From Candidatus Heimdallarchaeota archaeon (GTDB lineage: Archaea > Asgardarchaeota > Heimdallarchaeia > Hodarchaeales > Hodarchaeaceae): a stretch of DNA of 64,000 bases. The stretch lies in assembly GCA_020353515.1 (NCBI GenBank), contig CP070695.1, positions 4,529,414-4,593,413 of the forward strand, given 5' to 3'. Below, piece by piece: positions 1-64,000 of this stretch. A program made the translations under genes and the position numbers. Each line of letters opens with the position of its first letter. Within the stretch, counting starts at the first letter, position 1. The notes beneath the pieces are model-generated. The model did no database searches, was not told the DNA's origin, and saw only the letters and a list, made by a program, of their open reading frames with translations.

Positions 1-252
1 ATGATGTGGGGGTGGACTTTTCTTCTGTTTTGGGGTGTTCAAGACCCATTAGAAAGAAAAGGAACACTAATATTAACTGCATTCCCCGTTATAACTGGTT
101 TAGCGATCAGTAACGTGTTTGCTGGTATGAATAATATAATTTCGTTTACTAGCTTGATTATACGGCCTGCAATCTATCTAGTATTGTTTTCACTGTTCAC
201 AACAGCTTTTTTCTTGGCAGATCGTCTCCAAAAGAAGAATTTTAAAGCCTAA
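1..252 (+). CDS. Membrane protein, probably the C-terminal part of a gene truncated at the window edge
   Basis: Two to three hydrophobic segments and a basic C-terminal tail; the ORF begins at base 1. Confidence 0.6.
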   Translation: MMWGWTFLLFWGVQDPLERKGTLILTAFPVITGLAISNVFAGMNNIISFTSLIIRPAIYLVLFSLFTTAFFLADRLQKKNFKA

Positions 253-433
253 TAATCTTCCGAAAACATCACTTAACCACCATTTTTTAATGATCAAAAT
301 TATAGTTTTTGATTCTAGGTTATATGTCTTCAAACAAATATTTGACGACATTCTAAATATTTCTCTATTCTATCTCGAAAAAAATTTTGATAGGAATGAT
401 TCTAAATAACAGAAAATAAGGGAAAAGTAAATT

Positions 434-592
434 CTAATGCCAACGCCAGCGATCTTCGGGTTTTATTTCTATAGGAGGTTCTTTTCCATATTTTAATTCC
501 AGAGGATGTAATTCTTCATCAATATTGGCGTTTCTAATGGTCTTTTTATCAGCAACAGTTAGCTTTTCGGCTTTTATATTAATTCTCGACAC
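434..592 (-). CDS. Small hypothetical protein (52 aa), not in the ORF track
   Basis: Manual translation GTG..TAG gives MSRINIKAEKLTVADKKTIRNANIDEELHPLELKYGKEPPIEIKPEDRWRWH; it lies in an otherwise empty intergenic region and has protein-like composition. Confidence 0.45.
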   Translation of the reverse strand: MSRINIKAEKLTVADKKTIRNANIDEELHPLELKYGKEPPIEIKPEDRWRWH

Positions 593-779
593 CTTTTCTC
601 TTTTGTATCAAACTATAGACCTTATTGGTCGCTAGTTTAACATTGAAAGCTATAATAAACACACTAAAAAACACACATGTTACGCATGTTATGCATTCTC
701 TCAAAATCAATACTAAATCCTGTTCAAGTATCTATTTGAGAAATAACCAAGTTTTCTACAAAGAACAGAAGGCACTGAC

Positions 780-2195
780 GTGAATCCTCGAATTAAGGAA
801 GCAAAAGATCCTCTAAAATTAGTACGATCTGGAGTTTTCGCATTAGAAAGGAAGAAATGGTCAAAGGCGCGGAGAAAATTCGAGGCTGCATTAATTGATG
901 ACGAAGTACAACAAAATGCTGGAGTTTGGGCTAATTATGGCATAGCACTAACTAATCTAAACCTCATCTCTGAAGCACAGAAAGCATTCACTAAGTCGGT
1001 CAGTTTAGACAAGAAAAATGCCAGATTATGGGTAAAAAAGGGGATAACTGAATCCCGATTAGGAAATGATAATGAGGCGAAGAAAAGTTTTGAACAGGCG
1101 CTGCGATTTGACAAAAAAGATCCTGAAATACCAATTCTACTTAGTAGGGTTCTCAGGAAACAAGAGGATACCAAAAAGGCTATTAAAGTCCTTGAGTCAG
1201 CTTGGAAAAAACTTCCAGAATCATCTCAAATCCCTATAGAACTAGCAATAATTTACAATAAACAGAACGATGATCGAAAATCTGAAGAAATATTAACAAA
1301 AGCTATTCAGACAGCTCGTCAGCCTGATCCAGGCCTTTTACTAGGGCAAACTTTATTGGATAAGAAAGATTACAAGCGCTCAATACTTATCTATCAAGAA
1401 ATACTATCTCGATTTCCCCAATCTCATCATGCACAATATGGCTTGGGTGTCGCATATCACGCAAATGAAGATTGGAAAAAAGCCCTAGAGGAATATCAAA
1501 AAGCAATACCCCTGTTTCGTCCCGAAAAACCACCTCAAAGTCTTTTTATCAATATGGGACGTGTTTTGAAGAATTTAAGACAAAATAAAGAAGCCATTGA
1601 TGCGCTCTACCGGGCAAAAAAGTATGGAAAACCAACTTTGGAGATTTCACTCTTACTTGCTGAATTATTTTTAGAGAGTAATCGCCCTGATCGTGCAAAA
1701 CGTGCCTTAGAAGATGCTATACGTATTGAGAAAAACAATCCAGTTATTCGATTCTATTTAGGTTTAACTTTACTTCAATTGAATGATATTCCAAAAGCTA
1801 AAGAAAACTTTCAAAAATCCATTGAGTTAGATCCAGATTTTCATGAAAGCAAACTACAATTATCACGATTAGCAATACAAGAAAGAGATTTCAAGATAGC
1901 ATACGCCCTAGCAAATGAAGTAGCTGTAGCTGATCCCAATCATATTCCTGGGAACCGTTTAGCTGCTAAATTAGCCTATGATTTGCGAAATTTTAAAAGA
2001 ACAATTGAATTACTTGAACCAGTAGTCACAAATAATCCTAGAAATCATCTAGAAGATTTAGAACTAATACTAAACTCGTGGTTGCTGCTCAGCCAACCTG
2101 AAAAGGCAAAATCCTTTTTGAAAAGACTTTTAGAAGAAGATAAATCGTTAAAAGATCATTTACGTTCAAAAGCTTTTTTCACTCAATTTTTCTAA
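780..2195 (+). CDS. Tetratricopeptide repeat protein (about 12 TPRs)
   Basis: Repeated TPR consensus, e.g. VWANYGIAL..EAQKAFTKSVSLD and FYLGLTLLQLNDIPKAKENFQKSIELDP. Confidence 0.9.
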   Translation: MNPRIKEAKDPLKLVRSGVFALERKKWSKARRKFEAALIDDEVQQNAGVWANYGIALTNLNLISEAQKAFTKSVSLDKKNARLWVKKGITESRLGNDNEAKKSFEQALRFDKKDPEIPILLSRVLRKQEDTKKAIKVLESAWKKLPESSQIPIELAIIYNKQNDDRKSEEILTKAIQTARQPDPGLLLGQTLLDKKDYKRSILIYQEILSRFPQSHHAQYGLGVAYHANEDWKKALEEYQKAIPLFRPEKPPQSLFINMGRVLKNLRQNKEAIDALYRAKKYGKPTLEISLLLAELFLESNRPDRAKRALEDAIRIEKNNPVIRFYLGLTLLQLNDIPKAKENFQKSIELDPDFHESKLQLSRLAIQERDFKIAYALANEVAVADPNHIPGNRLAAKLAYDLRNFKRTIELLEPVVTNNPRNHLEDLELILNSWLLLSQPEKAKSFLKRLLEEDKSLKDHLRSKAFFTQFF

Positions 2196-2278
2196 ATCAA
2201 CTGAATAAGAATCATTATTTGACTTGTTCAAGGAAAATGATTATACATCTATCTCCAGAATGAAGGATATGAAGTAAA

Positions 2279-3073
2279 TTGGGGATCAAACTAAGTAATA
2301 AGCGTTATATGCTTATGGATTGTGATGGTGTTGTATGGAAGGGAAATCGGGCAATAGAAGGAGCTCAATCCATCCTAGAAAAATTGGAACAGATGGGTTT
2401 TAAGTTAGGATTTGTAACCAACAATTCCAGTTTATCTCGACTTGGTTTTAAGAGCAAATTTGAATCATTAGGATTTACTCCAATTAATTACACAATTATT
2501 AATTCTGCTTATGGTGCTGCCATATATTTAGCAAACAAGTGTTTCAACCGGGTCTTCATGATCGGTGAACAAGGTTTACGTGAAGAACTTGAGTTGCATG
2601 ATATTTATGTAACTCAAGAATATGAAGAGCAGCTGCAAGGAGTGTGTATAGGGTGGGATCGTCAACTCACTTGGCGTAAACTAGCAGATGCCATGAAAGT
2701 TATTTTAAATGATAATGGGTTCTTTGTAGGTACGAATCCGGACAATAGCTTCCCTATGGAAAACTCGTTAGTTCCAGGAACAGGTGCAGGGATTGCTGCA
2801 CTCACAAATGCATGTGGAAAAGAACCTGATATAATAATAGGAAAACCCAATCGTTTTTTAATTGATGTAACCCTAGAAAATATGGGATGTACTGATCCAG
2901 CAGAAGCTGTATATATTGGTGATCGCTTATCAACCGACATTCTAGCAGGAATTAATGCTGGAGTCGATACTGTATTAGTAAGAACAGGAATTTCCGATTC
3001 TCACATGAAAAATATATTACCAACAGTGGAAATTGATTCTATTGTAGATATATTGACAATATTAAATTCTTAG
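2279..3073 (+). CDS. HAD-IIA family (NagD-like) phosphatase
   Basis: Motifs DCDGV, TNNS, TNPD, GKP and IGDRLSTDI. Confidence 0.92.
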   Translation: MGIKLSNKRYMLMDCDGVVWKGNRAIEGAQSILEKLEQMGFKLGFVTNNSSLSRLGFKSKFESLGFTPINYTIINSAYGAAIYLANKCFNRVFMIGEQGLREELELHDIYVTQEYEEQLQGVCIGWDRQLTWRKLADAMKVILNDNGFFVGTNPDNSFPMENSLVPGTGAGIAALTNACGKEPDIIIGKPNRFLIDVTLENMGCTDPAEAVYIGDRLSTDILAGINAGVDTVLVRTGISDSHMKNILPTVEIDSIVDILTILNS

Positions 3074-3082
3074 CGCTCTAGT

Positions 3083-5809
3083 TTGAAAACGGATGATTCT
3101 TTGATGTGTAGACTGAATATATTTAAGCTAAATGGCTTTGTTATATTTATTATTCTTCACTTCTCTCTTCTAAGTACTTTTAACTTTAATTTTGGGACAG
3201 CTTTCATACATCAAGAACAAGAAATCAAAATTTCCTCCATTTCATTAAATACTCCTACAGTATACACTAAGCCAAAAGATCTGATACATATTATGGAGGG
3301 GGATCAAAACATTGTAAATAAGTTTAGTAGGAATCAAAATAAGAATAAGATTTTCAACACAATTTATAATCTTATTAATCCTCAAAAATTAATAGATGAT
3401 GAGCTCACAGGTGCAAACGTCACTATTGCTGTTTTGGACTCAGGGATCAATGATGTCGAATGGATTACAAACCTAGCAGCGAGATATACAACTATTTCTG
3501 ATTCGATTAATGTGGAAGATGATAATGGTCATGGAACTTTCATTGGATCAATAATTTCTAAGATTGCTAGCGGAGCAGAACTAATTAGCATTAAAGTGAC
3601 TGATTCATCTGGGTTTACAAGCATTGAATCAGTCGAAGAAGGCTTGAAACTTGCTTTTGATCTTAATGTAACGATAATCCATGCTTCTCTAGGGTCTATT
3701 CATCTAGATGCATTGAATTCTAGTTTAATAGCCCAAATAAACTCTCATAATATAACAACAGTCTTCTCTGCGGGAAATTCAGGTCCTTTCACATCTAGCT
3801 TATCGTCTCCTGCAATTTTCGCCGAAACCATTGCTGTTGGAATGGCTTACAACAAAACTCATATATTCACATCCACTTCGTGCGGACCACGGCCTTCTGG
3901 AACAATGGGGCCAGACATTGTGGCACCAGGGGTTGATATTATTGGGCAGAATCAAACTGGGGACTTTAAATATCGTACAGGTACTTCTTATGCAGCTGCT
4001 TTTGTATCAGGAGCCCTTGCTCTCTTAAAAGAAGCGTTTCCAGAGAAATCACCACTCACCCTAAAGGCAGCACTTCTTGAAACAGCTCATTTTATGAATT
4101 CCACCTCACCAATCACTCAAGGAAATGGTTTTCTAGATGTTTCAAAAGCTTACGAGCTATTGCAAACAATTAACACAAGCAATCCGTTATTTTCTTTTGC
4201 TCCACGAGAATTATCGTCTTATTTTACGTATTTTGGTCATGCTATCAATGGTGAAAATCGAACGTATCGTCTGACATTTTATTCAACAACTGAAACAAAT
4301 CTTACAAAATTTAATACAACTCAATCCTTTCCTGTTAAAACAAATACCAGTCGAGAACTTCCAATAAATATTACTATAGGAACACTCCCAAAGAAAGTTA
4401 CTGTTGGAATAAATTACTTGAATCTATCATTGAAAATTCCTGAAGATTTAAGTATGGCAAAAAGAGAGGGATACGTCACATTTCAATTTTCTAATGGAAC
4501 CTACTTATCTAACTTGTCCATTACAATCGAAAATAGATATCCAGGTGGTAATATCCTTTTTTATCAAGGGTATGATAATGATTCATACATTCCTGATGGA
4601 CCAACAGGAAAGTATAGTTTATTGCAACAACTTCTTGAACGCTCCTATGGGATGAATTCATACGGTGCTATCCGTCCTACCAGTCTAATTAACACTTATG
4701 GTCCACTAGTTCTAACTAAACAGTCTTCTGGGAAAATCACGGGACAAGATTTGAAAGGATATCATATTCTTGTGTTAGCTGACATCGAGTTCGGTATTTC
4801 TGATCATGAAATTTCTACAATTCAAGATTGGATTGCAGAGGGCCATTCTCTCTTAATCCTTTCCTATCCATCCTTAGAAAATAAGGGAATAGAGACTCTA
4901 TCTAACCAAACAGCCATTAACAAGTTATTAGAACCATATGGACTCAGTATTGAGAATGATAACACAAACCTCTCTCGTTTCAACAATGCTAGTACAAGTA
5001 TTTCAGATCCAATTTTTAGAAGGAAGGGATTGAAATTTAATTATACTGGTACATCTATAGGAATTTCAACTGATAAAGGAGGAAAAGCTCTTGCAACAGC
5101 TTTTGATCCGAAAAACAAAGAATATCCTGTTGCTGGATACTGGGAGGATCCAGTTTCCAGGGGAAAAGTAGTGGTGTTCGGAGGAACACTTCCATTCAAT
5201 AATCTTGGGATAAATCCCCATTTAAACAATCTAGAAGTAATAAATCATACCTTCCGTTGGATGATTGCAGATCAACAGCTACAATTAGATATTCTTCTCA
5301 CATCTTCTCCTACAACACAAGGTTCAACGCAAATTCAAATTACTGTTGAGGACACAGAGTTAGAACCTTTTAATGGTACAGTCATTGAAGCTAATGGATC
5401 TTTTAATCAAATTACATTTGATAAGGGGATCAATATGTATATTGCTTCTTGGAAACCATTAGCTGCAGGTAAAGCGATCCTATGGTTGAATCTGAGGATA
5501 GAGAATACCGATGAAGCTCCAACTAATGGCTTGTTTGTTTTCGAAGTAATAAGACCAGCATCACAAGATATTTTCTTTTTGGTTATTATTGGTGGTTTTA
5601 TTGTTTTAGGTATAATTTACTATCTATTAGCATCACGACGGCCTCAACCACGTTCACCCATTGAACAGAGAGTAGCCCTTGAATTACAGAAACAAAAGAA
5701 CGGCATTCCACAAGGAGGGTTGGAGACTTCTGAAATCTGTCCTCAATGTCGGACTCCAAGGCACACGAATGAATCCAAATACTGCTTTAAATGTGGGAAA
5801 GAACTGTGA
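3083..5809 (+). CDS. Membrane-anchored S8 subtilase with SKI-1/S1P-like architecture and a cytoplasmic zinc-ribbon tail
   Basis: N-terminal hydrophobic segment; catalytic motifs LDSG, HGT, AGNSG, GTSYA; GATase-like (DUF4350/IFT52-type) domain; TM helix; CPQC..CFKC at the C-terminus. Confidence 0.88.
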   Translation: MKTDDSLMCRLNIFKLNGFVIFIILHFSLLSTFNFNFGTAFIHQEQEIKISSISLNTPTVYTKPKDLIHIMEGDQNIVNKFSRNQNKNKIFNTIYNLINPQKLIDDELTGANVTIAVLDSGINDVEWITNLAARYTTISDSINVEDDNGHGTFIGSIISKIASGAELISIKVTDSSGFTSIESVEEGLKLAFDLNVTIIHASLGSIHLDALNSSLIAQINSHNITTVFSAGNSGPFTSSLSSPAIFAETIAVGMAYNKTHIFTSTSCGPRPSGTMGPDIVAPGVDIIGQNQTGDFKYRTGTSYAAAFVSGALALLKEAFPEKSPLTLKAALLETAHFMNSTSPITQGNGFLDVSKAYELLQTINTSNPLFSFAPRELSSYFTYFGHAINGENRTYRLTFYSTTETNLTKFNTTQSFPVKTNTSRELPINITIGTLPKKVTVGINYLNLSLKIPEDLSMAKREGYVTFQFSNGTYLSNLSITIENRYPGGNILFYQGYDNDSYIPDGPTGKYSLLQQLLERSYGMNSYGAIRPTSLINTYGPLVLTKQSSGKITGQDLKGYHILVLADIEFGISDHEISTIQDWIAEGHSLLILSYPSLENKGIETLSNQTAINKLLEPYGLSIENDNTNLSRFNNASTSISDPIFRRKGLKFNYTGTSIGISTDKGGKALATAFDPKNKEYPVAGYWEDPVSRGKVVVFGGTLPFNNLGINPHLNNLEVINHTFRWMIADQQLQLDILLTSSPTTQGSTQIQITVEDTELEPFNGTVIEANGSFNQITFDKGINMYIASWKPLAAGKAILWLNLRIENTDEAPTNGLFVFEVIRPASQDIFFLVIIGGFIVLGIIYYLLASRRPQPRSPIEQRVALELQKQKNGIPQGGLETSEICPQCRTPRHTNESKYCFKCGKEL

Positions 5810-6702
5810 GAATTGTGACACATACAGATTTTGATGGAATCTGTTGTGCTGCTTTATTTTTACGGAAATTTGGATTTGACATTGAGATAATTTATGCCAC
5901 AGTTAAGGAGGCCAAAAATTTATCTAGTACAGAGCTATCTGTAGATTTTACCTGTGATTTACCAAAGGTTGGAAATTCTATTAATATTGATCATCATAAA
6001 TCTAATTACGAAGAGTTATTGGAAACACACCGACTTACACAGGATGATAAAGTGGATCCTAATGCCGCTTCAGCAACTGATATTGTTTTTACATTCTTGG
6101 AATATGAGAACGACCCCATTGCTGAGGAGATTAGGGAGCTTGGACACCTAGCAGATATCGCACAATTACCTCCTGAATACCGTATATTGGACATTGTTTT
6201 AAGCATGAACAGTGATGACCCTTATGTTCTTCGTCTTATTAGCGAGCTATTAGCGAAAAATGGCCGTCAAATTCTATCAACGTCATGGTTAAAAGAGAAA
6301 TACAGTGAAATTCGGACAATTTACGATGAAACACAGAAGAAGATAATAAAATTCATTAAAAACACTCCAAACCTGCCTCGGATACTTATTTTGGATACAC
6401 GGGAAGCAATCAACAGTAAATTAGCTAAAGAAACATTTCTACCTCTTTTTGAGCGAAATGTTGCAGTTATCGCCTTAGTCTATTCAAAATCCGCTCAAGA
6501 ACCTGTACGTGTGAGTTTTCGTGTGACAAAAACCGAGCAATCCTCTTATGATGTATCTACTGTTGCGAAGGTCTTTGGAGGAGGAGGTCATCGAATGGCA
6601 GCAGCGTGTTCTCCTACATCTGACAAAATTCCGAATATCCTAAAACAGGAACTAATGAAAATTGCTAAACCAAGCGATACTATTCAATATCGCCAAATTT
6701 AG
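5806..6702 (+). CDS. DHH/DHHA1 family phosphoesterase (NrnA/NrnB-like)
   Basis: HTDFDG, CDL, IDHH, D..D and GGGGH motifs; the likely GTG start at 5806 overlaps the upstream stop (GTGA). Confidence 0.88.
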   Translation: MRIVTHTDFDGICCAALFLRKFGFDIEIIYATVKEAKNLSSTELSVDFTCDLPKVGNSINIDHHKSNYEELLETHRLTQDDKVDPNAASATDIVFTFLEYENDPIAEEIRELGHLADIAQLPPEYRILDIVLSMNSDDPYVLRLISELLAKNGRQILSTSWLKEKYSEIRTIYDETQKKIIKFIKNTPNLPRILILDTREAINSKLAKETFLPLFERNVAVIALVYSKSAQEPVRVSFRVTKTEQSSYDVSTVAKVFGGGGHRMAAACSPTSDKIPNILKQELMKIAKPSDTIQYRQI

Positions 6703-6862
6703 ATTTGAAACAAAAATGTGTCTTTCTAGTGGATTTGATCCATGAATTTTCAGAAAATAAGGAATTATCTACCAAATTCCTTAGATAGTGCAATATAAAT
6801 CTTGAACCAGAACCTTTTTTTCTGAAAAGATAGCATTCTGTACGAGTGTTGTTAACACTTCT

Positions 6863-8113
6863 ATGGTTAGTACTATCCATTTGAACAGTATTCTAAAACC
6901 ATCTGGGTTTGATACGTTGCGAATCGCAATTTTTTCTGACAGTTGGGTTCCAAATCTCAACGGGGTGGTTATTTCAATTATCAACGAAGTTCAAAGCCTT
7001 AGAAAAAAACATGAGTTTGCTATTTTTGTACCAAAACTTAAAAAAAGTAAACCCTTCGAAATGGAAGGAATTCCGATTTATGAATTAAGGAGTTTTCCAT
7101 TTCCACCGTATCCTGGTTATAATATCGCACTACCGGGCTTATCTTTCACAAAAGCTATCAGAAAGGAAAATTTTGATTTAATCCATTGTCATTCACCTTT
7201 TAGTTTAGGATATGGTGCTATATTAACAGCTCGTGTCTTCTATGATCTTCCTCTTTTGAATACTTATCACACTGACTTAGCAGAATATTCAGGACATTTG
7301 ATTGCTGGTTTTCAGGCTGAAAGATTCACTGCTTGGTTCCGACGTTTTGCTTGGACTTATATTCGATGGTTTTACAAGTACTCAAATGTTGTTGTTACTC
7401 CATCGAGAACTCTCCAACAGGCTTTAAGAACCCATGGTGTAAAACCCCCTGTTTACGCATTACCAAACATGATTTCAAGTGTTTTTTTCAAGAATGATCA
7501 TGGTTCTCATGAAGAGGAAATTTTTCAAAAGCAAATTCGTGATAAATTTGGAATTAAACCACAACGCCGCATTATTCTTTATTGTGGGAGGATATCATAT
7601 GAAAAAAAGTTAGAAGTAATGCTTAGAGCCTTTAAACAAGTGGAAAAATTATATCCAAACACATTTCTTTTAGTAGTTGGTGATGGTCCTCACCTTAAAA
7701 TGTACAAAAATCAAGCTGAACAACTGAACTTAAAGAATTATGCTTTTACTGGGTTTATTAGTCATACAAAATTACCTTATATCTACAGAATGGGTGAATT
7801 TATGGTTACCCCTAGTGACACGGAAACACAGGGATTAACTGTTATTGAAGCAATGAGTCAAAGACTTCCAGTTATTGGGGTTGCTAGAGGAGGAGTACTA
7901 GACTATATTCACGAGAAAAACGGTATTCTCGTTCCACCTGGAGATTCAAATTTATTTGCTCAAGCTATTATTAAATTTCTTGAAAATCCCGAACTTGTTT
8001 CTGATTCAGCTAGAATAGCCTTTGAATCAGCCCAGAAATGCTCTACTGGAGGATTTGTATCTCTATTAGAGAAGGCTTTTCGTCTAACAATGAAGCTCCA
8101 CGAGTCTTCATAA
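6863..8113 (+). CDS. GT4 glycosyltransferase, monoglycosyl-lipid synthase-like
   Basis: RIAIFSDSWVPNLNGV, IHCHSPF, TYHT, GRISYEK, ETQGLTVIEAM; the true start may be the TTG near 6917. Confidence 0.9.
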   Translation: MVSTIHLNSILKPSGFDTLRIAIFSDSWVPNLNGVVISIINEVQSLRKKHEFAIFVPKLKKSKPFEMEGIPIYELRSFPFPPYPGYNIALPGLSFTKAIRKENFDLIHCHSPFSLGYGAILTARVFYDLPLLNTYHTDLAEYSGHLIAGFQAERFTAWFRRFAWTYIRWFYKYSNVVVTPSRTLQQALRTHGVKPPVYALPNMISSVFFKNDHGSHEEEIFQKQIRDKFGIKPQRRIILYCGRISYEKKLEVMLRAFKQVEKLYPNTFLLVVGDGPHLKMYKNQAEQLNLKNYAFTGFISHTKLPYIYRMGEFMVTPSDTETQGLTVIEAMSQRLPVIGVARGGVLDYIHEKNGILVPPGDSNLFAQAIIKFLENPELVSDSARIAFESAQKCSTGGFVSLLEKAFRLTMKLHESS

Positions 8114-8202
8114 TAGATAATAGTTAATACTTCGGACAATGAGGTTTTTATCTTTCTTCCAGATACTGCTATTTACATTCTTTTATCTCACTCAAATAAG
8201 TT

Positions 8203-8658
8203 ATGGTGATACTCATGGCTTTACAACAAATAGAATTAGATGAAATACCCACTCTGATTCTAATAATCATTGCAATTCTCTTGGTCGCCATTATCCTATA
8301 TATTGGTACCAGATTGATTGCAGGAAAAAAAGAAACCGAAACTGGATATATAATTAGGTTATTATTGGTTGCATTAGTGATTGTCTTACTTGTAGCAGTA
8401 GTAATTGGAGCCATTATTGGCGGTATAGGGCGACTAGATCCTACTAATATATTCTCTGGAGCTGCTGCACAGCTCATACCAGTCCTAGTTTATCTAGCTA
8501 TAATATTCTTAATTAAGTATGTATTAATCCCTGAACGTGGCGAGATCGAAAAGTGGAATGCCAGTATTTGGATTGGTGTTGTTACACTTTTTCTCATATA
8601 CGTTTTTAACATACTAACAACACAATTATTCCGAACACCGATTATTCAAGGCGTTTAA
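8203..8658 (+). CDS. Four-TM membrane protein of unknown function
   Basis: Four hydrophobic helices. Confidence 0.75.
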   Translation: MVILMALQQIELDEIPTLILIIIAILLVAIILYIGTRLIAGKKETETGYIIRLLLVALVIVLLVAVVIGAIIGGIGRLDPTNIFSGAAAQLIPVLVYLAIIFLIKYVLIPERGEIEKWNASIWIGVVTLFLIYVFNILTTQLFRTPIIQGV

Positions 8659-8680
8659 AAGGGATCCTCATATCCTCACG

Positions 8681-8696
8681 CTTTTTTCCTTTTTTT
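8681..8696 (+). terminator. Probable archaeal oligo-T terminator
   Basis: CTTTTTTCCTTTTTTT about 25 nt downstream of the 8658 stop. Confidence 0.4.
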
Positions 8697-8817
8697 AACC
8701 TATTAATTTAGCAAAACGTTATTCTATAGTAATTATTCAATGTCCTAGAAAAAATTGTACTATAAAACACATCGTAGAATAGATAAAAATAATACAATAA
8801 CTCATTTAAACACACAC

Positions 8818-9725
8818 TTGGAAAAAAGATGAAGACTTACGAATAAAAATTCGTGATGCTAAGCTATTTAACCAGAGAAATGTAAATAATTTTGTTGTTG
8901 TAGAGGCTTGGTTAGATGAGAAAAAGACCATTAGGCTTGACAAAATCCCCCTTAGGACGATTAAAATCATTAATTGTGATATCTGATTGGATATCATTTT
9001 CTGAAATAGCACGACCAGCAGATTCGACATGGCTCTATAAGGGGCAGACTATTCAATCCATTAATAATGCAAGCGTTATATTTATTCCAGTAGATTTTTC
9101 ACGATTAATCTACAATACTAGTTCATACATCCTACTTTATGGTGCGGGAATTTATTGGACCAAATTCTCTGTTTATAAACAAACAATTACCACAGACACA
9201 CGATACATTTCTGGTTTGGTTATTCCAGAAGAAAAATGGCTTGACAACCATTTCAATACTGAACCTTTTGTCTTCCCTCCCCCTTACGATTTCATGATAG
9301 TAGGTGATAACTTACAAGAGTTTTCTTTTAACGCGTTAAGAACGGAAGAGGAATCAACAGGTTATGTACGTCGGGCATTCGGTCGAGGTATTATCTTAGC
9401 TCAACTGGTTTTTCCGTTCAAAGAACCTCTGGTTATGCTAAGGAAGACAACAGAAAGCTATGAGGAATTTGATTCACCCACAGCTCCTATGCGAGTTCTT
9501 ATTTCTGAATTTGCGGAGGGAAAAGTGGTGAATGAGATTTCACTTGAATCTCCAAATAAAAAATATGAGGAATCAACTCCTGGAATCAGGAAAATTCAGC
9601 CTAATCTGCTAAAAATATTCCCTGAAAAGTGGAGTAATGAAATTTACCTCAATGGTTTGCGTCGTGAAATTTCAATTATTTCCAAAGATTTCGCATTCAT
9701 TGGGGCACCACTGATCTTAAAATAA
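8818..9725 (+). CDS. Hypothetical protein with an apparent frameshift at the C5 run 8947-8951
   Basis: A TTG-start ORF (MEKDEDLRIKIRDAKLF...DKIP) joins the 8916..9725 frame (PLGRLKSLIVISDW) if one C is removed. Confidence 0.55.
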
Positions 9726-9939
9726 CCATCATTTAATAACTGCAGCTGTCATACGCTTTTCCAATACTTTAGAGAAAGCTAAATTTCACATAATGTTCCA
9801 GCTTTCCGTATTTCCCCCCTGAAGTTCATCTTATAATAGAATAGATGATACTAAGCAAAAATGACTTTTGCAAAGTTTTATATGGGTAACCATGAATTAT
9901 TACATTAATTCAGAAGCATTAATATTGTTGTGAAGATGT

Positions 9940-10275
9940 ATGGCTGACGTTTGGACTGAAGACCAGGCCGATCTGCTAAAATATAGTTTACGGAATATTT
10001 TTGCTACTGTTACAAACATTCTACGCTATAGGTCAAATAAATTTTATATCGCAACCCCGTTTAACCAGGGTTATAGGCAGTTTGACATAGAAGGGGATAA
10101 TTTAGAGGAAATGCTTTATAAGGCTACAGAACTAATGAAATCTAAAAACATTCATTGTATAAATCTAGAGACTGCTGATGGCCTTCCTATACTGACAATT
10201 TTTTTGGAGGCAGGGCCAACAATAATCATCAACGATGTAATCACTGATAGAACTATATGTAACATTCTCCTATAA
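9940..10275 (+). CDS. Hypothetical protein (111 aa)
   Basis: ATG-start ORF with a TTTTATAT TATA-like box upstream; no recognised motif. Confidence 0.7.
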   Translation: MADVWTEDQADLLKYSLRNIFATVTNILRYRSNKFYIATPFNQGYRQFDIEGDNLEEMLYKATELMKSKNIHCINLETADGLPILTIFLEAGPTIIINDVITDRTICNILL

Positions 10276-10291
10276 CTATATATGATATATG

Positions 10292-10801
10292 TCAAATATC
10301 ACGATTTTTTCTTAATTTACTCAGGTTTAATCTGAATAAATCGGTATTTGCAGTCTGGATATGATCAAATTGCTCAAAACCTAATTTTGAATAAAAATTT
10401 TGAGCATTTTTGTTGTTATGTTGCACACCTAGTTCAATGAATTCTTTTCCTTCCTTATGTGTTTCCTCGATTAAATAATTCATTATTTTTGAACCAATAC
10501 TCTTTCTTTGATAATTATTTTGAAGGACAATAGCTGTTATCCACAGTGCATTAAATTCTTCGTTCACCCAGAGATACCCCCCCGAGGCTTTTTGAACTTC
10601 AATTATAAAGATCTTATGATGATTTCCAATTAAATACTTGGAGATGTCAGAAAACCAACTTTCCCAATTCCAATATTGAGGTACTACCTCATCCATTTCT
10701 GCATGTGAAATTTCCTTGATATATTCAAGATCTGATAATCTTGCTCGCCGTAAGATAACAAGAGGGTCAGAAGAAAGATTAATTATTGAAAGGTCTAACA
10801 T
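10292..10801 (-). CDS. GNAT family N-acetyltransferase
   Basis: YQRKSIGSKIM acetyl-CoA loop and N..A..FY.KLGF. Confidence 0.9.
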   Translation of the reverse strand: MLDLSIINLSSDPLVILRRARLSDLEYIKEISHAEMDEVVPQYWNWESWFSDISKYLIGNHHKIFIIEVQKASGGYLWVNEEFNALWITAIVLQNNYQRKSIGSKIMNYLIEETHKEGKEFIELGVQHNNKNAQNFYSKLGFEQFDHIQTANTDLFRLNLSKLRKNRDI

Positions 10802-10908
10802 TTTATCTTACTCTTGTATTTTACAAGTTTAGCTTAAAAGTTTCCTAATGTGTAAAAACAAAAGAAACCAAAAAGGAATAAAGTTTTCCTGAATGCCACA
10901 ATAATGAT

Positions 10909-11952
10909 TTGAGAAAGTGCCGTCAGATGAAAGTGAATTTCATTCTTGATCTAGAGAAAAGTCTTGTTGGGAGTGGTGTTTATAGTTCAGCTATTAGGCT
11001 AGCAAACAAATTAAGAGAATTTGGAATAAAAACTGATGTGAATGGAAGAGAGTTCCCATATGACATTTATCATTTTCAGACATCCCTCCCTCAATCTCTA
11101 TGGAAGGCAAAAATTCTCAAGCGAAAAAAGAGAAGTTATAAAATATTAATGACTGGTCACACCACGATTGAGGATTTTCGTAATAGCTTTTTACTTTCCA
11201 ATCGAATAAATTTTGCTCTTATACCTTATTTAACGAAATTCTATTCCTACGCTGACTATCTTATCGCAGTAAGCGATTATAATCGAAAAATTCTCCTACG
11301 TTATGGATATAATCCGTCTCAAATTAGAGTAATCTCTAATGGAATTGATCTAACAAAAATACGTAAAAAACCTAAGATAAGGATAAAAACACGAAAAAAT
11401 CTTGGAATCTCTGATCAGCAGCTCATTATTATCACAGTAGGATTATGTATTTTTCGCAAGGCACCAGACATATTTACCGAGGTGGCTCTTGCAACTCCAG
11501 AGCACCAATTCTTTTGGATAGGAAAATATTTACCTTTAGGAACCATTGCACATTCCTCGTTCCTTAGAGAAAAGTTTAAACTTGCAAGAAGAACTCCAAA
11601 CATCCGTTTCACTGGGTATGTTTCACGATTAACATTAGAGGCTCTTTGGAATGCCGCAGATATATTTCTTTATGTCAGTAGAGAAGAAAATCAAGGAATA
11701 GCCCTACTTGAAAGTATGGCTTATGGAAAAATACCAGTAGTTCGGGACCATCCTGTTTTTGACTGGTTATCATCTGAAAGAGAATGCCTTAAAGGAAAAA
11801 CAGTCGAGGAGTTTTCAAAACAAATCCGACGGCTTGCAGCAGACAAAAAACTTAGGGAAAATTTGCGAGCTAGTTGTGAAATCGCTTTAAGAGATCATGA
11901 TATCGATAAGTCTGTAAAAAAACTCGCTAATCTTTACACAGAAATCACATAA
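10909..11952 (+). CDS. GT4 glycosyltransferase, diglycosyl-lipid synthase (CpoA/DGS)-like
   Basis: SGVYSS, HTTIEDFRNSFLLSN, RKAPD, EENQGIALLESM; the likely start is MKVNF at 10927. Confidence 0.85.
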   Translation: MRKCRQMKVNFILDLEKSLVGSGVYSSAIRLANKLREFGIKTDVNGREFPYDIYHFQTSLPQSLWKAKILKRKKRSYKILMTGHTTIEDFRNSFLLSNRINFALIPYLTKFYSYADYLIAVSDYNRKILLRYGYNPSQIRVISNGIDLTKIRKKPKIRIKTRKNLGISDQQLIIITVGLCIFRKAPDIFTEVALATPEHQFFWIGKYLPLGTIAHSSFLREKFKLARRTPNIRFTGYVSRLTLEALWNAADIFLYVSREENQGIALLESMAYGKIPVVRDHPVFDWLSSERECLKGKTVEEFSKQIRRLAADKKLRENLRASCEIALRDHDIDKSVKKLANLYTEIT

Positions 11953-12002
11953 TAGATTTGAGCCAATGACTTGACAATAATTGAGGTATTATGTGTTAAA
12001 AC

Positions 12003-14912
12003 TTATTTTAAAGATTTATTTGCCCAAAGAAGGGCACCAATGACACCTATACAGACAAGAACAAAGAATAGGAATCCTCCAATTCCGATGGCAAAATCGA
12101 AAGGAGATTCTTGTTCTTCTGTTTCACTTGGAACTTCTATAACTGTATAACTTATTGTTCCTATCGCCTCGGAATGTCCAACAATGAAGATATCAATTGT
12201 ATATACCTTCCCTTTAGCATCTCTTTCAATATCTAGGTCAATATTGTAAACCCCCGCTTCTTCATAGATAACTAAATTGCCCTTGGATTGATTACCATCT
12301 AAGAAACCAATTAAATCTAATCCTCCAATTATTCTTCCTGTTGAATTATCAATATGGACGGTGAAATTAATAGTTTTTTGGTCTCCTTGCTTGAGATTGA
12401 ACATACCCTCTGCAGGAACAACGAAAGGAGCCCCTTTTACTTGAATAGAGTGGGTTATATCTAATTCTTCTTGATCGTGAACCCCTAATTTATAGGGGGT
12501 ATTCCAGCGAATTCGAAAGGCATATGTTCCAGCCTCAAGGCTAGGATCTATCGGATCAAACCATAAAACCGTTCTTCCAATATAATGGTAGTGTAATTGC
12601 TGTGAAATATCTATTTCAGAAGGAGATTGATCCAGATTGTCTAAAAAGATCGTTAACTCTAAGTCTTTCATTGGGATAGGAAGATTTATTGAAATATTAC
12701 GGTTTGGATAATCAAGCTCAAGAGTTTCATTATAATTTAAGAATTCTAAAGTGACATTACCACCTAGGTAATCAGTAATATAATAATTTGTCGCAGGTAA
12801 ATGTTCCTGAACAATATTGATCTTATACTTGATAGGTGGAAGATCTAATGGGATTGTTAAGCCTATGGGATCTCCACCTACACCACCAGGCTTCGTATTA
12901 CTTCCAATAATGCTGATAGTCAGGTTTGCTGAAAATTTTCCGTATATCCCCCTATTTGGAATCTTAAAATTCAAACCCATGGTCCTAGCATTATTAAGCG
13001 GAGTAGTAAAATTCCCATCCAGTATAGTCTCTCCTTCTTTGTTATATTGAATATATTCGGTCTCTCTCCAAGTTATATTCTCACGAGAATACCAGTTACT
13101 ATCCCAACGATAGTTAACCCAAACAGACCAAAGATTTAAGTAATCGAGACTATAGTATTCACCAATAGTTGAATTTGCTTCAAGGAATCCTAATATTGTG
13201 ACATTATCACCAGGGGAAAGTGCTTCAATATCTGACTCTTTTTCAAAATACTCAGTGAAGATAGATTGTGTGTCATTCCCAGTACCATGAGTTTCATTAG
13301 TAAATCCTCGATGCATGTATATATCTTGTACAACGTAATTCATTGAATCTTCAATTGTTAAAGAGATATTAATTGATTTAGTGTCAATATATTCGTTATC
13401 ATTGTCAATTCGATGTATTTGATAAACAAAAATCCATGAACCAAAATAGATTTGATGGGTTGGTAATTGCAATTGTATTGTAGCAAGACAATCAGACGGA
13501 GTTGTCTCATTCTCGAAAGGCTCGACCTCAATGTCATATGTACTTACAAGTTCCTCACTTAAGCCATGATGTATCCAAGTGGAACTGATCTGCCCTTGGA
13601 AAGTCTCACGATAAGCTGATTTTATAATAGGACCCATTTCATCAGCTGGAACAGTTACTCGATCAACTCTAGTGTTGTCTATTAACCAATAAGAGGTTTG
13701 GTTGTTTGCAAATGTATTATCATCTGATAAGATAAATCTAAAGGTTTTGAAATCGTTTCTAGCCATATCAATCTTGAAACTTTCATTTACCCATTCATGA
13801 ATAGCTACAGAAGCAATCGTTCTGTTTTCCCATTGACTATTTTCACCTTCTTCGTGCCAGTATGAAAAAGTTAGATCTGGGGGTACCTCATAAAAATAGC
13901 ACTCATCTAACCTCCCAGTATAATAATCATCAACAGCTGCATCACGACCGTAGAAAATTGCCCGTATTTGAGTGGTATTTTCAGGAGTTTTCCAGCTCAG
14001 AACTTGAGTAACATAGCCTTTGTCATCTGGTGTATAATCTCGTGAGTCATCAGAAGAAATTTTGTAACCAATTCTATTTCCTGAAGAGTTATAGGCCTCA
14101 AGTCTTAGATCCCAAAAGTTGTCACTTCCTACTCCAGTAGCTTTTACCACAAATACGATTAACCGGTCTTCTCCCACCAAATTAACACTTTGATTTAATA
14201 AATACCCTTCTGTACCGTTGATTTCAAGATAATAACTCCCATCTGAGGCATTAATAGGATCCTCAACTACTTTGACGTATGAGCTATTGAAATCCCAACC
14301 ATTTGTATTGCCTCCTTCAAATCCAGGATTCATGAGGAGGTTCTGACCTTGGGAAAAATAATCAAATGAGATCTCATATCTATCAGGCATTAACTCTGAA
14401 GTATTAAAGAAGATTTCAGCATCTTCTGTGTCAACATCCGCGATTTCAGTTAGGTTTAAGTAACCAGAAGTCGCCTCAATAGAGTAGAAATTGTCATTTG
14501 TCCAATCTGGAAGGGAAGGAGAATCAAAGGCGCTATCTTCAAAGATATCTTGGATCTCACTTTCAAAATCGAAAGAAACCTCACTAATGGGAGATTCTAA
14601 ACTCCATTCCAGAGAACCATTCATCTCTTCTGTGGTACTTTCAGCAGTAATTTCCAGCCATTCACCTGGGGCATAAGTATCTTTATCTGTTTTTAGGGTG
14701 GTCTTCCCTGAGGTAATAACATTACCAATTTTCGCTTGGGGATCATGATTAGACACCGTGGTTTCTTGACCAACTTCTTTTTGAACTGATTGATCTAGAA
14801 ATCCAGAAAATGCCGAATTATCTGCTATTGAGAAAATAGCAACAATATTCATAAAAAGCAGCAGAATGATACTTAATGATAACGTTCGTCTGATATAATT
14901 CATTGGTTTCAC
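12003..14912 (-). CDS. Large secreted, C-terminally anchored surface glycoprotein with CBM4/9-like beta-sandwich domains
   Basis: Signal peptide, NLLMNPGFEGG CBM-like motif, many N-x-S/T sequons, acidic beta-rich body and a C-terminal TM helix. Confidence 0.75.
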   Translation of the reverse strand: MKPMNYIRRTLSLSIILLLFMNIVAIFSIADNSAFSGFLDQSVQKEVGQETTVSNHDPQAKIGNVITSGKTTLKTDKDTYAPGEWLEITAESTTEEMNGSLEWSLESPISEVSFDFESEIQDIFEDSAFDSPSLPDWTNDNFYSIEATSGYLNLTEIADVDTEDAEIFFNTSELMPDRYEISFDYFSQGQNLLMNPGFEGGNTNGWDFNSSYVKVVEDPINASDGSYYLEINGTEGYLLNQSVNLVGEDRLIVFVVKATGVGSDNFWDLRLEAYNSSGNRIGYKISSDDSRDYTPDDKGYVTQVLSWKTPENTTQIRAIFYGRDAAVDDYYTGRLDECYFYEVPPDLTFSYWHEEGENSQWENRTIASVAIHEWVNESFKIDMARNDFKTFRFILSDDNTFANNQTSYWLIDNTRVDRVTVPADEMGPIIKSAYRETFQGQISSTWIHHGLSEELVSTYDIEVEPFENETTPSDCLATIQLQLPTHQIYFGSWIFVYQIHRIDNDNEYIDTKSINISLTIEDSMNYVVQDIYMHRGFTNETHGTGNDTQSIFTEYFEKESDIEALSPGDNVTILGFLEANSTIGEYYSLDYLNLWSVWVNYRWDSNWYSRENITWRETEYIQYNKEGETILDGNFTTPLNNARTMGLNFKIPNRGIYGKFSANLTISIIGSNTKPGGVGGDPIGLTIPLDLPPIKYKINIVQEHLPATNYYITDYLGGNVTLEFLNYNETLELDYPNRNISINLPIPMKDLELTIFLDNLDQSPSEIDISQQLHYHYIGRTVLWFDPIDPSLEAGTYAFRIRWNTPYKLGVHDQEELDITHSIQVKGAPFVVPAEGMFNLKQGDQKTINFTVHIDNSTGRIIGGLDLIGFLDGNQSKGNLVIYEEAGVYNIDLDIERDAKGKVYTIDIFIVGHSEAIGTISYTVIEVPSETEEQESPFDFAIGIGGFLFFVLVCIGVIGALLWANKSLK

Positions 14913-15099
14913 CGTACTTTGATATTTCGGATTGATTCTCGAATCACTGAGAAGATTTATCCACAGAGGAGGATTCAGCCGTTAAACTCCTTAATTGGGT
15001 CTAAATGGAGTAGATCGTCTTTATTTTTTTAAGTTTGTTTTTATCAACCAAAGATGAGTTAAACTTAAGTTTGGTAACCTTATATTAGATTGGGAAAGT

Positions 15100-17004
15100 A
15101 TGACAGAACTTAGAACAGAGCTTAATCAGGTAATAGAACAAGGAAAACAAGCCCTAAACGAAAATGAAATAGATGAAGCCATCTTTGCTTTTGAAAGGGC
15201 AGTTCAGATTGCAAGTGAAGCCTCACCCTCACTAAATAGTATCATTGGCATTTCTTTCGCATATATAGCATTAGCTAATGGAAAGAAAGGAGAGATTGCA
15301 ATAGCACTTGAATATATTAATACTGCGGCTGAATTCTTTCCTGTAAACCCAGTAAATCCAGTAATATATGCCCAACTTCTTCTAGGACTTGGTATTGAAT
15401 TCCAGAAAATAAAATTACATGAATGTTCAACCATAATTTTGAAAAATGCCCTTACTCTGGCTAAAAGTAAAACGGTGGAGGTTGATATAGAGGTTATTTC
15501 ATTAGTAGCTCGCAATTTAGCATTTTCTTATAACAAAATAGGAAATAATGTTTCTTCTGCAAAATTGTACAGAATAGCTGCGGATTTGGAGGATGAACCT
15601 AAATCTGCGATTGTCCTGTATCGAAATTCAGCTTATTTATACTATCAAGAGAATATGAAAGAATTCAGTCTAGATATTCTTGAAACAGCTTTTAATAAAG
15701 CTGGAATTCTTGGAGACACTAATTGTCAGCTTGAAATTGCACATTTCCAAGGAGTAGTCTCTTATGAAATTAGTTCAAGCTATGTCCAAAGAGGTTACCT
15801 TGAGAAGGCAGTCGCATATCTAGATCTTTGTTATGATAAATTCACTTTCACAGAGGATTCTTTATGGGTAATTAAGGTTCTCTATGATAAAGCTATACTA
15901 TTAGAAAGGATAGGGAAGGATTGGCAAAGGAATAAGATGCTGGAAGAACTCATCAAGTTTAAAATTACTGATAAAAACAAGGAATATATTATTAAAGCTA
16001 TTCTCCTCTTGATAATTCATGCTTTGGAGGGGAACCATTATTCTAAAGCTGATTTTTACATTCAACAAGTGTCAGAGGCTCAATTACAAGATATAAACCC
16101 TCAATTAGGTCAAAAAATTCGAGAAATTCGAGAAATTTTAGAAATATCTCGTAGAAGGGGACAATTACACGCTGACATTCATTTTTCGCGGAAAGATCTG
16201 GATCTTCCTATCGATCAACTGCTTCCAGAGGGAAAAACTCCTACTCAGGATATTTCTCAAGAAGGAGAGAGGTTAGCAACCCTTCAGGTTCCTGAATTAG
16301 ATTTGACCGTTTCAAGAGCTATTTCATCTCATAAAATCAAACAACCAACAGTAGAAGTGCTTCAAGAGCTATTTACGACTTCTGAAGAAATTCAACCACA
16401 ACTGGCTGATCAAGAACCAATTTTACCAACTGTTCAAGAGTATGTACCAACTGAGGAACTACAAGAGGCAGAAATTGAACCAATATCTGATCCAACACCT
16501 GAATATGACCATGAAAAAACAATAGCTTTAGAAAGATTATTTAGAGCACATCAGGTGCCCCAAGAATCAATTATAACTTCTGATCCATTGATTTCTTCTT
16601 CAGAAATTGAATATTCCTTACCTGAGGGACCAATAAGTGAATCTATTGAAGAACAACCTCAGGTTACTAGCTCTCCAACTCCAATAATCTCGCAGGATGA
16701 AAATATCCGCTCAGAAGTTGTAAGTCGTTTACAAAGAGCTGGATGGGCAGTTGAACTTAATTTCACAAATCTCACACGAAGGGGTGCAGAACCTGATATT
16801 ATTGCATCAAAAGGTTTGATCAGAAAAACACGAAAGTTCATTTTTTTTGCTGAAAATCCTGCAGATGCAGAAATATGTTCGTTCTTACTCCAATCAAACC
16901 CTGAAAGAGGAGAAAAGCTGATTTTTTTACTCAGTGGTGATCCCAGGGATGCGAATATCTCCGTAGAGGTAAAATTATTGACCCAAATAGGCCAACTCTT
17001 TTGA
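15100..17004 (+). CDS. TPR solenoid plus acidic linker plus C-terminal degenerate PD-(D/E)xK-fold domain
   Basis: N-terminal TPR-like helices; E/P/Q-rich linker; EVVSRLQRAGWAV...EPDIIASK near the C-terminus. Confidence 0.7.
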   Translation: MTELRTELNQVIEQGKQALNENEIDEAIFAFERAVQIASEASPSLNSIIGISFAYIALANGKKGEIAIALEYINTAAEFFPVNPVNPVIYAQLLLGLGIEFQKIKLHECSTIILKNALTLAKSKTVEVDIEVISLVARNLAFSYNKIGNNVSSAKLYRIAADLEDEPKSAIVLYRNSAYLYYQENMKEFSLDILETAFNKAGILGDTNCQLEIAHFQGVVSYEISSSYVQRGYLEKAVAYLDLCYDKFTFTEDSLWVIKVLYDKAILLERIGKDWQRNKMLEELIKFKITDKNKEYIIKAILLLIIHALEGNHYSKADFYIQQVSEAQLQDINPQLGQKIREIREILEISRRRGQLHADIHFSRKDLDLPIDQLLPEGKTPTQDISQEGERLATLQVPELDLTVSRAISSHKIKQPTVEVLQELFTTSEEIQPQLADQEPILPTVQEYVPTEELQEAEIEPISDPTPEYDHEKTIALERLFRAHQVPQESIITSDPLISSSEIEYSLPEGPISESIEEQPQVTSSPTPIISQDENIRSEVVSRLQRAGWAVELNFTNLTRRGAEPDIIASKGLIRKTRKFIFFAENPADAEICSFLLQSNPERGEKLIFLLSGDPRDANISVEVKLLTQIGQLF

Positions 17005-17056
17005 AAAAATGTTTCGAGAATTAATAGGATTCAAAACTTCGTTATTAAGAGGAATT

Positions 17057-17713
17057 TCACTCTTGTAATTGAAATTTCATTCTTAGAAGCGAGGAAAATT
17101 TTTGGTACATTTCATCAATTGTCCCATCGCTTGTTAATCTCTCTAAAATTCCTTGCTGTTGATAAAATTCTATTAGAGGTTTTGTTTCATGTTCATATGT
17201 AGCTATCCTTTTTTTCACAGTTTCTTCTACATCATCTTCCCTTTGAAATAATCTCCCTGAACATTTGTCGCAGATTCCTTCCTTCTTTGAAGGACTGTAT
17301 TTTATATGGTAAATAGCTCCACATTGTTTGCAGGTTCGGCGGCCAGTAATTCGTTCAATTAAAAGACCGTAATTTACCTCAATATTAATAACAAAATCAA
17401 TGTTAGTTATCATCTTAAGATCCTGAGCTTGACTCAAATTCCGTGGATAACCATCTAAAATGAATCCTCTTATACAGTCGTCTTGATTCAATCTTTCCTT
17501 CAAAAGCTGCAAAACAATGTCATCAGGTACTAATTTTCCCGTATTCATAAATTTTTTTGCTTTTAATCCTAATTCTGTGCTTTTTTTGATTGCTGCTCTT
17601 AGTAGATCTCCTGTACTAATTTGTGGAATATTAAAGTCTTTCACTATGAGCTTTGCTTGTGTACCTTTCCCTGAACCTGGAGGACCTAGTAAAACCAGTT
17701 TCATATTAACCAT
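17057..17713 (-). CDS. adk: Adenylate kinase (bacterial/eukaryotic type with zinc-binding LID)
   Basis: GPPGSGKGT, ISTGDLLR, FILDGYPR, CKQC..CDKC, QREDD. Confidence 0.96.
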   Translation of the reverse strand: MVNMKLVLLGPPGSGKGTQAKLIVKDFNIPQISTGDLLRAAIKKSTELGLKAKKFMNTGKLVPDDIVLQLLKERLNQDDCIRGFILDGYPRNLSQAQDLKMITNIDFVINIEVNYGLLIERITGRRTCKQCGAIYHIKYSPSKKEGICDKCSGRLFQREDDVEETVKKRIATYEHETKPLIEFYQQQGILERLTSDGTIDEMYQKFSSLLRMKFQLQE

Positions 17714-17723
17714 TTCCTCTCCC

Positions 17724-18449
17724 TTAATTTAATGAAACGTCATTATTCAATTTTAAAAGGATATCTCTTGCTTTTGAAGCATTTTGCTCGTTTATTACGA
17801 AAATAATAATTAGATGGTCAGTGTGTTGAACCATGGTATCATAAATAGAAATAGCTTGGTCAGCAAGTAATGAAGAAACATGTGCTAGAATACCTGGAAT
17901 TTCTTGAGCTTTTGTTGGTAACATTAATTTAAGTAAACTGAGAGAATCTTGGAGTTTAAGAGTGTCAATGGCCTTAATAACTTCAGTCTCATCTAGAAAA
18001 GACTGCTCAGCCATCTTTTTAACATAAAACTCACTTCCACTATTATTAAGGTACACAGAACATATGTCATTACGTTCTAGTTGTTTAACTAAAATCCTTA
18101 AGACTTCATGAATATCTGTATCTTCATGAAAACGGATTTTGTAATGTTTCAATCCATCTGTAACCTCAGTAGTCCCTTTTTTCAGAATATCTTGTACTAA
18201 TTTTACACCGAGTAGCTCTTCCTGTTGTATTCGTAGTTTTTTGAGATATCTAGTTATGGCAACTGCAACATTGCCCTCTAATTTAACAGGATCTTTTGAT
18301 ATAAAATTTCCCTCTTTTATCAGCTGTGTTTTTATTCTTTTAGCGATTTCCCGCTGAGCAGTTTTTCTTTGCTGAAGTTCATGAACAAGTGAAGGGTCTT
18401 GTTCAAGTATTTCTCGTACAAATTTAGATACTGACTTTTCAACATGCAT
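17724..18449 (-). CDS. ACT-domain regulatory protein
   Basis: C-terminal PGILAHVSSLLADQAISIYD ACT motif; N-terminal HTH-like segment (VAVAITRY). Confidence 0.7.
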   Translation of the reverse strand: MHVEKSVSKFVREILEQDPSLVHELQQRKTAQREIAKRIKTQLIKEGNFISKDPVKLEGNVAVAITRYLKKLRIQQEELLGVKLVQDILKKGTTEVTDGLKHYKIRFHEDTDIHEVLRILVKQLERNDICSVYLNNSGSEFYVKKMAEQSFLDETEVIKAIDTLKLQDSLSLLKLMLPTKAQEIPGILAHVSSLLADQAISIYDTMVQHTDHLIIIFVINEQNASKARDILLKLNNDVSLN

Positions 18450-18817
18450 AAGAGCTCTTCCTTTGAATATACATCAAATAATCTTATTATAGATGGATGG
18501 AGACAATTATTTTTATTGTTAAGATTACTAGGGTATAATAGTATTTCCTAATTCAGATTTTGTTGATTACAAAGAGTTTCATACAAAAAATCTAGTGAAG
18601 ATTATCAATTACTCTGTTTTTTCATAACTTTTTATTTATTCTGAAAATAATTACGAATGATGAAACAAATTCATATATTTCATCAATAGTTAAAGGAATA
18701 TAATAAGCTAAATTACTTTTGATAGAATTCTTTTTAACCAGAATAATATTGTAGAAGTGTATCAAATAATAAAATCCAGATAAAGAATGTCTAATTCGAG
18801 ATTCTAAGGTTTGAACA

Positions 18818-19561
18818 TTGGGAAAATCTGATTTCTTCGTTCTATTGCCAGCGTTTAATGAAGAAAATACTTTACCGAAAGTTATTCAACAGCTATTAGA
18901 AATATTTTCTCCAGACCAGATAATTCTTGCTGATGACGGATCAACAGACAATACATCTAGTATTGCACGGGAATCAGGTATCAAGATTATTAGAAATAGA
19001 AATAACAGAGGAAAAGGATACATCCTAAGAAATTCCTTTGCCATCATTATTGATAAATTCCCTGATGTGAAGTGGGTTTTAACAGTTGATGCTGATGGAC
19101 AACATGATGTACGAGATATTCCTAGATTTATCCAAACTATAAATCATAACCCAAGAGTGGATATTATTGTAGGTAAACGTGATTATAATCAAATGCCTCC
19201 TATAAATTGGATCTCAAACAAAATAACTTCAAGTTGGTCCAATTTTTGGTTGAACTGGGATCTACATGATCTACAATGCGGCTTTAGGTGTTATAGAACA
19301 GACACTTTACGTCGTATCCTCGAAATTGGCTTAACGAAGAATAAATTTGATTTAGAAACAGAAATTCTAATTATTTCATGGATTTTAAATGAAAGAATTA
19401 TTGAGATTCCAATAAAAACTCTTTATCCCAATACAAGAAGGAAATCAAGAATTCAACCAGTAATCGATACTTTTCGATGGATACTTCTTGTATCTAAATT
19501 TGCTTTTTCTCTACAATTTACGACGAAAGTCTGGCAAAGACGTTATTTACATCGTTTGTGA
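18818..19561 (+). CDS. GT2 glycosyltransferase, polyprenol-phosphate glycosyltransferase (DPM1-like)
   Basis: LPAFNEE, DDGSTDNT, NRGKG, DADGQH, DLQCGFR, FDLETE. Confidence 0.92.
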   Translation: MGKSDFFVLLPAFNEENTLPKVIQQLLEIFSPDQIILADDGSTDNTSSIARESGIKIIRNRNNRGKGYILRNSFAIIIDKFPDVKWVLTVDADGQHDVRDIPRFIQTINHNPRVDIIVGKRDYNQMPPINWISNKITSSWSNFWLNWDLHDLQCGFRCYRTDTLRRILEIGLTKNKFDLETEILIISWILNERIIEIPIKTLYPNTRRKSRIQPVIDTFRWILLVSKFAFSLQFTTKVWQRRYLHRL

Positions 19562-19815
19562 TGAATTCTCAAATTTTTTAGATTAGCTGGTTTTTCTATC
19601 ATCTAATTTCAGCAAAAAAAGATCATAGTATCAATTATTTCATATAAGAAAAGGATATTAAATTCGATTTATCTCATAACATAACGTGGATGTAACTACG
19701 AATTTCGAAAGTAAAAAAAAACATAAACTATTTCTTTGATAAAACGAATGATTGACAAACTCAAGGATACTTTCTTCATTTTAATTTTCCACTACTGATA
19801 ATAAATATAAAACAA

Positions 19816-20418
19816 ATGATTAAAAAGGATGAGATTGAAATATCCAGTTACAAAGCAGGTTCAGGGATTAAGATCATGAAACAGAAATTAGTTCTTAAAT
19901 TAGTACTACTTGGCGATCCAGGAGTTGGAAAAACGTCATTAATTTCACAATTCGTCCATGCACGCTTTCGACATTCATATCAACTCACAGTTGGATTAGA
20001 TATTTCTTCAAAACAGGTCAAGTTGGATGATGGACGAACAGTAACACTCTCAATAAATGATATTGGCGGACAAGCGCGGTTTGCTGCAATACGACATATG
20101 TTCTTCAAAGGGGCCCATCTTGCAATGTTTGTTTATGATGTGACTAGAGCTGAATCTTTGGAGAATATCAAAGATCCCTGGTACAAAGAATTAATGCAGT
20201 TTTGTGGTCAGCCTGGAAAAACAAAAGCTGCTATCCAAACAATCTTAGTTGGTAATAAAACTGATCTTGAAGATTATCGGATGGTTGAGGAAGATGAAGG
20301 GGGCCAGCTTGCCAATGAAATTAAAGCAATAGGACATATTTCCGCCTCCGCTAAAGAGAATATTCAGGTCGATAATGCTTTTAAGACTCTAGCTCAAAGT
20401 TTCTTTGATGAGATATAG
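19816..20418 (+). CDS. Rab-like small GTPase (Ras superfamily) with no prenylation tail
   Basis: G1 GDPGVGKT, G2 LTVGLD, G3 DIGGQ, RFAAIRHMFFKGA, YDVT, G4 NKTD, G5 SAK; the start may be MKQK at 19876. Confidence 0.93.
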   Translation: MIKKDEIEISSYKAGSGIKIMKQKLVLKLVLLGDPGVGKTSLISQFVHARFRHSYQLTVGLDISSKQVKLDDGRTVTLSINDIGGQARFAAIRHMFFKGAHLAMFVYDVTRAESLENIKDPWYKELMQFCGQPGKTKAAIQTILVGNKTDLEDYRMVEEDEGGQLANEIKAIGHISASAKENIQVDNAFKTLAQSFFDEI

Positions 20419-20456
20419 AAATAATACTAGTTTGATGAATTCTAGGAGTTATTTTC

Positions 20457-21329
20457 ATGGATATTGAGGCAGAATATTCATTTTTATCACATCTTCCTAC
20501 TCATTACTTTAAAAGATTAGTAGATAAGTGGGAAAACACCTCAATTGAATTGGAACCTAATGGCCTTCTTTCAAATGAAAATCGAGAAACTACTATGAGT
20601 TTTATTAGTAATATGAAGGACTCAAGACTCAAACAACTAAAAAAGCTCTCTGAAATACTCGATATCTCTGATGTGTGGTGGGAAATCTATCAATTTTCAG
20701 AGGTAATCCCTTTCTCTCATATTAAAAAGCGTCAAAAAGCTTTTAGTGTTGAGAAATATCTACCAGAAGATCATAGTAAAGTCAAAGGTATTTTTTCCAT
20801 AAAAGACATCAGTGAACATGCCATTTTATTACTTGCTGAATTTTCATCTAGATCCACGGCACTTAAACGGTTGTTCCGGTTTATCTATTTACCATCGGTT
20901 AAAACAATTCTTTTAGAACCGAAAGATCTATCAACAGAGATTTTAAATAATGAAATCCTACCATTTATAACAGCAGAATCAGATAAAATTACTCAAAAAC
21001 GTGTACGTGCTAGATTTGTTCGTGATTTAACAAAAGACCGAGACGAAGGAAAATTATCGCTTGCTCTTACACATCTCAAAATAAAGATTTCTTTAGAAAC
21101 CTCAGGAATTGAAGGCTTAAATCAAATTATAATTCAAGGAGACAATGTAATCAGGGGAGCCGAAACTTTAGAGCAACGACATGAGATATCCCTTAGATTT
21201 ATGAACTCTGGCCCATGGATTGCTGCTGGCACAAAAGATTTCTCTGTTGAAGTGGGAAAAGGACTCCAGATTCATCAATTAGAAGAAAGCTCCTTCAAAA
21301 ACCTTTCAACAGTACTCAGCTGGTTATAA
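20457..21329 (+). CDS. Uncharacterised protein; candidate CENP-N/Chl4-like protein
   Basis: The ORF is solid (GGAG RBS, operon spacing). Collinear motif similarity to CENP-N was seen by eye only (see findings); the confidence refers to the homology call. Confidence 0.55.
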   Translation: MDIEAEYSFLSHLPTHYFKRLVDKWENTSIELEPNGLLSNENRETTMSFISNMKDSRLKQLKKLSEILDISDVWWEIYQFSEVIPFSHIKKRQKAFSVEKYLPEDHSKVKGIFSIKDISEHAILLLAEFSSRSTALKRLFRFIYLPSVKTILLEPKDLSTEILNNEILPFITAESDKITQKRVRARFVRDLTKDRDEGKLSLALTHLKIKISLETSGIEGLNQIIIQGDNVIRGAETLEQRHEISLRFMNSGPWIAAGTKDFSVEVGKGLQIHQLEESSFKNLSTVLSWL

Positions 21330-21350
21330 GATATTTCCTAGTGATCGAAT

Positions 21351-23810
21351 ATGATGTTTCCTACAAGATACAGGTTTCTACAGGTCTTTTTTCCAATCTT
21401 TCTGATTACTACTTCCGTCATTTTCACTTCTACAAATCCAATTATTAGCTTTGTTGATAATCAGAATTCTTTTCCTTATATTTCTAAAAATCTTTCAAAA
21501 AAAGAGCTTTCAAAAGATTTTTTGATAATGTTTTATGATAAAATCCCAAATTTAGACCGCTTTGAACCTTTAATTAATAGGAAATTCTGTAATTTTCCTG
21601 TAATTCATATTAAATTCAATGATTCTGAAACAAAACAATCTTTCTTCGAGAACTATAATCATAAAATTTACCAAATGGAACCTAACCGTATTTTCAAGAG
21701 CTCTCCTCGATTTATTCCAGAACCTAACCTCAGTAAGAGTAGTATAAATACAGAAATCCAAGATTCAACGGGAGCGAGTGTCTTACATAGTTTAGGAATT
21801 GAGGGTGAAGGTGTAAAAATTGGAATTATTGATACAGGAGTAGACGATGATACGGCTATATTTGGAACACGTGTAGTAGATCGTGAATCGTTTGTAAGCA
21901 TTGAAAATGGCTATTCTGCTGATAGATTAAATCCAGAACCAGCTATGGATCACGGTACAAATGTCGCTAACCTTGCCGCGGGAAATACAAGGGGAATTGC
22001 ACCAAGAGCTGAGATATATAGTGCTAAAATAATTCATGATAATGTGATCACTGGTGCTGGTGGTGGAGGAGGTGAAGAAACTACTGTAGGAATGCTTGAA
22101 GCAATAGATTACCTTATTAATAATTCAATAGATGTTGTCAACATATCTCTTGGACAGTATCACAATTTAGCTAGTGGTTTAAGGGACGAAATTATCAATT
22201 ATGCGTCAATTATCCATAATATTGTTTTTACTGTATCTGCTGGTAATTCAGGAACATCTTATGGGGATAGAGGAACATTAAATAATCCAGCAACAGCTCT
22301 TCAATGTATTGCTGTTTCTGCCAGTGATATTAGTGGAATAAATATAGCTAATTTTGCATCACGAGGACCAAAGGTTGATTATTCCATTAAACCAGATATT
22401 ACGGCACCAGGTATTAACACTCCTTGGGAAGGAACATCTTTTGCCGCACCTATCGTTGCTGGTGGAGCAGCTTTGCTAATTAATTTCTTGAAAAATAAAG
22501 GTTTATCTTATTCAGCAGCTACTATTAAGGCTGCTCTCCTCGCTGGTGCGAGAACTCTTAACAAACCAATCTGGGAAGAAGGTGCAGGATTCATTAACAT
22601 CACACGATCTTTAGAGATTCTCAATTCAACAAATGAGGTTAATAACACCCCCGATCTAATATATCTTCATCCTCAAAAGCTACCATTTGATCCATATAGA
22701 GTCTTGTTTAATGGCAGCTCATTAATTTTTAATCTATCAGTCATAAGCAGTAGGGAGGTAAGTACAAGTTTAAATATCTCTGATTCAATTTCTGATTTCG
22801 TTAGTACTCCAGAAACTTCTTACATTCTAAATAATACAACTCTAGTTCCCATTAATTTCACAATACCAGCATCCTCTGAATCTCAGTACGTTTCAGGCTT
22901 CATTGAAATATCCAATGAATTTTTGATAATAGAGTTTGAAATTCGAGAGACAGATATTCAAATTTTATTTGATGAAACCGCAAATAGTATAGTTAGACAT
23001 GGGTACGGTACTGGATCTTATGAGATACGAGGAGATTCTTCAAATACAATTGGTCTATACTCAGCTTTCACACAGTTCCTAGCTTATGAACATAATTATA
23101 GTGTTACACCTCATGTAAAAGGAGAGTTGACTCTCACCAAAGTTTTAGAGTATGATGTACTGATTCTAGCAAATCCTTTTTCCAACTCCACTGATAAATA
23201 CATGGATTGGGTTGTAGATCCTAGTCCTGATTATCTAGCTTTGTCAAAAAAGTCATTAAATGCTGTTTACCAGTTCATTTCAAAGGGTGGAGGTTTATTG
23301 GTAATAAATGGTAATGATGATGCATATTACAATATTACAGGACTAAATGAGTTTCTTGAGCAATTTAATTTACAAATTCAATCTAAATTCTCAGGAGGAA
23401 TAGGTATAAGTGATATTGTTAACCCACAAGACTTTACTACAGATATATCCTCCTTTCCTTTTCGTGGAAATTATATCCAAGCATCTGGAACAAATACGCA
23501 GGTAATAGCAGAATACAATGATGAACCTACTTTAGCCCTCTATGAAGATCCTGGAGGTGGAAGGGTCTTACTTTTCGGAACCGATCTTATTTTTGATAAT
23601 TTTGGATTCTCTAGTTATGCTTATAATGGTAACAGCTTAGAAAACAGCATCTTAGCTTTGAATTCCATAACTTGGCTTGCAGCAGCAGAGAAAGAATTTG
23701 TTGAAACATCCACAAGTCTTCCAGAATTTCCATATCCTATAATCTTTTTGATGCTTATATTTTTTCTTGGGATCATTTACATTTTGCTTATTAACAGAAC
23801 AAAAAACTAA
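21351..23810 (+). CDS. Membrane-anchored S8 subtilase with SKI-1/S1P-like architecture
   Basis: Signal peptide, I9-like prodomain, IDTG, HGT, AGNSG, GTSFA, ILFDE-start GATase-like domain and a C-terminal TM (PEFP..). Confidence 0.9.
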   Translation: MMFPTRYRFLQVFFPIFLITTSVIFTSTNPIISFVDNQNSFPYISKNLSKKELSKDFLIMFYDKIPNLDRFEPLINRKFCNFPVIHIKFNDSETKQSFFENYNHKIYQMEPNRIFKSSPRFIPEPNLSKSSINTEIQDSTGASVLHSLGIEGEGVKIGIIDTGVDDDTAIFGTRVVDRESFVSIENGYSADRLNPEPAMDHGTNVANLAAGNTRGIAPRAEIYSAKIIHDNVITGAGGGGGEETTVGMLEAIDYLINNSIDVVNISLGQYHNLASGLRDEIINYASIIHNIVFTVSAGNSGTSYGDRGTLNNPATALQCIAVSASDISGINIANFASRGPKVDYSIKPDITAPGINTPWEGTSFAAPIVAGGAALLINFLKNKGLSYSAATIKAALLAGARTLNKPIWEEGAGFINITRSLEILNSTNEVNNTPDLIYLHPQKLPFDPYRVLFNGSSLIFNLSVISSREVSTSLNISDSISDFVSTPETSYILNNTTLVPINFTIPASSESQYVSGFIEISNEFLIIEFEIRETDIQILFDETANSIVRHGYGTGSYEIRGDSSNTIGLYSAFTQFLAYEHNYSVTPHVKGELTLTKVLEYDVLILANPFSNSTDKYMDWVVDPSPDYLALSKKSLNAVYQFISKGGGLLVINGNDDAYYNITGLNEFLEQFNLQIQSKFSGGIGISDIVNPQDFTTDISSFPFRGNYIQASGTNTQVIAEYNDEPTLALYEDPGGGRVLLFGTDLIFDNFGFSSYAYNGNSLENSILALNSITWLAAAEKEFVETSTSLPEFPYPIIFLMLIFFLGIIYILLINRTKN

Positions 23811-23870
23811 AATTTCCAATTTTAACTTAGTAATAACCTTATCTACAGTCTTGGTTTCTCTACTAGACCT

Positions 23871-24419
23871 CTATACTCTTGGTTCGTCATCTAGTCCCAC
23901 ATATGATGAACTCTCTCTATCATCATATCCAACGGTTGATTCAGAAGTTAACTGATGAAAAATAATTTGAATTATTGGCATACCCGGTACGAGCTCCACA
24001 GGTGAATTCGCCTGATGAGCGATTTCGAGTGTTAAAGTAGTCGGATCTTTCAGTCCTGTCCCTGGGTTCACTAATCCTGCAGCTTGGACCACAATTCCTA
24101 AACGAGCTATTGATGATTTTCCTTCTAAAGTAGCTGCAAACTTCTTTGATATTGAAATTTTCTCAAGTGTCGAAGCAAGAACAAATTGATTGGGAGACAA
24201 CAAAAAAGCTTCATCTTTCTCTATCCGAAAAACTTCAGAATTCTTCAAAATAGCCTTTCGGTCATTTGGTCGGAACAATCTACCATGATGAAATACTAAA
24301 AAAGTGTCACCCAGTTTTAAGTCTATACTACATGGACCAACAGCCGATTTGTCGAAAGGTGTTATTAATATTTCTTGAGATTCAATTGCTGCTAATATAT
24401 CTTGATATGACAAAATCAT
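23871..24419 (-). CDS. dcd: dCTP deaminase
   Basis: MILS..DI, PCSIDLKLG, EGKSSIARLG, TLEI, PGMPIIQIIF. Confidence 0.9.
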   Translation of the reverse strand: MILSYQDILAAIESQEILITPFDKSAVGPCSIDLKLGDTFLVFHHGRLFRPNDRKAILKNSEVFRIEKDEAFLLSPNQFVLASTLEKISISKKFAATLEGKSSIARLGIVVQAAGLVNPGTGLKDPTTLTLEIAHQANSPVELVPGMPIIQIIFHQLTSESTVGYDDRESSSYVGLDDEPRV

Positions 24420-24537
24420 TGTTTATTTTCACCGAATTTATTTCTGTACAACCAGACAAATTCCTTCTTGTCTGATTAATGTCTATTGTTTCAATTGAAA
24501 TAAATTTATTAGCGGGGACGAGTGATATAGAGCTAAC

Positions 24538-25608
24538 ATGAATGAATCCCATCAAGACCGGTTAAAAGTAGTTTTAATGAGAATTATTGAAGGATTTTCC
24601 GATTACTTTGTCTCTAGACTAGAGAAATCTTATCATCAGAGTCCAACAACTATCGATGTTCGAAATATTTCTGTAGAGCGAAAATTAGGGACTACAGGCA
24701 TTCATATAGTCAAGGTTCAACTCGAATCAGACTTAGGTTTAGATGAAGCCAGTATTGCCGTAAAGATCTACGATGAACAAGAACAAGCCTTAGATGTAGT
24801 TAAACGAATCAATATTGTGAAGCAACGTCTTTCTCAGAAAAAATATTCTCCATTTGGGATATCATCGGCTGCAGTCATCTTCTTCTCTAGAAGCGTGATA
24901 GTCATGGAAGGAATACAGGGTGATGTTTTCCGTGATTCCAAAATTCCACGGCCTCAAAAATATCGGTATGCAGGAAGAAGTCTTGCTGCTTTTCATGGTT
25001 CTGAATCAGATCACTGTTGGTTTGATAAATACAAACTGTTACTATCAAGGAGTTTGGAGAATTTACCGACAACAAGGGAATTCAAACAATCCCTAAGTGC
25101 CATGTTTGCTGATGTAGTGCCTCTAGCTGAACAAGCTTCTCATTTATCAGGTTCTATTAGCTTTGGAGATTTCCATCCTGGAAATCTAATCTTTGATGTT
25201 CGAATAGGCCAAAAACCAATGATAATTACCCACCTTATTGATCCAGAATATCTAGATACCTCAACGGAACACGATCGTTTGGAGGATATTTGTAATTTCT
25301 TTGCTGTTGAAGCTGTTGACCAATACCGTCAAGATAGAGAATTGACCAAGTTTCGTATGAATGTCAAATCCTTTTTATCGGGGTATAGAGAGGTTCTCGC
25401 TCATGAACAGACCTCCTTTCAAAATTATTATTCTGGAGGTAATTATATCCCTGTAAATTTCCATTTAGCCTTAATGATCCTTATGAGTATCATCAACATC
25501 CAGGACATGGAAGACCTCTTTGGTGGTGAGCGTGGTATCCAAAATGAAGTACTTCTACGTTGTCAATTGATTGAAAAGCTTTTGAATTGGAATTCTTTTC
25601 CGGATTAG
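24538..25608 (+). CDS. APH/choline kinase-like phosphotransferase
   Basis: AVK, LAAFH, GDFHPGN (Brenner motif), LIDPE, D..D. Confidence 0.8.
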   Translation: MNESHQDRLKVVLMRIIEGFSDYFVSRLEKSYHQSPTTIDVRNISVERKLGTTGIHIVKVQLESDLGLDEASIAVKIYDEQEQALDVVKRINIVKQRLSQKKYSPFGISSAAVIFFSRSVIVMEGIQGDVFRDSKIPRPQKYRYAGRSLAAFHGSESDHCWFDKYKLLLSRSLENLPTTREFKQSLSAMFADVVPLAEQASHLSGSISFGDFHPGNLIFDVRIGQKPMIITHLIDPEYLDTSTEHDRLEDICNFFAVEAVDQYRQDRELTKFRMNVKSFLSGYREVLAHEQTSFQNYYSGGNYIPVNFHLALMILMSIINIQDMEDLFGGERGIQNEVLLRCQLIEKLLNWNSFPD

Positions 25609-25617
25609 GTTAATGAA

Positions 25618-26298
25618 TTGCGTCATAAGGTCTTATACTCGAGTGCTGGAATTGCAACCCAGATCTTGATACAAGAATCTCAAAAATTGATAATTTTGTT
25701 TGATGTTGGGGATGGGATTATCCGAGACTTACTGAAAGAAGGACTATCTTTTCCCTTAACTGTTCCTTTGTATATTCTCCTTACACACGGCCATTACGAC
25801 CACTGTGGAGGTTTATTTTCCTTACTAGGATTTTTGCGTATGATTGGACAGTCCTCTCTAGTTGAAATCTATTATCCTGCAGGTTCCATTGAGATAGAAG
25901 GACTAATTGATATTTTTACCTCTTCATATCAAGAAACGATTCCCTTTAAACTAAAAACTTCTTCCCTAAAACCTCTAGACGAGATTAAGATTGTAGAAGA
26001 TGTGCGTATTGTTGCTTACAAAATGAAACATATGGGATCAACCCTCTCCCACGGAGTGTTAACAGAGATTCCAGCATTAGGATACGCTATTTTTAAGAAA
26101 GATGAGAAATGGTTGGTTTTTACAGGGGATACAGGAATGAATGAGAACCTTCCTAACTTTCTGAAAAATGCCAAACATGCTTATATTGAAGCGACAAATC
26201 TATCTGATCATCATTCCGCTTATCATCTTAATGTCAAAGAAGCGCAAAAATTAGGAGAACTGGCTAAAGATTTCACCCTAGTGCATACAAGAAAATAG
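25618..26298 (+). CDS. MBL-fold hydrolase, RNase Z/BN-like
   Basis: FDVGDG, THGHYDH, H, GDT, EAT, H and a terminal LVH. Confidence 0.8.
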   Translation: MRHKVLYSSAGIATQILIQESQKLIILFDVGDGIIRDLLKEGLSFPLTVPLYILLTHGHYDHCGGLFSLLGFLRMIGQSSLVEIYYPAGSIEIEGLIDIFTSSYQETIPFKLKTSSLKPLDEIKIVEDVRIVAYKMKHMGSTLSHGVLTEIPALGYAIFKKDEKWLVFTGDTGMNENLPNFLKNAKHAYIEATNLSDHHSAYHLNVKEAQKLGELAKDFTLVHTRK

Positions 26299-26472
26299 AT
26301 TACCTGAAAAAAAATGATAACTTATGAATTTACATGAATACGAGAATCAGACTGAAATTATTAATAATTCCTTTTCGATTTATATAAAATTGTTAAAGAT
26401 CTCATTCATACTATTTGAAGAGATTCCCATATTTCACGTTCCTATTCAATTTTATCAATAGCAGGGGTCAAT

Positions 26473-27459
26473 TTGCTTTCGAAGTTCTTTCTCAAAGAAG
26501 TAGAAACAATTCATAATGACACGCAAAGTGGTGCAGCAGAAATTGCTGAAAAGTGTCTAAATACACTAAAAAACGAGTGTCTTCGATCAAGTAAAAGACT
26601 AGATAGAATTCAACTAACAAAGGCTATTCAGTTATTACTAGACACACATCCAATGGCTACCATTGAAAATGCTCTGATTCCTGTTTTTCTAAGGTTAATT
26701 CAACTTATTGAGCCAGATGGGATCCAAAATGGGGATCCCGAGACTACCATTGAATTACTTTTCGCTACACGGCGCGAACAAATGAGGATAGGAGAATCAA
26801 ATACTATTGAAAAACTTACCAAAACTCTACAAGAGAAACACTCTATTCTGACATTTTCTCATTCCTCAACTGTCACTAAAGCCTTGTTAAAACTTGCAAA
26901 GGATGGATATTGTGACAAAGACATTTTCGTTTTAGAATCTCGGCCATTGAAAGAAGGAGAACAAACAGCTTTTTTACTAGCTAATTTAGGATTCAAAAAA
27001 GTGCACCTAGGTATTGATTTTGCAATAAATGAATTTTCTAAGCAAGCAGAAATGGTCGTATTAGGAGCTGATACGATTTATCCTAGCGGGCAAGTTCTTA
27101 ATAAAATTGGTTCAGCAACAATTGCAAAATTATTTCATATGAGATCGAAAGAAGTCATTATAGCTGCTTCACCCTCAAAAATTTGTCTTAGAAGCATTAT
27201 TAGTAATAATCAAGAGTGGAACGTGAAAATACATAATAGAAAACCAAAGGAGATTACTAGTTTTTCAGCTCCAAACCTTGATATTTGGAACAAATATTTT
27301 GAGATAATTCAGCCAAAGTATATATCTTCCTTAATTATGGATTGTCACCATATGTATTCTCCGATCTCAAAACAAATCACAATGTTTCTTGAAACAAATC
27401 AACTTATTGAACAAATAAAATCGTTCAAAGAAATCTGGACCGATGTTAAGTTTAAATAA
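26473..27459 (+). CDS. eIF2B alpha/beta/delta-related (IF-2B family) protein
   Basis: SGA, HPMA, LTFSHSSTV, ESRPLKEG, GAD, NKIGS, N.YFE. Confidence 0.88.
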   Translation: MLSKFFLKEVETIHNDTQSGAAEIAEKCLNTLKNECLRSSKRLDRIQLTKAIQLLLDTHPMATIENALIPVFLRLIQLIEPDGIQNGDPETTIELLFATRREQMRIGESNTIEKLTKTLQEKHSILTFSHSSTVTKALLKLAKDGYCDKDIFVLESRPLKEGEQTAFLLANLGFKKVHLGIDFAINEFSKQAEMVVLGADTIYPSGQVLNKIGSATIAKLFHMRSKEVIIAASPSKICLRSIISNNQEWNVKIHNRKPKEITSFSAPNLDIWNKYFEIIQPKYISSLIMDCHHMYSPISKQITMFLETNQLIEQIKSFKEIWTDVKFK

Positions 27460-27496
27460 ACAAAGAAATTGAGTACAAAAGTAAAAACTGTCTAGT

Positions 27497-29290
27497 CTAC
27501 CATGGTTTTACAAGTACGGGTTGAATTGCAGGATCTTCAAAGATTAGCTTACCTCTAAAAATATCTCTTTTATCAGGAGGGTGGATCTTAGTTATGGTCC
27601 CTGATGTTATTTTGATCTTCACACTTTCATTTAAAGCAGGTTTATACGCTTCATCAAAAACAAGATTCCAAGTGGAATTATTACTTTCATTCCAAGCGAT
27701 AACGTTTATCTCATTTCGTTCATGATCTAATGATAAGTCAAGAATATGATAGAAGCCTTTAAATTGCTCTGCTAGTCCTTCAGTCTCAGAAGCAGAAATT
27801 TGAATAGGAAGATTCTTCTTCCAAGACGCTGGAACGCCTCGTTTGGTAAAATCTTTCCCTTCTTCTTTCAATTTCTCCTTGAAGATTTTTTGAACCTTCA
27901 AATCGATTTCTACGAGGTCTGGACGAAGCCTGGTGAGAATGAAAAGCCTCTTGATAGAACGAAAGGCTTCCTTACGTGTGCTAAAATTCTTTACAATGAA
28001 TTTAAGGATTTCAATAGCTAATTCTCGCTGATCATGGGTGTAAAGGTCATTTGCATAGGTGTTCATTGATGAAATCATTCCATCGACGAGATCTGGAAAT
28101 CGCTTTAGCTGGATAACAGCCTCATGTGGTTGGTTTGTCGCAATTAATGAAACTGTAAGCCCAAGAAGTTGAGTGGGGGGCATTTCCATCCCTATTGTAG
28201 GAATTGATTCAAATAAATCAAGTGCCTGTCTATTTTGTCCTAATAATAAATACAACAGGCCTTGGAGAGAGATTAAATTTTCAATGGCCTCCTTTCCTAC
28301 AGAGACGAAATTCATAAACACTCGGCACGCTTCAGCATGGACTAAAGCTTCGACTATATGATTTCGTGTTAATTTATAGTCTAAAAGCCAACTGTGATGC
28401 TCAAATAACTCTGATCGAAGTAGTCGTTCAACAATTACACGTTGTTCAAGATCATCGATTGAGTAAATTAGTTCAGAACTTTTTGTTAAAACTTCCACTA
28501 GAACCCGTTCTGCCTCCAGAATATTGAAACTTTCTCGTGTTCCTCTCGTCTTAATGACTAACTGTTGGGCAATTATTAAAGCATCTTCAGGTGATAAAAT
28601 TTCAGGCTCCTTAGGAGGGATTATTTCCTTACCATCGGTTATCGTAGTATCAGTACCAACTTGAGCAGCTGTGCGAACAAAACGAGCAGTATCAGTTAAA
28701 TCATCAATTAACATTGCAACATCTATGTATCGTCTTGTTCTTTTTTTATAACCCCAAGAAGCACGAAAAACTCGCTCAACAGTTTTATCTAATATTTTCC
28801 GCATATTGGGATCAGATACAGCTGCAGCAAGAATAGAAACGAAGGATCCACATGAAAGATGATCAATTCCCTTGAACACACGGTTCTCTTTAATGATACG
28901 AGCTACCCCTTCGTCATCTGATACTAATGCAACTTTATTATTATCTTTAAGAGTGAATTTTTTAGCTAAAATCACTACGTCAATATCAGCTGGATCATCC
29001 TTCACCCTAACCATTCGTTCCTGCACCGCATATTTTGCAGTTTGATTCCAAAGGTTTGAACCACGATTCACACGTTCAATCCGAACATATTTCGGAATAG
29101 TCCTCCGTAACTCGCGGAATTTGCCAGGAATATCTGATTTAGGTAATTCTTCTGGTACCATTACCTCCATTCCTACAGATGCAGCAATTTTTTGAAGATT
29201 AGGCAATAGTATGTCTGAAACACCTGCATTCATTAGTGAGATGAAGAAATTAGTATCAATTACAACGACATCAAAAAGAGTAGTAGCCAT
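27497..29290 (-). CDS. PIN-domain protein fused to helical (TPR-like) repeats and a beta-rich C-terminal domain
   Basis: VVIDTNFF, E, DPADIDVV and LVSDD acidic PIN motifs; TPR-like LQGLLYLLLGQNRQALDLF. Confidence 0.75.
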   Translation of the reverse strand: MATTLFDVVVIDTNFFISLMNAGVSDILLPNLQKIAASVGMEVMVPEELPKSDIPGKFRELRRTIPKYVRIERVNRGSNLWNQTAKYAVQERMVRVKDDPADIDVVILAKKFTLKDNNKVALVSDDEGVARIIKENRVFKGIDHLSCGSFVSILAAAVSDPNMRKILDKTVERVFRASWGYKKRTRRYIDVAMLIDDLTDTARFVRTAAQVGTDTTITDGKEIIPPKEPEILSPEDALIIAQQLVIKTRGTRESFNILEAERVLVEVLTKSSELIYSIDDLEQRVIVERLLRSELFEHHSWLLDYKLTRNHIVEALVHAEACRVFMNFVSVGKEAIENLISLQGLLYLLLGQNRQALDLFESIPTIGMEMPPTQLLGLTVSLIATNQPHEAVIQLKRFPDLVDGMISSMNTYANDLYTHDQRELAIEILKFIVKNFSTRKEAFRSIKRLFILTRLRPDLVEIDLKVQKIFKEKLKEEGKDFTKRGVPASWKKNLPIQISASETEGLAEQFKGFYHILDLSLDHERNEINVIAWNESNNSTWNLVFDEAYKPALNESVKIKITSGTITKIHPPDKRDIFRGKLIFEDPAIQPVLVKPW

Positions 29291-29357
29291 CGATTGTTAC
29301 TCCTCATTAAAAAGTTTTACTTAGAAAGACGTCTCTTAGGCCCAATTAGAAGAAAAT

Positions 29358-29459
29358 AGCGGAGGGCGTGATTCGAACACGCGTAATACAGCTTTGCAGG
29401 CTGCTCCTTAGCCAATAGGGCTGATGAACCCGAACTTATAGCCACTTTGGTACCTCCGC
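29358..29459 (-). tRNA. tRNA-Cys(GCA) with a 30-nt intron in the D arm (29408-29437)
   Basis: Acceptor GCGGAGG/CCTCCGC with U73; anticodon arm GCAGC-CTGCAAA-GCTGT; T arm GCGTG-TTCGAAT-CACGC. Removing the intron restores the D stem CCA/TGG and gives 72 nt. Confidence 0.9.
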
Positions 29460-29792
29460 AAATGGTAATGTGAATATTTGTTGAATTTTACCTTAGTACC
29501 AATCAAATCGTCTCTTATAATTGGATAATATAAACTTTGTTATTGCTTTCTTGCTATTTATTCAATTCTTAGTCTGCAACATCTAAATTGAGATATTCAC
29601 ATGTAAATGGTATTTCGTAATATATTCAAATCAAATATCTGATTTTAAAAGGAATGCTTTACAAAAAAAACGTCTTAACACCTAAAAAATCTATTACTCA
29701 TAATAGACTTTCTTTGATAAGCTATTTGCTGTAAAGTTATAATACAAAACATTAAAGAGAAAAGATGATTTTCTTTAATTAGAGGTCTTCCA

Positions 29793-30626
29793 ATGAGTAA
29801 TCAGAGTGTACATGCCTACATTCCTTCACCTGATGGTGAATACATTCCAATTAAATTCACCTCTCCTGAAAAAGATTTAAAGAAATCTGAGGTCATTATT
29901 TTCCTAGATGAAGAATCACGCCAAATTTTCATTTGGACGGGATCAGAATCTTCAGTTCGGAAGAGATTTATCTCCAGCCAAATTGCACGTCAAATGAGAC
30001 TCGAAAGAGGTATGACACACAGAATATCGACTGAAGATCAGGGGAATGAAACATCGAAGTTTTGGGAATTTATGAATGGGCTTAATGATCGAGGAATAAC
30101 CGCTAGTACCCTTTTAGAAGTTTCACCTCCTACAATTTCTAGTGATTTGCCTGAACCTGAACCAAGAGAAATAGTCACTCATCCCGCGACATTAAAGAAA
30201 GTTGCTTCAGTAAAGGCAGTAACTCCAGCTAAGACTAAGGTTGCACCTCCTAAACCAGAAACAAAACCACACCCAGCGCCAATTGAACCAGTTGAGTATG
30301 AAGTGGAATACTTTTGTGAAGAAGTTACCACTGCGATACCTGAAGCGAAAGCTAAGATAATCTTTGAGGCTACGAATAAAGATCTAATCCTTACTACTCT
30401 TCATATTTCAACAGCAGCTACTGAGGGTAGGATAGGACTTTATTCTATTCCAAAGAAAGGAAAAACCGTATCTGTAAAATCAACTAAAGCAATTTTTGCT
30501 ATATATTTACAGGAAGGTTCACCGATTTTAGAACTAGATGACCTATACATCCCTATCCCCTCAGATGATTCAATTTATTTCACCTGTCCCGCTAATACAT
30601 TTATTAGTATTAATTTAGAGTCATAA
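29793..30626 (+). CDS. Single gelsolin-domain protein with a Pro-rich linker and an unknown C-terminal domain
   Basis: L...EVIIFLD..QIFIWTG..SS..KRF....A....QGNET..FW matches the gelsolin repeat consensus. Confidence 0.85.
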   Translation: MSNQSVHAYIPSPDGEYIPIKFTSPEKDLKKSEVIIFLDEESRQIFIWTGSESSVRKRFISSQIARQMRLERGMTHRISTEDQGNETSKFWEFMNGLNDRGITASTLLEVSPPTISSDLPEPEPREIVTHPATLKKVASVKAVTPAKTKVAPPKPETKPHPAPIEPVEYEVEYFCEEVTTAIPEAKAKIIFEATNKDLILTTLHISTAATEGRIGLYSIPKKGKTVSVKSTKAIFAIYLQEGSPILELDDLYIPIPSDDSIYFTCPANTFISINLES

Positions 30627-30852
30627 AAACTACAACGATCATCATAGGAACTTTGCTATTCATTTTATTTAATTTTTATTATGAAATCATAAATATATCA
30701 CATAATAATAAGTGTTTAAGGAAACAACAGAGATATGGTAAGAGGAGGGGAGAGATTGCTTGAAAATATCGACTAAAAGGAATTTTAAATCTAAGTTCAA
30801 CTTGGAACTAAAACGTATCTAATTTCCAAAAAAGCGTTTAGGAAACTTTAAG

Positions 30853-32169
30853 ATGAGTGATGAACAAAAAATCAATTCTCGTATCGCGGGTTTCTTTAGA
30901 AAAAGCCCTGAAGAACGTCAAAGCATTATCCAGAAGCTTTGCAACCTCAATCAAGAAGAGATGGAATATTTAAAAGAATCTACAAGTATTTTAGACAAAG
31001 CTGGTCAGGGTCATTATATTGAGAATACTATAGCAGTCATGCAAATCCCGTTAGGTATTGCTACAAATTTTACTATTAATGAAACCGACTACTTAATTCC
31101 GATGGCTGTAGAAGAAGCATCAGTTGTTGCTGCAGCATCAAATTCAGCAAAAATCGCTCGTACCGGAGGAGGATTTTTCACCAGTACAACACCTCCGATA
31201 ATGATAGGTCAAATTCAGATAATTAATATTCCTGATCCTCATAATGCTCGTGAGAAGATTCTAGAACAGGAAAAAGAAATTATTGAGCTTGCAAATAAGC
31301 AGGATCCTATTTTAGTTAAATTCGGAGGAGGTTGTAGAGGAATAAATGTTAAAGTCTTACCTAATACTTTGAAAGGATTTATGGTTATAACAGAGCTTTT
31401 AGTAGATGTTCGTGATGCAATGGGAGCTAATGCAGTAAATACAATGAATGAAGCTGTTGCTGCATTATTAGAAACGATCACTGGCGGCCAAGCTCTTTTA
31501 AGAATCATATCAAATTTAGCAGATCGACGTTTAGTGAGAGCAAGAGCAGTTTTCAAAGCCTCAGAGCTAGAAACTTCAGATATGAAAGGAAAAGAAGTTG
31601 TTGAAGGTATTCTTAACGCTTATGCTTTTGCAGAAGCGGATCCTTATCGATGTTGCACGCATAACAAGGGTATTATGAATGGTATTGATGCAGTTGCTAT
31701 TGCTACCGCACAGGATTGGAGAGCGATAGAAGCAGGCGCTCATACATATGCAGCGGTTAAAATTCTAGGAAAATATTCTTCTTTAACAACTTGGGAAAAA
31801 GATATGAATGGAGATCTAGTCGGTACAATTGAAATTCCCCTCGCAGTTGGTTTGGTCGGAGGGGTTGCTCGTATCCACCCTCTTGCTCAGATCTCATTCA
31901 AAATTCTAGGATTAAGTATTCCAGGAGGAGCTCTCAAACTCGCAGAAATTATGGCTGCTGTTGGATTAGCTCAGAATTTTGGTGCACTCCGTGCCCTTGC
32001 AACAGTAGGTATCCAAGCAGGACACATGAAACTTCATGCTCGGAACTTAGCTGCTTCAATGGGAGCTAAAGGGACAGAAATCGACGCTATTGTTCAAAAA
32101 CTAGATGAAAGAAAGTTAAAAGTCACATTTGACACCGTAAAAGAGATTTATGATGAGATAAAATCTTAA
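30853..32169 (+). CDS. mvaA: HMG-CoA reductase, class II
   Basis: IENTI, PMAVEEASVVAA, DAMGANAVN, THNKGIMNG, GIQAGHMKLHAR. Confidence 0.95.
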   Translation: MSDEQKINSRIAGFFRKSPEERQSIIQKLCNLNQEEMEYLKESTSILDKAGQGHYIENTIAVMQIPLGIATNFTINETDYLIPMAVEEASVVAAASNSAKIARTGGGFFTSTTPPIMIGQIQIINIPDPHNAREKILEQEKEIIELANKQDPILVKFGGGCRGINVKVLPNTLKGFMVITELLVDVRDAMGANAVNTMNEAVAALLETITGGQALLRIISNLADRRLVRARAVFKASELETSDMKGKEVVEGILNAYAFAEADPYRCCTHNKGIMNGIDAVAIATAQDWRAIEAGAHTYAAVKILGKYSSLTTWEKDMNGDLVGTIEIPLAVGLVGGVARIHPLAQISFKILGLSIPGGALKLAEIMAAVGLAQNFGALRALATVGIQAGHMKLHARNLAASMGAKGTEIDAIVQKLDERKLKVTFDTVKEIYDEIKS

Positions 32170-32176
32170 GAGTTAA

Positions 32177-32872
32177 TCAATCATCATTTAGAAGGTTTAG
32201 ATTGTCTATATACTCTAAACCATCATCTATTTTGTTATTTTCCTCCCATAAGTCTCTTCCCATCAGTCTCAACCTACAAGTAGTCTTCAATAGGTTTAAT
32301 TTTATCAAAAGGTTTACTAAGATCCTGCCAGTAGCTCCCCAAATAATCTCACCCTGATAATCAAAAAAAGGTACTTTGAATGTGAGTTTGTCTTTATATG
32401 TCATTTCTTTTATGTAAAACTGATCGGGAGGAGTTAAATCGGATAACGGGGTTTCTAAAACATAATCGATTTCAGATTTGAGAATATTACCACCATCAAC
32501 CTCTCTAATGTCTTCGATATATCCAATAACTGGTGTGACAACATACTTACTTATTGTTAAAAGATCATCAAGCAAACCGATGACATGAATTTTTTTTATG
32601 CCTAATTCTTCATCAATTTCTCGCAGAGCTGTAGAAATAATGTCTTTATCTTCATCATCTTCGAATCTCCCTCCTGGGAAAGATATTTCTCTTTTATGAT
32701 GGCGTACGTTTTCAGTTCGACGTGTGAAAATTAAGTTCCAACTCTTCTCACGATGAACGAAAGGAATTAGTACTGCTGCTCTTTGAAAACCCTCTGTAAG
32801 ATCAATGATTAAGCGAGTATCACTTTGAAGGACTAAATGTAACTCTTCAAGACATATTGGTAGATTTGGCAA
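32177..32872 (-). CDS. Nudix hydrolase, CoA pyrophosphatase (NudL/PCD1) family
   Basis: AAVLIP, FTRR...HKREISFPGG, TALREIDEELG, IWGATG. Confidence 0.9.
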   Translation of the reverse strand: MPNLPICLEELHLVLQSDTRLIIDLTEGFQRAAVLIPFVHREKSWNLIFTRRTENVRHHKREISFPGGRFEDDEDKDIISTALREIDEELGIKKIHVIGLLDDLLTISKYVVTPVIGYIEDIREVDGGNILKSEIDYVLETPLSDLTPPDQFYIKEMTYKDKLTFKVPFFDYQGEIIWGATGRILVNLLIKLNLLKTTCRLRLMGRDLWEENNKIDDGLEYIDNLNLLNDD

Positions 32873-33126
32873 TTATAGATCTCAATCGATTCCTTTGAAG
32901 CTTTCTTTATAAAGTATATTCGTACTGTACCTTGTAAAGGGATTTATTTGGCTGAAATAGTATTCATATGAATGTCTTCGCACTTTTAATTGCACTTCTC
33001 TTACAATAACCTTTAATAGTAATTTAATGACTTCTCCATTCCGCTAAGTATTTAATTTGCAGATATTTATTAGATCATCGTCAAATATTATACAATCCAA
33101 CACTACATGATCTGAGGATTAAGAGA

Positions 33127-33510
33127 GTGCCTTTCATCAATATTTCATTTGCAGAAGCAAACCAAACCTTACAAGATCCATCAACTATTATTCAATTATT
33201 AAAAGAGAAGAAAATTAACCCCAAAGAGGCTAGTCTTTTGGAAAAATTAGGCCTTTATTCCAGAAATCGTCTTCCAGAAGTACTTGATGAAATCAGGACA
33301 CTTTGCGATGAAGCTTTTGGAGTAAAAGCTGAGGATGCCTTCCAAAGATTGTCTCGATTCGTAAAAAGCCAAAATAAGCGTGTATCTTGGGTTATTTTCT
33401 CAAGAACATTTCAATCTATTCAGTACGATGACCGAAATCCCCTAGAAGACTACAATCCTCGAGTATCAGAGGTCTTGACAATTACCTCAAAATTTAAAGT
33501 CATCAAATGA
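33127..33510 (+). CDS. Hypothetical protein (127 aa), first gene of a three-gene cluster
   Basis: GAGG upstream and a 6-nt gap to the next gene. Confidence 0.7.
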   Translation: MPFINISFAEANQTLQDPSTIIQLLKEKKINPKEASLLEKLGLYSRNRLPEVLDEIRTLCDEAFGVKAEDAFQRLSRFVKSQNKRVSWVIFSRTFQSIQYDDRNPLEDYNPRVSEVLTITSKFKVIK

Positions 33511-33516
33511 GCAAAA

Positions 33517-35289
33517 GTGACACGAATGCAGTCATCAGATTGTGAAAAATTAGTGGAAGAAGCAACAGAGGCTTCTAAACATTCTCTTGATGTATCAGCT
33601 AAGATTTTTGAAGATGCAGCGAAGTGCTTTGATAAACTAGGAGATCGAAGAAAAGCTGGTCAATACCTCACATTAGCAGGTGATTTTTTCCTTGATTTGG
33701 ACAATAAAGAGAAAGCAGCCACTTGTTATGGAAAAGCAATTATGAGACATTTGATGATTGATGACATAGATACTGCTGAAATTCTACTTGAGAAAGGAAA
33801 AGAATATGGATTTTCCTCATCAACACATCAATATAGAATCGCATTAGATGCACTAGAAAGGCAAACTACCACAAAAATTGAAGAAGAGATATCTGAGGAA
33901 CAGGTACCTGAAATTGAAGTGCTCCCAGAGATTGATATTCTACCAATCGAAGAAGAAGAGGACCTAATCCCCCTCAAATCTGACTTATTTTCTCTTGATG
34001 AAGATGTTCAGCCAAAAAAACAAGAGTTCATTATACCTCAGCTTGAGAAAGAACAATCATCTACCTTAAGTTCATATGCAGTACTTGCTGCGGTATCCCA
34101 AGCAACCAGAGAAAAATCAACACAAGAAATAAAAACGAACGCATTTGTTAAGAATACATCTGGGGAATCACAATTCTTAGAACCTCAATTTGAACTGAGC
34201 CCTATCCAACCTATTGAAACATTACCAGTTTTAAGTGGTAAATCCACAATTGATCATTCAACTGAAGTAGAAACAAAGGATGTGGAGGTTCCAACTGAAT
34301 CGTTAGATGAATCAGATACCCTTGATTTAGATTATGCTGCAAAGGCTGAAATTACAAATGAATTTGAAGATGAATTAGTTGATATTGAAATTATTAACAC
34401 CATCCCTTTCAATTTTGAAGTAGTTAAAATTAAAGCAGATTTTAAATTGGATGAAAAAAAGCCAACGAACGAGGGGTTGGTTTTCACTTGGAAGAAAGAT
34501 AGGATTGAACCAGGGGAGAAGATTTCTGTCGAATATATTCTAAGAAAGCGTGTAGAACGTTCAATAGTCTTACGAAAAGAAAATAAAGTTTCCGTAGTCA
34601 ATTTATTTCATTCAGTCCAACAGCAGATGCAAGCAAATTTAGATTTTGTGAACACATCTGGAAAGGTTTTTTATGAAATTTTGATCGAGGATGTCATCCC
34701 CCCAGAACTAATCGTTAATGAAACAAAAACAAATAAGAAAATTAAACCCGTAACGATACCTACACATGATAGTACTCTTTATCGATGGATCTTCAGTAGC
34801 CTCCCCCCAGGTGACAACTTCTCTGTACTTTATGAATTCCGAGAAAAACCTCTAACTAGGCATTATAAAGATGAAATTGATTGCACAGATGGCTTAGTTC
34901 GAATTGAAAAGATTTCACAACCTATAGTAGACTCAAATCAATATGAATATATGTGGTTATTTTTTGTGGAAAAACCAATACCTGATAATATTACTATCAT
35001 TGATCGAATTCCTTCAGATTTTAAACTCTTACTAGTAGATCCTCCCCATTTAAATCCTTCTATTAAGAAAGAAAAGACTCATCAAGAACTAACTTGGCGA
35101 TTAAGTCCTGAGGAAGTTCCTACAGCAATAATTTTAAGAATAAGTGGAGAAGAATCCTTTACTCCATTAGCACCATCCATTGAGTTCGCTCGTGGAGATG
35201 AAATCCAACTTATTGAACGATCTACGTCATCAGAGAAAAAATTAGTTGATATTCGCCGATTAAGTCAGAGTCAGAAGGAGTCGAAGTAG
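33517..35289 (+). CDS. Alpha-SNAP-like helical N-terminus plus acidic linker plus three Ig-like (DUF11/mu-homology-like) repeats
   Basis: AAKCFDKLGD..KAGQY..AGDFF..AATCY; three I-x-[ND]-x-IP...[FL]xW repeats; no signal peptide. Confidence 0.65.
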   Translation: MTRMQSSDCEKLVEEATEASKHSLDVSAKIFEDAAKCFDKLGDRRKAGQYLTLAGDFFLDLDNKEKAATCYGKAIMRHLMIDDIDTAEILLEKGKEYGFSSSTHQYRIALDALERQTTTKIEEEISEEQVPEIEVLPEIDILPIEEEEDLIPLKSDLFSLDEDVQPKKQEFIIPQLEKEQSSTLSSYAVLAAVSQATREKSTQEIKTNAFVKNTSGESQFLEPQFELSPIQPIETLPVLSGKSTIDHSTEVETKDVEVPTESLDESDTLDLDYAAKAEITNEFEDELVDIEIINTIPFNFEVVKIKADFKLDEKKPTNEGLVFTWKKDRIEPGEKISVEYILRKRVERSIVLRKENKVSVVNLFHSVQQQMQANLDFVNTSGKVFYEILIEDVIPPELIVNETKTNKKIKPVTIPTHDSTLYRWIFSSLPPGDNFSVLYEFREKPLTRHYKDEIDCTDGLVRIEKISQPIVDSNQYEYMWLFFVEKPIPDNITIIDRIPSDFKLLLVDPPHLNPSIKKEKTHQELTWRLSPEEVPTAIILRISGEESFTPLAPSIEFARGDEIQLIERSTSSEKKLVDIRRLSQSQKESK

Positions 35290-35310
35290 CCTTCATACTA
35301 CCAAGAATAT

Positions 35311-37242
35311 ATGGAATTACCAGGAATGGATATTACTATTCTAGCAGTACATTGGGATGATATTTCAGGCCCATCTATCATCTCATTATTCCCGCATACG
35401 ACTTTAAACGATCCTGAATCCGTTGCACTGCAGATTTATCTCGCATCAGTGACAGTTTTTGGCCAACATGGACATTCACAAAGAACTGAATTTTCTGTCC
35501 CTTTGTTAAGCCTAGGTCAAGATATCACAGCCCGTGTGGCATTTGATTCATGGCCTGATACATCCTTACGGGGAAAAGAGCGCCCTTTCTTTCTAGCTTT
35601 TATAACAGATCAGACTACAGGAGAAACACTCAAATCTCACCTTAATAATTTTTTTTTTGAATATCTTGATAGTTTGAAGAATGAGAAGTCGAATTTTTCA
35701 GCACAACAAGTCTGGGAATCCGTAATCACATCATTTCAAGCTCCAAAGGATAAAGAATTTGATGCCATTTCTTTTGAAGTCGATTCGGAATATGCTATCC
35801 CACGAGCCCTCACAGATCTTGAAACAGCTAAAGATGCTTGGGAGAACCTCAAAGATAGAAGTCAATTATGGACCGCTTTACGTGTTGCAAACCGATTAGA
35901 GAATGTTGATGATAAAGGAGCAGGATCTGCTTTCTCATTAGTTGGGAAAATCCTCTTAACGGGACACAGTTATCAAGAGGCAGGAGAAGCTTTTGAAAAA
36001 GCGACAAATTGTTACAATCGAGTTCGATTATTTGAGGAAGCCGGAGAAACCTCATATTTAGCTGGTAAATGTGCGTATTATTTAGAAGAATATGAAAAGG
36101 CAATTGATCTTATTCAAGCAGCAACCTTATGGATAAAAGATCCTGCTTTAGTCGCGTCACTAAATTATGACATGGGTATTGTACTCCATGAACAATCACG
36201 TTATGAAGAAGCAAATGTATGTTTTGAAAAGGCAGTTCGATTAGCAACAGATTTAGATACACAAACCGCAGCAGAATACTCTTCAACTTTTGCTAGTAGA
36301 TTGATGTATCAAGCAGAAAAAGAAAAAGAAGAAAATCCTGCATATGCTCTTGGACTAATCCGAAGATCAGCTGATCAAAGAGAAGAGGCCTCACGATTGC
36401 TACAACTGACTGAAGGAGGCTCTCAAACCGCAGCGACATCACTGATATTAGCCGTGAGTGCATATTTTTCACTCGGAAACAAAGAAATGGGGGTTAACTT
36501 ATTAGAGAAAGCAATAGATCTATTTATTGACGCGGAAGATTATATATCTGCAAGCAGGTCGTTATACGATGGTGCTCGGATGATTAGAGATGAAAAAAGA
36601 TCTTATGAGCTACTTTCCCGAGCACTAATTTTGCTGCAAGAAAAAGAAGCTAATTTTCAAGAGGATCGTTTAGTGGGATTAATTTCTTTTGAGAAGGGTA
36701 AAATAGAGGAAAAAATGAACCAGCTCTCAAACGCTCTTAACTCATTCGAGAATGCTATCATTCATTTAACTAAATCGGGCGCTCCCGAGCTAGATTTAAT
36801 ACCTATCCATATTCAATACGCTAATACCCTATTTAAGCTTGAAGATTTTGAAAAAGCTGCAGAATTCTTTCTCACAGGTACTAAAGGATTATCTTCACTT
36901 CTTCCAACAGAAACAGTTGTTGATCAAAAGAAAAAGGCACTCATGAATGCTTTAATTAGTTTACGACGAGCTAGTGCCGCTTATCATAACGCAGCGACCA
37001 TAATTTTAAAAGAAAAGGATGAAACCCGTGCAATTACGATGTTTGCTCATTCTGTTTCTCTTCTAATAGAATGGGTTGAAAACAATCCCAAAGATAATCA
37101 AAACGAAGTAAGAAAAGTGATTGGAACCCGTATCTCGCGATTATCGGTTAAAAAGGATCTTCTTTTGTTAGCGGAATCAAAATTCAAGATTGACTCAATG
37201 ATTGAAAGTTTGGATATGGCTCTTCAAACTTTTCGGACGTAA
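35311..37242 (+). CDS. Longin/uDENN-like N-terminal domain plus alpha-SNAP/TPR solenoid
   Basis: ILAVHWDDISGPSIISLFP and D..LRG..RPFFLAFI (uDENN/longin pattern), followed by about 450 aa of TPR-like repeats. Confidence 0.75.
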   Translation: MELPGMDITILAVHWDDISGPSIISLFPHTTLNDPESVALQIYLASVTVFGQHGHSQRTEFSVPLLSLGQDITARVAFDSWPDTSLRGKERPFFLAFITDQTTGETLKSHLNNFFFEYLDSLKNEKSNFSAQQVWESVITSFQAPKDKEFDAISFEVDSEYAIPRALTDLETAKDAWENLKDRSQLWTALRVANRLENVDDKGAGSAFSLVGKILLTGHSYQEAGEAFEKATNCYNRVRLFEEAGETSYLAGKCAYYLEEYEKAIDLIQAATLWIKDPALVASLNYDMGIVLHEQSRYEEANVCFEKAVRLATDLDTQTAAEYSSTFASRLMYQAEKEKEENPAYALGLIRRSADQREEASRLLQLTEGGSQTAATSLILAVSAYFSLGNKEMGVNLLEKAIDLFIDAEDYISASRSLYDGARMIRDEKRSYELLSRALILLQEKEANFQEDRLVGLISFEKGKIEEKMNQLSNALNSFENAIIHLTKSGAPELDLIPIHIQYANTLFKLEDFEKAAEFFLTGTKGLSSLLPTETVVDQKKKALMNALISLRRASAAYHNAATIILKEKDETRAITMFAHSVSLLIEWVENNPKDNQNEVRKVIGTRISRLSVKKDLLLLAESKFKIDSMIESLDMALQTFRT

Positions 37243-37267
37243 TTACTCAAACTTCCCTTTGGAAGTA

Positions 37268-39529
37268 CTAAATAAACTTCGGTTTTAACTGATCAATGAG
37301 TTTTTCTTTCTTCATCTGCAGCTTTTCTTTTCGTTCATTCATACGATTGATGATTTCAGAATGTTTACTTTCAGAAATCTCATTATTGAGAAACTTTTCA
37401 TCAGCTGCATTTATAGAGTCATCAATGCCGGAGATAGCTTCTTCTATCTCTAGCAATTGAGGATCTTTTTGTGGATCATCAATGAGATCGAAAGTTGCGC
37501 TATCTGGGCTTGGTTCTTCAACTTTCTTGTCGAGCTCCTTGAGATCCTCATCTGATTTGTGAAATAATTTGACAACTTTTTCCCTATCGTAATGCTTGTT
37601 TTTACGCTTTGTTCCATGTCGTGGGGGTTTTGGGGGCCTTGGGGGCGTTGGGGACTTTAAGGATTTTAAACCTTTGATTGCCTTTAAACCTCTTCTAGGA
37701 GTATCAGTTAAAACTTCGTCCTCCCCTACAATGAATCCTAATTTCTCTCCTCCTGATTCTGCAAATAACAGCTGAGGATCTTCTTTAAAAAGAGTTTCAA
37801 CCCGCTTTGTAAATAATTGATTGAAGTTATGTTGATCCTGTATAATCCTTGATCTCATTTCTTCTAAATCAAGAGGATCCCCTTCTTGAATATCTATTCC
37901 AAAAACCCGTACTTTTTCTCCTTGAGGTGTTTCTATAACAGAAACAAATGGAGTTTGTACAAATGAATAATCAGGGGTTTCTAAAACTGTTACAAATCCA
38001 CCAAGGATTTGTACATATTGTCCAACACCTTTCATTTCAATTACTTTAACAATTCCCCCCAAAATATGAACCAATTCTAACATATTAGATTCAAAAACGT
38101 ATATTCCAGGTAATCTTACCAAAGAATAATCTTCAGTTTCTGTAATTGAATACTTAGATGGAGTGGCATCAACTGAGGAAAAAATACCTTGCGGCCCACG
38201 CCATGCTTTCAGGTCATTTATTGCTCTTTTACTCTTTTCAAAAATATCGGTTACAGCTTCAATCCCGACATTTTTCAGTTCTGTCTCTGTTAATTCGCTC
38301 ATATCTTTAGGGGTCAACTGAAGCTTTACTTTATCCCATTCTTCAGGTGGTAGCCAGATAGTGGTGGTGCCATCAATTTCTTGTTTTTTCGACGTATCCT
38401 GATCTTCGGTTTTTGTCTCTACTTCTGACTTTCCCATAAGAACTAAAGCTGTACCCTTCTCTGTGACTGTTGGAACTGCAATTGTCCCTTTAGCTGCAGT
38501 TAAGGATGTTTTCCCCTTACTTACAAGTTTCATATGGTCAGTTGGAATAGTATACACTCGTTCTGGTTTTTTAAACTCTGTGGCTTGAATTGTTTGAGCG
38601 AAACTTTGAACACGATTGCCAAGCTGACTTGTTGGGTTTATTGCTTGACCTGTGACAGCGTTTGCTAAAGACCCAAATTTATTTTCCTGCGTTTTTGGGG
38701 CAAAAATTAGAATAAAACCTATCAATAAGCTTAAGAAAGAGGTGAATTGAAAGATTTGAAGATATGCTGAACCAACCCATTGGAGTAAAAGAAAAATTAG
38801 AAAACAAAAGCCGCCAAATAGAAAAACATCACGCAATCTTTCCGTTCGGGATCTTAAGGCTTGATATTGATTAAACAAGTCAGTAGCACTAACTGCAGAA
38901 ACTGAGACTTGTTTGGGAGATACTGGAAGCAGACTACCAAGCAAGTACAAAAAGAATGAAATAATGAGCAAAGCATTAAAATCTATAAAAGGAAAATAGA
39001 CAGGATTGAATAGGTAAATTCCCTTAAAAACGTAAATTATCAAAGATACTGTCCAACAAGCTTGAAGGATCTTTTGGATATAGAACCAGTAACCCATTTT
39101 CAGAGTTTGAAAGGAAAAACTGTTCCACAAAATTACAAGAGGGATAATAAGGCTTACAATTGTTCTTTCGAGGTCACCATATGTAAATCCATTCAGATCA
39201 GGAACAACATAATTTGGAGTAGAAATTAAAATCAGAACAAAGAAAATAAAAATCTTTCCCGCACGATTCATTGGAGATGCTGCGGATTTATCATCCTCTA
39301 TGAGGTATTTATACACAGGTATGATTATAAATAGGGCGATTACACCAGTGAATAATGTCGCACGAAATATCACATTTTGTGGGAATAGAAATGCTGAAAG
39401 CCACCAGAATACCAACAGAAGCAAAAAGACTAAATCAAGAAAAGTTCTGGGTTTGAAAAATTGTTCAGTCTGGTCTAAAGCAAATCCTTCTAAAGACCGA
39501 TATTTTGGCAATTGAAATTGTTCCGTCAC
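37268..39529 (-). CDS. Polytopic membrane protein (about 8 TM) with a large cytoplasmic region containing beta-hairpin repeats and a coiled-coil/SHOCT-like tail
   Basis: Hydrophobic N-terminal 280 aa; repeats such as LVHILGGIVKVIE and YVQILGGFVTVLE; PPRPPKPPR; C-terminal EISESKHSEI. Confidence 0.7.
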   Translation of the reverse strand: MTEQFQLPKYRSLEGFALDQTEQFFKPRTFLDLVFLLLLVFWWLSAFLFPQNVIFRATLFTGVIALFIIIPVYKYLIEDDKSAASPMNRAGKIFIFFVLILISTPNYVVPDLNGFTYGDLERTIVSLIIPLVILWNSFSFQTLKMGYWFYIQKILQACWTVSLIIYVFKGIYLFNPVYFPFIDFNALLIISFFLYLLGSLLPVSPKQVSVSAVSATDLFNQYQALRSRTERLRDVFLFGGFCFLIFLLLQWVGSAYLQIFQFTSFLSLLIGFILIFAPKTQENKFGSLANAVTGQAINPTSQLGNRVQSFAQTIQATEFKKPERVYTIPTDHMKLVSKGKTSLTAAKGTIAVPTVTEKGTALVLMGKSEVETKTEDQDTSKKQEIDGTTTIWLPPEEWDKVKLQLTPKDMSELTETELKNVGIEAVTDIFEKSKRAINDLKAWRGPQGIFSSVDATPSKYSITETEDYSLVRLPGIYVFESNMLELVHILGGIVKVIEMKGVGQYVQILGGFVTVLETPDYSFVQTPFVSVIETPQGEKVRVFGIDIQEGDPLDLEEMRSRIIQDQHNFNQLFTKRVETLFKEDPQLLFAESGGEKLGFIVGEDEVLTDTPRRGLKAIKGLKSLKSPTPPRPPKPPRHGTKRKNKHYDREKVVKLFHKSDEDLKELDKKVEEPSPDSATFDLIDDPQKDPQLLEIEEAISGIDDSINAADEKFLNNEISESKHSEIINRMNERKEKLQMKKEKLIDQLKPKFI

Positions 39530-39691
39530 GTAAATTCAACCTCTTCATAAGAATGGTCTTTAATAGCCGATTAGTGGTTGTATTGTAAGGGTTGCTTCTC
39601 TTACACTTTCATGTATGAGTCTTACCAAACACCTTTAAATAGTGTAGTTTTGTGGTATTAAACTAAAAAAGTATTAAATCGGTCAGTCAAT

Positions 39692-42600
39692 TTATTGTAT
39701 TAGAAGCTGACCTCCACAGAATGTACAGCCCTCCCGAGTAATTTCCAAAGGATTTACTAGAGCACCACATTCAGAACAAACCGTGAGTTCTTCATTTGGG
39801 GTATTTATTTCCAGAGTATTAACTTCTAATTGGCCATTTCCATTAGTGAATATTTCATTTGTCTCCAATTCTTGGAGTTCATCTTCAGAGATAATGGGAG
39901 TCTTCTCTAGCGGTTCTGTATCTTTTGATTTTAATGGTAGTATTTTAATAGGTTTGATTGATGGTTTATCTTGAAGAAGAATATCTAAACCCTGAGGCGT
40001 TACTTTTCTCCTTACAGGACTTTTTTGACTGATTTGCTTTTTAAATTTCACTCTAGGTTTCTTAACTTTTCTCTTAGTTCTTACATGCCTTTTTGGTTTC
40101 TTCTGATAATCTATTTTTTGTTCCTGACCTTGAGTTGTTGGTAGTTCACTTAAATCCAATTCGATGTTCGTCGTTTCAACTAATTGTTGAGCAGTTTTAG
40201 GATATTTTATCATCCTATCATAAATTCGACCGGGGCCAAAAATATCTTCTGTGTACTGCTTCATATCTATCAGTTTCATTAAATCCTCTTTCGTCGACAA
40301 CTCTCCAAGCATAAAACTAAGTGTGGCTATTGCATGCTTTACTAAAACTTCTTTTATCTTCTTAAATTCAAAATCAAACAGTTGATGAGGGATAACATGA
40401 TTTCCCTTGATATTCAACATTTGAACTCGTGTTCCAGGATCTACAGAATAACCGAGGTCTTTCAAAATATAGGCTGCTGAAACTTGAGGTAATTTTGATT
40501 TGTAAGCTCTCAACGGTTTATTGATCGCCTTGGGTTTAACAAAGTAGCTAGGATCCATTTTGCCCTCTGTCATTTCTGATCGAATCAGATTCGCTTGTCT
40601 ATCAGCATTTTCATATAATTGATTTAATGTAATAGGACTTTCGGGATTATAATGTTCTAAGTATGTGTTAATAATCCTTTCTTGAAAATATTTTTGCAGC
40701 TTTGAAAAATCTGCTCGTTTTGATTCCAGTCCTGTTAATTCCTTCTCAATCCAGGTATGGTTTTCTTGGTTGTAACTATAGACAATGTATTTCTTCTTTC
40801 CCATCATGAATTGGAAATCATAAGGCCCATCTTGCTCAAATTGGATAAGGCTTTTACTTGTTCGTTTAATTTTTTCAATTTCTCCGTTATTTATCCAATA
40901 ATTATCATTTCTTGAGAAAGCTGCAACACGATCATTGAGAATTTTATCAATAAGACTTATTTTGTAGACCTTTGATCCATTTCTGTTATGAGAATTTTCA
41001 ATTGTGACTGGAAAGTCTAAAGGAAATAATTTTGGTACCCAAAGCCATACTCCATCAGTATCTAACTCTACAACCAGTCCAATTTGTTCTAGTTGGTTCG
41101 CTGCCCAAAATATTAAATCAGCTGATAATTTCGTCGTAATGCCAGCACAGGGCATACTTGCATTCCTCACGCCTCCTTTCATACCTAGAAGGCCATAAAT
41201 ACTATTTAAAGGAACTTTCATACCAATTTGGGTACTTTCGTGGAATTTTTGTTGTCGTAGCAACCTTTGAGGGACTGGTTGATTATGATATTTCTGTGTA
41301 ATGATTTGTGAGAGTCTTTTAGCCTCAATCTTATGTCTAACCCGGGTATTGAAGAAATCGTCCATAATCCTTGCGACAAAATTGTAAGCTTTTTGACAAA
41401 CACGTGATCGAACAGACAGTAATATTGTTATTTTCTTAGTTCTTACATCCAAACTCAAAAATGAATTGTCTGGGAGCTGAATGTTCTCTGAAATATCTTC
41501 AAAGATGTCAAAATGATTTGTATTCAGCTTTGTTGTAAGTGTTGTCGCTTCAATTGCGTTGCGGAGCCATTGTTGAAGAGCTACAAACGGATCTTTCGAG
41601 ATATTTGATCCAAGATATGTGTGATTAACAGATACCTTTTCTAATTGTGATCCATTTTTGAGGATATAGGCTTCAGTCTTCTTCCCATCAAAGGTGAATA
41701 TTTCTCGAGACCGAGTGATACCATTTTGAATTGGTACATATTTTTTGCATTTTGCTTCATCCTGGGCTTTACAAACTGCACATTTAGCAGACCTAGTATC
41801 TTTAAAACGGCATGGTCGGTTTGCTGAAAGTTTAATAACCCAATCACCTTCAAAGAAACAACTGTTATCAGGTTCAACGAATTCACATACACGACACTTT
41901 GATATGGAAACTATACCTGATGGTTGAAGCTTGTATTGACGAATTTGAGATGGATACATTGATGTTACATCAACATGAACCCCTTTAAGTTGGGTCTTTC
42001 CATTTAAAGAAGATAGTTGGTCTATTTGAGCTAACACATCTTCAGCGACTTTTTCAACATTTATGGGATGATAGCTGGAGATTTCCTCTAAGATATCTCG
42101 GATAGAATTCAGTTGTCGAGTTAGTTCTTGATGTGGGGTTCCATTTTTTAAGAGCTCAACCTCTATTTCCTTTAAGAATCGTACTGGATCCTCTGAGTAT
42201 TCCACTTTCACTTCCCCCAATTCAGCTAATAGTCGTTTCTCAAATTCTTCTTTTATTACTTCTTTAGTTATTCTATTACTTTCTTTTACAATTACACCTT
42301 CAATGGTCTTTTTTAAGTTATCTAATACATCCTTGTTTACGGAATAATCGTAATAAAGATCACTTCGCCATATCCCTGGTCTTTTAGCCTCAACTAATCC
42401 CCCTGTGTAAGCTAATGACTCGATGACGACGCTAGGAGAAAAAGATGCTATATCGTTCTGTCCTATTCTCCTTCTTCCGATTATTTGATGTTTAAAATCC
42501 TCCGCATCAATTAAAAGGTCATCTAATGAACCTGCTCGTCGTGTTAATAATTCTGAAGCTGTAACTGGAAATATCTGGCCCATTGAAATGAAAAAATCAA

Positions 42601-43990
42601 GAACTATTTCTCGAACATATTTCCAAGTGATATACCCATCACAGCCTGCATAAGCAACGGCTGAGACTGGATCTTTTTTGATATTTAAGAGGATTTCTCT
42701 CCCTAAAGGTATTATTTTTAGCTTTTTCTCAACACTTGGTTTTAATCCAAGATCCTTTTTGGGTAGATAGCTATATTTTTCATTAAACAGGTATGCATCC
42801 AAATGGATAATTCCAGCACTAGTAACATGATCAATATTTGCTGATGAATAATATTTGTGTAAATCCTTTCTACTCAAGTTTCTTCCTTGACGAAATTTGA
42901 TTTCGAAACCTGTTTCTTTTTCTAAAGAAATTTTATACTTTTCTGAACGAATGGCGAGAAATGGGATATCAAAACGGCCCCCAAAGAAGTCTGTAAAAAC
43001 ATCTGGACGATAATCATCAACAGTTTGATAGAAGATTCGGATTAATTCTTTTTCAGTTGATACAATAATCACTTCTAACAGATACTTCTCGATTACATCT
43101 GTAAATTCCTGTACTGCTTCGGAGAAGACCCAATCAACCCAAGGTTTAGAATGATGTTCATCCTTTTGACGAAGGAGCATATAAAGATGTTTTTTTAGAT
43201 CTTTGGTATCAACTACTTTTGAATTAACAAGTAATTTGTTTTCGATTCCTGTAAACATTGATATCATTGATATTTGATCTTTATTAGGATTAGGATCACG
43301 TGTTTGCTCAAAATCGGTTTCAATATCAAATGCTAATATTTTTAAATGAGGAGGGGTTTTATTAGCTAATGGAGAAAGGTTTAGGATTTCTCCCCTGCTG
43401 ATTTCAGCAAGAAACCAGGCTCCAACTCGAACATCATGATCTATTGCACAACGATGATGAAATAACACATCAGCTTCACGCCATTCTTTTACTCCAGATA
43501 TTTCCTCGGTTTTTGTTCGGAGATTTGGAACTGATCCAGGACGATCCACGGTTACTTTAAGAAAACGATTTTTAACTAAAAAAGTCAGATTAGCTGCGTC
43601 ATAGTAATCACCACTCTCCACTCTAATTATCTGTTGGTCTCCAATCTCTCTGATTTGAGTCATTATACGATTGAGTTCTTCCTGTGACAATCCATCCTCA
43701 AGCAACAAGAAAAAGTAAGGTTCATGTCTTAAGAAAGCTTTTCTCTTCTGATGATCTTCATCTAGAAAATAAATTTGAATCCCATTAATTAGTTGCGATT
43801 TATTAAACTTTCTATTTTCGTACTGAGGATTGGTTTCATAAGTATCCTCCCATTGACTATGTGTTTCATAATCTAAAATGAAAATAGGTATTCTTTCACG
43901 TTCATTGTAACGAAATGGTTGGAACCATGATCTGTAGCCTGCATGAAAAGACCGTGATCGCGGTGTTTTTGACATAATACGTACCAGCAA
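39692..43990 (-). CDS. Family B DNA polymerase, eukaryotic Pol epsilon catalytic-module-like
   Basis: AFDIET (ExoI), FGGRFDIPF, YTGGLVEA..GIWRSD, HVDVTSMYP, LQPS..C..C, K..LNSIYG, ELDTDG, FEQDGPY, KKKY, ELTGLESKR; C-terminal C4 zinc finger. Confidence 0.93.
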   Translation of the reverse strand: MLVRIMSKTPRSRSFHAGYRSWFQPFRYNERERIPIFILDYETHSQWEDTYETNPQYENRKFNKSQLINGIQIYFLDEDHQKRKAFLRHEPYFFLLLEDGLSQEELNRIMTQIREIGDQQIIRVESGDYYDAANLTFLVKNRFLKVTVDRPGSVPNLRTKTEEISGVKEWREADVLFHHRCAIDHDVRVGAWFLAEISRGEILNLSPLANKTPPHLKILAFDIETDFEQTRDPNPNKDQISMISMFTGIENKLLVNSKVVDTKDLKKHLYMLLRQKDEHHSKPWVDWVFSEAVQEFTDVIEKYLLEVIIVSTEKELIRIFYQTVDDYRPDVFTDFFGGRFDIPFLAIRSEKYKISLEKETGFEIKFRQGRNLSRKDLHKYYSSANIDHVTSAGIIHLDAYLFNEKYSYLPKKDLGLKPSVEKKLKIIPLGREILLNIKKDPVSAVAYAGCDGYITWKYVREIVLDFFISMGQIFPVTASELLTRRAGSLDDLLIDAEDFKHQIIGRRRIGQNDIASFSPSVVIESLAYTGGLVEAKRPGIWRSDLYYDYSVNKDVLDNLKKTIEGVIVKESNRITKEVIKEEFEKRLLAELGEVKVEYSEDPVRFLKEIEVELLKNGTPHQELTRQLNSIRDILEEISSYHPINVEKVAEDVLAQIDQLSSLNGKTQLKGVHVDVTSMYPSQIRQYKLQPSGIVSISKCRVCEFVEPDNSCFFEGDWVIKLSANRPCRFKDTRSAKCAVCKAQDEAKCKKYVPIQNGITRSREIFTFDGKKTEAYILKNGSQLEKVSVNHTYLGSNISKDPFVALQQWLRNAIEATTLTTKLNTNHFDIFEDISENIQLPDNSFLSLDVRTKKITILLSVRSRVCQKAYNFVARIMDDFFNTRVRHKIEAKRLSQIITQKYHNQPVPQRLLRQQKFHESTQIGMKVPLNSIYGLLGMKGGVRNASMPCAGITTKLSADLIFWAANQLEQIGLVVELDTDGVWLWVPKLFPLDFPVTIENSHNRNGSKVYKISLIDKILNDRVAAFSRNDNYWINNGEIEKIKRTSKSLIQFEQDGPYDFQFMMGKKKYIVYSYNQENHTWIEKELTGLESKRADFSKLQKYFQERIINTYLEHYNPESPITLNQLYENADRQANLIRSEMTEGKMDPSYFVKPKAINKPLRAYKSKLPQVSAAYILKDLGYSVDPGTRVQMLNIKGNHVIPHQLFDFEFKKIKEVLVKHAIATLSFMLGELSTKEDLMKLIDMKQYTEDIFGPGRIYDRMIKYPKTAQQLVETTNIELDLSELPTTQGQEQKIDYQKKPKRHVRTKRKVKKPRVKFKKQISQKSPVRRKVTPQGLDILLQDKPSIKPIKILPLKSKDTEPLEKTPIISEDELQELETNEIFTNGNGQLEVNTLEINTPNEELTVCSECGALVNPLEITREGCTFCGGQLLIQ

Positions 43991-44367
43991 CGAATAAAAT
44001 GGAAAGGGATAATGTAGCTACAAACTTATGAGGGGAGCTTTCAGGCGTTGATTCATCTTCTTTTAGACTCTTCGTAATCAGACGACGATGTTATCCTCTT
44101 TGCGCTTCTAAAATAAGAGATCAACAAATTCGGAAAAAACCCCTCTAATGAATCAAGTGTTATAATCTGACTTATCTCGATTTAAAAAGGTTCATGATAC
44201 CTCTTGGCTTTTATAAGGAAGATATATCTATGTAAAGTGCCTTTATAAACTATGATTTTAATTTTCTTCTTCATTCCTTCAACAGGTTTAGAAACTAACA
44301 AAAAACGAAAATAAATGATTATAGTCGGAATTTTTTGCATTAACAAAGTATTAACATAGGTGACATT

Positions 44368-46737
44368 GTGATTCAACCTAAAATTCCTTTGAAGTATAAT
44401 TCAAGTCATTTGACTCTATTCTTTACTAAAATCATAGACAAATTGGCCTCAGAAATCCCTTCACAGCTTGATGTTCCTAATCTGTTTGTTAACATATTTG
44501 GATCCCCTTCTTTTGACCAGAAAGAGGAAGGCAAGGTTGTAAAGATTAGCGCTGCATACTTATTGGTTACTCAGATTATTTTTTATCAAATCCTAAGTCT
44601 TAAACAAACAGATCTTCTTAAATTGGACATTGATTCTCTTAATCCTGATGTATTAACTGGTTGTTTTGAAAAAGCTTTAAGGATTACTAAAAATCCTGTT
44701 TTCAAACATAATATTGTAAAAAAACTAGATAATGGTACTTTCAGTATAATAAAGGGCTCTATAATAGATATAATTGAGTTAAAACCTGAATTGCTTCAAT
44801 ACGAGGTTTTAGCTTTAATTTTTAATTCATTAATCCCTAATTCCCTTCGAAAGAGGATTGGTGCATTTTATTCAGGATTTAAGACTGCTAAACTCTTAAG
44901 TCATTTTGCTATAAAAAAAGATTCGGTAACGATTTTCGATCCTGCCTGTGGTAGTGGAGCATTATTAGCCTCCTCTTACCAACGTAAAAAAGAATTAATA
45001 AAATTAAAGAAAGGTAAATTCACTGACGCAGATCATAGACGCTTTCTTTCTTCAGATATCACTGGAACAGATATCATGCCCTTTGCAATTCATCTTACTG
45101 CAATTCATCTTACCCTGCAAGCTCCATTTTGTGATGTTCAACAATATAAGTTGGCTATCCAAGACTCAATTTTATTAAATCCCACATCTAAACAACTGGA
45201 TCTAGATTTTATCGATCTTGTGATCATGAATCCTCCTTTTGTTAGACAGGAAAGTATGAGAAAAATCAGATCTTCATACAAAGAGGAAATATACCAAAAT
45301 TTTAAAGAATATTCACCACTTATCAACAAGAAAATGGGTTATTACTGTTATTTCCTTTTCCTTGCGGATAAATTTCTTAAATCAGGAGGAAAAATCGCAA
45401 CAGTCATTCCTGCAAGTTTTTTAAGGATTGATACAACGTTTAAAGTGAGGAAATGGTTACTGGAACAGTATGATATTCAGTATATTATCTGTCAGCAAGA
45501 TAAACCTAATTTTTCCGAAGATACTGCTTTTCGAGAAGTATTATTGATAGCTACGAAAAATGGTCCAACATCCGAGATAGAATATATTATTGTTAAAGAT
45601 CTTGAAACAACTGAATCTTTTGACAAATTTCCTGATTCTTGGAAAAGAAAAAAGGTGTTGTGTGATGATTTTTCCTCTACTAATCTCTTTCTACCTATAG
45701 CCACGATGAACAAATCTAATCTTCTTAAGATGTGGCAATTAATCTCAAACAGGAAAGATTTGATCTTGATTCATTCTTTTCAACGATCAATGAACTCTCA
45801 TCTCAAACGAGGTATTGAAACCACGGGAGGATTTAAGATCCAAAATCTGGTTATAAATGAAGGTAGATCCAGATACCTTCGTCCAACAGATATCTGGATC
45901 CACGACAACGAAACACCTAATCATGTGAATAGTCTCAATCGAAACTCTAACCTTCAAATTAGAATTCCTAAAGAGTGTCTTATTCCTCATTTACGTCGAA
46001 TGTCGGGCGAAACCAGGTTAGATGTCAGTAATAAGAAAGAATATGTAATTATTTCTCCATTTTCGCAATTAAGAGATTTTATTGACTTGAATGAGGATAA
46101 AACGAATATTCCAAGATTTAAAAAATGGAGAACCTACGTTGAAGAACGTACAACCAATCTTATGCTTGCACGACGTTTTGATATCTGTGCTTCAGGAACT
46201 TCTCTATTCTCTTTTTTCAGTAAGGACAAAAGAGCTCCACCTGGGGTTATGTGGAGTATTTTAAATTTACCCCCCGATGATGCTAAAATCATATGCTTAT
46301 TTTTTAATAGTACACTTAATATTCTTCAGATTTTTCTCAATAGGGTTGAAACTCGGGGAGCTTGGATGCAACTCCATGAATATGTTATCGAAGACCTAAA
46401 AGTCCCAAATATACGCAATTGGACTATTGAAGATAGGATCCCATTTTATGAATTATTTGATGAAATTAAGGATGAGGAGTTTCCTCCATTATGGCAGCAA
46501 CTTGCAATGAATGTCACAATTTCAGAAATAGAAAAGGAAGATTTATGTTTACTAGAAAAGCAATTCCCAAAATTAGCCCAAGTTGTTGGGAAACAGCATA
46601 GGTCCCGAAAGAAATTAGACACTCTTATCTTGGATAAATTAGGAATAAAAATGGAGATTAAAAAGGAATCTTTCTTACAAGAAATATATCTAAATCTTTT
46701 ATTAGAAATGGCTTTGTTGAAAAAACTGATGAATTAA
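44368..46737 (+). CDS. Gamma-class amino (N6A/N4C) DNA methyltransferase with a C-terminal specificity region and no nuclease domain
   Basis: GAFYS (motif X), DPACGSG (motif I), MNPPF (motif IV). Confidence 0.88.
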   Translation: MIQPKIPLKYNSSHLTLFFTKIIDKLASEIPSQLDVPNLFVNIFGSPSFDQKEEGKVVKISAAYLLVTQIIFYQILSLKQTDLLKLDIDSLNPDVLTGCFEKALRITKNPVFKHNIVKKLDNGTFSIIKGSIIDIIELKPELLQYEVLALIFNSLIPNSLRKRIGAFYSGFKTAKLLSHFAIKKDSVTIFDPACGSGALLASSYQRKKELIKLKKGKFTDADHRRFLSSDITGTDIMPFAIHLTAIHLTLQAPFCDVQQYKLAIQDSILLNPTSKQLDLDFIDLVIMNPPFVRQESMRKIRSSYKEEIYQNFKEYSPLINKKMGYYCYFLFLADKFLKSGGKIATVIPASFLRIDTTFKVRKWLLEQYDIQYIICQQDKPNFSEDTAFREVLLIATKNGPTSEIEYIIVKDLETTESFDKFPDSWKRKKVLCDDFSSTNLFLPIATMNKSNLLKMWQLISNRKDLILIHSFQRSMNSHLKRGIETTGGFKIQNLVINEGRSRYLRPTDIWIHDNETPNHVNSLNRNSNLQIRIPKECLIPHLRRMSGETRLDVSNKKEYVIISPFSQLRDFIDLNEDKTNIPRFKKWRTYVEERTTNLMLARRFDICASGTSLFSFFSKDKRAPPGVMWSILNLPPDDAKIICLFFNSTLNILQIFLNRVETRGAWMQLHEYVIEDLKVPNIRNWTIEDRIPFYELFDEIKDEEFPPLWQQLAMNVTISEIEKEDLCLLEKQFPKLAQVVGKQHRSRKKLDTLILDKLGIKMEIKKESFLQEIYLNLLLEMALLKKLMN

Positions 46738-46907
46738 CTTTGTCCTATAAGTAGAAGAATTCATCTAATAGAATTAAAGAGAGTTTATGGGTGATTTATT
46801 GATAATATAAATAAAAATAATGAAATTCTTCCTACTTATTCGTAACTTTTATTAACTATTTATCTAATTTTCAAGAGGAACAGACAGAATAGGAGTCTCT
46901 TAATGAA

Positions 46908-47180
46908 ATGAGCTTTTGGGGTCGTCAGCTAGAAAAACATCGGACAGAAGTAATCGGAGCATTGGCTGCTCTTGTTCTTATATCTGCTGGATTAATTGTC
47001 CCTCTCTATATCCCCGATCAGTTACCTGAAGATCAAGCTCCTCCTGGATTTGAAGATACTACTTGGATTAAAAATCTTATTTCACTTCTTCTAATCGGAA
47101 TGGGTATTCTATGCTTTGCATGGCTATTTGTTATTCACCGATATATTATGCGAAAAAGTAAGAAAGATTATATGTATTGA
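46908..47180 (+). CDS. Small two-TM membrane protein
   Basis: AGGAG RBS, two hydrophobic helices and a basic tail. Confidence 0.75.
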   Translation: MSFWGRQLEKHRTEVIGALAALVLISAGLIVPLYIPDQLPEDQAPPGFEDTTWIKNLISLLLIGMGILCFAWLFVIHRYIMRKSKKDYMY

Positions 47181-47275
47181 AACTATTTAATTTAACGAGT
47201 TAATTTTGACTTTTCTCAAAAGCAAATAAATAAGAAGTTCCTTTTCTATTTCCTTCCTAACAATTTTGAGGTAGA

Positions 47276-47677
47276 ATGATGCCGAAGCAGAAAGAGCCTG
47301 TTATTGTTTCTTCTAATGTGTGGGAAGTTCTTCTTGAAATCGAAGCTCTAAGGATGAAAGAGAGAAAATTAATTCGGAACCTCTGGTACGAATTGAAAGA
47401 ACAAGAACACCGGAAAATTCACCAAATGGTGTTTGAACAAGCTCTACAATCAAATTCTGCATTTCCTACTGTTTCTAAAAAAGAATTAAATGATTGGGTT
47501 TCTGAAAACATCACTACAGTCTTTATAACACTCATTGAACAAGGAGATATTATTGTTCAAGAGGAGGAACCAAGTAAGCCTCGCAAATGGTTGTCTCTAA
47601 GTGTGGAGAAAATTAAAAAGAAAGTTACTGAAACTCGTGAAAGAAGGTCACAAGAAGAAGAACAATCTTCGAATTAA
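47276..47677 (+). CDS. Hypothetical helical protein
   Basis: GAGG RBS; charged helical composition. Confidence 0.7.
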   Translation: MMPKQKEPVIVSSNVWEVLLEIEALRMKERKLIRNLWYELKEQEHRKIHQMVFEQALQSNSAFPTVSKKELNDWVSENITTVFITLIEQGDIIVQEEEPSKPRKWLSLSVEKIKKKVTETRERRSQEEEQSSN

Positions 47678-49587
47678 CTGAATTGTTTCCTAATTAAGCT
47701 TATTTCTTCTTCTTTTAGATCAAATAGTGTGTAAAAAAGTAGATCGAGTTCTTCCTCAGTCTGGTTTATCTCTTCTTTTAACAAATCATTGAGCGATGTC
47801 TTAAGCTTTGTCTTTTGAATTGAGGCCAACTGTTTATTTAAATCTAATAATCTATCAACTTTCTGTACAACAACTTCAACATTTTCAGTTGCTATAAATG
47901 GTAAATCTTCAATTTGTCTTGGATAATATTCATAGACAGCCCCCAACCTTTTCCCTTTAATCTTAAAGTAGAATTCACACAATTTTGAATTTAAATATCC
48001 TAATAAATAACATATATCAATTTCTTCTGTGGGGATGATTAAAACAATATCTTGAGAAAAATAACACCCTTTATTATCTATTGTGAAATTATTATGAACT
48101 GATTTATACGGTGTGATGATTTTTGGTTTTTTCCAGTCAATTGTAAATCTCTCATCCCCTTTTCTCCAATGAAACCACGTACTTACTCTTGCCCGATTCA
48201 TTACTTCTTCTTTATGTTTTAGGAAATACTTTTCTAAATTCGGAAAATTTGAAAGCTCTTTGATTGTTTTTCTATTTGACATTATAACATAAAGTTGAGG
48301 ATCTATTGAGCCAAAACGACTGATCTGACTATTTTTCAACCAATCTCTAAGGTTTTCTTTCTCAATTGAATATTTCTCTACTTCTCCTTTTGTTATAATA
48401 AAAACAGAGTCTTTACCTGTCTGAATACCTTTGCTTATTAGCGAATAATCTTTTAATTTGCCAGTAGATTTATATTCAATTTTATCCAAGAGAGCCTGAA
48501 TTTTTGTGTCAATAAAATACCACTTTTTCCCAGTTAACAGATTTTGTTTAACACAATACCTCTTGAAAAAGGGTGGTTCTAATTTCAGAGGAGGTTTGAA
48601 TTTTTTGCTTAGCTTATAGACAATAATCTTGTTTTTCTTCCTAGTTTTTTGAAAAGAGTAAATTGCTGTATCAATGTTAGCATCCTTAAATATTTTAAAA
48701 TCAGAGAAATCAATTATCTTCTGAATAGCAGTCTCTTTTAAGATATACTCTCTCAATTTCCTCGCTTTAAAAGCTTCCATTAAATATCTTGGAGAAATAA
48801 ATGTAATATAGCCATTTTTATTACTTAATTCGATTGCTTTCTGGAAGAAATAATAATAAATATCGTTCTTCCCTGTATAAACCTCACTATATCTCTTTTT
48901 GTAATATCTCCTCCTTTCTAAGTCTTCAATAATATTAATATAGGGGGGATTTCCTATAATAATGTCGAATCCTCCTTTATTCAAGATATCTTTGAAATTT
49001 TGTGACCAAATAAAGGCTTTATCACCTCTCAAATTTTCATCTTCAATTAAACTATCACCACATTTAATATTTTGTGATAAATCCATACTTTTTCTATCTT
49101 TTCTAGCAATCTTTGAATAGAGACTGAATTTCGTTTTTTCTATAGAGGATTCATTAATATCTACTCCATAGATGTTATTTTCGATTATTTTTCTAGATTG
49201 TTCATCGTCTACCCTTTTATCAAGATTGAATCTGATATGCTTCCTAGTTGTAAGCTTTTTACCCTTGATTTTCTCATAGTGAACTCCTAGATCTTTTACT
49301 AACCTTATTTCTTTAGCAATTTCGAACAGTAAATCGACTGCCTTAATTAGAAAGACTCCGTATCCACAGGCTGGATCTAATATCTTGATATGTTTTAATT
49401 TACTCTCAAGTTTTCCAATATCTTCAATATTTTCTAAGATTAGATCGTTAAGATTTGCTACACCTCCCTTTGAAAGATAGGGAATGATAGTATTCTTGCA
49501 AATGAAATCTGCGATGTAATTAGGTGTATAAAATACTCCCTCTTCTTTCCGCCTTTTTATTTCATCGTTGTCATAAACTACTCTCAT
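47674..49587 (-). CDS. Eco57I/TaqI-like N6-adenine DNA methyltransferase with a TaqI-C-type TRD
   Basis: RKEEGVFYTP, DPACGYG, GVDIN, GGFDIIIGNPPY, YLLGYLNSK. Confidence 0.9.
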   Translation of the reverse strand: MRVVYDNDEIKRRKEEGVFYTPNYIADFICKNTIIPYLSKGGVANLNDLILENIEDIGKLESKLKHIKILDPACGYGVFLIKAVDLLFEIAKEIRLVKDLGVHYEKIKGKKLTTRKHIRFNLDKRVDDEQSRKIIENNIYGVDINESSIEKTKFSLYSKIARKDRKSMDLSQNIKCGDSLIEDENLRGDKAFIWSQNFKDILNKGGFDIIIGNPPYINIIEDLERRRYYKKRYSEVYTGKNDIYYYFFQKAIELSNKNGYITFISPRYLMEAFKARKLREYILKETAIQKIIDFSDFKIFKDANIDTAIYSFQKTRKKNKIIVYKLSKKFKPPLKLEPPFFKRYCVKQNLLTGKKWYFIDTKIQALLDKIEYKSTGKLKDYSLISKGIQTGKDSVFIITKGEVEKYSIEKENLRDWLKNSQISRFGSIDPQLYVIMSNRKTIKELSNFPNLEKYFLKHKEEVMNRARVSTWFHWRKGDERFTIDWKKPKIITPYKSVHNNFTIDNKGCYFSQDIVLIIPTEEIDICYLLGYLNSKLCEFYFKIKGKRLGAVYEYYPRQIEDLPFIATENVEVVVQKVDRLLDLNKQLASIQKTKLKTSLNDLLKEEINQTEEELDLLFYTLFDLKEEEISLIRKQFS

Positions 49588-49593
49588 CTTTTG

Positions 49594-51909
49594 TCATCTA
49601 TAAACGAGGTAATAATCAAAATACTCCAGAGCTTTATAACGGTAGTCATGTTCCAGCTTTGGATGGGCTTTCAAAGTCACAAGAAATTCTACTTTGTTAA
49701 GTTTATAGATTAATGCAGCTATAGCATCTAAGGTAGTTATTGAATCTTGATAATCTGTTTCTAAGCGAGCTTTTGAAAGGGAGGAAGAAGCTTCCATTTT
49801 TCGTCTTGCCCATTCTTTTCCTTGCGGAATGAACTTTTTGACAAGAGAAACCATCTTTTTGTGAAGTTCGTTTCTTGGGTTGAACAGAGGAACAGGCATA
49901 CTATCTATAATGTACTGATTGATATTTATTCCATAACAAAGCTGGCGGATTCTAAACTCAAATGGTACAGAACACATAATCCCTGCTAAATAGAACTCTA
50001 CGTTTGTAATACTGGGAAAATTATAGATACAAATTACACTATTCGAAATAACGGATTTAGGAGGTAAAATAGCTATTCGCATACGTCTACGTCGGTGATT
50101 TCCAGAAAAATTCTTCCATACGATGATTGTTTGATCCCAAAACGAGATCTTCTGCTTATATTCTTCAAATGACCGAATCCAATAACGGGGATAGGTGTCA
50201 TCAAATCCTAACCTCACTAAATGACGCCCTTCTATAAGAGGAAAAGGGGTGACATCATTAACTAGAAGATTACGATCATTGGTCATATCCACCCCTCGTG
50301 AAGTTTTACATCCCCATTTATCAGAAGAAAGAGAGGGAAATTTAGTTATCTTCTTTATTATCTTCAATTCGTGTTGATTTCGTACAGCTGGAACGATAGA
50401 CATTGGTGAAACTTTAAGAATTTCCTCTTGTGCAAAAAAAATAAGATTATTCGTACTTTCAGCCAAATCTTTCACTTTAATCTTAGTTAGGGTCTCAGTT
50501 GATGAAATTCCTTTAATAAACGGGAATTCTTCACCTGGAGCCTTCTTTTGAGCTAGAATGATGAGAATACTGAGACCAGCCTCTGCATCTGGGAACATTT
50601 CTTTGTTAGAGATGATTTCAATCACCAAATGAAGATAGAGTTTTGTTAACAAAACTCGACGTAAGGGTTGACTATAGAATTCACCCAACAGTCCTCCGGG
50701 AAGAATGACGCCCAAAAAACCGTTATCGCAACAAAGATTGAAAAAACGCTCAAAAAAAAGCTTAAATAGGTTTTTCTCTCCAGGTTGCCATTGAAAATAT
50801 AAATTAAAATATTCTGTAGTGTTTTTGTAAAATCCTTTTAATTTCAGATAATTAGAATAAGATTCTTTGTCGTTTTTTCGAATAGTAGTAATCTGTTGCG
50901 CATAATCAGCTTTACCAAGGGCAGTAGATCCTAACCACTCCCGATCATAAAGTTTCCATTTATCCCAAGGAGGATTTCCAATGACTGCTGTGAAACCATA
51001 TTCTTTAGAGAAGAAAACTTCTGGAAATTCAATTTCCCAGAGAAACGAAACCCGTTTTCGATCTAAAGTATCTTCATATAAAAATGAAAATAATAGCTTT
51101 GATACGACTTCATTAAATATCTTGTTTTTTAGTAAAGCTTTTTGTTTTTCATTTCTTTTTGATAATTCGGTTAGTTCTCCTTTCAGTGCTTCATTCCAAT
51201 GGATTTTTTGCATTTGTTTTCGCTGGGAAAGGAGAATGTTGATTTCTAAAGAGTTTTGGGAAAATAATTCATCTTTCGCTTTAATAATCATTCGGATGGG
51301 AGAAATTAATGAGTTTCCAACTCTCAGATTAAAGTGAATAGCGATTTCAGCTAACTTCCTTACTTTTGGGTTAATAATCTTATTTATGATTTTTAAACGA
51401 GCCTGTTTTACAATCTCTGGATCAAGATCCACCCCATAAATCATCGATCTAATAATATGAAATTTCCAAATATCTAATGTTAACTGGTCTCTTTTTCCTA
51501 CCAATGAAAAATCCAATGACAATTTTTGTTGGAAATAAGTTGTTATAAATGTTAGATAAGAAGATAAATGAGTGTAATCCCACAGTTCACTTAAAAATCC
51601 TTCAAAATAACAAATAACAGCAACTAAGAATACGCCATCTCCCATTGCTGGATCCACAAAACGTAACTTTAGTACCCTATCCAACAGCTCCTGAACAGTG
51701 GAGTAATCGATTATCTCTCCAAATGAATGCCACGGCTTCCAAAAACACTCTAAGAGTATAGACTCACATAGTTCACGGACTATTTGGTTTGCTATAGAGG
51801 GATGAGTAAAAAATTGACCATGCTGTTTTTTTTTAACAATAAGCGAGTCTTTGTAAAGCATTTGAAATTCCTGTGAATTGTTATTGAGATTAGTCTTTTG
51901 CTTTTTCAA
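49594..51909 (-). CDS. Eco57I-like DNA methyltransferase (type IIG-like M+S, no nuclease domain)
   Basis: HGQFFT, DPAMGDG, GVDLD, GNSL, FLWEIEFPEVF, GNPPW. Confidence 0.88.
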   Translation of the reverse strand: MKKQKTNLNNNSQEFQMLYKDSLIVKKKQHGQFFTHPSIANQIVRELCESILLECFWKPWHSFGEIIDYSTVQELLDRVLKLRFVDPAMGDGVFLVAVICYFEGFLSELWDYTHLSSYLTFITTYFQQKLSLDFSLVGKRDQLTLDIWKFHIIRSMIYGVDLDPEIVKQARLKIINKIINPKVRKLAEIAIHFNLRVGNSLISPIRMIIKAKDELFSQNSLEINILLSQRKQMQKIHWNEALKGELTELSKRNEKQKALLKNKIFNEVVSKLLFSFLYEDTLDRKRVSFLWEIEFPEVFFSKEYGFTAVIGNPPWDKWKLYDREWLGSTALGKADYAQQITTIRKNDKESYSNYLKLKGFYKNTTEYFNLYFQWQPGEKNLFKLFFERFFNLCCDNGFLGVILPGGLLGEFYSQPLRRVLLTKLYLHLVIEIISNKEMFPDAEAGLSILIILAQKKAPGEEFPFIKGISSTETLTKIKVKDLAESTNNLIFFAQEEILKVSPMSIVPAVRNQHELKIIKKITKFPSLSSDKWGCKTSRGVDMTNDRNLLVNDVTPFPLIEGRHLVRLGFDDTYPRYWIRSFEEYKQKISFWDQTIIVWKNFSGNHRRRRMRIAILPPKSVISNSVICIYNFPSITNVEFYLAGIMCSVPFEFRIRQLCYGININQYIIDSMPVPLFNPRNELHKKMVSLVKKFIPQGKEWARRKMEASSSLSKARLETDYQDSITTLDAIAALIYKLNKVEFLVTLKAHPKLEHDYRYKALEYFDYYLVYR

Positions 51910-54478
51910 TACGCATTTTTACTAAATTTTTCAATTCGTTAAATAAACTATCGATAAGTATCGGTGAAAGTAAAAGCAAATTAGCTATCAAATCATTGAT
52001 CAGTTTTTTTATTTCTTTTGGCCTTCCATGGATTAGAGAATAAGGAGAATATTCTAGAAGTTGTAAGAAAGAGTGATTAACATCCTGTGAATGTGACTCT
52101 TTTAAGAATTCGTAACTAGGAACTTTGAGTAACTCATACTCATAAACTTTTATATCTAAACCACCCTCACCTAAATTGCTACGTCCTAGAAGTTCTATCT
52201 GTAAAGTAGTAACAAAAGAATTAAGAAATAAGAAATAAAATGGAAATAAGTCAGTTTCCTGAATAAATTTGATGCCATATAAACGTGCATCAAAATAGAA
52301 ATGATGTGGATTATAGAAAAAAGGAAACCGATCATTGATTGTCATAAGACAAAGAAGATTGAATGATTTATATTCTTTTGATGGTAAACTATACCATTTC
52401 CTTCGTGAACTGCAGGTTGGCCTATGGTTAAATTTTTTTCCTATGGCTGGGATCCATTCTTCTCCCCAACGAATGTATTCTTGAATACCTGATTTTAGTG
52501 CATTATCCGAAGCTTGGTTTGGTATTAAGATAACAACATATTTTATATCTTGCTCCCGTATTTTGTAAGTTCTGAGATCACGAGGGGATTTAATTAAGTA
52601 GTTAGGAATCCAATGTGATCCATCAACATCTGTAAAGAAATATTGCCACGAAATTTGTTCAGAGATGTCATCAATCTGATGCATCCAATATTCTTTTTCA
52701 ATGAAGAACATTGGTTCACTTTTATGAAATCCTTGAGCCTTAAACTCTTTAATAGTGACTTCATCTTTTAGATACAGCATTAATTGTCCTGTTTTCGCGT
52801 CCCAATCAGATGTGAAGAATGTATTTGTCTCACCTGGTTTACCTACATAAAAAAACTCGTTTGCACCACTTGTGAACCCTCTCCGTACGCAAGCAATTTC
52901 ACCCAACTTAATTAATTTATTTTCAAGCTTTTCCATCAGATTAAAGTAATCATATGGAGCCCGAAAAAATATACTCCATTTAGATTTTACATACAAGTCT
53001 TTATGTTCAATAGAAACAACTCGAATCTCTGGTGATGAAGTTTTTAGGTTGAAAAAATCAAAATTAGCTAGTTGTTCAAGATCTGCTTTTTTACCAATTG
53101 ATACAAAGTTTACCAAACTTTTATCTTTATTTATATCCTGAAAGGTCTTTTCTTCCTTTCTTTTAAGCTTCAAAATAGCTGTGTTAACATCTACATCTGA
53201 AATTAACTTCTTTAATCTACTACTGACTATTGATTCGATCATATAATTATTTAAAATGAAATTTTGGAACGATTTGCCATAATCAACATCCATCCACGAA
53301 TTTGGGATTATTAAACCAACACTATCTCCTTCTCTCAAAAAGTTGGTTGCATGAATTAAAAAATAAATATATAATCCAGATCTCCCTGAAATTGGATTTC
53401 TAGCAGGGATCTGCCTTTGTGAAATATTATTGAGATCTTCTTCTATTTTTCTTTTTAAAAACTCTTTGTAATCTAAAGATATCTGCTCATGCCGCGTGTA
53501 AGGAGGATTCATAAGAATTGTTGTCGTTCCTGAATCCTTTCTAGGAAACTCCAGTGAATCCTCATTGCAGTCAAAAAAATCATCTTTAATAAGCCTCCAA
53601 TCAATAGAAGATATTGATTTTGATAAAAGGAAGAACTGGACTGCACTTTCAGTAATATCTGCCAAAAGAGGATCTTTTTCAATACCTATCAATTCAATTC
53701 GATTATTAAGGGTGATTTTGCACTCCAACATTACTTGCAGTGCACCTAAAAGAAAAACCCCCGTTCCACACGCAGGATCAATAACTCTCTTGGTTTTTTT
53801 TGTGATATTCTGTTTACTAATAAAATTTGCAACTTGTATTGGAGTGAAAATTTGACCTTGTGATTGTTTATGTCCCTCTGGTATTCCTATATCGAAAATA
53901 TAGGGCAATATTAATTGATTTTTTCCTCTTGTTTCTCCCTTAATTTTTAGAATCAACTCAATAGATAGACTACAACACTCCCAGTTCATAAAAAGAAGGT
54001 AGAGTAGTTTATTGAAATGAAATTCATTTTTCATAATGGGAATCATAGACTCTTGTTCAGTTTTAACTTCCCAAAGATTTTCTATCATACTAATAAACTG
54101 ATTTTGAGCCTCTCTTGAATCAATTTCTCCCTTCTTATGAGTAGAGACTAAGTAAGAGATGTGTTGCAGAAAAATCCTAAGGTTATTACTATAATCTTCC
54201 TTTTGAAAAGAGACCAACAGTTTATCATAAAAAAGGGTAATTAATATCTTGGATAGGGGTTTGACAAACGCTGTTATTTTATTTTCCCATTCGATCCATG
54301 AAATCTCATGTAATACCGCTTTAATCCTTTCTTGAAGCCGAGAATCTTGAGTGAGCTGGCTTTGAATGTTATTCTCCACTAATATGCATATAGATCGAAG
54401 AAAGTCAAGAAAATAATGAGGAGAACTCTTTTCAATTGATTTCATTTCTTCAAATCTCCTGGTTGTATGTTTTTTCAC
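51890..54478 (-). CDS. Gamma-class amino DNA methyltransferase with a C-terminal specificity region
   Basis: GQIFTP, DPACGTG, MNPPY, NSWMDVDYG, RRGFTSGANEFF, ELLGRSNLGEGGLD. Confidence 0.88.
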   Translation of the reverse strand: MKKHTTRRFEEMKSIEKSSPHYFLDFLRSICILVENNIQSQLTQDSRLQERIKAVLHEISWIEWENKITAFVKPLSKILITLFYDKLLVSFQKEDYSNNLRIFLQHISYLVSTHKKGEIDSREAQNQFISMIENLWEVKTEQESMIPIMKNEFHFNKLLYLLFMNWECCSLSIELILKIKGETRGKNQLILPYIFDIGIPEGHKQSQGQIFTPIQVANFISKQNITKKTKRVIDPACGTGVFLLGALQVMLECKITLNNRIELIGIEKDPLLADITESAVQFFLLSKSISSIDWRLIKDDFFDCNEDSLEFPRKDSGTTTILMNPPYTRHEQISLDYKEFLKRKIEEDLNNISQRQIPARNPISGRSGLYIYFLIHATNFLREGDSVGLIIPNSWMDVDYGKSFQNFILNNYMIESIVSSRLKKLISDVDVNTAILKLKRKEEKTFQDINKDKSLVNFVSIGKKADLEQLANFDFFNLKTSSPEIRVVSIEHKDLYVKSKWSIFFRAPYDYFNLMEKLENKLIKLGEIACVRRGFTSGANEFFYVGKPGETNTFFTSDWDAKTGQLMLYLKDEVTIKEFKAQGFHKSEPMFFIEKEYWMHQIDDISEQISWQYFFTDVDGSHWIPNYLIKSPRDLRTYKIREQDIKYVVILIPNQASDNALKSGIQEYIRWGEEWIPAIGKKFNHRPTCSSRRKWYSLPSKEYKSFNLLCLMTINDRFPFFYNPHHFYFDARLYGIKFIQETDLFPFYFLFLNSFVTTLQIELLGRSNLGEGGLDIKVYEYELLKVPSYEFLKESHSQDVNHSFLQLLEYSPYSLIHGRPKEIKKLINDLIANLLLLSPILIDSLFNELKNLVKMRIEKAKD

Positions 54479-54490
54479 GACTCACCTGTT

Positions 54491-55243
54491 TTAAGAAGAA
54501 AAAAATGAATCTAGTGGAGTAATTTTTGGAACCTTGCGATCGTAGTATTCGCAAATCTCAACCATTGGACAAATTGGACATTTTGGTTTTTGAGCAATGC
54601 AAATTGTAGCCCCTAGATCTAATATACTTTGATTAACTGTCCAAACATTCTTTCCATTCTCTATCATAGCTTCAGAAAGCTTCCAAATCTCTTTTTCAAA
54701 TTTTGCGTTTTTCTCCCAATCCCACAAACCAAAAATTCTAGCTAAAACTCTCTCTACATTAACATCTACTATTGCAGCAGTTTTTTCAAAAGCAAAACTA
54801 AGAATTGCTCCCGCAGTATAACGTCCTATTCCTTTTAGAGCTAAGAGCTCATCTAGGTTGGAGGGAAATTGGCCTTTTTTCTCATAAAAGATTTGTTTAG
54901 CAATTTCATGTAAGTATTCCCCTCTTCGCTTGTACCCCAGTTCATCAGTAATCTTCTTTACATCTTGAATTGAAGACTTAGCCAATGTCTGAATGGTTGG
55001 GAATCGCTTCAAAAATTTGCTATAAATGGGGATTACAATATCTACATTCGTTTGTTGAAGCATTATTTCACTTACAAGAATCTTGTACGGATCACGAGTT
55101 CTTCGCCATGGTAAATCACGACCGTTTTGTTCAAACCATGCAACTAATGCTTTAGAAAAAAAGGCCAAACGGTCATCTCGTGTAGTTTCACCTAATACTT
55201 GTTCTTTCCTAGATAATCTTTGACCCTTCTTCTTATCAACCAT
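54491..55243 (-). CDS. mutY: Short MutY-like HhH-GPD DNA glycosylase with a 4Fe-4S loop and a C-terminal PIP box
   Basis: RDLPWR, SEIMLQQT, LKGIGRYTA, VDVNVERV, C-x6-C-x2-C-x5-C, terminal TPLDSFF. Confidence 0.85.
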   Translation of the reverse strand: MVDKKKGQRLSRKEQVLGETTRDDRLAFFSKALVAWFEQNGRDLPWRRTRDPYKILVSEIMLQQTNVDIVIPIYSKFLKRFPTIQTLAKSSIQDVKKITDELGYKRRGEYLHEIAKQIFYEKKGQFPSNLDELLALKGIGRYTAGAILSFAFEKTAAIVDVNVERVLARIFGLWDWEKNAKFEKEIWKLSEAMIENGKNVWTVNQSILDLGATICIAQKPKCPICPMVEICEYYDRKVPKITPLDSFFSS

Positions 55244-55358
55244 CTTATTTTGTGCAAATTAATCGGTGTATTTTAGATTTTCAGGTTAAAAAACACATTA
55301 GATTTAGGAGAGACTACAAGATTATATCAGCTTTTAAAGATAGAATTATGAAAAGAAT

Positions 55359-55843
55359 TCAGTAATAACTTCTAATTCGGTGATCAGACTCAATATAATT
55401 CTTCTTTGCCTCTTGATCTTGTGGATTCACCTTGAGAACCTTTGAAAAACAAAACTTTTCTCCCAGTTTTTCATTTGAAAATACAATTGGCCTAACTTCT
55501 TCCTTGCAACCATCGAATTTGAATCAATCTTTAGAGCTTGCTGGAAATATGCTTCAGCACTAAAGTAATCACCTGTTTTAGCCATTCGTGAAGCTTTCTG
55601 AATAATTTCAATTGTTTCAGGTGTTCCTAGCTCAGATCCTTCATCACTCAGAGGTGAAGAGCAATATGGACACTGAACAAGCCCAACCATACTAAGGCTT
55701 TCAAAGCAACCTATACAGATAAATCGGGCACATTCAGAACATTTAACTCTTTCAGTAATACGACTTTTAGTCTTTGCACAGAGAGAACAAAAAAAGGGTT
55801 CTTTATTGATTAAAGATACAGATTTATTCAGAAAAACCACCAA
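55359..55843 (-). pseudogene. C4C4 RING-like zinc finger plus TPR protein, frameshifted near 55452
   Basis: CSLC..CSEC....CIGC..CPYC followed by a TPR; the second TPR continues in another frame (CFSKVLKVNPQDQEAKKNY..., 55451-55359). Confidence 0.65.
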
Positions 55844-56173
55844 AAGTTCATGATAGGTACTAAGTAGAATTTAGTATTATTTTAAATTTATCATCCCCAA
55901 CCTTGTTTTCCGAAAACCGCTGAATTTAATTTTATGTCAGAATTCATTTTCCAATTTGGGAATTATAGTTGTGTAATTTTATTTAGAAGGTTAATAGCTT
56001 TTTCTGTGGAAATGAGTCAATACTTTAATTTATTGAATAATAAAATCTCCTATGACTAATAATTAATATACTCTGTATAAACTCTTAGGACAACACGTTA
56101 GTTTTGAAGAGATGCCTAATTATCATCATTAAATTCGTTAAATTAAGAGAAGAGTAAGTAAAGGTCGTTATTC

Positions 56174-57823
56174 GTGATTTTGCCTGGAATAAGATATTAT
56201 AGAAAAAAAATATCATTTCAAGCGCTAATATTACTTCTTTTAATCTCAGTATCTTTTTTTAGTTATATAACTTCTTTCGGTCACTTTAAAACAAAGTTGA
56301 GAGTAATTAACACAATTGAACCCCAGTTTGAAAAAGGACATATTACGGGACAAACAGAGATTAAGATACCAAGGAGAACTGTACAAGCAGCAGACTTCGT
56401 AATAAGCATATATCAAGAGGATGATGCATTTAATGGTTATAATCTTTTTGTGGTTGATCCAAAAAGTTCTGATCAAAGTAAATGTAATAATACCTTACTT
56501 ATTACGGATATGGCTGGAAAAATTATCAAAAAAAGGAATGTTGGCTATGGTTCTGGCACTGTTTTTGCAGAATTCATAAACTCAACCACGATCCTTATGG
56601 GGGAGCCTTCTGGAGCTGTATTATGGGATATTTATACAAATGCAAGTCTTTCGACAGGCGCGAGAGGACATCATGAATATGAATATAATCCAAACAATAA
56701 TACCATTTTCACTTTCAATCTCTACAACATAGAAATTGAGGGAGTATCTTATAGATTCGATTACATCAATGAATATAATTTAACAGGGCATCTAGTTTGG
56801 TCTCTGGATACAAGGTCGTTCATTTCTCATACTCAATGGTGCCCATTCCAAGACATGGTTGGTAAGGATAGGGGGATTACTCATTCTAATACATTTTTTT
56901 TTGATTCAGAAGAAGATATTTTTTATTATAATCCTCGGAATCTAAACACCTTCTATAAGATTGATCATAAGACCAGTGAGGTCATTTGGGGATTGGGGCA
57001 ATATGGAGACTTTACTCTCTATGATATCAAAGGTAACAAGAGACAAAGTCTCTTCTTTCATCCTCATGCTATAGAGAAAATCGATGATAACAAGTTCATC
57101 CTTTTTGATAATGATAAGCATAACTTTGGGGATCCTTCAAGTTCTAAATCTCGGATTGTTGAATTGGAAATTGATGAATCAACCATGACCGCCAATGAAT
57201 CGTGGGTTTGGGTAGCACCTAATAGCTATTACAGCCACGCGTTAGGAGATGCGGACAGACTCCCTAATGGTAACCGACTTGGAACATTTGGAACTTCATC
57301 GCATCCTGATTCAAGTCTTGGGGCAAGATTAGTAGAGGTTAATAATCAGGGGAAAATCGTATGGGAGCTGAATTTCCCACATACAGAGAAATATACTCAT
57401 GAAGTCAACCGAATGGAACGAATATGCTTCTCCCCAGTACTTAGTTCCCCTCCAGATGTGAAAACTTTTCCTAATGATAATATATCAGTCACATGGCAAA
57501 CATGGTATAATTTTCGTGCAAAAAGAAAGATGAATGGCTTTTACTCCCTATTTCTTGATGGGGAACTGATCGAAGAAGGGAAACATGTCTTTGAGAAATT
57601 TTGGAAACCAACAGATTTAACTTTTGATCTAGGGAAATTAAATCTAGGAACATACAATCTTCTTATAGAAGTTGAAGATGAGGGAGAACATGTAACAACG
57701 GATGAAATTATAATCTATGTTGATTATCATGAATCCACATCAACTATTGCGATTAGTACGAACAGTATTTTACTTGGATTAGTAATTCTAATAATTTGGA
57801 GAAAAAGAGCAGCAAAAAAGTAA
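56174..57823 (+). CDS. Arylsulfotransferase (ASST)-family secreted beta-propeller protein with a C-terminal anchor
   Basis: GHHE, THSN, FHPHA, LFDN, GDADRLPNGN; signal peptide and C-terminal TM. Confidence 0.8.
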   Translation: MILPGIRYYRKKISFQALILLLLISVSFFSYITSFGHFKTKLRVINTIEPQFEKGHITGQTEIKIPRRTVQAADFVISIYQEDDAFNGYNLFVVDPKSSDQSKCNNTLLITDMAGKIIKKRNVGYGSGTVFAEFINSTTILMGEPSGAVLWDIYTNASLSTGARGHHEYEYNPNNNTIFTFNLYNIEIEGVSYRFDYINEYNLTGHLVWSLDTRSFISHTQWCPFQDMVGKDRGITHSNTFFFDSEEDIFYYNPRNLNTFYKIDHKTSEVIWGLGQYGDFTLYDIKGNKRQSLFFHPHAIEKIDDNKFILFDNDKHNFGDPSSSKSRIVELEIDESTMTANESWVWVAPNSYYSHALGDADRLPNGNRLGTFGTSSHPDSSLGARLVEVNNQGKIVWELNFPHTEKYTHEVNRMERICFSPVLSSPPDVKTFPNDNISVTWQTWYNFRAKRKMNGFYSLFLDGELIEEGKHVFEKFWKPTDLTFDLGKLNLGTYNLLIEVEDEGEHVTTDEIIIYVDYHESTSTIAISTNSILLGLVILIIWRKRAAKK

Positions 57824-57887
57824 TGAAAAGAATTCTTAAAAATATGAAACAAGCTGTTTGTATTAAATTAAGAGGATGAGTGGTTAA

Positions 57888-58712
57888 ATGAGTAAGGAGA
57901 AAGAAAGTACTACGAAAAAACTAGGTCGATTTTTGGGTAAAAAAGTTGTTGATGCTGGACATATTATCGATAGAGAAATTAGAAAGGCAGGGAAAACAGC
58001 TAGGGATGAATTCAAAGAATTTGATATTACTAATGTTACCGTTGAGCCCCCGAAGAAACCTAAAGGAGAATCCATTGTTCATTTTACTCGGCGTGCTCGT
58101 CCGACGAAAACCTATACTCAAGCAAACCGTACTGTTCAATTTTTTTCACGAAATCCAGAAAAAAAGGAGATGAATCCTGGTATTGATGGATTGGTGAGCT
58201 TTTCGATTCTTATTGTTCCTTTTGCGGTTCTCATTGGGGCCTTAATCATTATGGGGCTACTTGATGAACCCTTAGCTATTATATTATTAATCCTCTATGC
58301 AATCCTGATAGCTATTCCGGGAGCTTATCTTGGACTCGACGCTATATTTGATGGAGCTCGAGCCGTCATTAAAGGAGGGACAACGACCCTAATTGCGATC
58401 TTTCGGGGCTTTATTGAATTTATTTCGTTGATGATTCAAGGAATAGCAGAATTATGTCTACTGCTATTGAATGGGTTATTCGGATTTGCTAAGGGTGCAT
58501 TTGATACTTTAGCTGATTATGTAGTCTTTATTGGTGTTTACACTTTGTTTGCGGTTGGGATCTACTTTTTACTTCAGGTTATAGAAATAAATCAGATCAC
58601 CAACTCTTTTATCATTCTAGGATTCTTAGTTTTGCTACCAGCTCTTCTACCTGCAAGCATCGCTCACCGCTATTGGCTTCTTTGGAGATTAAATCGCCAA
58701 ACTGCATCTTAG
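57888..58712 (+). CDS. Membrane protein of unknown function
   Basis: Basic N-terminus followed by 4-5 hydrophobic segments. Confidence 0.75.
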   Translation: MSKEKESTTKKLGRFLGKKVVDAGHIIDREIRKAGKTARDEFKEFDITNVTVEPPKKPKGESIVHFTRRARPTKTYTQANRTVQFFSRNPEKKEMNPGIDGLVSFSILIVPFAVLIGALIIMGLLDEPLAIILLILYAILIAIPGAYLGLDAIFDGARAVIKGGTTTLIAIFRGFIEFISLMIQGIAELCLLLLNGLFGFAKGAFDTLADYVVFIGVYTLFAVGIYFLLQVIEINQITNSFIILGFLVLLPALLPASIAHRYWLLWRLNRQTAS

Positions 58713-58754
58713 CAAAACAAATAATGTAATAAATCTGAATCTACTTCAAATCCT

Positions 58755-59252
58755 TTGGTCACGTCTATCTATCAGGAGTTTTTCAATGTGGATAATACAT
58801 CATTAGATGATATTGACTTAACAATAATTCGTGAACTAAGTAAGAATGGAAAGGAATCGTATGAAAAAATAGCTAGTGAGTGTGGGGTCAGTGCACAGAC
58901 TATTTCAGACCGTGTAAAAAAACTTCGGAATAAGAACATAATAACGAGATTCACTATTGATGTAGATCCTGTAAAAGTGAACTATCCAATTGAATTTATC
59001 TGTGAATTGGATATTAACGCGAGCGTAATGGACGATGTGCTTGCAGTACTAGAAGAAATTGATGAAATACATATTATTAAGATTACCACAGGGATCCATG
59101 ATATCTTGTGTATTGGAAATGCTCAGAATATAGAGAATCTACATACTATTGTTGAAAGAAAGATATCCACAATTCCTGGTGTCAATAAAACTTATACTTC
59201 TATCACTTTGAAAAAGATCAAACATAACCAAATCTTAAATTTTAACACCTAA
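58755..59252 (+). CDS. Lrp/AsnC family transcriptional regulator
   Basis: LDDIDLTII..L...G..SY..IA...GVS..T...RVKKL HTH; RAM domain TTG.HD. Confidence 0.93.
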   Translation: MVTSIYQEFFNVDNTSLDDIDLTIIRELSKNGKESYEKIASECGVSAQTISDRVKKLRNKNIITRFTIDVDPVKVNYPIEFICELDINASVMDDVLAVLEEIDEIHIIKITTGIHDILCIGNAQNIENLHTIVERKISTIPGVNKTYTSITLKKIKHNQILNFNT

Positions 59253-59376
59253 TTAATGAACTATTTAACTTTAGAGCTAAACAAATCACCGTTTTTAGTC
59301 AAAAAATTAATTGTTACTTGAATTGATTCGAAATTTACCAGATTAGTCAAATTTAAAAAATCAAAAGATTTATCAT

Positions 59377-60597
59377 TTGAAAAATATAAGGAAAGATAAG
59401 AAAATGTCTGCAAAAGTTTACTTAGGTTCTCTTCAACATGGAACCAATGCTAAATTTGCCACTTTCGCTGCTAAGGTAGAAAAAATCGTTGAATTACTTG
59501 ATTTTTCAACTATCAAAAAGCAGGATAAGGTTGCTGTTAAGATGCATCTTGGATTTCAAGATGGTTTTCAAACAGTTCCAGTCTTCTTCGTTCGACGTAT
59601 TGTAAAAGCTATTAAAAAGGTTGGAGGCTGGCCTTTCATTACTGATAATCCTACAGCAGTTTACAATGCCGTTGAACGTGGTTATACGCAAGAAACATGT
59701 GGATGTCCTATTATACCTATCAGTGGAGTGAAAGACGGTTATAAAGTAGAAATGCGTGTTGATTACAAAAATGTAGATACAATGGATATGGCTGGAGTGC
59801 TACATGATGCTGATGCCTTGGTAGATTTGAGTCACATTAAGGGACATAATTCATGTGGGTTTGGTGGTGCTATCAAGAACATCGCAGTTGGGGGATACGC
59901 TGCACAAACACGTTGGAACAAGATCCATGGAGTAGAACAATCCATTCCTTATTGGGATCCAGAAAAGTGCTCTCCTGAACATGCGAAGAAGCTAGTACTC
60001 TCGTGTCCATACAAACAAATGAAATATGATGAAGAAAAACACAAACTCACAATTCCCTTTGATATGTGTAACCAATGCGATGAATGTTTAGAAGCAGATA
60101 AAGATGTGGGATGTTTAGAATATAAACAAGAGCATTTCTCGGCTTTCCAAGAATTATTAGCGATTGCAGCCAAAAATGTCTTGGATACATTTGAAGATGA
60201 GAAAAAGTTCTTCATCAGCTTCTTATTAGAAATAACTGCTATGTGCGATTGTTGGGGCTTCGCTCAACCCTGTGTGGTAAATGATATTGGAGTCTTAGGG
60301 AGTAGGGATATCGTGGCGATAGAAACCGCTGCTCTAGATCTCATTGCGCAAGAAGGTCTTATTGAAAAAAATGTTCCCCCTCACTTTAAGCATGCTAATC
60401 TAGACCCAACTGTGAATCTTCATCCGTTCCAACGCTTACATGGCAGATTCAAAAATCCATACTTAGCTGTTGAATTTACGAAAGAGCTTGGATTAGGAAC
60501 ACAAAAGTACGAACTAATAGAAGTCTTATCTCCAGAAGAAACAATGAAAGCAGAACCTCCTAAAGGTATAAGTGAACGTGATCCCTCATTTTATTAG
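59377..60597 (+). CDS. DUF362 family iron-sulfur protein
   Basis: VAVKMHLG, SHIKGH..CGFGGAIKNI, CPY..CNQCDEC, CDC, DIGVLGSRDIVAIE; the likely start is MSAK at 59404. Confidence 0.87.
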   Translation: MKNIRKDKKMSAKVYLGSLQHGTNAKFATFAAKVEKIVELLDFSTIKKQDKVAVKMHLGFQDGFQTVPVFFVRRIVKAIKKVGGWPFITDNPTAVYNAVERGYTQETCGCPIIPISGVKDGYKVEMRVDYKNVDTMDMAGVLHDADALVDLSHIKGHNSCGFGGAIKNIAVGGYAAQTRWNKIHGVEQSIPYWDPEKCSPEHAKKLVLSCPYKQMKYDEEKHKLTIPFDMCNQCDECLEADKDVGCLEYKQEHFSAFQELLAIAAKNVLDTFEDEKKFFISFLLEITAMCDCWGFAQPCVVNDIGVLGSRDIVAIETAALDLIAQEGLIEKNVPPHFKHANLDPTVNLHPFQRLHGRFKNPYLAVEFTKELGLGTQKYELIEVLSPEETMKAEPPKGISERDPSFY

Positions 60598-60735
60598 TTA
60601 TCGATCTGTTTAAAAGAATGTACGAATTTAATCAGAATAATATTGTTTGGAGTGAACCATTCATCAGCCTAAAAAATAAATTCTTTAAAACAACGTAATT
60701 ATCTGTTTCTTAGGTAATAAACTGAGGTAGTAAAG

Positions 60736-61215
60736 ATGAGTGATGTAAGTAGTGGATTAATCAAACTCGCTTATCGAGGTGTAGCTGGGGTTTTCGTCTT
60801 ACTTTTCATGTTTGTATTTGGAGTCGTGGGTATTGCCCTTGGATTTGCTGGTGGTCTTATCACTGCCTTATCCTGGATTCCTTTGGCTTATCCAGAAATA
60901 TTAACACAAGTTCCAGTTATAATGATGGGTGAACAAAGTGTCACAGACCCAGTCATTGCTACATTAATTTTGGTAATCGCAGGTCTTCTTCTTTTAGCCA
61001 TTGGCTTTTTGTTTTTAGCAATAACTTACATGATTGGGAAAGGAGCAATCATTGTGGATAAAGAACTTGCTAGTATTGTAGATAACGCCTTTTCAGGTGC
61101 AGGGAAAGATCGGATAACTCGTTTAGAGCGATTAGCTGCTTTACGTAACAGTGGTGTTCTATCAGAGAAGGAATTTGAACGAGAAAAATCATTGATTCTA
61201 GAACCTGAGGAATAA
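60736..61215 (+). CDS. Membrane protein with a C-terminal SHOCT domain
   Basis: TM helices followed by LERLAALRNSGVLSEKEFEREKSLIL. Confidence 0.85.
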   Translation: MSDVSSGLIKLAYRGVAGVFVLLFMFVFGVVGIALGFAGGLITALSWIPLAYPEILTQVPVIMMGEQSVTDPVIATLILVIAGLLLLAIGFLFLAITYMIGKGAIIVDKELASIVDNAFSGAGKDRITRLERLAALRNSGVLSEKEFEREKSLILEPEE

Positions 61216-61236
61216 AACGAATTCCCCCCCTTTTTT

Positions 61237-61932
61237 TTATATTTTAATTTTCATGGGTTCCTTTATTTTAGGAATTATGACGTTGAGACCAGGCATTTCT
61301 TTTCGTGCTAGAGTCTTAAACTTCTCCATTTGGTCTTGGTTACCATGCATTGTCACTATGACTTTCGGTGTAACGTCCAAAGCCATCTTAAGAGCATTTT
61401 CTGGAGAACAACTAGGTGAGGGAGCACCAGTGGGTAGAAAAGCTAGATCTGCGTGGTATTTTTTCAATGGTATATATCCAGAGTCCCCCCCATGAAAGAT
61501 ACTGAATTCAGGCCATTTCATTTTGAATAAGGTTATTGACCCAGGATGGACTCCACTAACAGAAGAAATCTCAATGCCATCAATTGATAGTTTTTCACCT
61601 TTGATTAAAGATTTCAACTTATCAACAGGAATCTCTTTTTCTAATTCTTTAGCAACCTGGGGATCCGCAATTACCTTAGCACCAGAAACTTTGAAAATAC
61701 TTGCAGTTGTTTCAAGATCAAAATGGTCTCTGTGTCCATGAGTATTTAACTGCAGATCAAGATTTTTTAGAGCTTTTATCTGGTCTTCGCTATCTAAACA
61801 TATTTTACACATATCTATGGCAATAGTATTATCTTTCGTTTTTAGAATAACACCTGAAAAGCCAAAATAAATAAAACCTATTTCATTCTTCTCTATTGGC
61901 AACGAAAATAATTCTGTGATTGGATTAGACAT
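61237..61932 (-). CDS. MBL-fold metallo-hydrolase (UPF0173/UlaG-like)
   Basis: THGHRDH, H, FHGGDS, MH. Confidence 0.85.
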   Translation of the reverse strand: MSNPITELFSLPIEKNEIGFIYFGFSGVILKTKDNTIAIDMCKICLDSEDQIKALKNLDLQLNTHGHRDHFDLETTASIFKVSGAKVIADPQVAKELEKEIPVDKLKSLIKGEKLSIDGIEISSVSGVHPGSITLFKMKWPEFSIFHGGDSGYIPLKKYHADLAFLPTGAPSPSCSPENALKMALDVTPKVIVTMHGNQDQMEKFKTLARKEMPGLNVIIPKIKEPMKIKI

Positions 61933-62011
61933 TTAATCGAACACCTCATAATCCACAGCCTTCTAAACATAATTTCTTTAAAAACTCATAGATCACTAAA
62001 TCAGCTCAATC

Positions 62012-62575
62012 CAAATTGAAACTCTAGACTTAACACTCCTACAAGCTTGTCTAAATTTTCAGAACTTAATATTATCTGATAATCCAATCAAAAAAAATTG
62101 AGTTAGATCCATTACAACATTGTCCCGATCTGAAAAGACTATATTTAAACAGGAACCAAATGGAGACACTCGATCTCCACTACAAGATTGCTCTAATTTT
62201 CAAGAATTATTTTTAAGTGAAAACCAAATTAAAAATATTGATCTAGACCCCCTAAAGGAATGTCCTGATCTCAAACTTCTAATGCTTAATGATAATCAGA
62301 TAGAAAAACTAGATCTCAATCCCATTAAACACTGTCCCAACTTAAGGGAGATAAACCTCTCAAATAACCATTTAAAAGAGATTAGCCTCTCTCCCTTAGA
62401 AACCCATTCCTCGATAGAAGATATAAACTTAGCAAAGAATAATTTGAAGACAATTGATACATCATCGTTGGTAGACTGTCCATCCCTTAGAACAGTAAGG
62501 TTAGAGAAAAACCCATTCGAAAATCGACCGTTTCTCATTGTAAAACAACAGGAATTACCATTCCTTAAACTCTAA
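62012..62575 (+). pseudogene. Leucine-rich repeat gene remnant, 5'-degraded and frameshifted near 62175
   Basis: 22-aa repeats L.L..NQI..LDL.PL..C..L; two more repeats lie upstream in another frame (QIETLDLTLLQACLNFQNLILSDNPIKKIELDPLQHCPDLKRLYLNRNQMETLDL) with no start codon. Confidence 0.8.
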
Positions 62576-62735
62576 AGCGAAAAGTATTACCGACAACAGT
62601 ACTCGCTTCAAGCAAAAATCATTGCTTTATAATGACATTATAGTCGTTTCCTTGATGATAACCCATATAAAGGGGGTACTATATGAAACCTCTCAGAGTA
62701 ATAAGCTGATTTTAATCTGTATTGAGGTTTTAGAA

Positions 62736-63935
62736 ATGACTAGCTCAAAAAAATTCATGGATATTGACATGAAATTTGGTGCACACAATTATCATCCCAT
62801 TCCTGTTGTTGTAGCAAAAGCTCAGGGTGTTTGGGTATACGATCCAGAAGGAAAAAAGTATTTAGACTGCTTGTCTGCTTACTCAGCCGTCAATCAAGGC
62901 CATGTACATCCGAAAGTTGTCAAAGCATTGAAAGATCAACTCGAACGAGTTGCTTTAACCTCTCGCGCTTTTCACAATGATCGGATGGGGCTTTATTTGA
63001 AACATTTACTAGATGTTTGCGGGGAAGGATTTGATATGGCCCTTCCTATGAACACTGGAGCAGAAGCAGTTGAAACTGCCATCAAAATGGTTCGACGCTG
63101 GGGTTATGAGGTTAAAAAGGTTGAACATAACAAAGCAGAGATCATTGTATGTGCCGAAAATTTTCATGGAAGAACAACAACCATTGTAGGATTTTCTACT
63201 GATCCTCTTGCCAATAGAAATTTTGGTCCTTACACTCCTGGGTTCAAAATTATTCCTTTTGATGATCCTGAGGCTTTAGAGAAAGCAATTACTCCAAACA
63301 CAGTAGCTTTCTTAGTAGAACCTATCCAAGGAGAAGCAGGTGTTATTGTACCAACAGATGGATATCTGAAGAAAATACGAGACATTTGTACGAAAAATAA
63401 TATTCTCCTAGTACTTGATGAAATACAGACTGGGTTCGGACGGACTGGAAAGATGTTTTGTCATCAACATGAAGGTATTATTCCTGATGTTATGACTTTA
63501 GGAAAAGCTCTTGGAGGAGGATTGCTCCCAGTTTCTGCTGTTGTTTCTCGAAAAGAGATAATGAAGGTCTTTATTCCTGGATCTCATGGGTCCACGTTTG
63601 GTGGTTTTCCTCTAGCATGTGCAGTTGGAGAAGCTGCACTGGATGTTCTAGTCGAGGAGAAGCTAGCTGAACGATCAGCAGAATTAGGAGCATATTTTCT
63701 CGAAGAGCTGAAAAAAATCAACCATCCACGTATTAAAGAAGTTAGAGGAAAAGGATTATTCACTGCTGTGGAACTCCATGAAAAAGCACGACCACTAACT
63801 GAGAAACTCATTGAAGAAGGTATATTAGCCAAAGAAACTCATGACTTTACTATTCGATTTGCTCCTCCTCTTATTATCACAAAAGAAGAATTGGATTGGG
63901 CGTTAACAATAATTAAAAAAGTTCTTGGATCATGA
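62736..63935 (+). CDS. rocD: Ornithine--oxo-acid aminotransferase
   Basis: [62 protein letters not shown]; ATG at 62736 follows GAGG. Confidence 0.95.
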
Positions 63936-64000
63936 CACGAATTCTTGGTTTTCATCCCCATATAAGTATTACAAGCAGAAAAATCCCTAAAAGACCTGTG

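What the first reader, a model, noticed from the sequence alone, without database searches (positions are those of the whole stretch)
20457..21329. Candidate archaeal homologue of the kinetochore protein CENP-N/Chl4
Seen: a 290-aa ORF with no standard prokaryotic motif. Compared by eye with human CENP-N as I recall it, similar blocks occur in the same order along the whole length: LSHLPTHYFKRLVDKW vs ILKIPMNELTTILKAW; ILDISDVWWEIYQFS vs LLDII..KVWEVFQMS; FSIKDISEHAILLLAEF vs VSFRETEENAVWIRIAW; RFIYLPSVKTILL vs YVVYYSQTPYAFT; KITQKRVRARFVRDL vs QIVKMDLRSRYLDSL; LALTHLKIKI vs QLEFAQYKLE; IIIQGDNVIRGAETL vs a Chl4-type xFxGxx[IV]xxGxxxL. Established: CENP-N (N-terminal pyrin-like domain plus TBP-like CENP-L/N fold) binds CENP-A nucleosomes in the CCAN, and Asgard archaea have histones. 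Inference: this may be a prokaryotic CENP-N-like chromatin or segregation factor. I do not know of one having been described, but I cannot check the literature, and the alignment is low-identity and unscored.
Basis: partly seen in the sequence, partly recalled or inferred. Interest (0 to 1): 0.92.

Follow-up and report, generated by a model that had tools for sequence, protein, structure and literature searches.

The report
Asgard protein folded like CENP-L/CENP-N
This unannotated gene of a Hodarchaeales-type Asgard archaeon encodes a conserved, single-copy protein whose predicted shape, but not its sequence, best matches the kinetochore DNA-clamp proteins CENP-L and CENP-N (the bacterial DNA ring RdgC comes close behind). 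It is paired with its own Rab-like GTPase, so it is a testable candidate archaeal relative of the kinetochore core.

Summary
The 290-aa ORF at 20457-21329 (+) is real. It is present in 77 of 82 genomes of its class, almost always as one copy, and in several other Asgard families.

No sequence method links it to any known family. Pfam, NCBIfam, PADLOC, PHROGs, PDB profile searches and the Pfam CENP-N, CENP-L and RdgC models all give nothing at E<=10.

Two independent AlphaFold models were made: this protein (pLDDT 86) and a relative that is 18% identical (pLDDT 91). Both have only CENP-L, CENP-N, Iml3 and Chl4 as top Foldseek hits (E about 1e-5).
- VIA-align Z for CENP-L is 9.8 and 12.2.
- RdgC scores 8.4 and 9.4.
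- Nothing else exceeds about 6 for the second model.

The domain order is that of CENP-N: N-terminal helical domain, then an LN-homology-type domain, then a dimerisation-type domain.

The gene sits directly behind a dedicated, catalytically intact Rab-like GTPase in several different neighbourhoods. These GTPases form their own clade. A predicted complex gets weak support. Other lineages have a Zn-ribbon/winged-helix protein in the GTPase's place.

My reading is a dimeric DNA clamp of the RdgC/CENP-LN class, GTPase-coupled in this lineage. Homology to CENP-L/N specifically is plausible but unproven.

The scan found the same fold earlier on orthologues in other genomes. I found no paper describing it.

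The parts
19876..20418 (+). Rab-like small GTPase, the dedicated upstream partner gene. The ORF opens at 19816; the likely start is the ATG at 19876, giving 180 aa like the 179-183-aa orthologues.
   Evidence: Pfam Ras E 3.7e-45. Best PDB matches are Ypt7/Rab7, E 2e-31. The P-loop, switch I Thr, DxxGQ, NKxD and SAK motifs are invariant in 40 sequences. Orthologues are 79-97% identical. The GTPases next to this gene family form a clade apart from 37 paralogues in this genome.
20443..20447 (+). AGGAG Shine-Dalgarno-like motif in the 38-bp gap between the GTPase gene and the ORF
   Evidence: Read directly from the sequence. The short gap is kept in relatives.
20457..20660 (+). N-terminal helical domain of the protein (residues 1-68, five helices). 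It carries the family-invariant L10, P14, F18 and W25.
   Evidence: AF2 model, helices 3-67. Invariant columns. This domain is included in the alignments to Chl4 (model 2..183) and to the CENP-N N-terminal fragment. It is absent from the RdgC and Iml3 alignments, which start at model residue 56-71.
20661..21041 (+). First alpha/beta domain (residues 69-195), TBP-like, equivalent to the LN-homology domain. It is basic (pI 9.4), with conserved R132, K/R137, R141, K181, R184, R186 and K/R189.
21042..21329 (+). Second alpha/beta domain (residues 196-290, plus the stop codon), equivalent to the dimerisation domain of CENP-L/N and the base domain of RdgC. It is the most conserved part and carries the superfamily motif E-x-S-G-x-x-G-L ... 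G-x-x-V-x-x-G ... R-x-E ... G-P-W ... T.
   Evidence: Alignments A1 and A3. Model elements 206-288. Covered by the CENP-L, Iml3 and RdgC alignments through residue 290.
21351..23810 (+). Membrane-anchored S8 subtilase, 21 bp downstream. It is the third gene of the conserved GTPase / CENP-LN-like / S8 triad of this order.
   Evidence: Pfam Peptidase_S8 E 2e-39 and DUF7408. The triad is kept where the upstream genes differ but not in every lineage.

Best explanation
The gene encodes an undescribed Asgard family of the RdgC / RexA / CENP-L / CENP-N structural class. All characterised members of that class are dimers that clamp or encircle double-stranded DNA. The protein has three parts in CENP-N order: a helical N-domain, a basic TBP-like domain of the LN-homology type, and a strongly conserved C-terminal domain of the dimerisation type. 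I infer that two copies pair through the C-terminal domains and hold DNA between the basic middle domains. A homodimer is expected because the gene is single-copy. I also infer a housekeeping role in chromosome handling rather than defence. In Hodarchaeales and some other Asgard lineages, the clamp is coupled to a dedicated, catalytically competent Rab-like GTPase encoded next to it. That GTPase probably binds the clamp and switches its assembly or location. Shown here: the gene, its conservation and single-copy status, the fold match, and the GTPase linkage. Inferred: dimerisation, DNA binding, GTPase control and common descent with CENP-L/N.
For: Fold:
- The model of this protein (pLDDT 86, pTM 0.86) gives Foldseek top-23 hits that are all CENP-L/N/Iml3/Chl4, at E 1.7e-5 to 3.5e-3. 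RdgC follows at E>=0.036.
- An unbiased scan of 48,161 chains gives the same top group.

Function of the fold class:
- RdgC is a DNA ring and CENP-LN a DNA vault (10.1101/2022.01.06.475204).
- RexA/RdgC/Iml3/Chl4 share a DNA-binding scaffold (PMC11077077).
- GAPS4b is predicted to be a dimeric DNA ring (PMC13748975).

Housekeeping character:
- The gene is present in 77 of 82 genomes of the class, nearly always once.
- It is a single copy in this genome.
- It has no PADLOC hit.

DNA leads:
- The middle domain has pI 9.4 and conserved Arg/Lys positions.
Those are DNA-positioning or DNA-contact residues (PMC5777823).
- In four other families, the upstream partner is a Zn-ribbon plus winged-helix protein.

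GTPase link:
- A GTPase is adjacent in three different neighbourhoods of the class.
- It is also adjacent, co-oriented or divergent, in families f2, f32, f17, f26 and f27.
- The adjacent GTPases of the class form a clade (SH-aLRT 94) that excludes all 37 paralogues of this genome.
- Genomes without the adjacency lack a close orthologue.
- Predicted complex with GTP and Mg: weak support. The score was 0.36 against a best control of 0.00. That mark was reached by 58 of 80 solved complexes and 2 of 110 mismatched pairs. However, scores of 0.60 or under came from only 7 of those 80 solved complexes and from both mismatches that passed. The runs agree in at least 92% of contacts, and the partner's pLDDT is at least 84.

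Dimer lead: one related lineage carries two tandem paralogues, 27% identical, behind the GTPase.
Against: - No sequence-level signal to any member of the class.
- TM-scores are modest (0.35-0.47 over whole chains; up to 0.53 normalised by target length for the CENP-N N-terminal fragment) and rmsd is 4-6 A.
- This window's protein is near-neutral overall (pI 6.7). The invariant C-terminal motif is rich in acidic residues.
- Few basic columns stay conserved across the wide family.
- In this order the gene is co-transcribed with an extracellular membrane protease, which fits a DNA role poorly.
- Dimerisation and DNA binding were not tested.
- The complex prediction is only a weak pass.
- A language-model feature search puts bacterial hypothetical clusters nearest (0.91-0.92; one of them carries GAPS4b_N in 15% of members). 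CENP-N scores only 0.81. Unsolved prokaryotic families may therefore be closer than CENP-L/N.
Confidence: 0.5

Rival explanations
1. It is a true archaeal orthologue or ancestor of CENP-N/Chl4 itself, recognising histone-based chromatin as CENP-N recognises the CENP-A nucleosome.
For: - The blocks are colinear with real CENP-N segments, including P17, R194 and R196.
- The family is concentrated in the archaeal class named as closest to eukaryotes (abstract of 10.1101/2024.07.04.601786).
Against: - CENP-L, not CENP-N, is the best structural match in both models.
- There is no Pfam CENP-N hit.
- No second paralogue exists to play CENP-L.
- RdgC is nearly as close.
- Nothing here bears on histone contact.
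[quoted passage not shown] A pre-duplication relative would then be co-orthologous to both, not to CENP-N.
Confidence: 0.12
2. It is a cytoplasmic effector, regulator or adaptor of the neighbouring Rab-like GTPase in a membrane module (glycosyltransferase, GTPase, this protein, membrane subtilase). The TBP-like domains would serve as protein-binding platforms, as in adaptin appendages or Roco COR domains, and there would be no DNA role. The resemblance to CENP-L/N would then be fold reuse.
For: - The GTPase / protein / S8 protease triad is conserved with tight spacing across the order.
- The complex prediction is a weak pass: 0.36 against 0.00, with the counts given under the best explanation.
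- The GTPase is Rab7/Ypt7-like.
Against: - Those matches cover one domain (80-95 residues). They lie 3-6 Z units below the two- and three-domain matches to CENP-L/N/RdgC.
- The protein persists, single-copy, in many families that lack both the adjacent GTPase and a close orthologue of it.
- In those families it is paired with a Zn-ribbon/winged-helix protein instead.
- There is no Pfam COR hit.
Confidence: 0.2
3. It is an archaeal counterpart of the bacterial/phage RdgC, RexA or GAPS4b rings. It would act as a recombination modulator or as the DNA-sensing part of a defence system, with no special relation to kinetochore proteins.
For: - The Atlas structure and feature searches list bacterial hypothetical clusters, RdgC and GAPS4b_N clusters among the nearest.
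- GAPS4b is predicted to be a DNA ring.
Against: - The gene is near-universal and single-copy with stable synteny in its class. This is unlike defence genes.
- There is no nuclease or RexB-like partner and no PADLOC or PHROG hit.
- The RdgC and Iml3 alignments leave out the N-terminal helical domain; the alignments to Chl4, CENP-N and human CENP-L include it.
- Foldseek prefers CENP-L/N by 2-3 orders of magnitude in both models.
Confidence: 0.13

Closest known systems
CENP-L / Iml3 (inner kinetochore CCAN; Pfam PF13092; PDB 7xho_L, 7pkn_L, 4it3)
   Different: - No sequence similarity: 7-12% identity in structural alignments, and the Pfam model is silent.
- The protein is archaeal and single-copy, so it has no CENP-N partner.
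- It has its own invariant C-terminal motif.
- It is linked to an active GTPase.
CENP-N / Chl4 (Pfam PF05238; PDB 6eqt, 6c0w_K, 7pkn_N, 8ovw_N)
   Different: - No profile hit.
- It scores lower than CENP-L.
- Whether the N-domain is a pyrin fold was not tested on its own.
- There is no evidence of nucleosome recognition.
RdgC (bacterial recombination-associated DNA ring; Pfam PF04381; PDB 2owl, 2owy)
   Different: - The RdgC alignment leaves out the N-terminal helical domain (it starts at model residue 56-68).
- Foldseek E is 100-1000 times weaker.
- No Pfam hit.
- It is bacterial.
CENP-M (pseudo-GTPase of the CCAN) beside CENP-LN
   Same: CENP-M is a small-GTPase-fold protein that binds near the CENP-LN dimerisation domains (10.1101/2022.01.06.475204). 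Here a small GTPase is genetically coupled to a CENP-LN-fold protein.
   Different: CENP-M has lost all nucleotide-binding motifs (PMC4080450), whereas this GTPase keeps them all. No comparison of the two was run. The parallel is an analogy, not a tested relationship.

Membership tests
CENP-N / Chl4 (PF05238) | Significant match to the family profile | tested here: not met
   hmmscan against Pfam at E<=10 gives no hit for this protein or for 10 relatives. PF05238 searched against the whole genome in six frames gives no match at E<=10. PDB profile searches list no CENP-N.
CENP-N / Chl4 (PF05238) | N-terminal helical (pyrin-type) domain followed by the CENP-L/N homology domain | tested here: met
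CENP-N / Chl4 (PF05238) | Heterodimer with a CENP-L/Iml3 paralogue through the C-terminal domain | tested here: not met
   The family profile finds one copy only in this genome at E<=10 and one copy in nearly all relatives. A tandem paralogue pair exists in one related lineage only.
CENP-N / Chl4 (PF05238) | [quoted passage not shown] | not testable with these tools
   This needs binding assays with archaeal histone-DNA complexes.
CENP-L / Iml3 (PF13092) | Significant match to the family profile | tested here: not met
   No hit at E<=10.
CENP-L / Iml3 (PF13092) | Two-domain fold: LN-homology domain plus dimerisation domain | tested here: met
RdgC (PF04381) | Significant match to the family profile | tested here: not met
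   No hit at E<=10 in the genome or in the protein.
RdgC (PF04381) | RdgC-type two-domain scaffold | tested here: met
RdgC (PF04381) | Ring-shaped homodimer that binds dsDNA | not tested
A homodimer fold and DNA-binding assays are listed as next steps.
Roco COR domain (partner of Roc GTPases) | COR profile or fold match across the protein | tested here: inconclusive

The most novel reading that the evidence does not exclude
The clamp protein and its private Rab-like GTPase descend from the same archaeal module that gave rise to the CENP-L/CENP-N vault and the pseudo-GTPase CENP-M of the kinetochore's CCAN. On this reading, a GTPase-bound dimeric DNA clamp already existed in the Heimdallarchaeial ancestors of eukaryotes. 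The clamp gene duplicated into CENP-L and CENP-N, as it did independently in one Hodarchaeales-order lineage. The GTPase later lost nucleotide binding.
Probability: 0.15. Interest if true: 0.95.

Novelty: new variant of a known kind. Interest (0 to 1): 0.77.

Why it matters
The origin of the kinetochore is an open problem. The most thorough survey found no significant sequence relatives for CENP-L and CENP-N, only generic TBP-like folds (PMC6601020). The only prokaryotic structural relative discussed for CENP-LN is bacterial RdgC.

This family offers something new:
- It is conserved and single-copy, and it is found in the archaeal class named as closest to eukaryotes.
- It has the CENP-N domain order.
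- In both models it is closer to CENP-L than RdgC is.
- It has a dedicated small-GTPase partner.

That gives a concrete protein pair on which descent of the CCAN core from archaeal chromosome machinery can be tested, by structure determination, DNA binding, GTPase binding and localisation.

Even if the kinetochore link fails, this is an uncharacterised, near-universal Heimdallarchaeial protein. It is coupled either to a GTPase or to a Zn-ribbon/winged-helix protein, and that alone makes it worth characterising.

Tried and rejected
- **Sequence routes.** All came back empty. These were phmmer and two profiles against PDB; Pfam, NCBIfam, PADLOC and PHROGs; and the Pfam CENP-L, CENP-N and RdgC models on the whole genome.
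- **Wide searches for eukaryotic relatives.** An exhaustive profile search of 1.84 billion representatives found 32 proteins. Those I traced to genomes or named records are Asgard. A broad-profile search of 5.8 billion proteins listed no record named as eukaryotic.
- **Profile-profile comparison with CENP-L/N.** This could not be run, because no tool supplies eukaryotic CENP-L/N sequences.
- **Second paralogue in the window's genome.** None was found.
- **The 258-aa downstream neighbour in another family as a hidden paralogue.** hhalign gives probability 0.1%, so this was rejected.
- **Orthology of the divergently oriented GTPases in other classes.** Reciprocal searches were unresolved: tied-best for one GTPase and rank 8 for the other. 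The tree neither unites nor separates them firmly.
- **Identity of the Zn-ribbon/winged-helix partner.** The Atlas search gave only scores under 0.9.
- **Literature.** Searches for an Asgard CENP-L/N, kinetochore or CCAN report found none. The main text of three structure-based Asgard papers holds none of these words. Their supplements are not held.

Full report
**The gene**

The ORF at 20457-21329 (+) encodes 290 residues. It follows a Ras-family GTPase gene by 38 bp, with an AGGAG motif about 9 nt before its ATG. An 819-aa membrane-anchored S8 subtilase gene follows it after 21 bp. The window has about 35% G+C throughout. The assembly is a single 4.94-Mb contig.

**Conservation**

A word-indexed search found 79 relatives of 45-84% identity. 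All are unnamed 'hypothetical' proteins of Hodarchaeales, Hodarchaeota or Heimdallarchaeota MAGs. An exhaustive profile search added about 30 more distant members. Records for these again name Hodarchaeales and Heimdallarchaeota.

In the 57-sequence alignment the C-terminal third is almost invariant. Across the wide family a shared motif survives: E-x-S-G-x-x-G-L, G-x-x-V-x-x-G, R-x-E, G-P-W, T.

I surveyed 400 genomes of the phylum.
- The gene is present in 77 of 82 genomes of the window's class (families f1-f7), almost always once.
- It is present in families f13, f14, f17 and f25-f28.
- It is absent or nearly absent from large families: f12 0/19, f19 0/14, f20 1/135.
- The window's own genome has exactly one copy.

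All were negative.
- No Pfam family matches at E<=10 for this protein or for ten relatives.
- NCBIfam, PADLOC and PHROGs give nothing.
- phmmer and two profiles against all PDB sequences give no CENP, Chl4, Iml3 or RdgC hit at E<=10.
- The Pfam CENP-L, CENP-N and RdgC models find nothing in the six-frame translation of the genome at E<=10.

They are colinear with the archaeal blocks at 10-25, 113-129 and 177-191. The block pairs share only 10 of 71 residues, and they were chosen by eye. The observation therefore stands as positional colinearity, not as scored similarity.

**Structure-level tests**

These were positive.

*Model 1, this protein.* An AlphaFold2 model built from the 57-sequence alignment is confident (pLDDT 86.1, pTM 0.86). 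It shows a five-helix N-domain (residues 3-67) and two alpha/beta domains (74-192 and 206-288).
- Foldseek against the PDB returns only CENP-L, CENP-N, Iml3 and Chl4 chains as its 23 best hits (E 1.7e-5 to 3.5e-3, probability 0.98-1.00). RexA, RdgC and RnlA come later at E>=0.025.
- The second look at Foldseek's own hits gives CENP-L 9.2-9.8 over 206-216 residues, Chl4 8.5-8.9, RdgC 8.1-8.4 and Iml3 8.3-8.4.
- By the tool's own caution, values near 8 are not decisive.

*Model 2, an independent replicate.* I modelled a member of the most distant subfamily, P0098, which is 18% identical. The model has pLDDT 90.7.
- Its 18 best Foldseek hits are again all CENP-L/N/Iml3 (E 1.4e-5 to 4.9e-4), with RdgC at 1.2e-3.
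- Chl4 scores 9.4, RdgC 8.9-9.4, Iml3 8.9-9.3 and the CENP-N N-terminal fragment 8.8-8.9 (177-180 of about 205 residues).
- There is then a clear gap to 6.0-6.4 for YejK and an adaptin appendage.

*Domain coverage.* RdgC and Iml3 align only from model residue 56-71 onward. Chl4 and CENP-N align from residue 1-3, and human CENP-L from residue 13-16. The helical N-domain therefore has a counterpart in Chl4, CENP-N and human CENP-L, but not in yeast Iml3 or RdgC.

*ESM Atlas.* A structural search lists a CENP-L cluster (TM 0.52/0.59). It also lists unnamed bacterial and Thermoproteota clusters, RdgC and GAPS4b_N clusters at similar TM. A language-model feature search puts bacterial hypothetical clusters first (0.91-0.92) and a CENP-N cluster at 0.81.

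*My conclusion on the fold.* The fold class is well supported. Among solved structures, CENP-L/N is the nearest. Unsolved prokaryotic families could be as near.

**What the fold class does**

Iml3 has been recognised as a structural homologue of RdgC since 2013. RexA, RdgC, Iml3 and Chl4 are described as one DNA-binding scaffold that dimerises through an extended sheet (PMC11077077). CENP-LN forms a DNA-gripping vault and is thought to derive from a homodimeric DNA-binding singleton (10.1101/2022.01.06.475204). GAPS4b is predicted to form a dimeric ring around DNA (PMC13748975).

By analogy, a single-copy member is expected to form a homodimeric DNA clamp. Supporting hints from this protein:
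- The middle domain is basic (pI 9.4), although the whole protein has pI 6.7 here and 6.8-9.6 in relatives.
- R132, K/R137, R141, K181, R184, R186 and K/R189 are conserved within the orthologue group.
R184 and R186 face CENP-N R194 and R196. Pentakota et al. assign these CENP-N residues to positioning on, or contact with, DNA (PMC5777823).
- I could not obtain residue-level structural alignments, so this equivalence is a lead only.

**Partners**

The GTPase keeps every nucleotide-binding and catalytic motif. It is most like Ypt7/Rab7. Its C-terminus has no cysteine, so I see no site for prenylation. It is far more conserved (79-97% identity) than the clamp-like protein.

It lies directly upstream in three different neighbourhoods of the class:
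- glycosyltransferase / GTPase / X / S8;
- KaiC-like ATPase / GTPase / X / S8;
- divergent GT4 / GTPase / X / GCV_T.

Sampling twenty further genomes showed the following.
- A GTPase is adjacent and co-oriented in families f2 and f32.
- A GTPase is adjacent but divergently transcribed in f17, f26 and f27.
- A roughly 140-aa Zn-ribbon plus winged-helix protein occupies that position in f3-f6.

The window's genome holds about 40 Rab/Ras-like paralogues. By my estimate, chance adjacency is of the order of 2% per genome.

In a tree with 37 of those paralogues, the seven X-adjacent GTPases of the class form one clade (SH-aLRT 94). The two sampled from other classes form another (97), and a single origin is not excluded. 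Five genomes without the adjacency have no close orthologue of the GTPase; the best match is 48% identical.

A fold of the pair with GTP and Mg passed the mark only weakly. The score was 0.36 against a best control of 0.00. That mark was reached by 58 of 80 solved complexes and 2 of 110 mismatched pairs. Scores of 0.60 or under came from only 7 of those 80 solved complexes and from both mismatches that passed. The runs agree in at least 92% of contacts, and the partner's pLDDT is at least 84.

Given the genomic prior, I read this as modest support for binding. Many lineages keep the protein without the GTPase. The GTPase therefore looks like a lineage-specific regulator rather than part of the core function.

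**A duplication**

In one related lineage the arrangement is GTPase / X1 (311 aa) / X2 (314 aa) / S8 protease. X1 and X2 are 27% identical. A tandem pair of diverged paralogues is what one expects if the protein works as a dimer. It mirrors, independently, the duplication proposed for CENP-L and CENP-N.

**Known versus new**

It is already known that CENP-L/N share a fold with bacterial RdgC and with TBP. It is also known that CENP-M, a pseudo-GTPase, binds near the CENP-LN dimerisation domains.

I found no paper reporting an Asgard protein of this class. Supplements of the structure-based Asgard surveys are not held.

Earlier agents of this scan reached the same fold assignment on orthologues in other genomes. 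I repeated and extended those tests here and do not count their notes as evidence.

**Verdict**

- The protein is a new, Asgard-specific family of the RdgC/CENP-L/N structural class.
- It most likely acts as a dimeric DNA clamp and is coupled in this lineage to a private Rab-like GTPase.
- Specific descent shared with CENP-L/N is plausible. The points for it are the best structural match in two independent models, the CENP-N-like domain order and the phyletic position.
- That descent is unproven. There is no sequence signal, and the fold is widespread in prokaryotes.

Noticed in passing
L045:70-5335 (GCA_027053755.1 contig); also L024: The arrangement is GTPase, then two tandem copies of the CENP-L/N-like gene (311 and 314 aa, 27% identical), then the S8 protease. 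This is an old duplication that could give a heterodimer.
   Followed up: partly
L025-L032 (families f3-f6); own genome G000:C1:2745795-2746202, outside the window: A conserved protein of about 140 aa, with a Zn ribbon and a winged helix and no known family, sits directly upstream of the clamp-like gene in four families. ThiF and a DEAD/DUF5814 helicase are often nearby. This genome keeps a copy elsewhere.
   Followed up: partly
window 21351-23810 (+): An 819-aa S8 subtilase with an N-terminal hydrophobic segment, a DUF7408-like region and a C-terminal membrane anchor. It is kept downstream of the GTPase/clamp pair across the order. Other first readers of the scan called it site-1-protease-like, which I did not test.
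   Followed up: no
whole genome G000: There are about 40 Rab/Ras-like small GTPase paralogues in 4.94 Mb, several of them in tandem pairs, for example near 2.09, 2.435, 4.60 and 4.61 Mb.
   Followed up: partly
L041:2734-3272 (G303, a 1.4-Mb one-contig genome): The GTPase next to the clamp-like gene is split into two ORFs of 94 and 83 aa. This could be a frameshift, a decaying gene or an assembly error.
   Followed up: no
window 15100-19561 and 23871-25608: Synteny is long and stable across relatives: a 634-aa TPR-like protein, adenylate kinase, a 241-aa ACT-domain protein and a GT2 glycosyltransferase upstream; dCTP deaminase and an APH-like kinase downstream.
   Followed up: no

Follow-up and report, generated by a model that had tools for sequence, protein, structure and literature searches.

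A conserved archaeal operon encoding a GAP-type longin-TPR protein and a beta-sandwich protein, a candidate regulator of Arf/Rag-like GTPases

Organization of the locus

We analysed a stretch of 64,000 nt (the window) from Candidatus Heimdallarchaeota archaeon (Asgardarchaeota; Heimdallarchaeia; Hodarchaeales; Hodarchaeaceae; GCA_020353515.1), which corresponds to positions 4,529,414 to 4,593,413 of the forward strand of contig CP070695.1; all coordinates below are those of the window. Between 33127 and 37242, three co-oriented open reading frames on the + strand encode proteins of 127, 590 and 643 aa: gene 1 (P0001, 33127..33510, GTG start), gene 2 (P0002, 33517..35289, GTG start) and gene 3 (P0003, a longin-TPR protein, 35311..37242, ATG start). 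These coordinates give the intergenic gaps of 6 and 21 nt that the first-pass annotation reported. The GTG start of gene 1 is backed by an invariant MPFIN N-terminus among orthologs. Gene 2 probably starts instead at the ATG at 33526 (M4), because the database copy (P0004) has 587 aa and the ortholog consensus opens at M; with that start the first gap is 15 nt, not 6. As had been claimed, no TM helix or signal-like N-terminus is found in any of the three proteins by Kyte-Doolittle analysis, with no 19-residue window mean above 1.1.

A GAP-type longin domain at the N-terminus of gene 3

The N-terminus of gene 3 had been described as carrying a longin/uDENN signature. We find that residues 7-145 (35329..35745, + strand) have the longin superfold in a structural model with a pLDDT of 80 (m558406b167e6), with beta-beta-alpha-beta-beta-beta-alpha-alpha topology and a five-stranded antiparallel sheet (DSSP: E8-16, E20-27, H35-50, E59-64, E72-82, E90-100, H101-128, H131-143), and that solved longins top both fold searches of this domain (VIA-align and Foldseek). 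The best structural match is an Asgard longin (8yqg_B, Z 13.9, rmsd 3.4 Å, 135 aligned residues, 16% identity), followed by FLCN (6nzd_H, Z 10.7), Lst4 (10.4), NPRL2 (8fw5_B, 10.1), FNIP2 (9.8) and C9orf72 (9.5), while other longins score lower: VAMP7 at Z 9.0, TRAPP at 8.6 and the sigma/mu/zeta-type adaptor longins at 6.7-8.1. The best Foldseek match is chain A of 9v0j, a GATOR1-KICSTOR entry (5e-5). A profile of the gene 3 longin matches residues 30-159 of human C9orf72 with an E-value of 0.0014 and with the WD and GP motifs aligned; this is the only meaningful PDB profile match, and it weakens to an E-value of 0.17 with a broader profile. By its Z scores and the C9orf72 profile match, the domain is nearer to the GAP (FLCN/NPRL2/SMCR8/C9orf72-like) longins than to other longins. 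The longin half of the original description thus holds, and the uDENN half is dropped because no DENN module follows the domain: residues 164-643 are TPR, and Pfam gives no DENN, Folliculin, NPR2 or C9orf72 match in residues 1-180 (E up to 10) or in the whole protein (E up to 1).

The motif on which that description was based, W15-D16...G20-P21...D83..R87-G88..R91.F93, is present and conserved. Its WD and GP elements (35353..35373, + strand) lie, respectively, where strand 1 ends and in the loop that leads into strand 2, and W is found in 131, G in all and P in 127 of 132 family representatives. The two elements align with W33-D34 and G38-P39 of C9orf72. These residue numbers come from the main text of PMC12290439, according to which GP together with an Arg finger is specific for GAP longins and occurs in Heimdallarchaeial longins; that paper reports the GP motif as absent from adaptins, TRAPP subunits and DENND proteins, and places it either in the loop that precedes strand 2 or where this strand begins. 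In gene 3, G20-P21 sits between E8-16 and E20-27, where GAP longins carry GP. The candidate arginine finger, R87-G88 (35569..35574, + strand), lies in the strand 4-5 loop of the model. An Arg occupies the R87 position in 113 of 132 representatives and in all 19 longin-solenoid proteins, and from the account in the main text of PMC12290439 R87 would be the equivalent of the arginine fingers of FLCN, NPRL2 and SMCR8.

Residues 164-643 (35800..37239, + strand) form a generic TPR solenoid, with Pfam matches to TPR_2 (8e-16) and TPR_12 (2e-13), strong TPR matches over 215-520, and designed or consensus TPRs as the best PDB sequence matches. A SNAP match (4.9e-7; 29.9 bits, cut-off 25) covers model positions 49-152 only and lies beneath the stronger generic TPR matches. 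Of the SNAP/TPR repeats reported to be fused to the longin, the TPR part is borne out.

Gene 2 and its small partner

The three parts that the first reading assigned to gene 2, namely SNAP-like helices, an acidic hinge and beta-sandwich repeats, are all recovered, the first of them as a weak match. Residues 1-115 (33517..33861, + strand) form a short TPR-like helical head that is weakly alpha-SNAP-like: the weak SNAP/TPR match spans 23-87, the Pfam SNAP match reaches 16.5-20.9 bits, under the cut-off of 25, and the PDB match to alpha-SNAP (E 0.006) covers 52 residues. Full-length alpha-SNAP (Sec17) has about 290 aa, with a TPR-like sheet and a C-terminal bundle. The head is also homologous to a separate 'small' partner protein of about 200 aa in class-level relatives (hhalign 93.7%, E 1.9e-7). 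It is followed by an acidic low-complexity linker (residues 116-272, 33862..34332, + strand), presumably disordered, with 25% D+E against 7% K+R over residues 116-290 and a length that differs among relatives and reaches about 620 aa in L064; pLDDT is below 50 over the opening 14 residues of the fragment modelled for the sandwiches. Residues 273-574 (34333..35238, + strand) are modelled by AF2 as three tandem beta-sandwiches (~273-354, 357-444 and 448-574; m274a64ad71eb, pLDDT 82), and an hhDxIPxxh motif recurs at the start of each. Their nearest ESM Atlas structural neighbours are DUF11/CARDB clusters at a low TM of 0.27-0.32 by query, and a Pfam search of residues 280-590 with E as high as 10 finds neither DUF11 (PF01345) nor any other family; by structure alone, then, the sandwiches look like DUF11/CARDB.

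Gene 1 has no match in Pfam, NCBIfam, PDB or the ESM Atlas, and belongs to no known family. Its C-terminal beta hairpin (residues 101-126, 33427..33504, + strand) is conserved (Y100, D101, P105, L106, Y109, P111 and V116 in the ortholog alignment of this region) and is predicted to insert into sandwich 3 of gene 2, with residues 116-121 as the donor strand and contacts at 0.9-1.4 Å expected error. This complex prediction reaches an ipSAE of 0.68 against 0.00 for the best of three controls. In calibration, 58 out of 80 solved complexes met that mark, as did 2 out of 110 mismatched pairs; with custom alignments and three chains, this is a rough guide here. The runs share at least 92% of their contacts, with a partner pLDDT of at least 74. 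An inter-subunit interface, on which the proposal of a complex depended, is thus predicted between genes 1 and 2, and a strand from gene 1 would complete sandwich 3.

Conservation of the operon

Genes 1, 2 and 3 are contiguous, in places abutting or overlapping, in 20 of 21 genomes of the genus at 49-87% identity. In G023, gene 3 is located away from the other two genes. The trio recurs beyond the genus in L064 and L071, amid differing gene contexts, and overall the conservation of the cluster goes far past what chance would give. Gene 1 orthologs lie directly upstream of gene 2 in the same number of genus genomes (20/21), in two order-level genomes and in L064, L068 and L071, and L070, L065 and G171 each have a gene-2-like gene next to one for a longin-solenoid protein. 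The gene 2 sandwich family is present in every searched genome of the class, most of which have gene-2-like proteins without a longin-TPR gene. Given this and the displaced gene 3 of G023, genes 1 and 2 can therefore work without gene 3.

Link of the longin family to Arf-type GTPases

The longin family of gene 3 comprises 347 clusters and includes Arf-longin fusions (P0200, P0216, P0178, P0195 and P0147). Among 147 family members, 69 have response-regulator receiver (REC) domains and 24 have TPR, and some are histidine kinase-REC-longin proteins. In one relative only (G022), gene 1 is preceded by an Arf gene in the same orientation, at a distance of 98 nt. With Arf GTPases fused to members of this longin family, the suggested role on small GTPases is plausible. 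The particular GTPase that had been proposed as the target, at 19816, finds no support: it is Ras/Rab-type and lies 13 kb off behind unrelated genes, whereas the fusions and the operon-linked GTPase are Arf-type.

Discussion

In humans, folliculin, NPRL2 and C9orf72/SMCR8 switch off small GTPases through a GAP-type longin domain. Because the key subunit of the operon carries this domain, the operon is a candidate GTPase regulator, and we put at about an even chance the reading that it encodes a soluble cytoplasmic complex, a longin-based regulator of an Arf/Rag-like GTPase, with gene 3 as the active subunit and probably a GAP. Mechanistically, the longin of gene 3 would dock on the nucleotide pocket of the GTPase and stimulate GTP hydrolysis, probably as a longin dimer, with the C-terminal TPR solenoid as scaffold. 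Genes 1 and 2, which we infer to bind gene 3, would form an accessory module, perhaps targeting or linking the complex; in it, the long acidic tether would join the short TPR head of gene 2 to the three sandwiches, the third completed by the gene 1 strand.

Some features of the locus sit against a GAP reading. No GTPase gene lies in or adjoining the operon in this genome's locus, the Arf neighbour being that of one relative. No second longin gene is found in or beside the operon within the window, and gene 3 has no DENN or NPRL2 C-terminal module. To our knowledge, all longin GAPs act as longin heterodimers in which one subunit carries the Arg. A more specific version, which we hold only tentatively and regard as somewhat unlikely, is that a single longin uniting WD (C9orf72-like) with GP and Arg (SMCR8/FLCN/NPRL2-like) may act on an Arf/Rag-like GTPase as a homodimer, and that the operon would encode a complete archaeal longin-GAP holo-complex with a TPR-tethered beta-sandwich module. 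If true, this holo-complex would be a present-day model of the complex ancestral to CSW, folliculin and GATOR1, as it was before the longin was duplicated and DENN acquired. GAP activity, if shown, would mean that the longin-GAP mechanism of nutrient/lysosome signalling predates eukaryotes, and would reveal the form of such a complex before DENN modules.

The same domain could instead act on a small GTPase through nucleotide exchange (GEF), or as a platform or effector specific for one nucleotide state, in the manner of Mon1-Ccz1, TRAPP, DENN, MglB or Ragulator. GEF or passive-platform roles are commoner for longin domains, MglB, LAMTOR, TRAPP and Mon1-Ccz1 are among the structural matches at Z 7-9, and the longin of the Arf-longin fusions could serve for dimerisation, as the C-terminal domain of Rag does. 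Roadblock/longin dimers are, moreover, mainly GEFs (PMC10933270). We nevertheless judge this role unlikely, since GAP longins stand above GEF longins in the structural ranking and the GP motif and conserved Arg, GAP-longin-specific according to the main text of PMC12290439, are nearly invariant here.

Less probable still is a TPR/beta-sandwich scaffold unrelated to GTPases, whose longin would sense a ligand or provide the signal output and act on another target. The abundance of REC-longin proteins in the family, the PAS/LOV folds among the weaker Foldseek matches to the gene 3 longin and the class-wide occurrence of genes 1 and 2 without gene 3 are consistent with such a role, but the Arf fusions, the Arf neighbour and the conservation of catalytic-type motifs point to GTPases, and REC fusion also fits phospho-control of a GTPase regulator, as proposed in the main text of Liu et al. 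(10.1101/2020.10.19.343400).

The first-pass suggestion of an AP/COPI-type proto-adaptor or coat, with a sigma/mu-like longin, solenoid trunk, acidic hinge and Ig-like appendage or mu-homology domain, we consider very improbable: the longin superfold is shared, sigma and zeta longins do match gene 3, the head-linker-sandwich layout of gene 2 resembles trunk-hinge-ear, and mu-homology domains are among its structural matches (SGIP1 Z 7.5, mu4 Z 7.1, delta-COP Z 6.5-6.7; overall Z 6.4-7.5; Foldseek probability 0.92-0.93, delta-COP E 0.02-0.025), but those matches span the third sandwich only (~87-114 residues) and, like the equally good ones to topoisomerase VI, CBM2, pilin and A2M domains, stay below Z 8, adaptor longins score 6.7-8.1 against 9.5-10.7 for GAP longins, the helical head is only ~115 aa of generic TPR with no adaptin or HEAT family match in Pfam or PDB sequences, there is no membrane-binding element, and gene 3 has the GP motif that the main text of PMC12290439 reports as missing from adaptins. 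The DUF11/CARDB-like sandwiches are indistinguishable from generic prokaryotic Ig-like repeats; unlike most DUF11 proteins, which are surface proteins, the gene 2 product is likely cytoplasmic.

Returning to the reading of a longin-based GTPase regulator, the longin class itself is known: Asgard 'NPRL2-like' or 'FLCN-SMCR8-type' GP-motif longins are already published (main texts of Liu et al., 10.1101/2020.10.19.343400, and Traffic 2025, PMC12290439), and gene 3 resembles them in its longin fold, GP before strand 2, conserved Arg, occurrence in Heimdallarchaeia and family fusions to two-component domains. We found no description of the longin-TPR fusion or the operon; the main texts of these two papers contain no longin-TPR fusion, three-gene operon, beta-sandwich partner or 127-aa strand donor. 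The eukaryotic complexes C9orf72-SMCR8(-WDR41), FLCN-FNIP and GATOR1 (NPRL2-NPRL3-DEPDC5) supply the best eukaryotic structural matches and share the WD/GP/Arg motifs and, through the fusions, the link to Arf/Rag. Unlike them, gene 3 has TPR in place of a DENN or NPRL2 C-terminal module, would be a homodimer at best as the single longin gene of its operon, and unites C9orf72's WD with SMCR8's Arg in one domain whose GAP activity is a candidate one; the TPR, acidic linker, DUF11-like sandwiches and small strand donor have no counterpart in them. The closest solved structure, the Lokiarchaeota Roadblock-Longin protein (PDB 8yqg), is an archaeal longin too, and a dimeric one, but it combines roadblock with longin whereas gene 3 combines longin with TPR.

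Small GTPases are numerous in Asgard genomes, and so are longin and roadblock proteins. Regulators in these genomes are hard to pair with GTPases because they rarely share operons (PMC10933270); here, the fusions and the one operon-linked Arf give a short list of candidate Arf-like partners. In L065, two longin-solenoid paralogs lie in tandem, one with WD, GP and Arg and the other without the GP proline and the Arg, an arrangement that, by analogy, mirrors the catalytic/non-catalytic pairs of eukaryotes.

The gene trio

The best-supported reading of the three plus-strand genes is that their products form a complex in the cytoplasm. In it the longin domain of gene 3 (P0003; 35311-37242, 643 aa) would regulate a GTPase of Arf/Rag-like type, with GAP activity as the likeliest mode, and gene 1 (P0001; 33127-33510, 127 aa) and gene 2 (P0002; 33517-35289, 590 aa) would form an accessory module. 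The window (G000:C1:4529414-4593413) belongs to a genome of 4.94 Mb, assembled as a single contig with roughly 35% GC. Its proteins have close homologues that bear the names Hodarchaeales, Heimdallarchaeota or Candidatus Hodarchaeum mangrovi, which marks the organism as a Hodarchaeales (Heimdallarchaeia, Asgard) archaeon. The three open reading frames are separated by 6 and 21 nt, as the first-pass annotation claimed. Gene 2 offers a choice of starts, GTG at 33517 or ATG at 33526. ATG 33526 is the more likely start, because the database record of this very protein is 587 aa long and the ortholog consensus begins at the methionine encoded there; the first gap would therefore be 15 nt. On the Kyte-Doolittle scale, no 19-mer exceeds 1.1 in any of the three proteins, and a TM helix and a signal-like N-terminus are therefore absent, in agreement with the earlier claim.

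A longin domain at the head of gene 3

Pfam finds TPR families alone in gene 3, from about residue 215 onward, and residues 1-180 have no match in Pfam or NCBIfam. We use an AF2 model of residues 1-185, for which orthologs and paralogs were aligned (A1), to ask what this N-terminal domain resembles. The model has a mean pLDDT of 80 and the element order beta-beta-alpha-beta-beta-beta-alpha-alpha. In a fold search of 48,161 PDB representatives, independent of Foldseek, the top match is a Lokiarchaeota longin (8yqg_B; Z 13.9, rmsd 3.4 A over 135 residues), followed by FLCN (6nzd_H, Z 10.7), Lst4 (10.4), NPRL2 (8fw5_B, 10.1), FNIP2 (9.8) and C9orf72 (7o2w_A, 9.5); the longins of VAMP7, TRAPP, roadblock and the sigma/zeta-adaptins score Z 6.7-9.0. 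Foldseek ranks 9v0j first (chain A; a GATOR1-KICSTOR entry; E 5e-5). Topology and ranking bear out the longin fold that had been proposed here, and we regard it as nearly certain. The uDENN part of that proposal falls away, as no DENN module is present and TPR repeats follow the longin.

Which class of longin this is can be addressed through its motifs. Searched against all PDB sequences, profile A2 has human C9orf72 (residues 30-159) as its sole match, at E 0.0014, with the 'WDNILGP' of C9orf72 aligned to the family's 'WDevsGP'; with a broader longin profile of 132 sequences the C9orf72 match weakens to E 0.17, and FLCN, NPRL2 and SMCR8 are not reached. Among the 132 family representatives, the motif residues W15 (131/132), G20 (132/132), P21 (127/132) and R87 (113/132) are strongly kept; R87, placed by the model in the strand 4-5 loop, is kept without exception in the 19 longin-solenoid proteins. 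Among the REC-longin response regulators, L016 and L027 have another sequence (FESLS) in place of the Arg-Gly. According to PMC12290439, a GP motif before strand 2 together with an arginine finger is specific to the GAP longins SMCR8, C9orf72, FLCN and NPRL2; the motif is missing in FNIP2, NPRL3, adaptins, TRAPP and DENND proteins and occurs in a class of Heimdallarchaeial longins. We thus assign the gene 3 longin to the GAP-type class with good confidence. This class of longin domain, two-component fusions included, is already published: Liu et al. (10.1101/2020.10.19.343400) describe 'NPRL2-like longin' domains of Asgard archaea that are joined to domains of two-component signalling. In the searchable part of the literature, neither the longin-TPR fusion nor the operon or its partner proteins turned up.

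The rest of gene 3 matches TPR_2 (8e-16), TPR_12 (2e-13) and SNAP (4.9e-7) in Pfam. The best PDB sequence matches of its TPR part are consensus or designed TPRs, and we therefore take the solenoid to be generic TPR and drop the alpha-SNAP identity. Of the suggested fusion of a longin with SNAP/TPR repeats, the TPR repeats stand, and the SNAP identity is not adopted.

Links to Arf-family GTPases and two-component signalling

An exhaustive profile search yields 347 clusters of the longin family at E up to 0.001. We scanned 147 members for further domains: 69 carry a response-regulator receiver domain (REC-longin, about 295 aa), 24 carry TPR repeats (longin-TPR, 600-700 aa) and 5 an Arf domain. 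The architectures include longin-Arf (P0147), REC-Arf-longin (P0178, P0195) and histidine kinase-REC-longin (P0130, P0119), as well as Arf-longin-PAS (P0200) and Arf-longin-PAS-histidine kinase (P0216). The Arf and two-component fusions are Rosetta-stone evidence that the longin acts with Arf-family GTPases, under phospho-relay control. In P0200 an Arf GTPase, a GP-type longin and PAS domains share one polypeptide, to which P0216 adds a histidine kinase; two-component signalling is here coupled directly to the switch of a small GTPase. The REC-longin response regulators (L015:2752-4623 and L024:1168-3042; G000:C1:4481634-4482515 in the window's own genome) are the commonest architecture of the family; they occur in tandem pairs that adjoin large uncharacterised genes. 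Besides gene 3, the window's genome encodes two members of the family: a stand-alone longin of 204 aa and a protein of 293 aa.

Gene order adds to this picture. One order-level relative (G022) has a gene for an Arf-family GTPase (L020:311-994 on G022:C83; Pfam Arf 3e-44) that precedes the gene 1 ortholog by 98 nt in the same orientation. The ortholog of this Arf in the window's genome, at 52% identity, is at G000:C1:2624312-2624911, far from the window; that genome has 19 Arf-like loci. The small GTPase at 19816-20418, put forward earlier as a possible partner, is of the Ras/Rab type and lies 13 kb off, with unrelated genes between, and nothing ties it to the operon; Arf-type partners are what the evidence favours. 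Whether gene 3 joins genes 1 and 2 in one complex is, in our estimate, an even call. Actual GAP activity of gene 3 is possible, at a probability we set a shade lower.

Gene 2 and its predicted complex with gene 1

The head of gene 2 (residues 1-115) has a weak likeness to SNAP/TPR, with E 0.006 to alpha-SNAP in the PDB; the suggested SNAP-like helices survive in this form, with Pfam SNAP scores of 16.5-20.9 bits, under the cut-off of 25. The long acidic hinge is confirmed at residues 116-290 (25% D+E vs 7% K+R). So are the beta-sandwich repeats: residues 255-590, modelled with 37 sequences, form three sandwiches and a terminal helix at pLDDT 82.

In an adaptor or coat reading, these sandwiches would correspond to appendage or mu-homology domains. 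Mu-homology structures do appear among the matches (SGIP1 Z 7.5, mu4 7.1, delta-COP 6.5-6.7, mu3A 6.4); their alignments are confined to the third sandwich, and topoisomerase VI, hemolysin, CBM2, pilin and A2M domains match equally well, so that this identity was not adopted. None of the solved structures is a clear best match (top Z 7.6), and Foldseek returns nothing at E up to 0.001. Because the longin is of another class, an adaptin trunk is absent and the sandwiches are non-specific, the adaptor or coat reading is unsupported. ESM Atlas neighbours of the sandwiches are DUF11/CARDB-type repeat proteins, a likeness that the recurring hhDxIPxxh motif fits; Pfam (including DUF11) and NCBIfam have no match in the C-terminal part.

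Returning to the accessory module, gene 1 has no relatives outside its own family in Pfam or NCBIfam and no usable ESM Atlas match, and its profile finds noise alone in the PDB (E 0.09 or worse). We predicted its complex with the head and the C-terminal part of gene 2. The score is 0.68, against 0.00 for the best of three controls; that mark is attained by 58/80 solved complexes and 2/110 mismatched pairs, a calibration that is only rough for custom alignments and three chains. Between runs, 92% or more of the contacts coincide, with a partner pLDDT of at least 74. Residues 116-121 of gene 1 sit between fragment strands 193-199 and 314-318 (P0002 residues 447-453 and 568-572), so that in the models gene 1 would be donating a strand to sandwich 3. 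The edge of sandwich 3 at this site has the lowest confidence when gene 2 is modelled alone (pLDDT 53-59). An inter-subunit interface is thus predicted, as the idea of a complex had implied, and gene 1 is likely to bind gene 2.

Conservation and distribution of the cluster

Within the genus, genes 1-2-3 lie side by side in 20 of 21 genomes, with identities of 49-87%, and abut or overlap in several; this proves little alone, because the whole neighbourhood is syntenic there. Farther out, G022 has the order Arf-gene 1-gene 2-gene 3, with gene 2 split over contigs C83 and C585, and in G023, the other order-level relative, genes 1 and 2 are adjacent and gene 3 lies elsewhere. We also located the contigs of seven longin-solenoid representatives, no two from the same 50%-identity cluster. 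The full trio is present in three of them (L064, with a gene 2 of 1067 aa, L068 and L071), of which L068 shares the window's synteny and L064 and L071 do not. The cluster can be called conserved, as proposed. In L070 a gene-2-like gene is directly upstream of the longin-solenoid gene, in L065 two longin-solenoid paralogs come after three gene-2-like genes, and the remaining two representatives stand alone or on a short contig. L065:1-9073 is a metagenomic contig (GCA_048941265.1) encoding three gene-2-like beta-sandwich proteins and the tandem paralogs. The 690-aa paralog keeps WD, GP and Arg; the 682-aa paralog reads G-S and lacks the Arg. This corresponds to the catalytic/non-catalytic longin pairs of eukaryotes, in which FNIP and NPRL3 are the non-catalytic partners that the 682-aa protein resembles.

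Sampling 151 genomes of the phylum, we find the gene 2 beta-sandwich family in all 28 class genomes of the sample, the window's included. The longin family is patchy (34/151), and its longin-TPR form is limited to the window's own family. We therefore see genes 1 and 2 as an older class-wide module that the longin-TPR gene joined in this lineage. The class-wide relative of gene 2 is usually 520-540 aa long, with an N-domain of about 180 aa outside known families, a linker and three sandwiches (L021:3876-6042, L022:4846-7022, L023:2398-4688 and a further 13 loci). Ahead of it, in two families, lies a 'small' partner of about 200 aa, which aligns to the gene 2 head (hhalign probability 93.7%); neither protein has a Pfam match. 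Although the last strand looks similar, an origin of gene 1 in the N-domain of the 'big' class-level protein or in the C-terminal tail of its 'small' partner was dropped, at an hhalign probability of 0.2% for each.

Two neighbours of the trio deserve mention. A convergent 753-aa gene (37268-39529, minus strand) encodes a multi-pass membrane protein. Its first ~250 residues hold five or more hydrophobic segments, followed by K/P-rich sequence and a tail that forms a coiled coil, and it has a weak CdvA-like match (E 0.067). The gene lies tail-to-tail with gene 3 across the genus and in L068, and not in L064 or L071. Upstream of the trio, at a distance of 2.5 kb, is a gelsolin-like gene (29793-30626, plus strand; Pfam Gelsolin E 0.002), with the HMG-CoA reductase and NUDIX genes in between.
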